A stretch of DNA of 58,464 bases, filler included, from Bipalium vagum (lineage: Eukaryota), in assembly GCA_037834085.1 (NCBI GenBank). It is 3 parts of 3 records of this genome, joined end to end, with 100 filler letters (N's around TTAATTAATTAA, not from the genome) between each part and the next. Parts side by side here need not be neighbours in the genome. Positions count along the whole stretch, not along the records: positions 1 to 23,484 come from JBBMKC010208598.1; 2 more parts are not named here. The stretch is one strand, 5' to 3'. A model generated the notes under the pieces. That model saw nothing but the letters and a program-made list of their open reading frames with translations. It was not told where the DNA came from and did not search any database. This document shows, piece by piece, positions 1-58,464 of this stretch (the stretch's first letter is position 1; each line of letters starts with the position of its first letter). The translations under genes were made by a program, and so were the position numbers.

Positions 1-77
<77 letters not shown>

Positions 78-88
78 TATTAATTATT
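1..88. repeat. (TAT)n microsatellite
   Basis: Near-perfect TAT/ATT triplet run at the window start. Confidence 0.95.
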
Positions 89-117
89 TCAAGTTTACAT
101 CCATGTATTTTTTTAAG

Positions 118-3100
118 AATCATACTCAATTCGATGAAAATGGTGTGATGATTTTGCCAATGCTGCCCAATACAACTCAAGCATCACCCGTTCCCACGTT
201 TCCTCAAATAGACACATTCAATGGATCGATACAAAATGGATACAACGTGAGACCGAATTCTGTGGGTTACAATCCAAATCCTCGTCCTCCATTTCCCAAC
301 CGGGGTAGTCAATGTGCAGCAATGACAGTCAAAGCCCGTTGGGGATCACTTGGATCCGGACGTGGAGAAATGAGTTCGCCACATGGGTTCTGTCTCGGGT
401 TTTCGGAAGAAATAGTTGTAGCAGACACACAAAACCATCGCATACAGGTTTTTAACTGATTGACTGATTTTCCGTGGTTTTATAGGTAGAGCCTATAGAT
501 TTTCACTAAAGAGGGACAGTTGTTGAGCCAGTTCGGAGTTGCCGGACGTGATGAGGGTCAGTTGTGGTTTCCTCGCAAAGTGGCCATCATTCGCAGTACT
601 CAGCGATATGTGGTTTGTGATCGAGGAAACGAACGATCACGTATGCAAATATTTGGACGAAGCGGACATTTTCTCCGCAAAATATCCATCCGTTACATTG
701 ACATTGTTGCTGGTTTGGCTGTTAATAATATGGGTTAGTTTAGCAGTAGCGGTAAAATTCAAATTTTGCCTCGATATTTTAAACTAATTTTAATGTAATT
801 AGATATATATATTCAAATATCTTAACCATAATCGATTGAAATGTATGAGTTGGGAGAGGAACTCGAGGAAAGTAAGAATAAAGGATAATTGAGTGTTAGT
901 TGAAAATTAATCGGAGATACCGGTATTCGAACCCAGGACTTTTCACATGCGCATCGACTGCTCTGATCATGCTATATCCCCCGACTAATTTTCAATTTAT
1001 CTCATATTATTATTTATCTCCATTAAAGCTCACACCCTTAATCGCCCGTGTCTTTTCCATCTCATTTCATTTCGAAAAAGTGAGAAGTATAATTTGAAGA
1101 ATTTATTAATTTCTCTTTAATCTTCTTTATAATCGCCATAATTCGAAAGTTTTTTGAAAAGAGAAGACTATTTGAAGAATTTGATAGGAAATGTCAATAA
1201 GGAAGGAAAATCAAGTTGTAAAGGTAAATAGATTTTTTGATATGAAAGAACAAGTTGGATGGAAAGATATATAAAGTGGCTCACATCTCCAATATTCAAA
1301 TAAAGAAAAGGGAATTAAGTCCTAACGAGTGTGAAAGTTGTACACATTGTAAAATATCATTTTGTTGAAATTCAAGAAACATTGTATAATCAAAGGTTTT
1401 AATAATGTTTTATCGTTTTAGAAACAATTATAAAATTTCAATAAATTAGAAAAATGATATACAAATAAAATGGAGAGAATGTGCTCAGAAGATTTGGAGA
1501 TTTTCGAGGTGTTTTTCTTTCTCTCTCTAATAATTGTTTAAAAAATGAAGATGTATATATATTATTTTTATAAGATTGAATCTTTTGGTTTTCTGCAAGG
1601 TTTAATATTAAAGAGACATTTTGCAGAATTTTGTAAGATTGAGTTCTTAAAAAAATAAAAAAATTTAGAGGAAAAGATATTCTAACTTCAGAACGTTTGA
1701 TTTGACTTTTAGGATAGGCGAACTGTGTAGGAACTTTCTGAGAAATAATGGTTTAAAATGATTAATATCTAACAAATTTATAAATTTAACATTTTTGCAT
1801 TTTTGGCTTACTTGTATTTAAATAATAATAAAAAAATTAATATAATAATAACTAATAATAATAATAAAAGATAAATAAATAATAAAGATAAAAATAAGAA
1901 ATTAAAAATTAAAATTATGCAAGTGCAACCAGAAAGAAATAAGTCGCAATTTGGGTGGGGGTTATCAAGGAACTTTTTGATTTTTTTTTGATTTTTTAAA
2001 ATTTATTTGAAATCTTTAAATTTAATTTAACTTTAATTAAAAAAATGATTAGTCATTTTGGCTTTTATTTAATTAAAGTATTTTTTTAAAATTTATTTAT
2101 TATTTTTATATATTTTTATTATTTTACATTTTTAAAAAATTTCATATTGAAAAGTATTTTCAAATTTCGAAATTTTTATTCAATTAAAATTTTATGGAAT
2201 GTGAAATATAATTATCATCGATAGTTCCTTTTTCTAAAAATGGAATATGAACAGTTTGTCGGTCTGTAGAAGATATTATCTAAATTAAAATTCTCTTCCA
2301 GTTTTAACACAAAAATAATCTAGGATCATTTAGAGAGGAATATTTAACATTTCCACAATTTTACACTGACGATTTCAAATAAACTTTTTCTTTATTCATT
2401 TTTGTGTATGCCTATCAAAATGTTAAGCTGCATTTAAAAATATTTTCGAACTTTTAGTCCATGATGCTCATTTAAATTTAGCGGGTATTGTTTTCTTTAA
2501 ATTTAAACCAGGAATAATATCACATTTAAGTTTTATTCATTTGCTTAACCTCTTGAATCTGTTCGAATAAGGAATTTTAATAAGGTTCATATAATCACTT
2601 TTTCTTTATCTTTAATTTGATTATAATCTTAACTACAATTTTACTTATATTATTTTTTCAATTTTCCAATATACGATAAGTATTTTTAAAGCTTTTTTTA
2701 TTTTATCTAGTTCGATGTCAACTGATGATATTGCAAGTTTCGGTTGTCACATTTTTCTGAATTTACTTTTTGTTGGTAAAATTGAGAATTTTTTGATTAA
2801 TGATTAATTTTTTTCTAACCTTTTTTTAATGGTATATCTATACGCCTTTAGTTGTCTTGATAAGAAGTAACGGTTTAATTCTTACAAAAGTATTAGGAAA
2901 TAATAAATAAAATGTCTTCATATTTAAAAAAGAATCCATGTTTGATTATCATCTTTATTTCGTTGAACAAACAGGTGTCTCGCAGTATTGACTGATTTCT
3001 GACTTTTTTAACATATCCGAATTTTTTGGCGTTGTGTTCTGCATTGCATTTTTAGAATTAAGACCACTATATGTTTATTATTGATAGTCGATAATATCGT

Positions 3101-4754
3101 TTTATGTTATCGTGAGTCTTAAGTTAGTTTTAAGGTCAATCGATTTAAATTTTGAAGTGATATTTTTTCATATGTTGTAATTATCGATCACAGTAACTTC
3201 GTGAATTTCAGAGTATAATCGAGAATTGATTTCTTTTGAGTTTCTTCTGCAAGTTAAATAACAGAAGTTTATTCAAAATGCTTGTTTTCATTGATGATTT
3301 CTTCGTCGATCAAGAATTATCAGAAACGTTTCCCATTATATCCCATATTAGAGTCATTAAAGTAATTTTTTCTAATCGAAAGTCAGTATGATCATTAATT
3401 GTGAGATTTGGAATTTTGGATAAAATTTTTCAAGAGCAGGGCTCTGATGGAAGATGCGAATTATCCTGTTGAATAAAGTAGCTCCCCCAGTGCGCCCAAA
3501 AGGGGTATTTAGATACGAAAGAGTATCGATATGAATTGAGGAGTCATCTTAACTCAAAATAATTATTGAAACAAAAACGAAAATGTCTATGAAAATAATA
3601 ATATGGTTGTCGATTCACCTTAGTACATACAGAAAAATCCTGATCTTAAAAAAGGACACCAATACGCACTAGACAATTCTGTCTTTCCGCTCTCAGAAAG
3701 CACCTGTTATGTTGGACGTGTATATATCAAATTTTTATGATATTGACCAAAAGTCATTTTTATTGCGAATTGAAGTCAAATTTTATTAAGCGAGGGGATG
3801 TTCTTGATCAGTTCTTTAGTCCTTTAACAGTTTTCTGAATTCTTTATATTTTATTGAGAAAATCTCACCAAATGGTGGTTCAGACGTTCGTGTGATGTCG
3901 TAAACAGTGCTTGGTGAGATAATTGATAATCTTCATAACCAATGGCTGATATTCAAGTGCTCAATTCTTTAAAATTATCGGAAAATTTTCCCATTACATT
4001 TCTTATCATTTTTCATGCTTACATTAATTTTTTTACACACGATGGTAGTTCATATCTATTTATTCTCGTTTGAGAGAATAACATAAAAGTGACGCTTGTC
4101 GAAAAATAATAAAAATCCTCACCCTCCATTCAATCAATGTCACAGAATAATTCATATTTTTTGAGATAGATTCAATTTTTGCAATTTTCTCAGGTCACAT
4201 TGTAGCGGTAGACAGCGTTTCTCCATCAGTTTTTGTCGTTTCTGAAGGCGGCGAACTTATCAAATGGTTCGACTGTAGCTCTTGTATGCGCGAGCCGTCC
4301 GATATTGCTGTCCATGGCGATGAATATTTTATTTGTGATTTCAAGGTCTGTGCAAGAGTATTTCTGTTTGTAAGTGTGTGCTAATGTGTGCGTGCATAAA
4401 GGTTTCTTTTTCATTGAACTCTATTGATTCCCGTCCGTTGTATAGGGTCACTGCGTATGCGTGTTCAAACAAGATGGGAATTTCGTGCAACGTTTTGGTA
4501 ATGAGACAATCACCAATTTCCCCAATGGCATTGACGTGTCGGATCATGGTGACGTATTGATCGGTGATTCACACGGCAATCGTTTCCATATTGCAGTTTA
4601 TTCACGTGACGGGAAACTGATGAGCGAATTCGAATGTCCATCGATAAAAGTGAGTCGCGCGTGTGGTCTCAAGATAACCAGCGAAGGGTATCTTGTGACA
4701 TTGGCCAAAAATAACCACCATGTTCTGGTAATGGATACCTTATATATTTCATGA
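118..4754 (+). CDS. mei-P26: TRIM-NHL protein, mei-P26/NHL-2-like; 3' exons encoding the NHL beta-propeller (5' exons outside the window)
   Basis: GT-AG exons 118-447, 499-733, 4194-4345 and 4446-4754 join in frame. Peptide: [25 protein letters not shown]|[29 protein letters not shown]...[13 protein letters not shown]...[12 protein letters not shown]|[14 protein letters not shown]...MREPSDIA...CDFK|GHCVCVF...FPNGID...GDSHGNRFH...[34 protein letters not shown]. This closely matches the Drosophila Mei-P26 NHL domain as I recall it. Confidence 0.92.
912..981 (-). pseudogene. tRNA-Ala-derived pseudogene or SINE head in a mei-P26 intron
   Basis: Reverse complement is GGGGATATAGCATGATCAGAGCAGTCGATGCGCATGTGAAAAGTCCTGGGTTCGAATACCGGTATCTCCG. 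It has an intact 7-bp acceptor stem with the G3:U70 Ala determinant and a GGTTCGAAT B-box, but the D arm and anticodon stem are broken. Confidence 0.75.
2200..3750 (-). mobile_element. Highly decayed LINE-like fragment (APE endonuclease/RT remnants)
   Basis: Scattered minus-strand peptides DIFVF...GRTGGATL (APE-like) and FYRPTNC (RT domain 1-like), with many stops. Confidence 0.35.
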
Positions 4755-6411
4755 AACACACATGCATACGCCTGGTTTTTTATTCTGATATTTTTCGGTC
4801 GATATTTGTTGTTTACTCCTTAGTAGAGTAGTTTGGGAAATTTCGGATTTATTTTTAGATATTGTTTAATTGTGTAAGTGATGATGAAAAATAGCGAAAA
4901 AAAAACACGCTTTCTCCACAATGGCCAGAAATTAAGTTAAATTTGTAGACTCAAGAATATTATATCAATATCGACCTGCCTCGATATTACAAATGCATTA
5001 TTCTACCTTTTTTATTTACGATATTTTATTATTATTTATTAATATTATCTTCAATATTATTAATTATCTTTATTTTTATCATTGATTATTATTACTATTA
5101 TAATTATCACCATAAAATAGTAATATTATTGGTTTTATTGTTAATGTTAATAATGATTATCAATTATTATTTCCCAATATTTTTATTATAACAACAATTT
5201 TAGATTTTACACGTGTAATATTGAGTGTGGTGTTGATAAATTGTCACATGTACATTATCCTAGTTTTGTTTCTGTATTTTAAAAAACTACGGTTATCAAA
5301 GAGTAGCGCGACGGATGGTTTCTAAACCTAATTGGTAGTGTGTGTGGTACCGTTATTTGACGCTGTCATCATTGTGGGACAGTCCAAATTGAAATATTTC
5401 ACATTTGTATTAGAGAATATTATTATTATTATTTGTGTGTTTAAAATTTTTGTGGCTTTATTTTTCTATTTATTTTTTTCTATTTTATTCTAATGTTTTT
5501 GAAAATATATTAAATACAATAAAAATTGAGTCGTTATATATTTCTTTTTATCGATCTATGTCGCGTTCATCATGACATTTTTACAAACACATCTTGGTCG
5601 GTGTGTCAAAAACTGTTTATTTGACATATGATGATTATTTGTGTTTTAAAGTCTGTGTACAATGCTACAAAATGGATTTTTACAATAATCAATAGATAAA
5701 TAACCTTCATAATCGATTATTCATCTGTGTTTAATTGATTTAAAAAAAAGCGGGCACCATTTTTTCGAAGAGATTACATTTACTTGCAATAAAACTTTGG
5801 TGCTATTTTCCAAAATAGTTGTATATTATTGTTGTCTCATCGTAGTCAATTTCATCAGTTTACACAATAAAAGTGGGATGTGACGAAAGGATCACAAATG
5901 TGATGAACCCCACTTGTCCTCATTTAGAATTCAATATGCCTATTTAACCAGGAGGATTTTTTTGATCTGGTTAGAGTGCTCATGACATTTTTGTTTTTTC
6001 AATTTGTTAGAAACACGTATTTTAAAAGGATGTTAACATCGATCTGTCTTTACATTGGTAAAAATGGTTTTACATGTTATCATTATTTTACCATTATGCA
6101 TAACTTCTTAATTAGATTATTGTTTTATCACATTGTAATTGTTTTATGCGATAATGGATGGGTTATTTTGTTTTGTATAACTTATAACTGGTCAATATGC
6201 TAGGATTTTCTTTATTGTTAAGCAGATAGAAAACCTTATTTTAACAGCATTTTATTTTACCTTAATATTTTCAGAATCTCAATCTCATTAACATATAATA
6301 ATAATTATTATTATATATCGTTTGAGTTTATAAATCGATGTCTTTATTGTCTGGTTAATATTTATTTGTGTTTACAATTTTTTAGGCGAGCTTATTAGTT
6401 TTTTGTGTAAT

Positions 6412-9400
6412 TTAAGGCTTATATGAATTTATCTCCATTTGCAGATATTTTCTCAATTTTGCTTCTGCTAGTTCCATTTGTATTTTCATTTTTGCCAATC
6501 GTGGTTGTTCAATTTATTGAGTTTATTATAAATAAATATTGGATTTAAGATTTTATTTTTTATGAAAAGAATCGATAAAAATGTTAGTTCAATTTCCTAT
6601 GAAATTATTAATATATCGATTTGTTAAATATTTTCCTTTTCTTGTATTGATTCTTTTGTTTCATGCATTTCTTTAGCAATTTTTTCATGATCTGTTACCT
6701 TCATAGGAAAGGAAAGTTCAATGTTAGCAAGATAATCTGGATCGATTGGCAAATTTTCCAATTTGGTTTTTTTTAATCGTAGAATCATTTTAATTAGTGC
6801 ATCTATAAAGTCCTCTAAGCATACATGGTATTCTATCATTTTTCTTTCCATGGATTCAGAGCTTGATAGAAAATTAAGGCTATCAAGTTTGACTGTCAGA
6901 CTCATCCATGTTTTGTTCAATTGAGTAGTTACCTAAATAGATAAGCAAAATAGTTATAAAATATTGTCAAGTTTAAGTAAATATTGGATATTTGTAAGTA
7001 TAATATATAAATTATTTTATTTAATTCTCACAATTAATTTAAATGAATTTTAATGAAAATACATCGCTGTAAATACCAGTGTTTATTAATAAAATTTTTT
7101 TTGTGATTTATACACACTAGTCAAAGACTAAGGTTATAATATTAAACACGAGAACCCATGTCATATCAAGAAATTTAGACTAAATTAAAGAAATATCTTT
7201 ATTTTGCCAGTTTAAATAAGTTCGTGTTTATTTCAGGTAAAGTAAATGTTCCATAATTTGAAATTATTAAAATATACGTGTTTTATATAACTTTCGAATA
7301 TTACTAATTTTATTTCTATTCTTAAACTTTATTTCTACATCTCCTTATATATACTGTTCGATTGACATATTTCTAGATATGGTAAAAATAATAGGTTAAA
7401 CTATAGATGAAGAAATATACAAAGTTAAAATGATTGAAAAGTTTCGATATCTATTTATAAGACAAACAAAACTAATGAATCTGATGAGATCAATTCTAAA
7501 TGATGAGTTGTTGCAACATAAAGCTGCGCAATTTTCGGAGGATCCTGTGTTATTAGAATTTAGAAACTCCAAGTTGGCTGTCTAAATTTAAGAAATATAA
7601 TGGGCAAAAGCTAAGAAAGCTTTACACCGAAATGAAGACTAATTAATCTGTAAATATTCAAAACTTTAGATTTTTATTGAAAAAATTCGAAAAATATCTA
7701 AAACCTTGATGAAACAGGTATTTTAAAAAAAACAATTCCTTTAAAATCCATTTAAAAAATTGCAAACTCGGGCCAAAAATTTTAAAGATGTTGTAAGATC
7801 TATTATGTTCTGTAGAAATTACTCTAGTTCTTACAAAATGAAAGTTGTTAAGTAGGAAAGTAAGTCAATCTATTGTTTAAAGACACAGGAGAAATCATCA
7901 ACGAGAACATGGATGAAAATTAATAATTGGCTTTCTAATTTTAAAGAAAAGTTTAAAATTAAAAGAAAAAGAATTTCATTGTTTATGGATAATTGTCCAA
8001 TACACAATATTAAAATCGAGTTAACATTTATCGAGATTTAATTTTACCTAAAAACAGTCCTGGTATTCTTCAATACATAAATTGTGGTATCATTAAAAAC
8101 TTTAAACTTTGTTGTTAAAATTGTTTTACTTCAATTGTTTTATTAATCTATTTTTTCTAAATTTATTTTAATATTTTTATGTTTATGATATTCTATAATT
8201 TTGTCTCATTCAAAGGTTTCCACATTTTCGATGTCCGAAAATTCAATTATATATTACATATTTATTTAATTTAATCACACCCCATTACATAAAATGTTTA
8301 TAATCACAATTTTTTAAAATTGAACCTGAAATCCCATCACATAAAATAAAATGTTTAACTACATTAAAATTAAAATCATATGAAATGTAAATATCTTTAA
8401 TCAAAAAATCACACTGCATTGATGTTTTGAACTGTATTGATACTGTTCTTCTTGATACTGCACTATCTCCTTTTCTTCTTTATTTCTGATTCCCACATTT
8501 CTCCCTGTTTTTGAGTCTTCATCCCGAAAAGTATTTCTTCAATTCATGAATTTGTACAAAACTTTGTGTAAGGGTCTTTTTCAATGATTTTTCATTAACT
8601 TGTTCTTGCCATGGAGTACAGATAAAGTTGTAAATTGCTATCATTTGCCGACAGTTTCTTTCGCTTCGTAATGTTTATTCTGTCCACATTGGTAGATCCA
8701 AATTTTTCGCTATGAATCCAAGTCTAAAAGGGTTTGTTGGGGATACTAAGTTCTTATTTTTTATTGCTGGAGCTGTTGATAATTCTCTGAGACCCTGTAC
8801 TATTGATATTAGGATTTTGCAAATATTCATAACGTCATAGATATTATATCCCGCTATTACTTTGTCGTGCATCAGGGTTCTTAGGTAATATTTGAAATGA
8901 AATTCATCCTTTCCATGTTCTTATTGGTCTTCAGTTATCCCTGTTTGGAGAACATTAATGGTTAATACTCTTTTCTGGGTGCTACTATTGTGTTTAACAA
9001 TATCATGCCTTGTAGATCCATTAAAGTTGCCGATAATATTTCTTGAGTTTGATTATGACCATCTTTCATAGTAGTTATGGCCAACATGCGTATATTTTCA
9101 GGGTTTATTTCACTGTTTGTAAAAGTTATAGATTCCTTGTTCTCCAGTTGTTTCTTGCACTGGTGGAATTCCTCAGGCATTGTTTCAATTTTAAATGGGG
9201 TTTCTGTAAAGATAGCTTCCACGGCTATTATTGTATCATTGTTTTGAATTTCGTAACATAGGCTATTTTGATGTCCGTTTAAGTTGGATGGGGTTAGTTC
9301 CAGCTATCTGTAATAGAACTTGGTTTTTTATTACATGTGTGTACATGTTTTCGGTTAGGCGTCCTTTTTTTGTTGCGCTTCTGATTAGGTCTTTTCCATT

Positions 9401-12400
9401 TAGAGTTAGACCTGGTTTGTTCATGTGGAAAATCCATAGGCTTCTATTTTGTATTTCATTCGTTTTACATTGATTGGGAATATCTTTTGGCCTTGGATAA
9501 TAGAGGAAATTTTTATTGTTATTTTTCAATTTTTTCTGCCATCACTCTATAAATTTTGGTACCTTCTTGGTATTTTTCTAGTATGGTGTCTGCAGGTTGA
9601 TTTGGGAGATATTTCGATATTTGAATCGTAGTCATAATTGGTTTTTTTTGAAATGGTTGAATTGCGTTGAGTTTGGATTGCGTACCTTGTATTGTATTGA
9701 ATTGGTTGATTGCTGGAGACTTTTTTGAGTTTATGGTAATTATGATTAAAACTGAAAATATAAAATTAAAATTGGTTTTATATACAAAAAGGTTTTTAAT
9801 TGATTGGTTGTGCATGTTTTTATAAACCTGCACAACCTGTAGTAATTGTCATTTTGATCTTTGATATAATTGTCTTTTATTGGCTATTTTTACGATTAAT
9901 ATTATTATTATCATTATGCCAATTATTATTATTAATATTATTATTAAAATTTTTAAACTTGTCTTTACAATTTTGCCTCTTAAGTCTTTCATACTTATTT
10001 CCAGTATCTTTAGCAATTCTTCGTTTTCTCTAGTTTGCTCGTTAACATATCGTACGAATAATGGTTCTAATTCTTCTTTTCTTTCTTATAATGTTTCTTT
10101 ATTTTACTGATGAGTAATCTTTGTAAGTCTTCTTTTGAATTGCGTTGCACCTTTGATTTTGATGTCGTTTGTTGTATCTGTTGTACTTGTGCTTCTTTTC
10201 ATGCAAATATAAATAAATAACTTGTTGTCTTTTCTTAAACCATTGCCAATCTCTGTCTTTTTTCATAGGGTCATCTTCTTTTAAGTTCTCCTTACAATGC
10301 CATTCAGCCATTAATTTATAATTTTCTGTTTTATCTATTATAATGTTTCTTTGATTTTTGTTAAATCTTAATGCTCCATATCGGTATTTCAGATATTTTT
10401 CTCCGTTCCATTTTCCTAATCCATACATTATCATTTCTGCTTGAGTTATATTGCTCCAAACTTTCAAAATTCCATCCCCTTTTCATATTTTATTATTGGG
10501 ATTTCTTTCTCATAATTAACAGTTTTTTCGAAATTATTTTCCATATTGCTTATGGTGATATTGATTTTTTGTTTTTGTCCTTTTGGCAAATTTCTACTAC
10601 TGGTGGTTGTGAACTGAAAGTATCATACACTGTTTATCTGAGTATCTCATCACAATAATTATTACACGTTGTCATGGCTTTTTTATTATTCCATACGCTT
10701 TTATTAAAATAACTTCTTTCTTTTCTATTAATTTAATATTGATTCCACATGCTGATAGACCTCTTCCTTGACCTTTATCTATTATGGTTAAGAAGATTAA
10801 TATACTAAAAAAATGACATTCCGCTTGAGTTTGACTGTCTTGACGAACTTGTTGTTGTTTTTGAAGAATCTGTTGTACTTTCTGAGGAGTCTGTTTCCCA
10901 TTCTTCCTCTCAATATTTTGTTATTTCTTCTTGTTTTCTGTTTTCCTTTACTGACTTTATTTCTTGTATCTCTTCTGTGTTTACTTCGGTAGTCATCTCT
11001 TCTGTCTCTTCACACATTTCTTCGGTTACTTCTTCGTCTGTTAATAATGCTTCTATATCCAAATGTCTCATTCTCCCTTCAGTTTTAATAGCTGTTTCAT
11101 GATTGGCTTTTGTTTTATGTATTAAAATATCTGCTCTTGTTAGCAACATTTTTATAATATTCTGAGCATCTTTTATTCCTGCTGCTATATGTAAAGCTGC
11201 TTCTTGATTGGTTAATTCTTCTTCATTAACGTCTACCACATATTCTTCGTTTTCGTTTGTAACTTGTAACAGCTTTTGTACTCCTTCTTCGTATAAATTT
11301 ATCACTGAGTTCTGTAATGGCGAATAGTACTGATTTTCTGTTCTAGCTGATAGTTGAAATTGTTGTTGCTTTATTGCTTCTTGTATTAGTATTATTATTA
11401 GTATTACCATTCGATGGCATGGTCTATTGCTGATTTTCCTACTTTATCTCTGTTTTCTATTGCGCATCCTTCTAATAATAATGCTATTATAAATTCTTCT
11501 GTAAATTTTCCGGCTGTTACTAACATGATAGCTGTATGTCCATACATGTTTTCCTTATTTAATGACCATAAACAAGTATTTTTTACTATTTTCAATATTT
11601 CCCAAGCTTGTTCCTCCTTGTTTTTTAATATTGCATTATTAAAAGGAGTATCTCCATATTTATCTTTCAAAATAAATATTTCCGGTAACTACCATGCTAT
11701 CTGATTAAATACCTCTTCTTTTGTCATTCCTAAAGCGAAGTTGTGCCAAATTTTAGCTATTTTTCCTAATACCACCATGATTTCTTCTTTTTCATTACTA
11801 TTTGTATCCGTTTCAATTTCTTCATCTATTGATGTTCCTTCGCTATTACTCATTGAAAACAATTCCTTGAATCTTTGAGATCCTTCATTTCTTTTAGATA
11901 CTATTACTAAATTTACTTTTCAGTTGGTATATTTTTATGAAGCTTAGGTATTACTGTTCCAAAGAATAATTGAAATTTACCATTAAGTTAATTATTTTTG
12001 ATAATAATAATAAATCTAAAAAATCTAATAATACTAATAAATCTAAATCTAATCTACGCATTTGGTCGATTTTCCACAATTTTTACATCATGTCTAATGT
12101 TTTGTCCTTGCAAGATTAATTGCATTTCCAATGTTCCAATTAATTCCATTCTTCCTTTATGGATTCCTTCAATAATTATTGTGGTAATGGATTCTTTGTA
12201 TTACTGCTATTGATAGCATACTAATATCAAATACCGTAAATTGTGTTCCTGTATCTATTAATGTTACCTGTAATCGATCGTTGATTGTTAGTGTTATCAC
12301 TGGACGAGTTTCAACTTGTTCTTGGTTTCTTCTTAGCATCGTGCATTGTAATATTGCTCCTTGAGTCCTTGTTCTTATTTTTAATATTAATTCTACCAAA

Positions 12401-15400
12401 ACTAGATACACAATTACCTTAAAATATAGTAATAATAGTCAAATAAAACTTCCTATTCTCATTCCTGTTATAAATTCTTTTAATCCTCTTATTATCTCTT
12501 CAGATTCCGTATCTTATTTTATTGTTTTTCATTGATTTTCCTTCATCAAATATTGTTAAAAACAACAGTGAATGGAATAAATATGGTATTCTTGGAGCTT
12601 TATATGGTCGAAAGTTGTATCTTGGTTGACTTTCCGTATTTTCCTTTCTTTGTTTACTCTTGTCTTGTTGTTCTGGAAATGTGTTTATTACATCTACTGG
12701 TGTTATTGTCTCAAAGACTTTTGTCATCGACTTATACAGTCTGCATCGATTTGCATGAACCAAAATTGGTTCTTTATATGGTTTCTTTGAGTTTAATAGA
12801 ATTAGATTTGTATTTAACACTTTAACTTTATAAGGTCCTTTAAAGGTTCTAGTTAATTTTCCTGATTGTCCCTTTTAATTATTGGTGATTTCAGCATGAC
12901 TAGGTCTCCTTTTATTGTTACTCCTTTTGCTTATTTGTCGTACTGCTCCTTCATTATTTTCTGATTATATTTTATAGATAATCCTGCCTTTTTCCATATC
13001 TCTTGTAATCTTTCTCGCATTATTAATAAATAATTTTCTTCATCTGCATAATGTGAAGTTGTTGTATAAAATATCAGATCTACAGGCATGTTTGTATCTC
13101 TTAAATACATTAGATAAAATGGTGTATAGCCTGTTCCTTGATGTACAGCATTTCTATAAGCAAATAAGCATGATGCTATTTGTACATCCCAATCTATTTG
13201 AGATGAATTTACATAGGATGTTAACATTTTGGCTAAAGTATAATTGAATTTTTCTTCTAGTCTAAAAGTTTGTGGATAATATGGTGAAGTATTCAGTTTC
13301 ATGATTCAAAAATAATCATTTATACTTTTGATTAATTCACTCATAAATTCTGTCCCTTTATCAGTTAGCATTTTCTTAGGTACACCATATCGAAATACTA
13401 TTTGTTCTACAAATCTTTTAGCGATTGTACTAGCTATATGGTTTGGTATTGCTAATGTTTCTGGTTATTTAGTGAAATAGTCGCAAACTACCAGAATATA
13501 CATGTTTCCTTCTTTTTTCTCCGGAAATGGTCCTGTTATATTCATTGCTTTTGCTTCCATGGGTGCTAATTGTACAGGCATTGGTTTAATGGTAATTTTA
13601 TTTTGCTACCCGTATTTTTTCTGGTTTTACATATTTGACATGTTTCACACTATTTTCTGACATTCTGTATAATGCTAGGCCAATGATATTTCTGGTAGAT
13701 ACGTGATAATGTCTTCCTATTAGACAAATTTCCTCCTAATGTTCCATCTTGATATTGTAATAAAACTGATTTTCTAAGTTATCTTGGTATTATGTGAAAT
13801 GCATCTAAAAATTCTCTGTATCGCAATACTCCCTTTATTTCTTCATAATTTTCCACTGATTTATTCTTTTCTTTTAATTTTTCACGGATACTTATTAACT
13901 CTCCATCTGCACTTTGCATCAATCTAAATTGTTCTTGATCATTTAGACACCGAATTACTATAAACACATTTATTCCTGATTATACTGTATCTACTGCCGC
14001 AATTGGTGGTCTTGATATGTTTGGGTAGATACTGTAATGGATTATGATCTACTAGTACAATTATTTTTCTTTCCATATATATGTTCGAAATTTTGATACT
14101 GCATATACAATTGCTAAACATTCCAATTCAATTGTAGCATAATGTTTTTCATGGTTTTTCAATCCTCTACTAGCATATGCTACTACACAGTCTTCTCCTT
14201 CATCATTCTTTTACCCAAATACTGCTCACATGGTTACTCCACTAGCGCCTGTCATTAGGTAAAATATTTTATTTAAGTCTGTATATCTAAGAATAGGTGA
14301 AGATGTTTTAATATTTGAAATGCCTGTTCCTCTTTTTCTCCCCAGCAAAACCCTTTGTCCTTTCGTAATAAGCATTTAATTACGCTGCAATATGTGCAAA
14401 TGAGGCTGAAAATTTTCTATAATAATTGGATAATCCTAGAAAAACGTGTACCTGTTTTACATTTTTGAGGCTGCTGCTTCTCGTACTTTTTCTATTATTA
14501 TTGGATATCCTCTTTGCCGATATTACATGTCCCACATATCTGACAGAGTCTTTTCCCCATTCACATTTTGGTGGTTTAATTTTAAAACCACTTAATTTTA
14601 TTTTTTTCAGTACTTCTTCCATATCATTAAATGTTCCTCAAAATTTACTGAATACACTGTGATATCATCTATATATACCATGGTATGTTTTAAATCCATT
14701 AACATAATATTTATACTCCTTTGGAAAGTGGCTGGTGCACTTGTAAATCCAAATGGCATTTTGTTGAATTCAAATAACCCATTATCAGTAACAAAAAAGT
14801 TATAGGTTTCGATTCTTCTTCTGTTTCGATATTCATATATCCTTTTTGTAAATTTATTGTGACAAATATGTTAGCTTATCCTAATTTGTCAAAAATTTCT
14901 TCGATTAGTGGTAATGTAAAATTATCTTTAATTGTTACATCATAGATTTTTTCTGAAGTCAATGCATTCTTCATTCTCAATCTTTCTTTTTGACTAATAG
15001 CATCGGTGAACTGACTGACTAGCTCTTATTACTCCACTTTAAGCCAACCTTTAACTTGCCTATCTACTTCTTCTGTAAGTACTTATGATATTCTATATGG
15101 ACGTTGCTTAATGAGTGTTAGATTTGTTAGTGGCATGTTATGTTTTAATACTGTTGATGTACCCAAGTCTTACTCATGTTTGGTAAATGCTTCTTTATAC
15201 TTTCCTAATAAATTGGTAAATCTGATTTGTTGCTTTCTGATCAGACTTGGCGTATTTATTAATACTGGCTCGTATTCTTTTCTATTGGCAACAACGAGCC
15301 ACATTTGTATGGGAATATCCACGTATTTTCTGGTGGTCGACCGACGATTACCCTCTAACAATTGTTGAAGAACTTCATCATCAGTGATTGCATCGCGACC

Positions 15401-17113
15401 TGGATGTGGTTCATCTTGAAGTGAGAAATCACCAGCTTCGAATTTCTTGAAAAAATTGTAGGTCTGTTTATTGACTGTATTTTTACCAAACGCGTAGCAA
15501 ATTTGATCATTAGCCTTGGTTGTATTTTGAATAATTTTGAAGAGTTAAAGCAACAACACGCGGATATTTTCTTTTGATAGATTGTTGTTGTCAGTCAGTT
15601 ATGAATGAATGATGAAACTATTGATGAATATTATTGATTGTTTAAGTAGGTCACTAGATACAATTTATATAACTATATATCACATATATTAATAATAAAA
15701 AAAATTATTGTTTTTTCAAGCTTTTTTCAAAAATATTCGAATTGTTTAAATTTCACGGTTTCAATCTGATACATACACACATACATAAATAATGATTTTA
15801 AAATAAAAAATTCCCATGGTATTGATAAACCACTTATCAGAGTTAAATTAAAATATGTATAGAATAATGATTAACATAAATTATTATTTATTGTTGAAAA
15901 TATAATTTTACATAGTTCCACAAAGTAAGAGATAATCATTTTTCTCAGATCCCAGGAAAACAAGTAATTATTGTATTTTTTAATAAACGAAAAATTTTTA
16001 TTTTATAAAATTAAAAATCCTGAATATTTTTATAATTTTAACAGATCTAATTTGTAAACGAAATAATATAATAGTAAAAGTGGACATTATAGCTTATGTG
16101 ATTCATTAAAAGAAACTAAAATATATTGAGAAATTAATCAATTTCGGTATTGTTCTTAGGTCTTAACGTGAAATGAAAGCTCAGAAATTTTCCATTATTT
16201 TTCCAACACCAATCACTAGTACAATTTAAACAAGAGATTAAAAAAAAGAATTGTAAAATCAGCTTAGTTAGGAAAACAATTGATTTAAAATTGGATATTG
16301 GTCATTTAAAATCAATTTTTTTCTGATATAAATAGAAAGAAATAAGATTTTCTGATCGTGCACATTTAATCTTATATACAACAGATTTTAGTAATTAATA
16401 AATATGTTCTCAAAACATAAGATCAAATTATTGTGAAAAATTTTGAAATTATTATATAATAGTTAATATTTTTGGAAAAATCGATATAATAAATATCTGA
16501 TTTTTATGTAAGCATACTTAGTTTTTATAAGTTAATAAATTACTTTTATATAAAAAATATCTCATATAAATTAAAGGTTTTATACAAAAACACTAATATA
16601 ATATAATAAAATAATATAAAATAAAATATTAAATAAAAGTATAAATTATGCATTTGGTTAAAGTCAGAGTAAATTTAATAAATTCTACAATATTTTAATA
16701 AATAACAATTATAGTTACTTGGCCCAAATTCTGGATAGCTCTATCGATGATTTTTTTTACATCATTTGAAAAATTTGTGTTCTTAGTACGCCACTTGTTG
16801 ATATTTCGGGTCTGTTGAGTCAATTCGATTAAAATAGAATTTAATTTATTTAATCGATTGAAACGAGTTCTTTGGGCAAGGGTTGGCTTAGGATTATCTA
16901 GATCAAGCTACAAATATCATAATTTCATCCAGAAATTTGTTTCAATACCTGTTTTTGCATTGGAGCCAGATAATGTCTAGTGATTAACCTTGATACATCA
17001 TTTAATTGGATACATATTTTTTCAAGAGGATCTATTAATTCTTCTCCAGGATTGTTGACCAAAATTGCTGGTTTTTGAACTTTGTTTTCGTCGACTTTAA
17101 TTGATTTTGCCAT
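6412..17113 (-). CDS. Uncharacterised helical/coiled-coil protein, spliced; 3' end uncertain or damaged
   Basis: Exon 1 is 16949-17113 (ATG, 55 aa), followed by a 41-nt GT-AG intron. Exon 2 is 16719-16907 (63 aa, open). After a ~9.8-kb GT-AG intron, exon 3 starts at 6932 (VTTQLNKTWMS...) and reaches a stop at 6624. All junctions are phase 0. A further coding-like segment lies at 6412-6596. Confidence 0.65.
7350..8250 (+). mobile_element. Decayed pogo/Tigger-like transposase fragment
   Basis: CENP-B-type HTH remnant (DELLQHKAAQF...WLSKFK) and DDE_1 remnant (LFMDNCPIHN...FLPKNSPGILQYINCGIIKNFK). Confidence 0.75.
8590..9100 (-). pseudogene. DEDDh 3'-5' exonuclease-like domain (ISG20/REX4-like) in the retroelement cargo
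   Basis: ILSATLMDLQGMILLNTIVAPRK(fs)RVLTINVLQTGITEDQ*EHGKDEFHFKYYLRTLMHDKVIAGYNI...RELST...FRLGFIAKNL aligns by eye with ISG20 LARCSLV..HGAVLYDKFIRPEGEITDYRTRVSGVT...LLKGKLVVGHDL...YDTS...VSLRVLSERL. Confidence 0.65.
9860..10820 (-). pseudogene. Env-like type I membrane protein remnant in the retroelement cargo
   Basis: Signal-peptide-like MSFFSILIFLTIIDKGQG, then a Cys-containing segment, a helical stretch (EQTRENEELLKILEISMKDLRGK), a transmembrane segment LKILIIILIIIGIMIIIILIVKI and a basic ANKRQ. Confidence 0.5.
11030..11670 (-). pseudogene. Ankyrin repeat region (~5 repeats) in the retroelement cargo
   Basis: KDKYGDTPFNNAI, KENMYGHTAIMLVT, ENRDKVGKSAIDHAIEW, NQEAALHIAAG...IIKMLLTRAD, KANHETAI. 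Confidence 0.8.
12010..12310 (-). pseudogene. Retropepsin-like aspartic protease located downstream of integrase
   Basis: RPVITLTINDRLQVTLIDTGTQFTVF...IIIEGIHKGRMELIGTLEMQLILQGQNIRHDVKIVE...LDFL, i.e. DTG motif, flap-like segment and a degenerate LGxDFL. Confidence 0.78.
15295..15660 (-). mobile_element. mariner transposase N-terminal (HTH) fragment
   Basis: ENIRVLLL...ICYAFGKNTVNKQ...FKKFEAGDFSLQDEPHPGR...LQQLLEGNRRSTTR. Confidence 0.85.
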
Positions 17114-17385
17114 TCAGTAATGTATTTTACAATAAATCGATTTACACATTTGTTCCCTGTATTTATAGAATTTCATATGCTTAATGAATAGAATTGTGTG
17201 CATGTAAACAAAAAAATGTGTGCAAAAGTAAAATTCGAAGCTTAATACGTTCTAAATTTCTTAAACAAAAAATTTAATCCTTATATTACTTAAATTACTT
17301 ATGATTTAAAATTCAGATTATATTAACAAATTATCATTGTTGTTTAATCGTATTATTTATTTAAATACAATGCAAATATTTAAAT
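17114..17385. promoter_or_regulatory. Putative bidirectional promoter
   Basis: 272 bp between two divergent ATGs (17113 on -, 17386 on +). Contains GTGTGCA twice and a forkhead-type TGTAAACA at 17203-17210. Confidence 0.45.
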
Positions 17386-18622
17386 ATGTTTAAGATACGA
17401 AAAGATGAGTTGGAAAAAATTAAAAGACGACGTAAAAGAAAATGCAAATTGTCTAATGATTTAGCAGCATTACGATCATACAATGCTTTCAACAAGCATA
17501 TCCAGGCAACAAAATCGAAAATTGAAAACAGTCGCTTTCAAAATGGTCTGGTTGATGATGGCCGAAAACTGACATTGGGAATTTTTGATAATGCTTTATG
17601 CTCCAAAGTATTGAGCTTGACAAATGTTATTTGATATTCAGATAATTTCAGAACATGGAAAAAAACCTGAAATACAGACACAAAGATCGAAACATATCTC
17701 CAAAAACCATTCACAAACGTGCACTTAAGAACAAAGAAAATGATGTTACAATCAACATTGAACAAGTCCTACAGGATATGACCGAAGACTGTCGTCAGAG
17801 ATTGTGGATCACTGATTTGGACGGCGGAAGCAACCAGACTGATTTGTATCGATATAAGTTAAGACTGGCCAAATTGGAATCGAAGCAGAACAGTCGACTC
17901 TGTATTTTGGAAAACATTGAGGTAGAAGCAATTGAGGATAAGTTGAGCATATAAATATATTACTGATCTAGACTCAAAGAGCCAATGACGACCGTCTCCG
18001 ATTCGAAAGAGCGCCACATTCTTTTTTAGAAAAGTTCAAAGAATATGAGATCAATAATAATATGAATGATAAAATCAATAATCATAAAATCATTAATATA
18101 ACCGATAATAATAAAATCAATAATTCAGTCGATCATCATAAAATCAATAATTCAGTCGATCATCATAAAATCAATAATTCAATCGATCATCATAAAATCA
18201 ATAATTCAATCGATCATCATAAAGTCAATAATTTAATCGATCATCATAAAATCAATAATTTAATCGATAATCATAAAATAAATAAAACCCACAACTCAAT
18301 TGATAATCATAAAACAAATAATATAAGCAATATTGATAATAATATTGATTTATCAGATAAATTGATCCATAAATATCCAGTTCTGTCATCCTCAACTTCG
18401 ATTTTCAATTCTCGTATCAACTGTCGTCCTACTGTTTCGCAAACCCGAATCAAAGTGCCCATCACACCTCTGACAAACTCCAAAGTCACCCATCCTTTAT
18501 GGGACACACCTGAAGAATTACGCACTTCATTTCCGAATGTGTTCTCACACCGGTCCATTCTTGATAGGTCCTTGAACGAAGCTTTCCGGTGTGAGGACAG
18601 CAGGAAAATTTGGCTTGACTGA
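17386..18622 (+). CDS. Uncharacterised ~380-aa protein with a basic NLS-like N-terminus and Asn/His-rich 9-aa repeats
   Basis: Exons 17386-17607, 17652-17921 and 17972-18622 are joined by 44-nt and 50-nt GT-AG introns. This merges three ORF-track ORFs into one open frame. KRRRKRK lies near the N-terminus. Confidence 0.75.
18070..18320 (+). repeat. 27-bp coding minisatellite (KINNSxDHH), about 6 good copies plus degenerate flanks
   Basis: Unit ATAAAATCAATAATTCAGTCGATCATC repeated in tandem with variants. Confidence 0.92.
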
Positions 18623-19957
18623 GGAATATGAGAATTTTCTTTTGTCTTGTGATTGAATAACTGCAAAATTTCTCTCGAAAAGTGGCTTGATAAATTATCA
18701 ACCTTAAATATTTTGGTTTGCATTGTAATCGATAGTAACATATTTTTGATTGTAACCAATGGATGGGATATTGGTAGCTTTTCCCCAGTTTCATTGTGTA
18801 ATTTCCTGAGTTTTTATATTTTGTTTTGGGTTTATCGGACAACTTTTGAGATTGTTACTATTTTTGGAAAAAAAGAAGTTAAATATTAATAAAAATATAA
18901 AATCGATTTTGTGTTTGGAAAAATGAGAAAGGAAAATAGTTTTGGAAAAATTTTAAATGTGACTGACGTCTTTATTTTGAGTCACACAAAAGATTTCTCA
19001 CTTCTTTGATACTAAGCGAATTCGATAATGACTGGGACAAATAAAATATATTTTCCATTTAGAAATATAATTATTTATTCATTAGGAGACACTTCAGTTT
19101 TTGAAAAAAATTAATTATATTATTTTAAATATTATTAAATATTTTTAATATGTAAATATTATATTATTATTATTATTAATTATTAAATATTATTTTTAAA
19201 AAATGGAATAAGAAGCAATAATATAACTTCATAAGTTTCATTTTGGACTGTAAATGGTATAGTAATAATCTAGTTTTGTTGTAATGAGGTTACAAAACAA
19301 TTAGATATTTAAAGAATTTATTTGTGCTCTCTATTTAATTTTGTAGGTTTAAACTGCTGTTAATAATCAAAAATTAATTTGAATTTAAAATAAATTTAAA
19401 TTAAATTCACAATTAAAATAATTTAAGAATTATTAAATGAAACTAAAAAGTTGAATAATTAAAAATTTAATGAAATAAATGTAAATTTTATTAAAACTAA
19501 CAACTGAAAAAAATTTAACTAAACACGGAAGTTTGACATTTTTTTATTACTAACAGCAAATGATATATAATTATTGAAAATCAATTTTAGTTTTTGATAT
19601 TGAAGTAGAAGATATAAGGGCAGATGAAAATATAGCCTTACATAATAATTTCTTTCTATATTTATTTTCAAATACAATTTTAAAATTAGATTCAACGTAA
19701 ACCAAAACAATACAAACCTATGACTTTCAAATTCTATGACAAATCTTTTATTATTTGATTATGAAAATAATGGTTAAATTTTTGGGTGATTTTCTAATAC
19801 TTTAAAAAATGAAAAAATACTTTGGTTGAAAAAAAGTAAAAAATTAAATTCTCAAAAAAATTATTAGGTGAATTTCCACTAACAATAACTTTTGGATTTT
19901 TACAATTTTATAAAAAATAATTTATAATATTCAGGGAGAATTGATATTTACAAAAAA

Positions 19958-21179
19958 TATTATATGTATTAGTATAATTCCGGATTTTTTTTCAATTAAA
20001 AAGAAAATTTTTATTTAATAATGTTTAATCAAAATATTTTCCATTTACAGATATGACATTGGACCATCTTTTAGTCAGCGAATGGATCCCACGAAAAGAA
20101 ATTCTGAATCTGAAGAAATTTAGCTATCAATCCATTTTTGAAGGTCTTCATTCGAACTAAACCGCTTCCCAAAAAGCGCAGATTGCATTGAGCGGAACAA
20201 ATGAAAATCCGAAGCAGCAATATCTCGTAAATATGAGGGGTAAAAAAAAGTAAAAAGTTACAGGGGTAAAACTACCCAGTCTGCACCTGGGATTATCGTA
20301 TAGTAAATTGTCATATCATGTCTGTCCACAAATTCTGACCTCTTCTCATTCAGACCTAGCTTCAAATGAATTAATTGGGATTGATAAAGTGTAGCAGTCA
20401 CCGTTTCTGATGGTTTCAGCATTTCATGTAAATCATGCCTTTTTGATCTCAAGTGATGCACAGCATCACTTTAGACCCATGGATATTTTGTTTGAGAGTT
20501 GATGTATTCGGTTCAACAGGCTTCACTCATGATGCTTTGTGTTTTGGGTTGTCATATCGAATCAATATCTCGTCCTATGCAAGAAACCTTTTCTTTGTTG
20601 CCTCTGAAGATAGATGTAAAAAATTGGAAGTCGCCTTTCAATATCTCTTTCCGTCAATCTATATGAGACCAATTTCTTTAATTTTCTAATCATTGCCACA
20701 CTTCTCAGATATTATGAAATGAATCCTTTCTCACATTCAACACAATGGGCAGCTCAGTTTATGTTTGATATGGGTCTTCGTGTAGTAATTGTGCCAATTC
20801 TTTATCTTCAAGCACTTTTTGTGGTCTACAATGCTCCATGATATCGTAATCTTCATTTCTGAATCGGCAAAACCATTCTTTGAATGTCGTCGTGGAAGGA
20901 GTATATTTGTAGTAAACTTCTTCCAAAAAACTGTGTTTCTGTACAGGTTTTCTTTCCAAAAAAGTAATGCAACATTACTTCCCACAAATGAAGTTTATTT
21001 GGAACAACATTGGGTAATTTGAATATCTGTATTATTTAAACAAGTTATTTAATGCTTTTATTGAATTATTAATATATTATCTTACAAAAATATTATATGA
21101 TACCAATTTAATCTATTCATTGAATCATAATTCTTAATTCATTTTTGTAAAAACCGGAATCATACTAATACACCTAATA
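19958..21179 (-). mobile_element. Near full-length decayed mariner
   Basis: Imperfect TIRs (TGTATTAGTAT[A/G]ATTCCGG) with TA ends. HTH remnant WFCRFRNEDYD...LLHEDPYQT and catalytic remnant EMLKPSETVTATLYQSQL. Confidence 0.88.
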
Positions 21180-22065
21180 GATCAATATAGTAAATATTGG
21201 GTTAATCCATAAGTTCGAGCGTTTTTTCTATAGAAACTTTAAGTGAGTAGAAAAAAGGTATGGGAAACAAGTCTTGAACCAATTGAAACGAAAAAACCAA
21301 ATCTAACAGAAGACAATATTAGAATCGATTAAAACTGACTTTGATTTAATTTATTATCGATCGACAGATTATTGTTATTTAATATATATATTCATTTATT
21401 TTTATAAAACTCGTGTCAAACCTACTATTATCGATTTATATAATTGGAGTAAGATAAGAGAGAGCAAAAAATTTGGTTAATCTTTTACTGAATCCAAGCC
21501 GAACATACACAATTATGCATTGCAGTAAAACGGGTTAGAACAAAATTAATTATTATTATAAAATATACTTAAAATAAATACATATTACAAGTGCCAATAA
21601 ATCTCAGTACTAAGTTATATAAATTTTTATTATTATTTATTTCGAACAGATTTTATAAGTTAAAGGTTCTATAAATTTTGAGTTTTATTATTCACAAATC
21701 AATGGGATAATTATAACCATATAAATTCAAGTAATCATATAAAGCACTAATTAATCGATATTTGGGTGAATTAATTCTTAACGATTGATTTTAATATTAC
21801 AAAATTTTATTAATAAAAAGAAAACCGCATAATTTTATTTAAATTTACGAAGTCATCAAATATTTTAAATACATAAACCAGCCAATAATAAAATACTTAT
21901 TATTAATATAATTACATTAATTTCGTCTTTGTTTAAATAAAGTAAAATTTTCTTCCAAGGCTAAAAATATGCGTTTGAAATGACTTTAATTTTATTCGTC
22001 GGAAGCTTCGTTAAGTGAAAGTCGCAGTGAATATCTTTGTGAAATTATTATTTTAGAGGCACTAG

Positions 22066-22611
22066 ATGCAGTTCATTCTATTGTTCAGTCGTCAGGGCAA
22101 GCTTCGATTGCAAAAGTGGTACACACCTTATTCCGATAAGATGAAAAAGAAGATAGCCCGTGACTTAATCACTCAAATTCTTGCTAGAAAACCAAAAATG
22201 TGTTCCTTTTTAGAATGGAAAGACATGAAAATTGTATTTAAAAGGTTTGCCACAATTATTTTTGTTTTCCTTTTCCCTAATTTAATTGATTGTTTTTCTC
22301 TTAGGTACGCAAGCCTCTATTTCTGTTGTGCCATTGACCAAACCGAAAACGAATTGATAACGCTGGAAGTGATCCATAGATACGTTGAGATGCTGGACAA
22401 ATATTTTGGCAGTGTTGGTCTTACAATAACGACGAAGATCATTTCTATTTATTATACATATAATTTCACCCAGGTTTGCGAACTGGACATCATTTTCAAT
22501 TTCGAGAAGGCCTACTTCATCTTGGACGAATTCTTGGTCGGTGGCCAAGTCCAGGAAACCAACAAAAAGATGGTTCTCAAGGCAATATCAGCTCAAGACA
22601 TGATTCAGGAC
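22066..22611 (+). CDS. AP1S2: AP-1 complex sigma subunit (last short exon not found before the gap)
   Basis: Exons 22066-22244, 22305-22413 and 22474-22611 give [19 protein letters not shown]...[12 protein letters not shown]...[27 protein letters not shown], then a GTGAGT donor. Confidence 0.95.
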
Positions 22612-23484
22612 GTGAGTACTAAATATATCTGAAATGTAAATAAATAAATAATTTTATTATCATTATTATATTACTAAAAAAAACGAGTAAACAATTCTCT
22701 CAAATCCAAATCTCACCTGCCAAACTGAAATGAAATTGGAACAAGCTTTATTAATCAAATAGTCGATTTGTTGCTGTCATAGGGGGAGCGCTAAAACTTT
22801 TCCTTGGATATTCAAATATTCTTTTTCTGTTGACACGACAACTGTGGGAGTTATTGACAAAGATAACTTTTTAAACATGGAACAACGGGATATTAATATT
22901 AATAATATTATTAATTTTATTGATTGTTACTTATTATTATTGTTTTATTAATTTATTTTTCTACTACTATTGAATATTGATTATTATTAGTATTATTATG
23001 GTTATCATTATTACTATGTTAACTTTACTGAATTTGCTGTCTTCTGATAAAGATGAATGAACTTTGAGCATGTTGAATAACGTTTTTGGATAGCAAATGG
23101 TTTCGTTGTAGTTTAATTTATGTCTGACGAGAATATTTTTTGATCATTCTGTGTCAACTGTACCACGTAATTGATCTTTTACTAGAACGATTTTTGAGAA
23201 CTTTGGAAAGTCTTAAAAATGAGAAGAGAATTTGATTTTATACACAAATTATAGAGTCAAGTTTTTAAGTGTTGTCAATTCAAGATATCATGTCAATTGA
23301 GATCTCTAATTGAATTTCAGTACAATACTAAGCTGAGAAATTTTGATCCAAAATTGATAAATATATTATTCGAACTCTTCTTTCATTCAAAATAATCATG
23401 ATAAGTATATTGTTTATAAAATAATAATAATAATAATAATAATAATTATTATTATTATAATTATAATTTTTATTATTATTATTA

Positions 23485-23584
23485 NNNNNNNNNNNNNNNN
23501 NNNNNNNNNNNNNNNNNNNNNNNNNNNNTTAATTAATTAANNNNNNNNNNNNNNNNNNNNNNNNNNNNNNNNNNNNNNNNNNNN
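23485..23584. other. Artificial contig linker/gap
   Basis: N44-TTAATTAATTAA-N44 (stop codons in all six frames). Confidence 0.98.
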
Positions 23585-23867
23585 TAAATAGACAGCACAC
23601 AAGTTTTAACGAGAAATATACAAACCGTAAATTATAACTAACCTTTATTTGATAAGAAAAAGTTATTAGGTAACAAAGATATGTGACTAAGAAAATGATG
23701 TCATTAAGTGTCTAAAGACTTATGGGACACCCTAATACAATAAACATAAAAATGTTAAAAATAGTAATTATATCAAAATTCAAATACTAAAACAAAAAAT
23801 TAATATAAATGAAATTCAGAGTTCGAAAATTAATGAATAAAACAATAAAAAAATAAATTTGATTATT

Positions 23868-24900
23868 ACAGTCGAACCTGATTTTTAAACCACAGATTTC
23901 AGAGAATTTTCATACATAATATTACAAAATTGTTCTATTTTTCGAAAAAGGTTAAAATAATTATGAAAGAAAATTAAATATTTTATATTAGGTCAGACAT
24001 AATTCTGAACAAAATCGAATTAAAAGTTGAGACTACGAAAATTTTTGAGAAATCCGGTATCGAAAAACTATTGTCGTAGGAAATGAATTATAAGTTTAAC
24101 TTATTAATTGATAAATTAGGAATTAGGTAATCTAATTTAATCGTTTATATGAGCTGGTAATAATATATAAATGTCTTTCATAAAATTACAAAAACAGTGT
24201 CACACAATTCAGAGTTGAACATTGAAATTAATTTTCAAATATTGGAGAGAAGATATATTTATTGACGATTTTTGGCCATAAATAATATAAATTAATTTAT
24301 TGGTCTTTCTTTTAAATTATACCACATTTTAAATGCTGACAGTCAGCTGATGAAATTATACATAATACAATAGGTAACTTTGTTACTATATTAAATACTT
24401 CTATAAATATTAAACATTTCTCCTCACTTAACTATTTTTACTTTTGAAGTGCTGAAGTAAATAAGGTAAGTGATAATTTTAAGGAATGCTTTCTTACTGC
24501 CTGTAAAACTTACAAAAAGGAAACGTTATTAAAGGATTTTAAGTTTTCTAAACTCTAAAAATTAAAAAAATTGAAATACATATTACTAAAACATGACATG
24601 ATCTGCTAACTTTATGTAACTCTTTGATATCAGAAACTCTTTCATGGTATCATAACGCATTCATACCTCATTTCGTTATGCACAATAAAAAATAATCAAT
24701 ATTAACATTTGAAAATCTTTAATTCAAAAGAATTATGATATCCTAAACACCGCAGTTTTTGCGCTTGAAATTTAACCTTATAATAAATAGCACGACAATC
24801 GTAATCGTTAATGTATTCGTCAATAAACAATGTTTTTAATATAAGAGATTTAAAAATAAATTCTAAAGAAAAATGAAATTTTATTTAAAATGAGTAAACT
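23868..24900 (-). mobile_element. Very decayed pogo/Tigger-like remnant
   Basis: TIR-like TACAGTCGAACC at the left end and minus-strand remnants LPAH...FDTGFLKNFRS. Confidence 0.35.
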
Positions 24901-25452
24901 TTCCCACAAATTCAGAAAATCTAATTCTTACCTTTTATTTCAGTCTAAAAATCACTCACTTGGTGATCAATCAAGACTATTCCCAAATCCCTTTTGGAAA
25001 AATAACCAAAACAATTTTTTTTTCAAGTTGTAATGAAATCGGTTGTCAACTGAGATATACCGAAATTTGGCTTGGAGATTTCCAGGACCATTACAGAATT
25101 AGCTTTCAAAAACAAAGTTCTACTAAATTAAATCTCTTCAAAAAACAAAAAAATCAATCCAATCTCTATTTTTTAGATAATCATCATCGTTTTCAATCGA
25201 TCAAAAGGATGATCAGAATATGTTTTCCTTGACAAAAAGACTTTCAGGATTGATCTTTAAGTGAAACAACAATCAATAAATACGTTCATCACGATATTAA
25301 CAAAATAAAACCAAAAAGATGCGCAGTTATGTATTGCACGTTTACAAAAATAAAACGAATACAGAGAGAATACTAAAAATGATAACCATGGTAACAGATA
25401 AAATACTATACACATTATTATTATTAATGTTATATTATTATTATTAATGTTA

Positions 25453-25498
<46 letters not shown>

Positions 25499-25629
25499 GA
25501 TTTATTTGAGCATGACAAGACAAAATCAGTTATGAATGATCTCAATGAAAAATGTCACCGCCTAAAACGTGTCTGTGTTTGTCGATAGGGTAAAGAGGGA
25601 TGGACATTAGTAAGTACAACTTTCCCGGA

Positions 25630-28600
25630 TTACATGTCATTTTCTGGAGTCCTCTTGGACTGACCACCGCCTTTCATTTTTTCTCCATAAATATTCAATC
25701 CAGCAATATTGCGATCCGAAGGTCGAAAGCGATCACCACAAATTTTCGATTCAAATTTTTTCAATTTGCGAATTGTTTTCTTGAAGTTCTTGTTTTTCTT
25801 TTTCCACTTGGTCAGCAAGGTCAAAGTAAAGATTCGTTCATGAACGACGCCCAACAACAGCCATCGACCCTTTCGAATTTTATTGTTATCGATCTGATCG
25901 CACAAACATGGAATCTCAATTGGATACGATAGGAACGGCAAATCTGTAGAGTTGGCCTTGAGAATTTTGCTCTTTTTGTGCAAATGGATCGTGTATCGCG
26001 ATTTTTCAATGGTCTTCAGTTCAGAAATCTTTGCTCTGATGGCTGTAAAAGTCACAATGAAAGTTGAGCACGATGTACTAAGATAAATAAAAAATTTAAT
26101 ATATACCGGTTGTGGCCGAACAATAGTGCTTATTGATATTGTTGGAACCAAATAGAGACAAGCAATCACATCCTGAATGGCACAAAATGAATCAGTGATG
26201 GATTGAAATTTTCTATTTACCTTTTCGAGACCAGTTTTTGGAATTATCGCCATATTTAACTGAATTTCCTCCTTGAACTGAAAAACAATCAACCAATAAT
26301 TCTTTAATTGTAAAACAGATGGAAGAGTTTGAAAATAAAAAACACTGAAAATCTTAGAACACGCTAGGGTCGATTACAAGAACCAGAGAGATGAGGGTAA
26401 TCCAAAATTTATTTTAAACAAATTGATAAATTAAAAACAATACCAAAAAACCAAGGAGTAGAGTAGTCCTAAAATAGAAAAGAACCAAGGTAAAGTTCAA
26501 GTTAAAGTTTTTGAAAAGATACTGATATTTATCAAAATTATCAATCTTCAAATGTTCCTGTCATCTTTATGTTATTATAATAATCATTTTACAGAGTGAT
26601 TCAAAAAACACAGGGAAAAATAAAAACAAGTCGTTTTTTGTATATTGACTCAATTTTATTTAAAACGGCATTAACGACAACAACAAATACAACTATTCAA
26701 TCTCAAAATGTCCACTCTTGTTTTCATTGAACATTTTTAATCTCTTTTGGAAGGTATACACTGCTTTATAGGTGGGTTTTAATTGGTGACTTTGCACACA
26801 TTAATTAAAATTTTCCTTCAGCGTTTATTTTGAGTTATGTCTCTTTGAGTAGTTTCCTGATCAATTAGCACACCCAATTAAATGTCTTCGTGTCCATAGA
26901 TTAAACTTTTGGTAACAAATTCTCGATAACCCCCCTTTAACATTGACACTAAAAATAAACGTCAATGGACTGTTGTCTCTCGGAGTGACTCGAGCCCAGA
27001 TCATAATTCTATAACCATAATTCGTTCTTCAAGAGGAAGAGGCTGTACTGAGCAATTTCGATTCTTTTGGGAGTTGTATCTCTGTTTAATATAGAACCAT
27101 TTTTCATCCATAAACAAAAAAAATCTGTCTTGTGCGAAATCTTTTCTAAAACTTCTGGCATCTATGCAAACGTTTTTCGGTCGCTACTTTGTTCAGAAGC
27201 TGCCTCTAACATTTTTTGTGGATCCTCCTTTGCACTGAACTGGGTGATATCCAAATGGCTTTCACAATATTTCTCGTTGAGTTATTTAAGCTGCTCGGAT
27301 TTCTTTGTATTCTTCCCTTAATTATTTTCTTCTTACTTGGTCTTTTTGCCGTTCTAGCTCGTATACTTCAAAGTTTTTTTTATCAATGTCAGTTTTATAA
27401 AAACCACTTTATAATATTAGTACGCAGTTCATTTTGGAAAATTTTATATTTCTCGATAATGTTATCCATTATGGAAAAGATATAAAATTGATTTTCTGTG
27501 CTCCGACATACTACGATTTGAAATATAAAAAAAAGAATTAACCCAATAAGTTAATTATCCAAATCAAGTTATTATAATACTAAAAATTCTAAATTTTAAT
27601 TTTATCCAGTTTTTTTGAAACGCTCTGTATTTTATTAATTCTTTGAATTTTGTGATATCAATGTAAATCATTTTCGAAAACTTTTCACTGTTTGTTTGTT
27701 CCAAAAGTTCTTAATTCAATTCCAAAAACAATGCAAATCAACTAGAGTGATCATAAGAGGTATCAGAACAGGTAAAACTTAAAAATGCTACATAATATAT
27801 TTTGTCATTCAGATAATAATCGTCTCTTCTCCGTTTATTATTTAATTCATATTTCTTGAATAAAATACAAAAGGAATTCATTCATCTTATTGTAAAGCGG
27901 TAAGAGTTATATAGAATACCGAGAACAGGAAAAAATCTTTCTGATATTGAAAATATTCATAGAAAAATTGGCAAGGAATAGGATACAAGGAATGTATTCA
28001 CAATTAAAATATATTTTAGAAATTCTTTCATTGGTAAACAATAATTGATGTTTATAACAATTTAATTTTTCTTCTTGTACCAAATACTTTTTTATAAAAT
28101 TTGTAAAAATTAAATATCTAAAAATCGTTTTATATTTTCCTATAATCTTTCTCTTTTAAATTGTTGAAATATCTGAATTCTATTATAGACATCTTTACAA
28201 ACGGTCTACCAATATGACGTTTGCCTATTCCCTCCATTTTCTCTCACCTAATTTACTCAAATCTGTACTACATAAAAACCTTCACAGAATTTTAGCCAAA
28301 ATGTTTTAAGCAATGTCACACTTAATTCTTACAAACAACACAAAATCATTGTAAGAAATTTTTAAAAGTTATTATAGATATCATAATTAATAAATAATTA
28401 AAAAAATAATTAAGATTCAATTATGTTTGAATTTTTATAACATTCACAATAGTTTCACTAAAATACTTTATTTATTTATTGAGAATATTAAAACTGAACA
28501 AAATAAAACTAAAATGAATGTTTTCTTAAAAAATATTTCATTCTTTAATAACGAAAAATTAATTTTCTCAATTTTTAATTAATTCTTTTTCATGCTGCAA

Positions 28601-31600
28601 TTATTAAATTAATTTTCAATTTTAAAATCTTCAAAGTTTTTAATAATTCGATGGTTTAAGGCAAACTTAATTTTAAAATTTAAATGTTGATTAATTTATT
28701 AATCGTTAAATTGATTAAATTAAATGAAATAACTATTTTTAATTATTGGAATAAATATTGTAAAAAGTATTAAGATATATTTTATTTTTTCTGAAATTTT
28801 TAATTTCCCAAAAGAATCACATTACCCTTATGACTTTTTATTTTCACGATGGTTAATGAACATTTTTTGAAATATCAACCAATCACTAAAAAAAAGTTCA
28901 AGTACATTACAGTGATTTGATCAAAACAAAAAATGAATTATATTATGAATACTTTTTATTAGATAACGATTTTTAGAAACTCAAACCTAATCATTAAAAA
29001 CTGTCCAATAAAAATTGTTATTATAATTTACAATACCCAAAAACTGCGTGTATAATTAAAATAGAAGTTCGGAAAAAAATGACGTGAAATTTTACATGTT
29101 TGTAAAATGTCACAAATGATCTTTCCATTGACTAAATCACGAAAAACAGTGTAACACAAATTCTCATAATAGAAACCGTGGTGAATAAAAAGAAGTTATA
29201 AATTTGAAGTTTTAAGAATTTAAGTAATTATTATTTAATAATTTTTGAATACCCGTCAAGTTTTAACTATATTTTCTGCTTCACAAATAGAAAAGTTAAA
29301 TTCTATTAAGTGCAAGAAATATTTTAGAAAATTTGAGAACTGTTTTTTTATTTTCGAAAAAAAGGGATGTTTTAAATAATCTTAAAATTCTATTTCTAAA
29401 TTGATTTACAGTTCAAAATATATAATATTCCCAAACTCTTAAGATAAATTTGGGTCGAGGTACGATTTGAAAAGTAAAGTTTAGGTTGGATAAAAAGATT
29501 TAGTCAGAGTTTTCAAGATAAGTCAATAATTTATATTATTATAGTAATATATTTTCCAGAATTTTTTGGAAAATTATCTGATAACCCTTCAGATTACTAA
29601 ATAATACACACCTCAAATTCTAACCTCCTTAAATCTGTTTTCATTGATCGAGCAGTTTTAAATTCCTAATTAATGTATCTTAAGCTCTTTGAGTTTTCAA
29701 AGAAATTTAAGCATATTTTTCTCTTACTGTGACATTTAAAGCAAAAATGATATAGAATTTTCTTTACTTATTTTCCAGATAATATTTTGGTTTCATCATC
29801 ACCCTCTGGTTCTTAGTATAGATACTTACTTGAGGGGTTGGCAATGTTTAATTTAATATGACATTTATCATTACGCTTGAAATTCTTTACAATTTAAATC
29901 AATTCTTGATAGATGTTTAATTGAAAACGATTAACATTTTTAAAATCTAAAACTTTAATGATATCTAACGCCATTAAATGGCAAATTAATTTGTTTTCAG
30001 AGACAATTTTTCTTGAGAAATAGATAAGGACTGAACCATACCAATATCGCTATCTAGAAATTGGTACCGCATTACTTTCTAAAATGTTTCTGATCAAAAT
30101 AAATCGGTTTATTCAGGAATTGCATTAATCCATTTGGACTTCACAAAATTTTTCATTAATTTATTTAAATATTATCAAAGCAATTACTTAATATAATTAA
30201 AGATTGACTTTCAAAATAAGACAATATAAAAAGAGGACAACTAAAATTTCCAAAGAACTAAGATCTTCATTTGAAAATGGTTGGTAAAAATGAATATGAG
30301 AAATTTGTAAGCGAAACAGAAAATTTTTAAATATCTACAAAAGAACAAATGGAATAGATGTATCATCATAGCAACAAAATTATTAGTTAAAAGTTTTAAC
30401 TAATAATTTTGTTGCCATGATGAAACATCTATTCCATTCATATTAGTTTTAACTTAAAACTGATCGGAAATAGTAAGAGCGGATCATATTAAAGTTCAAT
30501 GTAATTAATCCAGCCAAAGACTTTTCTCAATTATAAATCACATATTAAGCATATATCCTTACCACTGGGTCATTGTGGCTATAAATTATTAATAGAAATT
30601 ATTTGGATGTTTTCAATAATCGAAATGGATAAAAAAAGTTTTAATATAAAATAATTTGAAAACAAATTTTTGAAAATCGTTTCGATTATTATTAATCGTA
30701 TTAAAAATAACAGGAATAGGCATTAAGAAATATTAAAAACCGTTATTATTTTACAAGACAACATTATTTTTTAGTATTTACACGTTGACGAAAACGTAAT
30801 ATTCTTGTTAGTTTAAATGACTGCTATCGCTGTCTTGCACCGTAACGTGATAATATTATTGAGTCTGTCAAGTTTTACATTTCATTACTTAAAAAGAATT
30901 TCGTAAATAATTTTAAACTTTATCATAGTATAATATTAAGCCCATTAAGCACCTGGTTCAAATCAATAATTAAAATTGATTTATTGTTAATTTATAAGCC
31001 AATTAATAATATCAATGTTTCATTAATTAAAAATTTATTTCCTATTTGGTGATATTCAAATATTTTTCGGGATATTTTCGCTTTCATCTTTTATCATTTT
31101 TGGCCTTTTGCCAAGTATTTGCTAAGGGTGACATATTTGTATCCAATAAAACGGAACAAATCAATCGTGAAGTGTTAACGTTACCGTTCAAGATTCCCAC
31201 TGTGAAAAATTAGTAAATTTTCACTTAATCTCCGCATATAAACATAGATTATGGGTGGCATTTTTGGTTCAAAATTGACATTGTTCAATTCCCAGCATGA
31301 CACTTTCAATATCCATGGTAACAGTGATTGACATGGAACTATTGGGGTAAAATAAGAAATTCTAAAGTCTGACTAGGAATGTGCGATTATTAAACTTATG
31401 AACCATGGGTAAAGGATTGACCTTATTACTAAAGATTATAATGAAACTCAAATGGAATCAATAATACAAGGAAAGAGATATTAACGGTATTCAATACCAT
31501 AATAAACTCAGTAAAACAATTACCTGGTGCTTCTGTACCTCTAATACATAGCCCGGCAAATTTCTGTGGGAATTTATCACAATGGAGAATGTCTGGCCAC

Positions 31601-32025
31601 TTGTACCCATACGTCAGCATCGACGGTGAACAGGCCTTCTTGACACTGAGACAAAGTTCGCGACACGGTTGGATTTTCCGAATGGGTTCGTTGGGAACAC
31701 AAACAGGAGCGTACAGAGAGCAGAGGAATCGTCTTGTGTCGTTGTGACAATTGAATTCCGTGAGTCTTTGCCAGTCTTTGGACGACAGAGTGGCTTCAGC
31801 AATCGTTTCGTGTTGGAGAAAGTTGGGTAGAATCATTTTCTTGTAGCCGATATTTTTGCACAGACTGAAATCGTCGGGAATGACATGACACCGATGAGAG
31901 CTGTATCCGTAAATGAGATTGTTCCATTCGGGAATTTCGTTTTTCGATCTGTGGGGATATGCCCAGAGAAACGAGATACAACAGCAAGTTGAAAGCAAAA
32001 CCAAAACCAAAATCGTATTGATCAT
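25630..32025 (-). CDS. sFRP: Secreted frizzled-related protein (signal peptide, Fz CRD, NTR domain), 345 aa
   Basis: Exons 31524-32025, 26221-26277, 26107-26172 and 25630-26042, all with phase-1 GT-AG junctions. 10-Cys CRD (CHVIP..LCKNIGYKKMILPNFLQHET..FLCSLYAPVC..PCRELC..WPDILHCDKFP) and NTR domain (CDC..YCS..AIRAKI..CLCDQ..WLLLG..KW). No transmembrane region. Confidence 0.93.
26590..27629 (-). mobile_element. Decayed Tc1/mariner-superfamily (maT-like) element in the sFRP intron
   Basis: TIRs TACAGAG[T/C]G[A/T]TTCAAAAAA at both ends. Remnants RTAKRP..IKGRIQRNP..STR, DEKWFNI-like and IMIWA. Confidence 0.8.
30348..30438. repeat. 91-bp near-perfect palindrome
   Basis: 45-bp arms with 2 mismatches and a 1-nt spacer at 30393. 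Confidence 0.95.
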
Positions 32026-35000
32026 CGAGCCCTGTGGATTTGAGGATGTCGTTTTTTTTGTACAATTCCAAAAAAATGGCCATATAAATTGCAAATAACC
32101 GATTTAAATAAGTGTATTGCAGCACCATTTCTCTATTCCCGCGTCATGCTGGTTCTGGTGAAGCACACCGACGAAGCAGACAGTCGCGTGTACCAACGGT
32201 TTCGTGGCTGTCGTTCAACAGACTGTAACAATTCCCCGATTCAATAAGGCGGGAAAATTAATATGTTTATGAATAAATGTCAAGGAAATCCCGACTACTT
32301 TTTATTATACCTACCAGTGTCAAAAAATTATATTCCAATCAGCGATCAGTGATAAATTCTAAAGATAAATATTTTCCAGCGAATCTGCTTTTAACATTAT
32401 TTAATTGATGAATATCAAATCAGCCATTAAAATTAAGTACCATGGAACTGAAACTAAATAAATTAAAAATTGAAAATGTTTCCATTTTTTGCCCGTAATA
32501 AGCTTCAAATTACTTTTGATACACACCCTGTGCAAATTAACTAATATGCCTAATATTTTCAAAAAAATCACACCGTTTCCATTATGGAAAACATCAAGTA
32601 ACTGTCAAAGTTTGCTTTTTCATGATAAATATGTGTAATAATAAGTGTTTAACTCTTAACATGTCAGTCCGGGAAAAAGAATCCTATTAAGTCAATAAAT
32701 ACGATAATATAACATTTATTTAATTTGAAAATATACTTTGATTAAACAAAGCATGATTTTAATTTATAATAAAAATTTTAATAATTTTTAAATTACTATT
32801 GGCTAGGATTTGGTTTTATTGGGGTTTTCAGCAATATTTGAAGACTCTAAAAATGAGATTGTAAAAAACGATAGTTTCTTTATTTTTCTTTCAAAATTTG
32901 TAAAATGTGTTATAATAATTATTTATTTCAACAGTCACGAACTGGATTAGTCATTGATTTAGATTAATAATCCTTTTCTCATTAGAATTAATGTTTTGTG
33001 CTATGCTGTTATCATGATACTTTTCTTTTGCAATTATTCAGGAATATATAAAACAACATAATATAATACATCAAATAATTTTTCATTACTGAATATTGAA
33101 CCGAAAGTTATTCAATATTAACAAGAGGACTTCGTGATAATATTTAAATTATAAATATAATTTCAACTAGTAAAAAATAATTTTAGCACGATTAAAGACA
33201 TTTTCCATTGTCATATAAATACTAGTAAATATATTAAAGCTTAGTCTTTCTAATTCAAAACCACAAATAGAAGGGTAATCATGGAAACAGTTACTAAAAC
33301 GGAATCACATTGTTCAGAAAGGTAATCATTCAGCTCTCAAATAAATTTTATTTAAGAATTTATTTTTTAATAATTAATAACTGCGTACGAGTCAAATAAT
33401 ATATTTTTTTAAAAATTCTCGTAGAAATTATTTGTTTTTAGGTGAAAAAAAAATATATATTTAAAAGAATCAATAAATACAGAGTTTATAAAAAAGCTTA
33501 TTCACTTTAAAAATTCACAAAATATCTATGGAGGCTTATGGTGGTGATACATCATCAAAAGAAGCACGCAAGAATTTCTTATTATACTTCAGAAAAAATA
33601 AATATGAGTCTGTCAAAAGAAACAAAGTATTTATTGGATGTTGATTATGATTATTTAATATTTGTTTATATTCGATACTTTGAGGTTAAGGAAGCTATAT
33701 AAAAATGTTTATAAGCAATGGAATACATACAACTGGGCTAGTGAGATCATCAAGATGTGATCAATACTAAGATTTAAAATCCGGTCAAATGGCTTAATGG
33801 GACTGGTATCAACATAAGTTTGAAGGTTAGTAGGCCACTATTGTGTGAACAACAACAATTGTATGACATTAGAAAGTAATTCGTTATTCAGATTTATCTA
33901 ATTACTTTATTGAAAACTATCAGGAAAAATCTTGAAATTTATTTTAAAGTTTCATTCTTACTTTCACAGATATTTTTTAAATATCTTAAGTAAAAAAATT
34001 ATTAAAATTTATAATGGAACAATAGGATAATCACCATTTGTGAGGATTACCTTAGTGGAAATGAAGTCAGTATAATTTGATAATTTCAATTTTAAAACCA
34101 TTTATTTTCTTGAAAATTTTTCTGAATCAAATCTAAATATCATAAAACAGTTTTAAAACAATACAAATGTTCATCATTCAATCAACATTAATTTTAAGGG
34201 GATAATTTTAGTACAATGACTTTGAGAACGAAATAATAATTATTATTTTTATTATATTATATTTACTTAAATAACAGCTATTTTAAATAACACTTTGTTT
34301 GTATGTATAAATATAATTCTAGAAAATGACTTTAAACATTGATAATCACTACTTTTATATATTTTTACAGAACGCCAACGGACTTTTTCTAATCAAATTA
34401 GAGAATTTTATTAGCCAAAGGCCTTTGCCTCTATGACAATTTTATTTTAAAGAATAAAGATTGAACCTTTTAATAAAATTTATCAGGAGAAATAATTTTC
34501 TCAATTAAAATAATTGTATGTCCTCATTGGAGAAATAAATATAGAGCTAATTTTTTTATTATATTATTATTATATTATTATATTATTACTATATTGAATT
34601 TTTAATGATTTTTTATATTATCGATTATATTTTTATGTGCTAAATTACATTTTAAAGTTTTAATACCCTTTCAAAATAATTTATATAAAATAATAATAAT
34701 AAATGTTTTTAAATTAGTTTCATTTGTGTTTATTAAAACTTTGGTGCGACATAATCAAGTTTTAAAGGAGTCTCAATAGAAGTTTGGTTAATAAGTTAAA
34801 AAGTTGTCAAAATTATCCTAGAATGTCTAAGATATTTTTAAATTTTATCTTTCTATTTCGACATTTTATAAGTTTTCAACTATTTAAAGGTCCACTGTAC
34901 TTAACATTCCTTAATCATTTTTATTGGTTATTTTATTGTGTCTGAGAATGATAATATTGGATATTCATGTTACCTTCATTTTTATTGATATTAAATAATT

Positions 35001-35267
35001 TCATTGAGATTTTTTATCAATATTGTATGTTGCTTAAAATTAAAAAAGTTTTTATATTTGTATAATTATATTAAAGGATTTTTCAAGAAATAAATTACGA
35101 AGATTTCAATGGTTATTATTGTAATGAGAGATTTTTAAATAATTAAAAATTAATTAATTGTAATTAAGTTAGACTTAAACAAAATATGATAAAAATGATA
35201 TTTTATAATTAATGAAAACTTGTTTTGATTATTTTGATTGAGAGTTTTTAACATTGTTAAAATTAGG

Positions 35268-35660
35268 TATTAGGTCATTACATTTAAGACAAACATTTAT
35301 TATAGAAATCTTTAAGAAGGAGCAAAGGAATCATAGAAGTATGCACCATCAGAAAGAATAGACTTCTGTCATCTTGTCTGTTGGTCTGAATGCCTCCATC
35401 GAAAAACTTTGTTTTGAGGGAATCAATAAATTGAGTGAAGGTACTTTGGACAGGGTCAGCAGAATTGAAAATTTTTCCTTGTAAGAAGTTGTCCAAATTC
35501 TGAAAAAAACAATAGTCTGTAGATGAAATAAGGAGAATAAGAAGTATCATCGATTTTTTCTAAATTCATCTCCAAAATGTTTAATTGAATCCGATTTGCA
35601 ACATGCAAACGGACATTGTCATGGAGCAGAATTGGTTTATTTCTATTGGCCAATTTTGAC
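35268..35660 (-). mobile_element. mariner 3' fragment (cecropia-like)
   Basis: PILLHDNVRLHVA...SYSP...STDYCFFQNLDNFLQGKIFNS, with a TATTAGGT TIR end. Confidence 0.85.
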
Positions 35661-37129
35661 TGTTTCTTTAAAATATTTATTTACGTATGATAATCTGAAT
35701 TTGTTAGGACTAAATTTTAATAATATTAAAAATTATTTCTTGTTTTAACCGATGTACATTCTATTTAATTTTACACATTATTTTCATGCCAATTGTTCGG
35801 TAAATTTAAAAAGTTTAGAAATAAATGTTATTATAAACAAAGTAAATAATACAATATACATAAATATTCACAAAAACAAATTTTCAATTTAATTTCAAGA
35901 TAAATATAAGAGTTGCATGCCCCTTAAATATTCAAATTCTATTTCCCATATGGAAATAAGAAAAAACGTCTGCACAGGAAAACAAAGTCCACAGAAAAGA
36001 TTTATTGGAAAATTATTTATTTTATTTTTCTTTAAAACATTTTGACGAAACATGTTCAATCAAAGAATAAAAACTCAATTAAAATAATTTTATTATGTAT
36101 TAATTTTAATAATGAATAATTTCAAACTTTGTTTCATCACGTTTTTCTCTTAGGGAAAAAAAGAAAATTTATTTAACGCAATTGTTTTCTATTTCAGTTT
36201 TGGGTCATAAATTTATACGAATGGAAAAAATTTCCAGTCTATTTCCTGGCTTCATTAAAGTAATTAAATAGGACAATTTTATATTATTAAGAAAATAGAA
36301 ACACATGGAATAAGCATATTGAAATTCAATCAATTCACTGAAGCACATAATTAAAAATCTTTTCATAAAAATAAAATTTATATCTCGTCTATGTATTCTA
36401 TATATTACCTCTACGGTCCATTAAGTATGAAAGTATTTAGCTGAAATAATTCACAATTTAAAATATTTAATTAATTTCGAAAATATGCAAAATTTGTTCC
36501 TTATCTGATAATCTTTTGAAACTGAAGAATAAATTTTTTAGAAAATAAGTTAAGCCTCATTACTTTTTAAATAAAACAACAACAATATAATAATAATAAT
36601 AATAAAAAAGTAATAATAAAAAAATAATATTCTTAAATGTTTTTAAAGAAATGGATACAAATTTAAGTTAAAAGTTTTAAAATAAGTTCAAATTGACTTT
36701 AGTCAAGGGGACTTCAGTTTGATATGTGTCAGAAAGGAAGAATTGCAAGAAAATTTATTAAAGAGTTACACATTAAAACAAATTTTATTTGAAACTTAAA
36801 GCTTACCAAAAATTTTATTTTAAGAAAGAGTAATATTTTTATTGCTTTGCAAGAGAAAAAATTACAATTTTTTAACTGTTATCAAAAGAGAATTCTCGTC
36901 TTTATTCCGATTTCAGCAAAGACAATAATTTTGATATAGTTTTTTTTATTTAATAACATTCGGAATAATTTTTGTAATTTTCATAAATATAAAGTTGGGA
37001 CCAGTTTTAGACCATCTAAAATAAATTTAGAAATAATAATTCGGGATTTAAAGGAGAAATATCTTTGTTGTTCGAAATTATAATTAGTTAATAAAATTTT
37101 GCTTTTGTTATTATTTGGAAAATTATTTG

Positions 37130-37870
37130 CAAGGTGGTGCAGTGCTTCTCACTAAGTATTACTGTTTAAATTATCACAACAAAGGCATTATCAAGTTAAT
37201 AGGAAAATACATGATGTGATAATAAAGTTCCAGGACTTGAGCTCTACAAAATAAAAGGCACACAAGACAACAATAAATTACATTTTCATTGCTCAAAGTA
37301 GTCATCATTGACTTGAATACACCTAGTACATATTTTATACAAAACGCCAAAACCATTTTTAAAGTCATCTTTTGGAATACTCTCCAGTTTTCTTGAATTA
37401 TCCTCAATATCTTGAAACTTTCTTCCTTTAAGTATGGGTTTTTAGCTTTGAGAATAGCATGAAATCTACTGGATGGTTAATCACAAAACCATTTTGATCA
37501 GCCAGAAAACTCTATGATTATTGAGTTATAAGGTGTGTTATTATGCAGTAAACTCAAACTTCCTTTAGTACTGTACTGAAGTCTAATTCTGAAAATTCTT
37601 TTCAAAAGCCAAGACATCACTTCTTTGTAATAAACACCATTGACCCTTTATCAAAAGGCAGAAATTATTTTTGAATGACCCCCTCAGAATCAAAAAACGT
37701 AATCAGGAGGGTTTTAATATTTAATTTTTGTAGTCACAACGTTTTTGGTTTTAGAGAAGTCTTTGAACATTATTGCATGTTCTATCGTTAGATTTCAGGA
37801 TCATATTGAGAACACCACGACTTATCACCATTAACAATTGATTTGATAAAATTTGGGTTTTTTTTAATAA
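37130..37870 (-). mobile_element. Decayed mariner (irritans-like) fragment
   Basis: FIKSIVNGDKSWCSQYDPE...KTLLITFFDSEGVI...VNGVYYKEV. Confidence 0.8.
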
Positions 37871-38214
37871 AATAAATAAGATTTAAACTGGGCCACCTTT
37901 CTTAGTTAATTAGTTAAACTTAAAGCTCATCATTTTGATTTTAGAAATAATGACAAATAAAAATAAAAAATTTTAGAATTTTTTTTTCGATGAGCTGAAT
38001 TATATTGGCAAATTAAGACAGAAACCATATATATTTAAAACACAATTACTTCCATTTATTGTTACTTAAATGAGCTCTTAAAATTTCAGTCATTTTTTCG
38101 ACCTTTTCTTCTACAGTTTTAACCGGTTTTTAATATTATAAATTGCATCTCAGCATCAAATATTTATTGTAGAAAAAGAATGATAAATACGCTTTCTACA
38201 AAGTTAAATCTAAA

Positions 38215-40406
38215 TATCGGGTGGCTGAGAATAAATGGACACTTTAAAAAATGAATAAATTTATGGACATTTAAATAAAATATATAACGGTGAACAACAT
38301 GATTATATAATTACTAAACTTAATAAATTAATCAACTACAATATTTCCTTCATTTTGTTGTACTCTAAAACATCTTTTAGTCCATGAATCCATACTGTAC
38401 TTTAAAACATCTTGTCTAATTTTCTTGATTCCTTTCAAAATTTCTTCTTTAAGTGTGCTTTTGTTTACAATTTTTCTCCAATCCATATTTCAACACAGAT
38501 CCGTACAAATCGAATAATATAACGGCTTTAAATCAAGACTATTTGGAGGCCACTTTTCAGAAGAAATAAATGATTTAAAATGAGTTTTACACCTATCTTT
38601 TACACGTTTTGCTATATGAGTAGTATATTCATCTTGTTGAAACATCCAATTATCTCTCAAAAAATTTTTATTTTCTTTGTGTGCTACTGGTAATAAATTT
38701 TCAATATACGTATTAAAATTTACTTTTCCCTCTAGGAATACAACTTTATGATTCCATTGTAATGTTAAGATCCTAAAAAGATATAAAATATGTGAAGCTG
38801 TGCGTTTAGGTTTTAACGACGAAGGTTACTTTTAATTAAATTAGTTGAGATAAAAATTTAAACTTAAAAGGTAGATTTTTAAGAAAATGATATTATTTTA
38901 CAAAATCATGAATATCGTCCTTGATGGATATTTTAATTGATTTTTTGTTATTATTAGAGGCTTTATTTAAGAAAAATCCTCTCGCTCTTAGGTTCAGAGG
39001 TTTTCAATAAAGAAAAAAATTATTTTACCGCCGTACTTAGAGTGTAAAATAAGAAAAGTACAAAGAAAAAACTGAAGAAACGGGAGATTTAAAATTACTT
39101 GATTCTCAAGTCTTGGCTTGAGTATTTATTTATTAAGAATAAATTTTATTTTGTCTAACAAAACAGGTTTATTTTAATTACAATATTTATTGGGATAAAT
39201 GATATAAAAATAATTATGAAATCTATAAGGATCTTGAGTCAAGTCTTTTGTTATTTAAGTTATACTAATAAATATTTAAAAGAAAACTTTGTTTCTTTTT
39301 ATAATAAAAATTCTTATTTTTCTTAAAATATTAATTACTTTTTTTCTTTATATTATTTCTTTGCACGCTTTACTTCTTTTTAAGGATTCTTACTTTTTTA
39401 TTTTCTTTATTGCCTGCCATTTTAAGGAATTGTTATTTATTTTTTGTTATTTTTTCTTAGTAATTTTCATTTGTCCTTAAATATTTATTTTTGTTTTATT
39501 TACAGATATACAAATATATTATTTTTTTGTTTAAATTATACATATATCCATCAAAGACGATTTATATTATAATTTCACCAAATAGTAAAATACCACTACA
39601 ATATTTTTATTAACAAACACAAGATATTATTCACATGAGTGATTTAATAAAAGTTATATAATCACTTGAGGGATAACCAGATGAATTATTTTATTGTTTA
39701 AGGTAATTACAAAAAAAATTGCTTCATTTGATCTTTGGCGGTTGATTTTGGTTGGAATATCCTCTGTTGGCATTGATTTGGTTAATTTGGGTTGAACTGG
39801 TGTCATTGGTTGTGTTGATGGGAGTCTCCATAGAAACATGCACCCATTCATATGGAAGGAAAATTAGGTTTTGATGAATATTCTGTAAATCAGCCTCAGA
39901 TCTAGTTGGAACCCATATATTTGTGGGTTTTGAATTGTAATCACCTTTGATAGTAAGCTTTTTTTCATCAGAGAATAGAATCTTCCGACAATCATTCTTA
40001 CGAATACTTTTCACAACAAATTCACAAAACCAATTCTTTTCTTTTTATGCAAGGATGTAAGATAATGTATTAACTGTTGGCTATACGGTTTTAACTGCAA
40101 ATCTTCCTTCAAAACACATTGTAAAGTACTTCTATGCAAATCTCGCATTTCGGCAATTACTCTTGTTGATTTTCTCACATATTTCTGTTTCAAAAGTTGT
40201 TTCACGTTTTATATTACTTCTTTTGTCCTTGATGTTCGTTTGCGACATGTAGTGGATTTGAGTAATACTTAACCCTACTTGTTGAATCTTCTGATCCATC
40301 GTTGTAATGTAGACTTTGAAACATACACCCATAAATGGTTTGATATTTCTCGAAAATAAAACAAATTAATTAATCACGTGTCTTATTTATTTTGAGCCAC
40401 CCGATA
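38215..40406 (-). mobile_element. maT/DD37D-type element interrupted by a ~1-kb insertion
   Basis: Matching TIRs TATCGGGTGGCT[G/C]A[G/A]AATAAAT. ILFSDEK lies on one side and WMFQQD-(37)-Y with WPPNSLDLKPL on the other. Confidence 0.85.
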
Positions 40407-41484
40407 CTTTTAAAAGTTAAATAAAATAAAGATTGATGAAAATTTTGGTATCTTTACGATTAATATTTATTTTTTTTATTGTGAGTTAAAATAAAATCAT
40501 TAATTTGTTTGGTATGAAAAATGTTCTGTGATTGAATATAAAAACTTATAAACCTTTCCTTATTTGAAATGTGAATTTTAATAACACATTTTAAAATTTT
40601 CATTCTTTCTCTCAGGACAGTATTTTGTGTATATCGAAATTGAAATATATATATTTTAATTTTTAAAAACAAAATTTATCTTATTCCCTTATAAGTAATG
40701 CTGAGTTTCAATCAGACTGAATCAAAAATATTAAATAAATTTAACAATATGTTATTAAAATATTAAGAAAGAATCATGAGAGTATCTGAAACTTGATAAC
40801 TAATATAAATAGATTTCAATTTTCTAATAATATTTCAAAAATTTTATTTATTTTAACTTTTTAAAATTTATCTTTTAAAAAGGAAACAAAATATTTATTT
40901 ATTTAAAAGATCGAAAAATTATTTTATACTAAAAATATTAATTAGGCTTAAGTTTCACATAGAAAAGTATAATTATTAAGAGGTTTAAAAATAAATTCAT
41001 TTTAATAATAAAATATCTTGCACTTTTTTTAAAAAAATAGTAAGAGAATTTTTTTTAATCAATTTGACTTAAAATATAATTAATCTTCCAATAAGTTTCT
41101 TTATATTATTAGTTAACCAAATAAGTTCTTGCTATTTTTTATAAAATTGATATTTCATTAAATATTTATTTCTCAGAAAAACAATTATTTCTATTAGATT
41201 ACTTTAATTCCAGCATGTAATTTGATATTTAAAATATCCTTAATTCATATTAAAATTTTTTAATATTCAAAATTCAATCATTTGTTTTTGCTTTCTGTAT
41301 GAATCTAAGATTTGGTTTAATACTTCAGAAACCATTCGAAAATTTTGCCCAAATATTTGATTAAAGTTAACATTTCACAGTTTTGTTGAGGTTCGACTTA
41401 CTTTTTCTTTTGGCGAAAAATAAAATTTAAATAATACGCTGGCTAATTTAAAATTAAGTATTTTAATTATTAATTTAAAATTAA

Positions 41485-41584
41485 NNNNNNNNNNNNNNNN
41501 NNNNNNNNNNNNNNNNNNNNNNNNNNNNTTAATTAATTAANNNNNNNNNNNNNNNNNNNNNNNNNNNNNNNNNNNNNNNNNNNN
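41485..41584. other. Artificial contig linker/gap
   Basis: N44-TTAATTAATTAA-N44. Confidence 0.98.
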
Positions 41585-41595
41585 AATAATAAGAA

Positions 41596-41663
<68 letters not shown>

Positions 41664-41711
41664 TCAATAGTTGAACATTTTTTACTGTTTCATTTTTATA
41701 TTTAATTTCAT

Positions 41712-44700
41712 TTATTCGAGTGTAACTGCTTTTTCTTGAGATTTTTTGAAATAATACTGTCTGTTTTCTTCTAAAGCTTCAAGCATATCCTGGGTATCAG
41801 GATAAACTAATTCTGACCATGTTTCCCAAAGTGGATGGACAATAAAATCAATGAAACTAACCTAATTGAATAATAATATAACCAATAAAATATTTGTTTC
41901 CATAAAAAATACAGAAAAAATATGGAATAGTTATAAAAAAAATTAACACTAAATTTTAAATTTATTATTTTTTTTAATTAATTTTTTAGATTTCTCATAA
42001 GACGTTATGCTATAATTATATATGTTAAGTGCGGATTGCTTGAGGATGATCTTTAGAAAAACGGGAAAATTAATACACCTTACTTCATTGTTTGATTTGA
42101 ATGTCGATTTAATAAGTAATCAATTATCATGTTGTCATACTTTAAAATTTTATGCATTCTTCAGATCTAATCTAAGTTATTTTGAAGAATTAATCATTTT
42201 ACGCCAAAAGGAATACAAATAAAATTTATGTGTTAATAAATTATTAACAGATTATTGAAATGAAAATTTTAAAATAATTGTTATATATAGAGGAATAATT
42301 TTTAGTTTTTAAAATATTAAATTCATTAATATAAAATCTGTTATTGGATATATTTGTTAAAATATTGGTAGAATTTCAATTAAATATTAAGTACATATGA
42401 GTTGTTCAAATCATATAATATTAGGGGTATTCATAAGTTCACATCGTCTTAAGACGAAAAATTTTTATTAATATTCTTACAAATTACACAGTATATTCAA
42501 TCAAAATATTTTCAAAATATTCACAACCTTTTCTCATCTTTCAGGTAAAAGATGGATACCCTGATGAAAAAAGTCTTTATTCTTGGATTGAATAAAGTTA
42601 TCGATGAATTTCCGTACCTCTTCAATATTCCCGAATCGTGTTTTCGAAATACTGTGCTGCATGGAACGAAATAGGTTAAAATCTGACGGGGAGACATCTG
42701 CAGAATAAGCCAGGTGGGGTAGAACTTCTCATTTTAATCCCATCAATGTTTCCTGGGTTCTTAATTCAACATGCGGTCTGACATTGTCATACAGAAGAAT
42801 CACTTTTTCCTGTTTGATGGCATAATATGGCCGTTTTTCAATTAATTTCTCTTCCAACTGCTTCAATTGGCAGCAATATAATAATTCCGCAGTAGTAGTT
42901 TCTGAAGTTTTAACAGTTCATAATAAAGAACTCCATACATGTCCCACCAGATATAAAGAAGAGCTTTGTGACCATGAATATTTCCTTTCGGTTGTAATGT
43001 GCTTGGCTCTCTAGGATTTAAATAAAAAACTAGTGGCGTATATGCATTTTATCTACTTTCATTATAATTTCTGCAAATGAATTGGTAAATTTAAATTAAT
43101 TATCAAATTAATGCTATAAATATCATCAATATTGACAGACAAAATAAAAATTTTTAAATGTCATATTATTATAAAAATTACTTAAATTTCACATGTACAT
43201 CAGCGATGTGAACTTATACATCCTCTAATAGATCTAGATACATACCCCAAGATTTGGTAGGCCTAAATCTAAAATGTTAAATATTAAAAAGTATTTAAAT
43301 TTTATAAAGATCCTTTTATGGCAGTAAATAAGATATCTTTGAATACACAAGCCTCAAAACAGGAAATAAAGAAAAAGGTGAATCCATTAAACTAAAACTT
43401 ATAGGAAAAAATCATCGAAAAGACTGGAGATAATCCTTAAGATATTACAATCTTCAAGAAATACATCTCTCAATTGACATGTCCTTACTATTATACTTAG
43501 ACGTAGTAACGTGTGATCAGGACTCCTCACTTTTATAAAATGTTGTGTCCGTCCTCTCAATCTTATCTGAATCAAAAAACCCACAAAATACTATATATCT
43601 GCATTTTAAGAACTGAATCAAACGTCCACAATAAAACTTTTTAGATAAAAACACAATCCCAAATATACTGATCACCACGATAATTCCTAGTAAGTTCAAT
43701 AATAGAAAATAAATAATAATAAAATAAACAAACTACTGTTAATAAGATGAGAGAGAAAGAGAAAATCACCAAGAGAAATTTGGAAAGTATTACCGGAAAA
43801 CAAAAATAAACGGTCTCACCAAGAGCGACAAGGGGTCCCCGGGTTGTCCTCTAGGCCCTTCTAAGGTCGCCTATGGGTTCCCAAGCTCGTTCGGTCCTAT
43901 TGTGAAATCATTCTGCATTGTCATGTTCACGGAAATTCTGATATACCTGCGTCATCGTCCTGAATTCGTAGTTTTCTGTAGTTTTTCCTGACGTTATTAG
44001 CGTTAGTAGGCGAATTGATGGGAATAGCCGTCCCTTTATATAATCTTAGAGATTGGGCTACGATCACCAATCCCTACGCTCTGAGACGGCTATTTCCACC
44101 AATAGACTCTAATTGCTATTTTGCTTCCACGTTGAGGCAAAAGAATTTAGTAACTCTAACGACGGAGTACTATTCCTATTCTTAACCTCGAAGCCGAAGT
44201 TAATTACTATAATAATAATAATAATAACAGCAAAGGCACTGATTATTATCATTATTGTTATTAACACTATTAATGTTATTGTTACTTTATTATTATTATA
44301 ATTATTATCGTTATTGCTACTACCTTTCCAATTAAAACCGGGATTATATTACCAGGGTTATTATTATTATTATTACAACTCTATTATTATTAATATTACA
44401 ACTCAACAGATGTGAATATGGAAATGAAAATAAAGATATTATGATTTTTTTAGAATTTAAGACTTAATATGATGGGTGAAAGATAAGTGGAAATTCTCCC
44501 ACATTAGGAAATAAAGAATATATAAAAATTAAATGCATTAGTATGAGAATTTCATAATATTATAATTTTAAATTATGAAAATTAAAACAAGTTGACTAAT
44601 TTAAAATAAGCATAACACTTCTGTTGTTAATACTAGATATATACATATCTACTTGATTACAAAAAATTCTGAATTATTAATCAAACCTGCGATTTTTCCA

Positions 44701-47700
44701 AAGATGCACTTTGTCTATCACACATAGGACTGATTTCTAAATCATTTGCTCTTTCTTTATCTCCCTGAAGATAAAATTCTTCCATCACTCTATCATTCCA
44801 CATTTTATAAATGTCTAAAGGTTTTGTTGGATTGCTCAAATCAGCACAATGAATAAGATTTTGTAATATCTGCAAAACGCATCAATAATTAAGAACAAAT
44901 GTTCAATAATATTTAATTAATTTAACAAATGAAATTAAAAATGATTAATAATTTCATTTTTATAATGACTGTATGACCTTATTGTGAAAACTTATAAATT
45001 ATAATAAATGAAAAATATATAAAAAATTAGGAAGAATGATATCAAAAGTTTTAAAATTGATAAAGAAAATGGATATGTAAAAGTAAATAAAATACTACAA
45101 AATATAGGAGAAGTATAGTTTTTAAATGGTGGGAAAAATGAAAAATGGATAAGTATAATACACCAATTCCAATTAAGGATGATCAACCTGATTATATAAA
45201 AGATAAATCAGATCATAGTTTGGTTGACATTGGATTTGAGAAACTTAAAAGAATGATAAAATATTAATTCATCCAGTTTGGAAAATTTAAAAGAGAATCA
45301 CAAGGATCAAATTACTGAACACAAGAATTATTAAAATGATACGGATACAGTGAAATAAAAAAAATTTTAATGATGAATTCAAGTGGTTCAAAATATAAAA
45401 TTTCAGATACCATTAAAGAATCATTAAAGAAAACTTCAGTAACATCAGAGGCAATGAATTTCTTAAAATAAAAAAAATCAAGTTAATATCATTAACAAGT
45501 TTATTTATAATTGATATGTTTATCCATACATTTCATTTACAGGGTTTAAAGTGTAAATTAACGAGACTAAACCTTTAAATTTAAATAACTACAATTTGCA
45601 TAAAACATAAAAGAACAAACATTTTTTCTTTAAAAATTTTTCTTCCTTATCTCTTTCAAAACAATTAGTCTTACAGGTTTATGCAGAAATAGATAGAAAC
45701 ATATTTAGAAATATATAATGGAAATAAATTATTGTCTCACCAAGGTTTTTCTATAAACCGCCTCATGGTGCGAAAATAATCACTTAAATCTATATCGTTA
45801 TGCATGAGTACTTGAGTAATCAATCGTCCTGATCTATAATGGTTCTCATAAAGGATGATACAGTATTTGCGACTTGTAGCTGAGGCGAGTATGGTGACAG
45901 AAATCTGTAAGTAATATCTCGTTCTGTCAGCAACTTAATAACATCTATGCGGTGATGGAACCTGCAATTGTCCATCACCAATACATCCCCAGGATTTCGA
46001 TCGAAATGATTGCATAGCTTGTCACTAAAAAGGTTCATTGAAAGATCCGTCTTTGATTTCGAAGCATAAAATTCCTATAAATTTGATTTAATAAAAACCA
46101 GATGACAAAACAATGAAACCTGACATTTTACTAACAACCATGCAGCTGATATTTTTGGCTGACTAAAATGTGATCAAATTTAAATAGAAAAAATCAATTA
46201 TTTTTTCCTATATATTTCTGAATATGTTTCTATATATTTCTGCGTAAACCTGTGATACTGGAAAAATTCATAACAATCTTCATTATACAAATGCATTACA
46301 AAATATTGCCTTCACTTTTTTTATAATTTGTCGAAAGAATACACCAGACATAAACGTTCCCTCAAGAAATCCGCAAATTTTAATGAGTTGAAAGCGGTAT
46401 TACTTACTTTAAAATGTTGAATATCTTCTTTATACCGAAATATTTTTGGATCTTATTTACCTAAAGGACTTTATACTGGGAACTCCAATAAGGTTTCTGC
46501 CATAATGGACTTGTATACTGCAACTTACAACAAATTAATCCAGAAAAATTTATTTATTTTCGTTTATAACGATGTATTTGCTGCAGTATAACACAAGCGG
46601 GTGTTAATAATAATGAGCTGTATTTCGTGCCTGGAACAAAAGATACTTTTAAAATGTATAATTCATCTCGTTGATAGACGAGCTAATTGTGACAAAACTA
46701 ATCGAAATATTTAATTCATATACCAATTTTGATTTGAGATGGCGTAAGGGAATGCTGATATTTTTATAAATATCATTTCTAATTAGATCCTGATCCTTTT
46801 CATTAATATTCTTAGGTTTACCTGTACATTTTTAAATGCTTCAATCCCGCATGTAGTTTAAAAATGAATATAACTGAAGATACAGTATTTACATTTATAT
46901 CCAGTTCTAGGCTAATTATGCTCGGCTCCAATTTGATATTTTCATACTTTTGTTTGACAAGTACTGATCATGCTTTTTCTTATTTTAATTTTTACTTTTA
47001 AAATTTTCTTTAAAAATTAACAGCTTAAACAACCGTAAATTTAATTTTAAAAATTGTTAATTTTCACTAAACCATGTAAATGTCATTTTAAAACTCGAAT
47101 TGCTTAGTATTCATAAATATTCAAAAAATATAGATATTCAAAAAAACAGAAATATTAACATAAAGTATAAATGAAGTATTAAATTGAAGAACGAAAAGAA
47201 AGAAAATATGCAAATTAAAAGAATGGTGAAAAAAGAAAGAATATGTCATAAATATTTCGAAGTTGACAGAAAAATATATTCAGAATAGGGCATTTGATAT
47301 AATAAAATATTTTTGATTTATGGTTTGTCGTGTTGTTGTGGTGGTGGTGTGGTAGCGGCAGCATCAGTAGAGATAACAGCAAGTATATGTCATTGGCTTG
47401 TAGTCACCCAAATGATATTGAAGAATTCAAGCTTCCATGTGGAGGGACGTTCATTCTCTCTATTAATTATCATTTTTATGATTTTTTTTTCTTCAAAAAA
47501 TAGATTTAAAGGATAATTAATTAGTCAGCCCAGACGAATACCTTTGGGCTGAGCTGAATAATTAAAAAGCTCCAAGTTATCTATTAACTAATGGAAATGC
47601 GAATAACCATTGACTGGTGAAGAGATTCTGACTTCTATTTAATGGAGTAGCAGAATCTATACGACAAAAGAGAGTTAGTTGAAATGTTGAACTTGAAATT

Positions 47701-50700
47701 GTGATAAAATTGAATATAGAATCGAATTCGGAGTAAATTGGGCAAACTAGAAAGAAAAATTGGCAGGATCAAAATTGGTTGAACCTTCAGTGATTATCTG
47801 TTGCGTTTATTTTCCCTTCAATAGTTATCGAATAAAATTTGTTGGTTATTATTTTTATTTTTGCAAACATAACGAACATACCAAAAGAAAAAGATTCGAG
47901 TCAGAGACCGTGAGACCAGGGATAAAAATTTTAAAAATGGTTAACATTCACGGTCTAATCTAAGAAATTATTTTTCAGAATGACAACGTCGATCTAAATA
48001 TCTCAAAATTATAAAACTGCAATTCCTAGATACAATTGGAATTATTGTTTCAACATGTTTATATATCAGATAAAACTCAATTTGATAGTCCTGTAGTATG
48101 TTGAATCGAAAAAAATATAAAAATTACTTGAATTCTATCTGTATATGTATCAAGAGTAAGTATTCCAGACCCTGAAACCTTTTTGGTTTCAACCATTGTT
48201 TTCAGATCGGCAAGAAGAGTCATATGTTTGGACATGTCAGTAGCTAAAACCTAAAATCAAAATATATGAGAATATTTAATTTCAAAAGATTTAAGATACT
48301 AAAATACTGGTACATAAAAATACATTTTAAAATATGAAAAATTAATATATTCAATTTTGCATACATTTTCTAAAGGTAGAATTTATTTATGTACGAAACT
48401 TTGAAATAATATAAATCAAGGCAATGTGTACCGTGATATATGAAAATCAAGTCTTATGGTGTAAAATTTTATAATATCTGAAATTTCGTTCCAGTTCAAA
48501 CAAACAAATCAAAAGGTATGTTAAATGTAACTTTAACCAAAAGCAAAATTATGAAGTACAACATGAAATACAAAAAATATTGATTATTATTATGACGAAA
48601 ATAGAAACGACTTATGAAGATCACAAAATTGATTTTTATTTATCAGAATACAGCTTCTCTATTTTTTCTCGAAGTTGGTTGAAACTGGGTATTCAATACC
48701 GGTTTTTCAATAATTTACCGGCCAAAAATGTACAGAAACATTTATTGGTTAAAAAACTCGGTTAACCGGTAAATTAGGTAAATTAAAATCTAAAAAATTA
48801 TTATTATTTAAATTTGAATTGAAAATAGTTTAGTCACTCAATTTTTAAAAGAATTTAAATAAATATTAGGTCGTCTCAAAAGTAACGTTGATTTTTATGA
48901 GAAGTTAGATGATAAAACATTAACTTAAAATACACAAACCTAATCACAACTATGTTGAACAATTTCACTCCATTTACAATATAATTTCATTATGCCAGCC
49001 TCGTAAAAGTTTTTACTCCTCGAATCGAAAACTTTGTGCAAAGCCATATTAGCAGAATATAAGAATTGTTCATAAGAATTAATTTTTTTGCGGGCTAAAA
49101 AACTGCATTGACCGGAATAAATGGTAATCGGGTGGTGCAATGACCGGACTATATACAGGGTGAGGTAAAGTTCCCAGTCAAACTCCTTAATGTTCTGGAG
49201 TGATTTCTTTGCGAAATGCGGTCGCACGTTATCTTGATGGAAAATGATTCTTTTTCTCTTTACCAAAGCTGAGAACATAACTTCAATTTTGTGCTTAATC
49301 TTTCTAACTGCGCACAGTAAACATCTTCAGTTATGGTTTGACCATGTTGGAACAACTCGAAATAAATTATACCACGAGCACACCACCAAACATATAGCAA
49401 AACCTTCTTTCACTAATATTTTGTTTTGCAGTGAGTTCAGTTGTTTGTTCAGGTGAAACCCATCGCTTTTTAGGACTACAGTTGTCATTTATAATACACT
49501 TTTACTCACTAGTTACAATGTGGTCTATGAAGTCTTGATTATTCTGCCTTAAAATGAGCATTCCTCTTAGAACAGTTGTAAATTCAAAAGATTTAAGTTC
49601 TTTATTGATTAGTAGTGGTCATTTACTACAAAAATCAGTCCAAACTTTTAGAAGTCTTATTTTAACTAATACAGAAAAGGTTAGACGAAGCATTTAAAAA
49701 GAATTAAACGAGAAAACGGAAAAAGAAAACCTTTTCTCACTTACATTTTATGAGTGGTCTTCGTTACGCAATCGTGGATACTTACTTGTATATGTAAAAT
49801 TAAATATCCACAATTGTTCTCAATTCTACAATATGGAATTAGTTCGTACAGAAGGACCAATGTCTGCAGAAAAATGTATTTACCTGCTTGAGAATACGTT
49901 ATCTAAATTTTGGTTACGTCTCGATCAATGTGTCGGTATTACAACTGACGGAGCGGCAGTGATGATAAAACTTGGCAAGGAGAAGACTGAATATCAATTA
50001 TGTTTGGCTCATGGAATTCAGTTTGCGGTAGATTTTCTATATGGAAATGCTAAATATTCGCATTTAGCTATGAGCTTTTTACCACACAATATGGCGTAAG
50101 TGTGCTAAGTGATGAGGATAGCGAATCCATTGGAGACTTGTGGGAAAGAGAAGATAACAACTCTAGATGCTTTGACAAATTTAATATTTTCTGTAGAACG
50201 ACAGAAACTGGTTCTAGATTAAAAATGAACATCCAACCGGTAATTTCCAAAATTAGAAACCGTGAGTATGTTTTGACACCCCCAGTATAAAATGATAAAA
50301 TCTTGCGAAGCATGTTAAGGATGAGTTTGAAAAGAATTTAGTTTTAATAATGGATAATAGTTTATTTGATATGTTACATAGATTTATTATGTTTAAAAAT
50401 TGTGTCCGTAAAGAATTAATAGATTTGAGTTCTAATTTATTGTTTATAGAAGAGAAAAAAACATTTTTATCTCACTTTCGAGACGGACTTCATCCAATTA
50501 AGATTGCTGTAGAAAAGCTTTGTTTTCATAGTACAGCTCTCAAAATACGACTTTAAGCAATGCCCTTAAGGAGGGATTGTTTGAATGAATTAAACAGAGA
50601 AGAACGAATAACTCAAATATACTTTTATATTTAAATAATTCAAAGAATATAACAACAGAATTTTTAATAAGAAAAATAGTAATTGCCCAAGAAAAAACTT

Positions 50701-53700
50701 TAAATTCACAATTCAATAGATGTTGATGTTAATGACAAATCTCATTAGAACTTGCTTTTAAATTTTTAAGTACAATTCAGCCTACAGTTATTAAATCGGA
50801 ACGTGTATTCTCTGCAGTGGGAAGGGTTTGTATAAAAATTAGTTCCAGATTAAACAAAAACACTTTAGATACCTTTTGCTTACTGAGAGTACATTTTCAA
50901 CGAATACGAAAGATGAGGGACAATTATTTATCTGAATAAATAGATATTGTTTTATAAAATATAAACTTTTCCTTAAGAAATTAAAGTTATTTAATTGTTT
51001 ATTTATTTACAAAATATTAAAATAATAATATTACTATTGTTTTCAGTATAAATGAACTTTCAAATCAAAGTGAATTTTATTTATTTATTATTTACCAAAT
51101 GTACCGGTCGGCAAATTGATTGTACTAATTGAAACTCCTTACGAGCTATTTCTCCGTCATTACAAAAGTTATGTGACCTAGTCCCAATTACCTGTCTGTA
51201 GCAACTATTTCAAAAAGCAATACAACGGATAAAACATCCGTTCCCGGACAATCAGTTGTAAGCTAAGTTGACTATAAATTCCATTAGTTAGATATTTTAA
51301 AAATGAAACAATGAAAATACAATTTCTTGATTGATTCGTGAAAATATTTTATTAATGAAGAAAAAATTGATTGCCGATATATTGACTGCTGAATTTATAT
51401 AATTTTACTACAATTTACGGATATCGTCCGTTTTATTTTATAAGGTTTATTGTATTTCAATAATTGGAAAGTCCAAGAAAACATTAACAATTTAGTAAAA
51501 AAATAATTAGCCTATATGTGAACAATTATTAATATATGTGTGATTAGATATTTCATCGTTCATGGATATTTTTTTCCAATTCAGTTATGATTAAATATAT
51601 CTACAAGTTAAAATTTCTGAAATTTTAGCAAAATCAACAAACCATATCGATCACCATTCTCCGCATGGACTGTCTGTGCCTTTTACTGAGAGTTGCTAAG
51701 AAATCGCATTCATCTTTTTCTACCAAAGAGAATGCCATCGATAAATGATGATTTTCCAAAACAGAAATATCGTTGTAGAGAGTGGCCAGTTCGCTATCTA
51801 CAGAAAAATTTCAAAAATTTATGGGTAATTCCAAAAATTTTGTCTTATAATTAATAATGAAATATTTTTCAGTTCCTTTAAGAAATAATTTATATTTGAT
51901 TTTACAGAAATCGATTTTAAGACTTCTTATTAGTTTATTAATCTTTAAGTAAAACACTTGTTGAAGGAACTATTGCTTCGAAGATAACAAAAATATCACA
52001 AAAAATCACAAAATTAATTACGTAGAGTATGATCATCTTTTAAAACCATGAGTTAGAGTGGAGCTGGTGTTCCGTGGTCTTCATTCAATGTCAGGTTTTT
52101 TCCTATTTGTTAATTGTAAACCTTTTATACATGACTTCATAATTAAAATATTTTTAAAAAATCAAAATTAGGTGAGATGCCATGGACAATCATGAATGGT
52201 ATAATTAATTGTTACGAAAAAAATTGCAGTGTAGATGGATATGGCAATACGTATTCGCCAATATCAATTAGTAAAATAGTTTTAAAAGATTAATTACTAA
52301 ATATATATCAAAACTTTAGAGTATTGTATTCAATGACCGAAGGTATGAAAAAAAAATTTTTAGAAAATGGTGCATGGCAAGCTTATTAAATATCAAAAAT
52401 GGAAAATAATAGCACAGAACACACTGAAGCTGTAGCAAATTGTCGAGAAAAGGTTTTTTAAAGAATACAAAGATTTTTCTGATTCAGACTCAACTTGGTC
52501 TCTAAAACATGTGTGAGTGCTTTTTTTAATTTTGCATATCCTTTTAATTAATATTTATAAAAAATCGAAATAAATTATTACTTGTATTAATAAGATACTG
52601 ATTCGTAACTCCTGGGTGATCCATATCATGTATAATACTGGCGAAAATGACAGACAATAGTTCGAGATCTGTGAATACATTCTATCTCAAAATAAATTAT
52701 TTATAAATATTATCAATTTTTAATAATACTAAATATATTATATTCCTTAGAATTACCTCTAATGCAGGACTTCTGAGAAGTATGTTTGCAGATTGCGTAA
52801 CATCTGCTGCATGAATATTATTATGATATGGAACCTTTGGGCGATAAGTTCTTTCAGCTTTTATCAAAAATTGAATTAGAATTTTTTCATCAATTTGAAA
52901 TTTAAATATAAGATTTTGTTGCTACACACGAGTAAATTATAATCTATTCATACGTATATCTACCTTAAAAATTGCATAAGAAACCACTGTAAGGGACTGT
53001 TTCCCTGTTAGCTCTTCAAAACTAAACAGATTCATTCCCCATCTATTTAAGTCTTCATCCAGAATCTAAATAAGTAATTTGAATAGAAACATTAATATAT
53101 TGACGTTTAATCATTAATCACTTTTAAGACTTCATCTTCATTTGTAACATGAACTCCAAGATAAGGGACATCTGCTTCTTCATCTACAACACCAGATTCA
53201 AAAACTACTTCTTCCTTAAATAAGGTGTCTGTATCTAGTTTAACACGATTGAGTACAGGATCCGTGTTAGCTTTGGTTAATTTTACGCTTCGTCTTACAC
53301 TTTCATTTCTTAAATTCTTCTGCTTATCGTTGACATCATTCTCGAAAGAGGAAGATTCTTGTATGGAGTCATCCATTTGAGGATCAAGAAAAGTTTTACA
53401 AATATAATCAGATATTTGATGTCCAGATTTAGAGCTATCTGCAACTTGACTGAGTTCTCGGTTAATTATTTGTTTAAACTAAATGTAAGAAAAAGTGATA
53501 TTTTTAAAATAATTATAGTTTGTAGATTTAACATTAAATAATAAAATTGCAATTAAAAATACTATTATTTTTTAATTATTATTTATGTTATTAGATAACC
53601 AAATCGAAACCCTAGGCAAATTTAAGGATATGAATAAATACATTGGATATCTTATTGTTTATTCATTTTCTTACGACTTTATATATAATTTATGTTTATG

Positions 53701-56700
53701 ATTTTTTTATCATCAATTCTTGATAAAACTCAATAGTTCTGTATCGTTGTATTATTTTATTATATATTTCACTTATTCTATTTTATTATTTTACAATAAT
53801 TAATTTTATTTTTAAATGATTCATATATTGGTTTAAAAATGTTTTACTTATTTCTTATTTATTTATTTTAAATAATCTTTTGTAAAAATTTAAAAATCTA
53901 TAGATTAATAAATTTTCACTCACGTAGTCCAATTATTAACATTCTGAATATTATTGGAAACTTTTTGTAATTATTAAATTTTATTGAAAATAAATTTTCC
54001 AGTTAAATATATAATGTTTTATTTGCAACTTGAGAAATTTTAAACCAAACATAAGAAAAAGTAAAAATAATTTCTTTATTATTTAAACCAATCAATTATA
54101 TTTATCATCATTTTTTTCTTTTATTTGACACTAATACTAATAAAAGCTGTAAAATCAAAATTTCTTTTGTCAATGTCGTTTTTTCTATTAATAATAAAAT
54201 TATACCTAGACTCCAATGATGATGAGTTCTATATATTTTTCAAACTTCCAATTACAAAATTCTGTCAATTAATTTGGAAATTAGTTTTATTTAATTAACA
54301 TTTTATGATTATTATCCACAACAGTTATATTTACTTTATTATTTACACTAATATTCAAAATTAAAAATAGGGAAATAAACTAAAATTTATTTCTTATATT
54401 CATCCGAGTTCAATAAATCTTATTTAGAACTTCTCCATAATAAATGAGCTTGGATACTTCTGTTATAGAATATTTCATTTTTTGAAATTCTGTATTTTTT
54501 TATAAAGTTTTGCTATTATTTATTTTTAACATTTTTATTTTACTTTATTTTGTATTTTAAATTTATTTCATATTTTTAAAATTCAATGAGGTTATTATCC
54601 TATATTCAGCTATTATGTCTGTTATATTTGGTTATTTTGTAGTGTCGAGTTCTGAAATAATATCTAAATATTGCTTTAAATCTATATGGACAATAGATTT
54701 ATCGCCCCCTTTTCAGAATAAATATTACTTTTTGCCCCCAAACTAATCCACACCAAATTCCTTTTTGCGTCCACTAGGGGACAGTAGCGCTCACTTTGGG
54801 AATCAGTGGTATACATGAATAATTTTTCAAATTTATTTCTGTAAAAAGAGATTGGGTAAAAAATATCTGTTTTGACTTTTGATATGTTATAATAATCTCC
54901 TTGTTAATTGTGATTAACCATGCCTTTTTGAAATATATTTAACGTACTATTCACAAGTTGTAAAAATGAATGGAAATCAAAATTAAAGTGATTCAAAATA
55001 CAGAATTAAAAAATTAAAATAAATAAATTTGATAAATAGAAAGGTTGAATAGGAATTCAATGAGATTTTAAAACTTTTTAAAATTCTATTTGATAACAGA
55101 ACTAAATCTGGTACAATAGATAATACTTATAATGATTATATTAAATATAAGTATTAAATAATCATTAACTAGTGAGGACTGGAACTTTTAATGCTTTGAT
55201 GGGGAAGATAATTAACGCTTAAGCAAAACATGGTCATGGAAAGAGGGCAACCCTGTTCTACCCTTTTATTTATTTTAATTTGGTCGGTTTATAGGTGATT
55301 GCAGATGAAACTGGGCGAACTATTTGAGTAAGGTTTTGTAATTAGATTTATTTCCCCATTATTTAACCTGATTTATCGAGTGTAAACCATATCAGTTTCT
55401 GCGGAAGGCTGGGAAAAGTCTCTGCAAGATCCAGAAAACAGAAATGGTATTGGTTGTTGAGGGAAGTGCACATCTTGAGGATACCGATAATGTATCCGTT
55501 AAACTCATCACATACATTATCTGAAAATATGGGCTATTTAATAAGTTGGGTTGTTTAATCCAGCTTAAGAGGTAATTATTTAAGATTAAAGAAAATAAGC
55601 GGTAGGTGTTGTCCAATATTGCGATTGGCCACCACGGAGTAATTTGGTGGCCGAGCTCCTCTTTGCCCAGTTTCAAGATGAGAGTGATCTTGAATTCCAA
55701 CCATTGCTCGGTTATTATTTGCCGAGTGATTATGTTGTTGAAGATGGCGGAGAGGAATTTGAAGTTTGGATCGATTTTCTTCCAATCTTCATAGGTGATT
55801 TTGTTCATTCCAACTGCCGATTTAGATGTCATTTTGAGAGTCTTTATTTCATATATGATAATTGGGAAGAGAAAATCATCAATTTTTGAAATTTGGAGTT
55901 TATGGTGCGTGCTACGGTTGATTGGTGGTGGAATTGGATGGATATTTTAGCCACCGTATCGCTGAATTGCATAAGATAAGTTTTTCATTGGAATATTCAT
56001 ATTCCTTAAAATTTCTGAGATAAACCCCATCAGGGCGATAAGAAATTATAATCACCCTTTTCTCATGATCAAGATTAACTTTAGGCAGCATTTTCTGTAA
56101 AAAATTCTGGTGTATTTGTTTAGAAATTAATTATTTCCTTAGTTCTTATGATATGGTTCTAACTACGGAATAATTGTATATGATTTACAGATTTATTTTT
56201 AAATAAACACAGACAGAAGAGACAGTAAAACAATAATAAATATCTTTTATTAAAGAATAAAGTAATACCATGAACATAAGGTGATGATACCAACATATGA
56301 AATATTTTCATAAAAATGACAATGTATTATGAAAATAAATAAGTAACTTTAAAATCTATACGAGTACTATATACAATTAACCTATGATATTAAATATTTC
56401 GGACATAAATTCGAATTTCCTGAACATTTAACATCTCTAATCGCGTTAAATTTCGCTTTTAATGTTTTTTTGTCGTTAAAATTAGTGTCGAAGAACTTTT
56501 GCACAAATGTGTATATGTTTATGAACGACTCGACTACTGGCAATTTTACTGACTTCTTTCGTTTTTGTTGTGACAAATTTATGTTTCTGACAAATTTCGC
56601 ATTTTTAATAACTCTAGTGATTGCATCTCTCAAGTCTTTTTGTCGTTTAAATCAGAAATATACTTTATAATGTTTGCAGTTCCTGTATGTATTATGGCTC

Positions 56701-57022
56701 TATGTATTTCTTCCACTAACATATGGCTCTTGGTTTTTTGAATCAATAATAAAAGATTTAATTAATTTCACAAAAATAAGTTTCTGAGTGAAAACATTTA
56801 ATCATTTTTTTGGTAAAACAAATGAATCCATATACGTATAAAAACGAACTTAGTGTTGACTTAAAAATTTATAGATATGATGAGAAAATTTGTTCATTAT
56901 ATTCAATTTTACCTTTATTGAAGCCATGTCACTGACAGATCTATGTGTCTGAATATTTTCCAATCTATCCAAGCACCATTCTAATTCATTCAGTGTTTCT
57001 TGTGCCATTTTTCCATGCAATT
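41712..57022 (-). CDS. PDE4: cAMP-specific phosphodiesterase 4 (dunce-like): UCR2 and catalytic domain; 5' exons outside the window
   Basis: Exons 56913-57022, 53122-53478, 52964-53065, 52757-52921, 52582-52681, 51643-51797, 48128-48250, 44687-44869 and 41712-41861 splice in frame. Motifs: [19 protein letters not shown]|[61 protein letters not shown]|[15 protein letters not shown]. Confidence 0.96.
42419..43230 (-). mobile_element. Internally deleted mariner in a PDE4 intron
   Basis: TIRs TATTAG[G/A]GG...ATAAGTTCACATCG and remnant [11 protein letters not shown]...[25 protein letters not shown]. Confidence 0.88.
43737..44266. mobile_element. Probable solo LTR (530 bp)
   Basis: GC-richer block bounded by perfect 9-bp TGTTAATAA...TTATTAACA termini, with flanks CTAC/CTAT (near 4-bp TSD) and a TATA-like TATATAAA on the minus strand at ~44040. 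Confidence 0.65.
45672..46254 (-). mobile_element. Internally deleted Tc1-like element
   Basis: ~55-bp imperfect TIRs (CAGGTTTA[T/C]GCAGAAATA...) and remnant VMDNCRFHH...FLSPYSPQL. Confidence 0.88.
46290..46760 (-). mobile_element. Decayed Tc1-like transposase fragment
   Basis: FIFLD...HYGRNLIG...[18 protein letters not shown]. Confidence 0.5.
48685..51140 (+). mobile_element. Decayed hAT transposon carrying a nested mariner
   Basis: [29 protein letters not shown] and the C-terminal dimerisation motif IQPT..SERVFS..SRL..LDT. Subterminal ACCGG repeats and degenerate short TIRs. Confidence 0.85.
48864..49660 (-). mobile_element. mariner fragment nested in the hAT element
   Basis: TATTAGGT TIR end and remnant [33 protein letters not shown]. 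Confidence 0.85.
54700..54808. mobile_element. hAT/Charlie-type MITE terminus
   Basis: GCCCCC-rich subterminal region ending in CACTTTGGGAATCAGTG, similar to CAGTGATTCCCAA-type TIRs. Confidence 0.4.
55170..56100 (-). mobile_element. Non-LTR retrotransposon RT fragment (R2/R4/NeSL-type)
   Basis: [59 protein letters not shown]. Confidence 0.8.
56380..56730 (-). mobile_element. LTR retrotransposon integrase zinc-binding fragment
   Basis: [11 protein letters not shown]...ITRVIKN(fs)CEICQKHK, an HHCC motif. Confidence 0.65.
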
Positions 57023-57349
57023 CTGTTAAGAAGAAATAATAATAATTATTATATAATTATTATAATTAAGATAATTAAAGATTTCATTTTTGGTAAGTAG
57101 TTGTCAGTAAGAGAATCGCGTAGAATTACAACTTCTCAAAAAAAATTGAAGAAAAAATTTTTTCTCATAATTCATTCGTAGACTTTTTAAATGTTATTTC
57201 TTGAGACATGAAAAAAGCAAAACTCTCATTCCAAATTTTATTTTATTTGAGAATGACAAGGTAAAAATTCATGTACAGAAAGTAGTCTTTTTCTATATAC
57301 CTTACTAATAAAGGCTCTAACACTAAGTTATTATAAAGTATTATTACAA

Positions 57350-58390
57350 AAAGCATGAATTTTAAGATCATCCATAACATCACATACACGAGTCTCCAGT
57401 TCATTAGCTGAATTTGGATGAAAATTACTGATAAAAACCTGTCTTTTTATTCCCAACATCCAATAATTCAATTGGGCGGCATTGAGGTACATTTATGGGG
57501 TTATTAATCTTGCTGACAATATGTATTTGTGTTGATTGTAGATAGTGGGGAACTGGTGCTGAATAGTGTGAGGAAGCCAAATCAAGCCAGAAGATGATGT
57601 TGAAGTCAGAGTATCTCTTTTTGATAAAAGTGATAAGGCGCTGTTGGATACAGAGCTTTGTAAGTCTGTTTGTTAATGACCATGTTCTACCTCCAGAGGA
57701 AGTAATCACATAGGGAATTTTATTAGCACTTCTTCCGGAATAGTTGATGGATCCTTGGCATAATATACTATGTCTAAAATTTTCCCCGATCATTTTGTGT
57801 AATATAGGTTTCATCATCTATGATGATAAAAGACAGGCCATTTTTTAGTTTTATGTAGTGATCTCTTTAGAGTCTACCTAATGCTTTGCGGATTTCTCCT
57901 TTCTTGACAGGATTGTATAAAGGAATAGTTTTTTGATTGTGACTTATCACTATATATCTTCAATGTATTGGTTATAGTTGTGTTGCACACATTGAATGTC
58001 TTCACTGTCTTTCGAAAACTTTTGTTGATGGTATTATTGTAATTTTTATCAAACCGCCTGCTCTTGTTACAGTGATCTTAGGATGATCTCCATTGCTGGT
58101 TTTACTATCAGACACATTGTCAATTGAGTCAAAGGTCTTAAGGACGTTATACGCTTCAGAATGATTGTATCCTGCATAGTGCCACCTATTTTGCATAGTT
58201 GAGATGTTGAAGTTAAAATTTTGCTTGCAATCATGAAGAGCCATGTTGTAAAAATTAATGTAGGTTAAGAGACAGTGATGATTATTAAATTTGATTAATC
58301 TAAGATTTAGGCACTTTTTGAAACAATATAGAACGTGTCACATGTAACAAATGATATAAATTTTAGAGGCTAGCAAAAACACCTGTCTAC
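57350..58390 (-). mobile_element. DD37E-type ITm transposon, decayed
   Basis: FWLDLASSHYS...NPINVPQCRPIE, with exactly 37 residues between D and E. Confidence 0.85.
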
Positions 58391-58392
58391 GA

Positions 58393-58464
<72 letters not shown>
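58393..58464. repeat. (ATT)n microsatellite
   Basis: Perfect ATT run at the window end. Similar runs occur at ~23420-23484, ~25450-25498 and 41585-41660. Confidence 0.95.

Follow-up and report, generated by a model that had tools for sequence, protein, structure and literature searches.

Burro elements exceed 25 kb in total length, have long LTRs, and live in planarian hosts, and errantivirus-type Gypsy elements carry env as ORF3. Burro and GYPSM1 are giant planarian Gypsy elements (Jurka 2007; Grohme 2018; described in PMC6431247), and the PMC6431247 description of Burro already lists a multidomain cargo that includes ankyrin, env, Bcl-2, SUMO-like, and dUTPase-like motifs. Exonuclease ORF3s have been described in the bdelloid rotifer LTR elements Juno and Vesta, where a role in 3'-end processing was proposed for them (PMC5408684). 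The ANK domain of the planarian secretory cell nidovirus has its closest homologues among RHD-ANK proteins of Schmidtea and Dendrocoelum, and a role as an IkB mimic has already been proposed for it in print (PMC6211748).

The window analyzed here (the whole stretch of 58,464 nucleotides from Bipalium vagum, assembly GCA_037834085.1, in three joined parts) holds what is probably a variant of these known Burro-type cargo retroelements. The locus is probably best explained as a decayed copy of a Burro-group Gypsy element whose relatives combine polyprotein cargo with separate exonuclease genes, a cargo that would likely blunt host defences.

A dead Gypsy copy followed by coding sequence

Gypsy-type domains in the Ty3/Gypsy pol order of reverse transcriptase (RT), RNase H, and integrase were recovered by Pfam and tblastn over ~15250-12700 of the minus strand (Table 1). 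The RT/RNase H region gave tblastn matches to P0004 and P0019, and the integrase shares 54 to 58% identity with those of P0004, P0019, L001, and L002. Pfam gave no match in three minus frames of 15500-18000, and neither gag nor env, nor a first protease or an LTR, was detected beyond the mariner fragment. Both ends of the copy are broken, and it lacks long flanking direct repeats. Among the sequencing runs listed, a single one, possibly the source, contained the sequence (share 0.72), and no RNA run did. The copy is a 5'-truncated, decayed Gypsy retroelement and is itself dead.

Table 1. Features of the retroelement copy and its 5' border, in window coordinates
Feature	Coordinates	Strand	Evidence
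Mariner-type transposase fragment at the element's 5' break	15300..15600	-	Pfam HTH_48 E 1.9e-5
Reverse transcriptase and RNase H, decayed	14000..15290	-	Pfam RVT_1 2.4e-11, RT_RNaseH_2 1.2e-20
Integrase (Zn finger, core, GPY-type tail), decayed	12600..14000	-	Integrase_H2C2 8.8e-13, rve 3.7e-8
Hydrophobic stretches, one weak and one strong, between integrase and extra protease	12330..12600	-	Hydropathy
Extra retropepsin after integrase, two frames, DTG at ~12255	12060..12330	-	Pfam RVP E 0.016
Ankyrin domain, 5-7 repeats	11090..11790	-	phmmer E 6e-24 to 5e-5; tblastn; tree
Linker, acidic then Ser/Thr-rich	10830..11060	-	Sequence
Internal signal-like stretch and ectodomain, ~290 codons, at least 5 pieces	9950..10830	-	Hydropathy 2.0
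TM segment, short basic tail, stop; likely ORF1 end	9849..9950	-	Hydropathy 3.95
Remnant of a separate ORF2: N-terminal domain and dead DEDDh-type fold	8400..9660	-	Profile, alignment

Behind the integrase, on the same strand, lie ~4.1 kb (~1,360 codons) of coding-like sequence (12.5-8.4 kb). The minimum-break cost of this cargo was 26.5, compared with 68.3 +/- 4.6 in 60 Markov resamples (z -9.1), and the 3' flank gave z 0.0. The reading path from 12874 to 8400 contains 22 breaks. Cargo and pol have the same A-rich strand makeup and have decayed to a similar degree (6.5 and 8.7 cost units per kb), as expected from one insertion. Pfam searches of whole frames found no cargo domain; weak matches to RVP and Ank emerged only when short pieces were searched.

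A preliminary description of the locus had reported Gypsy pol followed by decayed coding cargo on one strand, which the Pfam domains and the resampling support, and the RYNFRPYK stretch that it placed at the integrase C terminus is present. Its statement that the integrase tail runs in frame into the cargo holds for the intact relatives only, as the window has a stop and a frame change near 12500, after the integrase tail. The retropepsin that it placed after the integrase matched the family profile (iE 0.0018; collinear second half, iE 0.72), with no match in the reversed-sequence control; the protease tree did not resolve the placement of the window row. The hydrophobic segments and acidic/Ser-Thr linker that it listed were also recovered, with stretches at ~12438, at ~10824 (signal-like), and at ~9944 (the TM segment). 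The two stretches ahead of the extra protease reach hydropathies of 1.43 and 2.69 over 15 aa; they gave no significant match to the relatives and have no counterpart at that place in L001, L002, or P0019.

Intact relatives and the position of the module

In three relatives (L001, L002, and P0019), a single ORF1 encodes RT, RNase H, integrase, a protease, a dead protease, ankyrin repeats, a hydrophobic stretch, an ectodomain, and a TM segment (2368, 2220, and 2387 aa; all 5' open), indicating that the cargo belongs to the element. The linkage to pol proposed for the window thus recurs at other loci, in 3/3 relatives with integrase and ankyrin in one ORF, and the long polyprotein with several retropepsins envisaged in the preliminary description is found as well, with three or four copies in each relative. 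By tblastx, the window is collinear with L001 and L002 over the whole series RT, ANK, and exonuclease. An origin of the cargo by independent insertion of host genes was rejected, since in the relatives it has no introns, keeps the same order, and shares the reading frame of pol. Mismatch between L001 and L002 is 0.14-0.30 at second positions and 0.49-0.60 at third positions in all six cargo parts; at the level of sequence comparison, every cargo part is shown to be under purifying selection.

The contigs of the relatives are partial, and the 5' half is absent in the window, L001, L002, and P0019; the layouts of P0002, P0003, P0010, P0019, P0020, and P0037 were read from protein sequence only. 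A protease upstream of RT is present in L001 and lost in the window. L001 and P0037 share a conserved domain between protease and RT (E 2e-21), which may be dUTPase-like and had no Pfam dUTPase match. The intergenic repeat of the relatives occurs in the window at chance level (1 match versus 0.87 expected), family profiles picked up no trace of ORF3 or ORF4 in the rest of the window, and 3/3 scans of viral contigs returned no relative.

The protease-ankyrin-membrane module lies after the integrase in L001, L002, and P0019 or before pol in P0020, P0037, and P0003, with the order PR-PR-ANK-hydrophobic-PR plus a pre-RT region in P0037. In P0020, the module's ankyrin is joined to a Ty3 capsid (Gag), CCHC knuckles, and Bcl-2, as well as to a fusion protein of the mononegavirus type (Monjiviricetes; E 5e-94). 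This env of ~640 aa stands in frame between gag and protease, ahead of pol, and P0020 thereby shows the Burro combination of such an env with Bcl-2 and SUMO-like domains (PMC6431247). By sharing this ankyrin and carrying these marks, P0020 supports the Burro link drawn in the preliminary description, and ankyrin repeats in a giant polyprotein are seen both as the window remnant and in relatives' ORFs of over 2200 aa (5' open). Judged by these shared domains, the window element is likely related to the Burro group of flatworms; a flatworm host is suggested by the same marks together with the kinship of the ankyrin.

Like Burro, the element has a Gypsy pol inside a multidomain polyprotein with ankyrin repeats (PMC6431247). 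It is set apart from Burro, as the text of PMC6431247 describes it, by the protease-ankyrin-membrane module behind the integrase, the three or four retropepsins per polyprotein, the fibronectin-III (FN3) membrane protein of the relatives, and the paired DEDDh ORFs. A literature search found no published postintegrase protease-ankyrin module, FN3 cargo, or pair of DEDDh ORFs, though such a description may exist in Grohme 2018 or Lee 2026. The preliminary description knew of no such combination, parts of which are on record: ankyrin, env, and multidomain cargo in Burro (PMC6431247) and exonuclease ORF3s in rotifers (PMC5408684).

Ankyrin domain and its cellular relatives

The earlier count of about five ankyrin repeats stands (Table 1), and the domain is 41 to 45% identical to those of relatives, with tblastn E values down to 3e-40. 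The only named match was Dendrocoelum lacteum BCL3-1, a planarian protein (E 2.6e-15) with a weak RHD match (E 7.5e-4, below Pfam's cutoff) and no PDB match to its RHD. Human BCL-3 is the best PDB match of one member of the ankyrin family (E 3.7e-9), and in a profile search of PDB it is outscored by KIDINS220 and designed repeats. The closest cellular relatives are of the RHD-ANK/IkB family, by a margin that is modest against PDB. In the ankyrin tree, element and host-like rows fall in one branch (support 98/94), which also includes the generic long-branch P0018. With a branch length of 1.48, the window row attaches at an open fork, and the tree resolves neither the direction of capture nor the donor. 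A complex predicted from the N-terminal half of BCL3-1 and the P0004 ankyrin scored 0.00, which counts neither way. On sequence kinship, a host NF-kB-like gene is the likely origin of the element ankyrin, and the kinship with RHD-ANK-type proteins lends support to the host-modulating role suggested for it in the preliminary description.

The nidovirus ANK is likewise closest to RHD-ANK proteins and lies within a polyprotein next to a TM segment, although it belongs to an RNA virus and has three repeats (PMC6211748). By analogy, a common donor gene for the two ankyrins is likely. Polydnavirus ankyrins and an African swine fever virus (ASFV) homologue, IkB mimics cited in PMC6211748, are also parasite-borne ankyrins that lack a Rel domain. 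Function has been demonstrated for such mimics in large DNA viruses, whereas for the element ankyrin we infer it, and the carrier is a retroelement.

Membrane protein

In the relatives, ORF1 ends 50 to 60 residues past the TM segment, and the window TM tail aligns with that of L001 (0/300 shuffles). In the window, an ATT-type repeat (9895-9946) and the TM stretch overlap. The relatives' ectodomain is predicted to consist of three FN3 domains (Foldseek E 7e-9 to FN3 chains; Pfam Fn3_Dep-1 E 0.0065), the third of which gave a VIA Z of 9.1 and an rmsd of 2.8 over 80 residues. The window ectodomain did not match the profile of the relatives' ectodomain, nor did it match anything in Pfam, PDB sequences, the ESM Atlas, or viral contigs. 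Its single-sequence model (all-beta, low confidence, pLDDT 53) reached at best a VIA Z of 4.0, with no Foldseek match at E 0.001. Positions 10420-10000 have a residue spacing that may be TNF-homology-like, a likeness unsupported by any search run. The mismatch of the ectodomain, together with the hydrophobic stretch without a counterpart, suggests that the window copy represents a distant subfamily. As in errantiviruses, a signal-ectodomain-TM protein stands behind the integrase; in contrast to them, the relatives' membrane protein is fused to pol, built of FN3 domains, and not a fusion protein. The preliminary description had an env-like protein in this place, a reading that gains no support: the relatives have the FN3 protein there, and the P0020 fusion env lies elsewhere.

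Exonuclease reading frames

The DEDDh-like exonuclease of the preliminary description is retained as a fold at about 9250-8594 (family profile iE 1e-6; tblastn E 1e-7), or about 9110-8594 within the ORF2 remnant, but neither as an active enzyme nor as part of the polyprotein. The catalytic D, E, D, H, and D residues are absent in the window and in 5/5 ORF2 proteins and present in 2/2 ORF3 proteins, and in both relatives with DNA the fold occupies separate ORFs (ORF2 and ORF3), contrary to the proposal of one polyprotein through the exonuclease. Two adjacent pieces of the ORF2 remnant gave profile matches (iE 2e-6 and 3e-5; best reversed match, 0.32), and the window piece at 9541-9266 aligned with L002 ORF2 (0/300 shuffles). 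The window exonuclease is of the dead ORF2 type, whereas ORF3 of the relatives is an intact DEDDh protein similar to ISG20, REX4, and SDN1 (Pfam RNase_T 1.5e-11 and 6.5e-9; SDN1, ISG20L2, and ISG20 in PDB at E 2e-14 to 8e-12). ORF4 of L001 gave a ubiquitin/SUMO-like match (E 0.04-0.1). The dead protease and the dead exonuclease are among the parts with low second-position mismatch.

Juno and Vesta also have a separate exonuclease ORF behind pol and possibly a dUTPase between protease and RT (PMC5408684). Their exonucleases are intact and DEDDy (RNase D-like), whereas the flatworm-element family is DEDDh with an intact and a dead paralogue, and no ankyrin is named for them in the PMC5408684 sections on these elements.

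Alternative explanations

It is possible, though doubtful, that the element is simply Burro as curated, or Burro-2 to -4, with its domain order and exonuclease ORFs already in planarian genome papers or Repbase. The motifs listed for Burro (PMC6431247), the Burro marks of P0020, and the SUMO-like match of L001 ORF4 would fit, but the PMC6431247 text names one protease, no FN3 protein, and no exonuclease (Grohme 2018 and Lee 2026 may differ), and the relatives show two layouts. An unlikely alternative is that the cargo serves the host or the element's own life cycle, with the ankyrin as a generic scaffold and the exonuclease trimming ends of element RNA or DNA. Ankyrin repeats are generic, Burro1 IAP cargo has been reported to protect stem cells (PMC13465017), and the rotifer exonuclease proposal (PMC5408684) is of this kind; yet the closest cellular relatives of the ankyrin are RHD-ANK-type proteins, and genes of that kind also supplied the ankyrin of an unrelated RNA virus of planarians (PMC6211748), a pairing that points to a specific ankyrin target.

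The window could also be a chimera in which one element's pol is followed by a protease-ankyrin part that lay ahead of pol in another element, inserted in nested or tandem fashion. The layouts with the module before pol, a hydrophobic stretch ahead of the window protease such as an env tail would leave, and the slightly higher scores of that protease against pre-RT proteases (56 and 50 versus 45-49) speak for this. It is nevertheless quite improbable: the order ankyrin, membrane protein, stop, and ORF2 is that of the postintegrase layout, there is no RT behind the membrane protein, pol and cargo have decayed evenly, and the hydrophobic stretch does not match the P0020 env. Highly improbable is a single self-processing polyprotein from pol to exonuclease in which a fusion-type env after the ankyrin makes the element infectious. 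The few breaks from integrase to 8400 and the signal-like stretch and TM segment flanking an ectodomain without an assigned fold are compatible with it, but in 3/3 intact relatives ORF1 terminates behind the TM tail, the corresponding place in the window is occupied by a stop (9849), the exonuclease has its own ORF in 2/2 relatives with DNA, and the family's fusion protein precedes pol while the relatives' ectodomain is FN3.

Proposed mechanism and implications

Under the preferred explanation of a Burro-group element with host-directed cargo, the retropepsins would process the polyprotein and release the ankyrin domain into the cytoplasm, where this product of a captured host NF-kB/IkB-like gene may mimic IkB by binding a Rel-homology factor of the host. 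The internal signal sequence would route the membrane protein to the surface of the cell, to act perhaps as an exchangeable adhesion protein or decoy receptor and not as a fusion protein. The two exonuclease-family proteins, expressed from transcripts of their own, may trim or clear nucleic acid intermediates, with the dead one able to bind but not to cut.

More tentatively, and with considerable doubt, these elements may form a flatworm retroelement clade with a portable NF-kB counterdefence cassette: an IkB mimic, a swappable FN3/TNF-like decoy, and an ISG20-like exonuclease with a selected pseudoenzyme twin. The mimic and the decoy would each be released by retropepsin copies of their own, so that the block could sit before or after pol; the IkB mimic would stem from the kind of host gene raided by the planarian nidovirus; and the surface decoy would be FN3 repeats in the relatives and possibly a TNF-like domain in the window copy. 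Retrotransposons are usually viewed as silenced by small RNAs, not as opponents of innate immune signalling; if this is true, a retrotransposon would carry an immune evasion kit like that of a large DNA virus.

With the window copy dead, the value of the locus lies in its intact relatives, in which the two positions of the protease-flanked module suggest a way for giant retroelements to acquire cargo and move it around. Should the ankyrin prove to be an IkB mimic, a nidovirus and a retroelement, which are unrelated parasites of planarians, would have converged on one class of host gene, the poorly known NF-kB-like pathway of flatworms would be a real antiparasite defence, and the ankyrin would offer a direct handle on that pathway in an RNAi-friendly animal.

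Coding state of the window element

The element on the minus strand of the window is genuine and decayed; it belongs to a cargo-rich family of Gypsy elements with a link to Burro, the giant Gypsy elements of flatworms. It lies in AT-rich, animal-type DNA (GC mostly 0.2 to 0.3), probably from a flatworm to judge by the ankyrin kinship and the Burro marks described below. This DNA also contains exons of host genes encoding an NHL-repeat protein, a clathrin adaptor small chain, a Frizzled-domain protein, and PDE4, together with numerous DNA-transposon scraps. The reverse transcriptase (RT), RNase H, and integrase zinc finger and core domains of pol are above Pfam cut-offs; the 5' end of pol is lost at a mariner fragment (Pfam HTH_48), and the three minus frames of positions 15500 to 18000 gave no Pfam match. 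The 4.1 kb past the integrase is coding-like, with the cheapest path through three frames costing 26.5, whereas 60 Markov resamples cost 68.3 +/- 4.6 (z -9.1); z was -4.6 to -6.4 for each of three cargo sub-parts and 0.0 for the 3' flank. Pfam alone gave only weak matches in the cargo (RVP, E 0.016; Ank_2, E 0.0014). The preliminary description had the integrase running in frame into the cargo, a reading that fails for this copy, which is interrupted by 22 breaks from 12874 to 8400, starting near 12510.

Features of the window and of related loci
Feature	Location	Strand	Observation
Open frame, 216 aa	17972-18622	+	No Pfam match
Tandem repeat within this frame	18027-18323	+	27-bp unit, about 8 copies, 91% matches
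Decayed Gypsy pol	15290-12600	-	
Ectodomain pieces	10420-10000	-	
Acceptor-like stretch	9780-9755	-	T-rich, ending in CAG; between TM stop and ORF2 remnant
Exonuclease fold of ORF2 remnant	9250-8594	-	Two adjacent profile matches, iE 2e-6 and 3e-5; best reversed match 0.32
Decayed pogo/Tc5-type transposase fragment	7350-8120	+	Adjoins 3' end of element; HTH_Tnp_Tc5 weak, E 0.23
A-rich stretch	6100-6950	-	Same strand as element
Open frame within it, 102 aa	6624-6932	-	No match to Pfam or relatives' ORFs
Membrane-protein tails	L001:6900-7109; L002:6450-6663; P0019 C terminus		Shared short motif; end T-x-V in 3/3
Gap before ORF3	L001:8744-9042; L002:8250-8591		G-rich motif common to both elements, directly repeated (2 copies)
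Fourth ORF	L001:10906-11517		Ended by contig edge; helical and ubiquitin/SUMO-like domains (Pfam E 0.04-0.1)

Linkage of the cargo to pol in relatives

Searching 1.84 billion proteins with one cargo frame, in which stops were written as X, gave 17 matches, each of them by way of the ankyrin piece; intact members were obtained by further searches and a metagenome scan that gave 2 loci out of 55 candidate stretches. The linkage of cargo to pol proposed from the window recurs in two DNA loci (L001, whose ORF contains protein P0004, and L002) and in protein P0019. Each has a single ORF (ORF1) encoding RT, RNase H, integrase, an intact and a degenerate retropepsin, ankyrin repeats, a hydrophobic stretch, an ectodomain, a transmembrane (TM) segment, and a tail of 50 to 60 residues. 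All three proteins that combine integrase with this ankyrin show this layout; P0019 has an additional intact retropepsin past the ankyrins, and L001 retains the usual protease upstream of RT. The window is collinear with both loci through to the exonuclease (RT, 41 to 66% in pieces; integrase, 57%; ankyrin, 42 to 45%). In all six cargo parts, L001 and L002 differ much less at second codon positions (0.14 to 0.30) than at third codon positions (0.49 to 0.60); selection therefore maintains the cargo even in the dead protease and the dead exonuclease.

P0020 (2713 aa) combines this ankyrin with a Ty3 capsid, CCHC knuckles, Bcl-2, a Monjiviricetes fusion protein, and two retropepsins, the domain set that marks Burro in the review of Arkhipova and Yushenova (PMC6431247, section 7). 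A domain pair resembling that of the fourth ORF of L001 stands, by eye, behind Gag in this polyprotein. P0037 has the order protease-protease-ankyrin-hydrophobic-protease, its last protease and the domain behind it aligning to the pre-RT region of L001 (E 2e-21), and P0003 has ankyrin-signal-short ectodomain-TM-protease. From these orders the protease-ankyrin-membrane block occupies two positions: before pol in these three proteins, as judged from protein sequence alone, and after the integrase in L001, L002, P0019, and the window.

Probable origin of the ankyrin domain

Only one match of the ankyrin is a named protein, BCL3-1, from the planarian Dendrocoelum lacteum (E 2.6e-15). The front half of this protein matches the Rel-homology domain weakly, below cut-off (E 7.5e-4), and has no match in PDB. 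The top PDB match of one family member is human BCL-3; in a profile search of PDB, KIDINS220 and designed repeats score above BCL-3. In a tree of 29 rows (the window and 28 of 29 candidate proteins; P0032, which gave no alignment, was left out), the element rows fall together with four host-like rows on one 98/94 branch. This branch is separate from the generic ankyrins, except for one long generic row placed within it, and has no firm internal order. The kinship to BCL3-1 and the common branch make capture of the ankyrin from a host gene with Rel-homology and ankyrin domains the likely direction of transfer. Three unnamed proteins (P0009, P0014, and P0017) combine a beta-rich front half with an ankyrin domain of this family and seem to be additional divergent host genes of the NF-kB-like type. 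In the available part of Saberi et al. (PMC6211748), the ankyrin of a planarian nidovirus is closest to Schmidtea and Dendrocoelum proteins of the same kind and is proposed to be an IkB mimic.

Membrane protein and exonucleases

An env-like protein had been suggested behind the ankyrins; neither this nor a fusion protein at this place finds support, the relatives' ectodomain being FN3 in a predicted model. This model, built from four relatives (pLDDT 53 overall, 75 to 84 in the third domain), matches FN3 chains (Foldseek E 7e-9; VIA Z 9.1, rmsd 2.8, 80 residues), in agreement with Pfam Fn3_Dep-1 (E 0.0065) and, as a lead only, ESM Atlas FN3 clusters at 0.80. The window ectodomain gave no match to the relatives' ectodomain profile, whereas its TM tail aligns with L001, so the ectodomain slot seems exchangeable. 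The T-x-V tail ends have the form of class I PDZ-binding C termini.

In L001 and L002, the stop of ORF1 is followed by two more ORFs after gaps of 173 to 342 bases. ORF3 (443 aa in both) has an intact C-terminal DEDDh domain (Pfam RNase_T, 1.5e-11 and 6.5e-9) with PDB matches to SDN1, ISG20L2, and ISG20; ORF2 is paralogous to ORF3 and lacks the catalytic residues in 5/5 sequences. The exonuclease fold first seen in the window is real, and the match to the ORF2 profile, the missing catalytic residues, and the separate ORFs of the relatives identify it as a separate gene of the dead type, not a polyprotein domain. The N-terminal piece of the remnant also matches, nominally, many pairs having been tried; the window contains no ORF3 remnant. 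In both loci the ORF3 ATG is immediately preceded by a T-rich stretch that ends in AG, likely a splice or trans-splice acceptor; the gap there may also hold an internal promoter or an RNA element.

Comparison with described elements and proposed mechanism

Exonuclease ORF3s of rotifer LTR elements, as described in the available part of PMC5408684, are of the DEDDy type, unlike the DEDDh type here. The available parts of PMC11410931, PMC8532177, PMC13238120, and PMC11848433 contain no domain map, and that of PMC13465017 reports, at second hand, that the IAP cargo of Burro1 aids regeneration. The literature search found no description of the layout, which figures or supplements of Grohme 2018 or Lee 2026 may already show. 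Apparently new relative to the literature surveyed are the post-integrase position of the multi-protease ankyrin block, the likely NF-kB-gene origin of the ankyrin, the surface protein, FN3-built or exchangeable, and the pairing of a live with a dead DEDDh exonuclease.

Beyond the anatomy, conservation, and selection observed here, general knowledge of retroelement polyproteins suggests that the retropepsins would release the ankyrin domain and that the internal signal would send the membrane protein to the surface. ORF2 and ORF3 would be made from their own transcripts, as the sequence before the ORF3 start suggests, and the ankyrin, by its kinship, may act as an IkB mimic. Residue spacing in the window ectodomain pieces is reminiscent of a TNF-homology domain, a likeness that no tool supported; if it is real, TNF-like and IkB-like modules would stand within one element.
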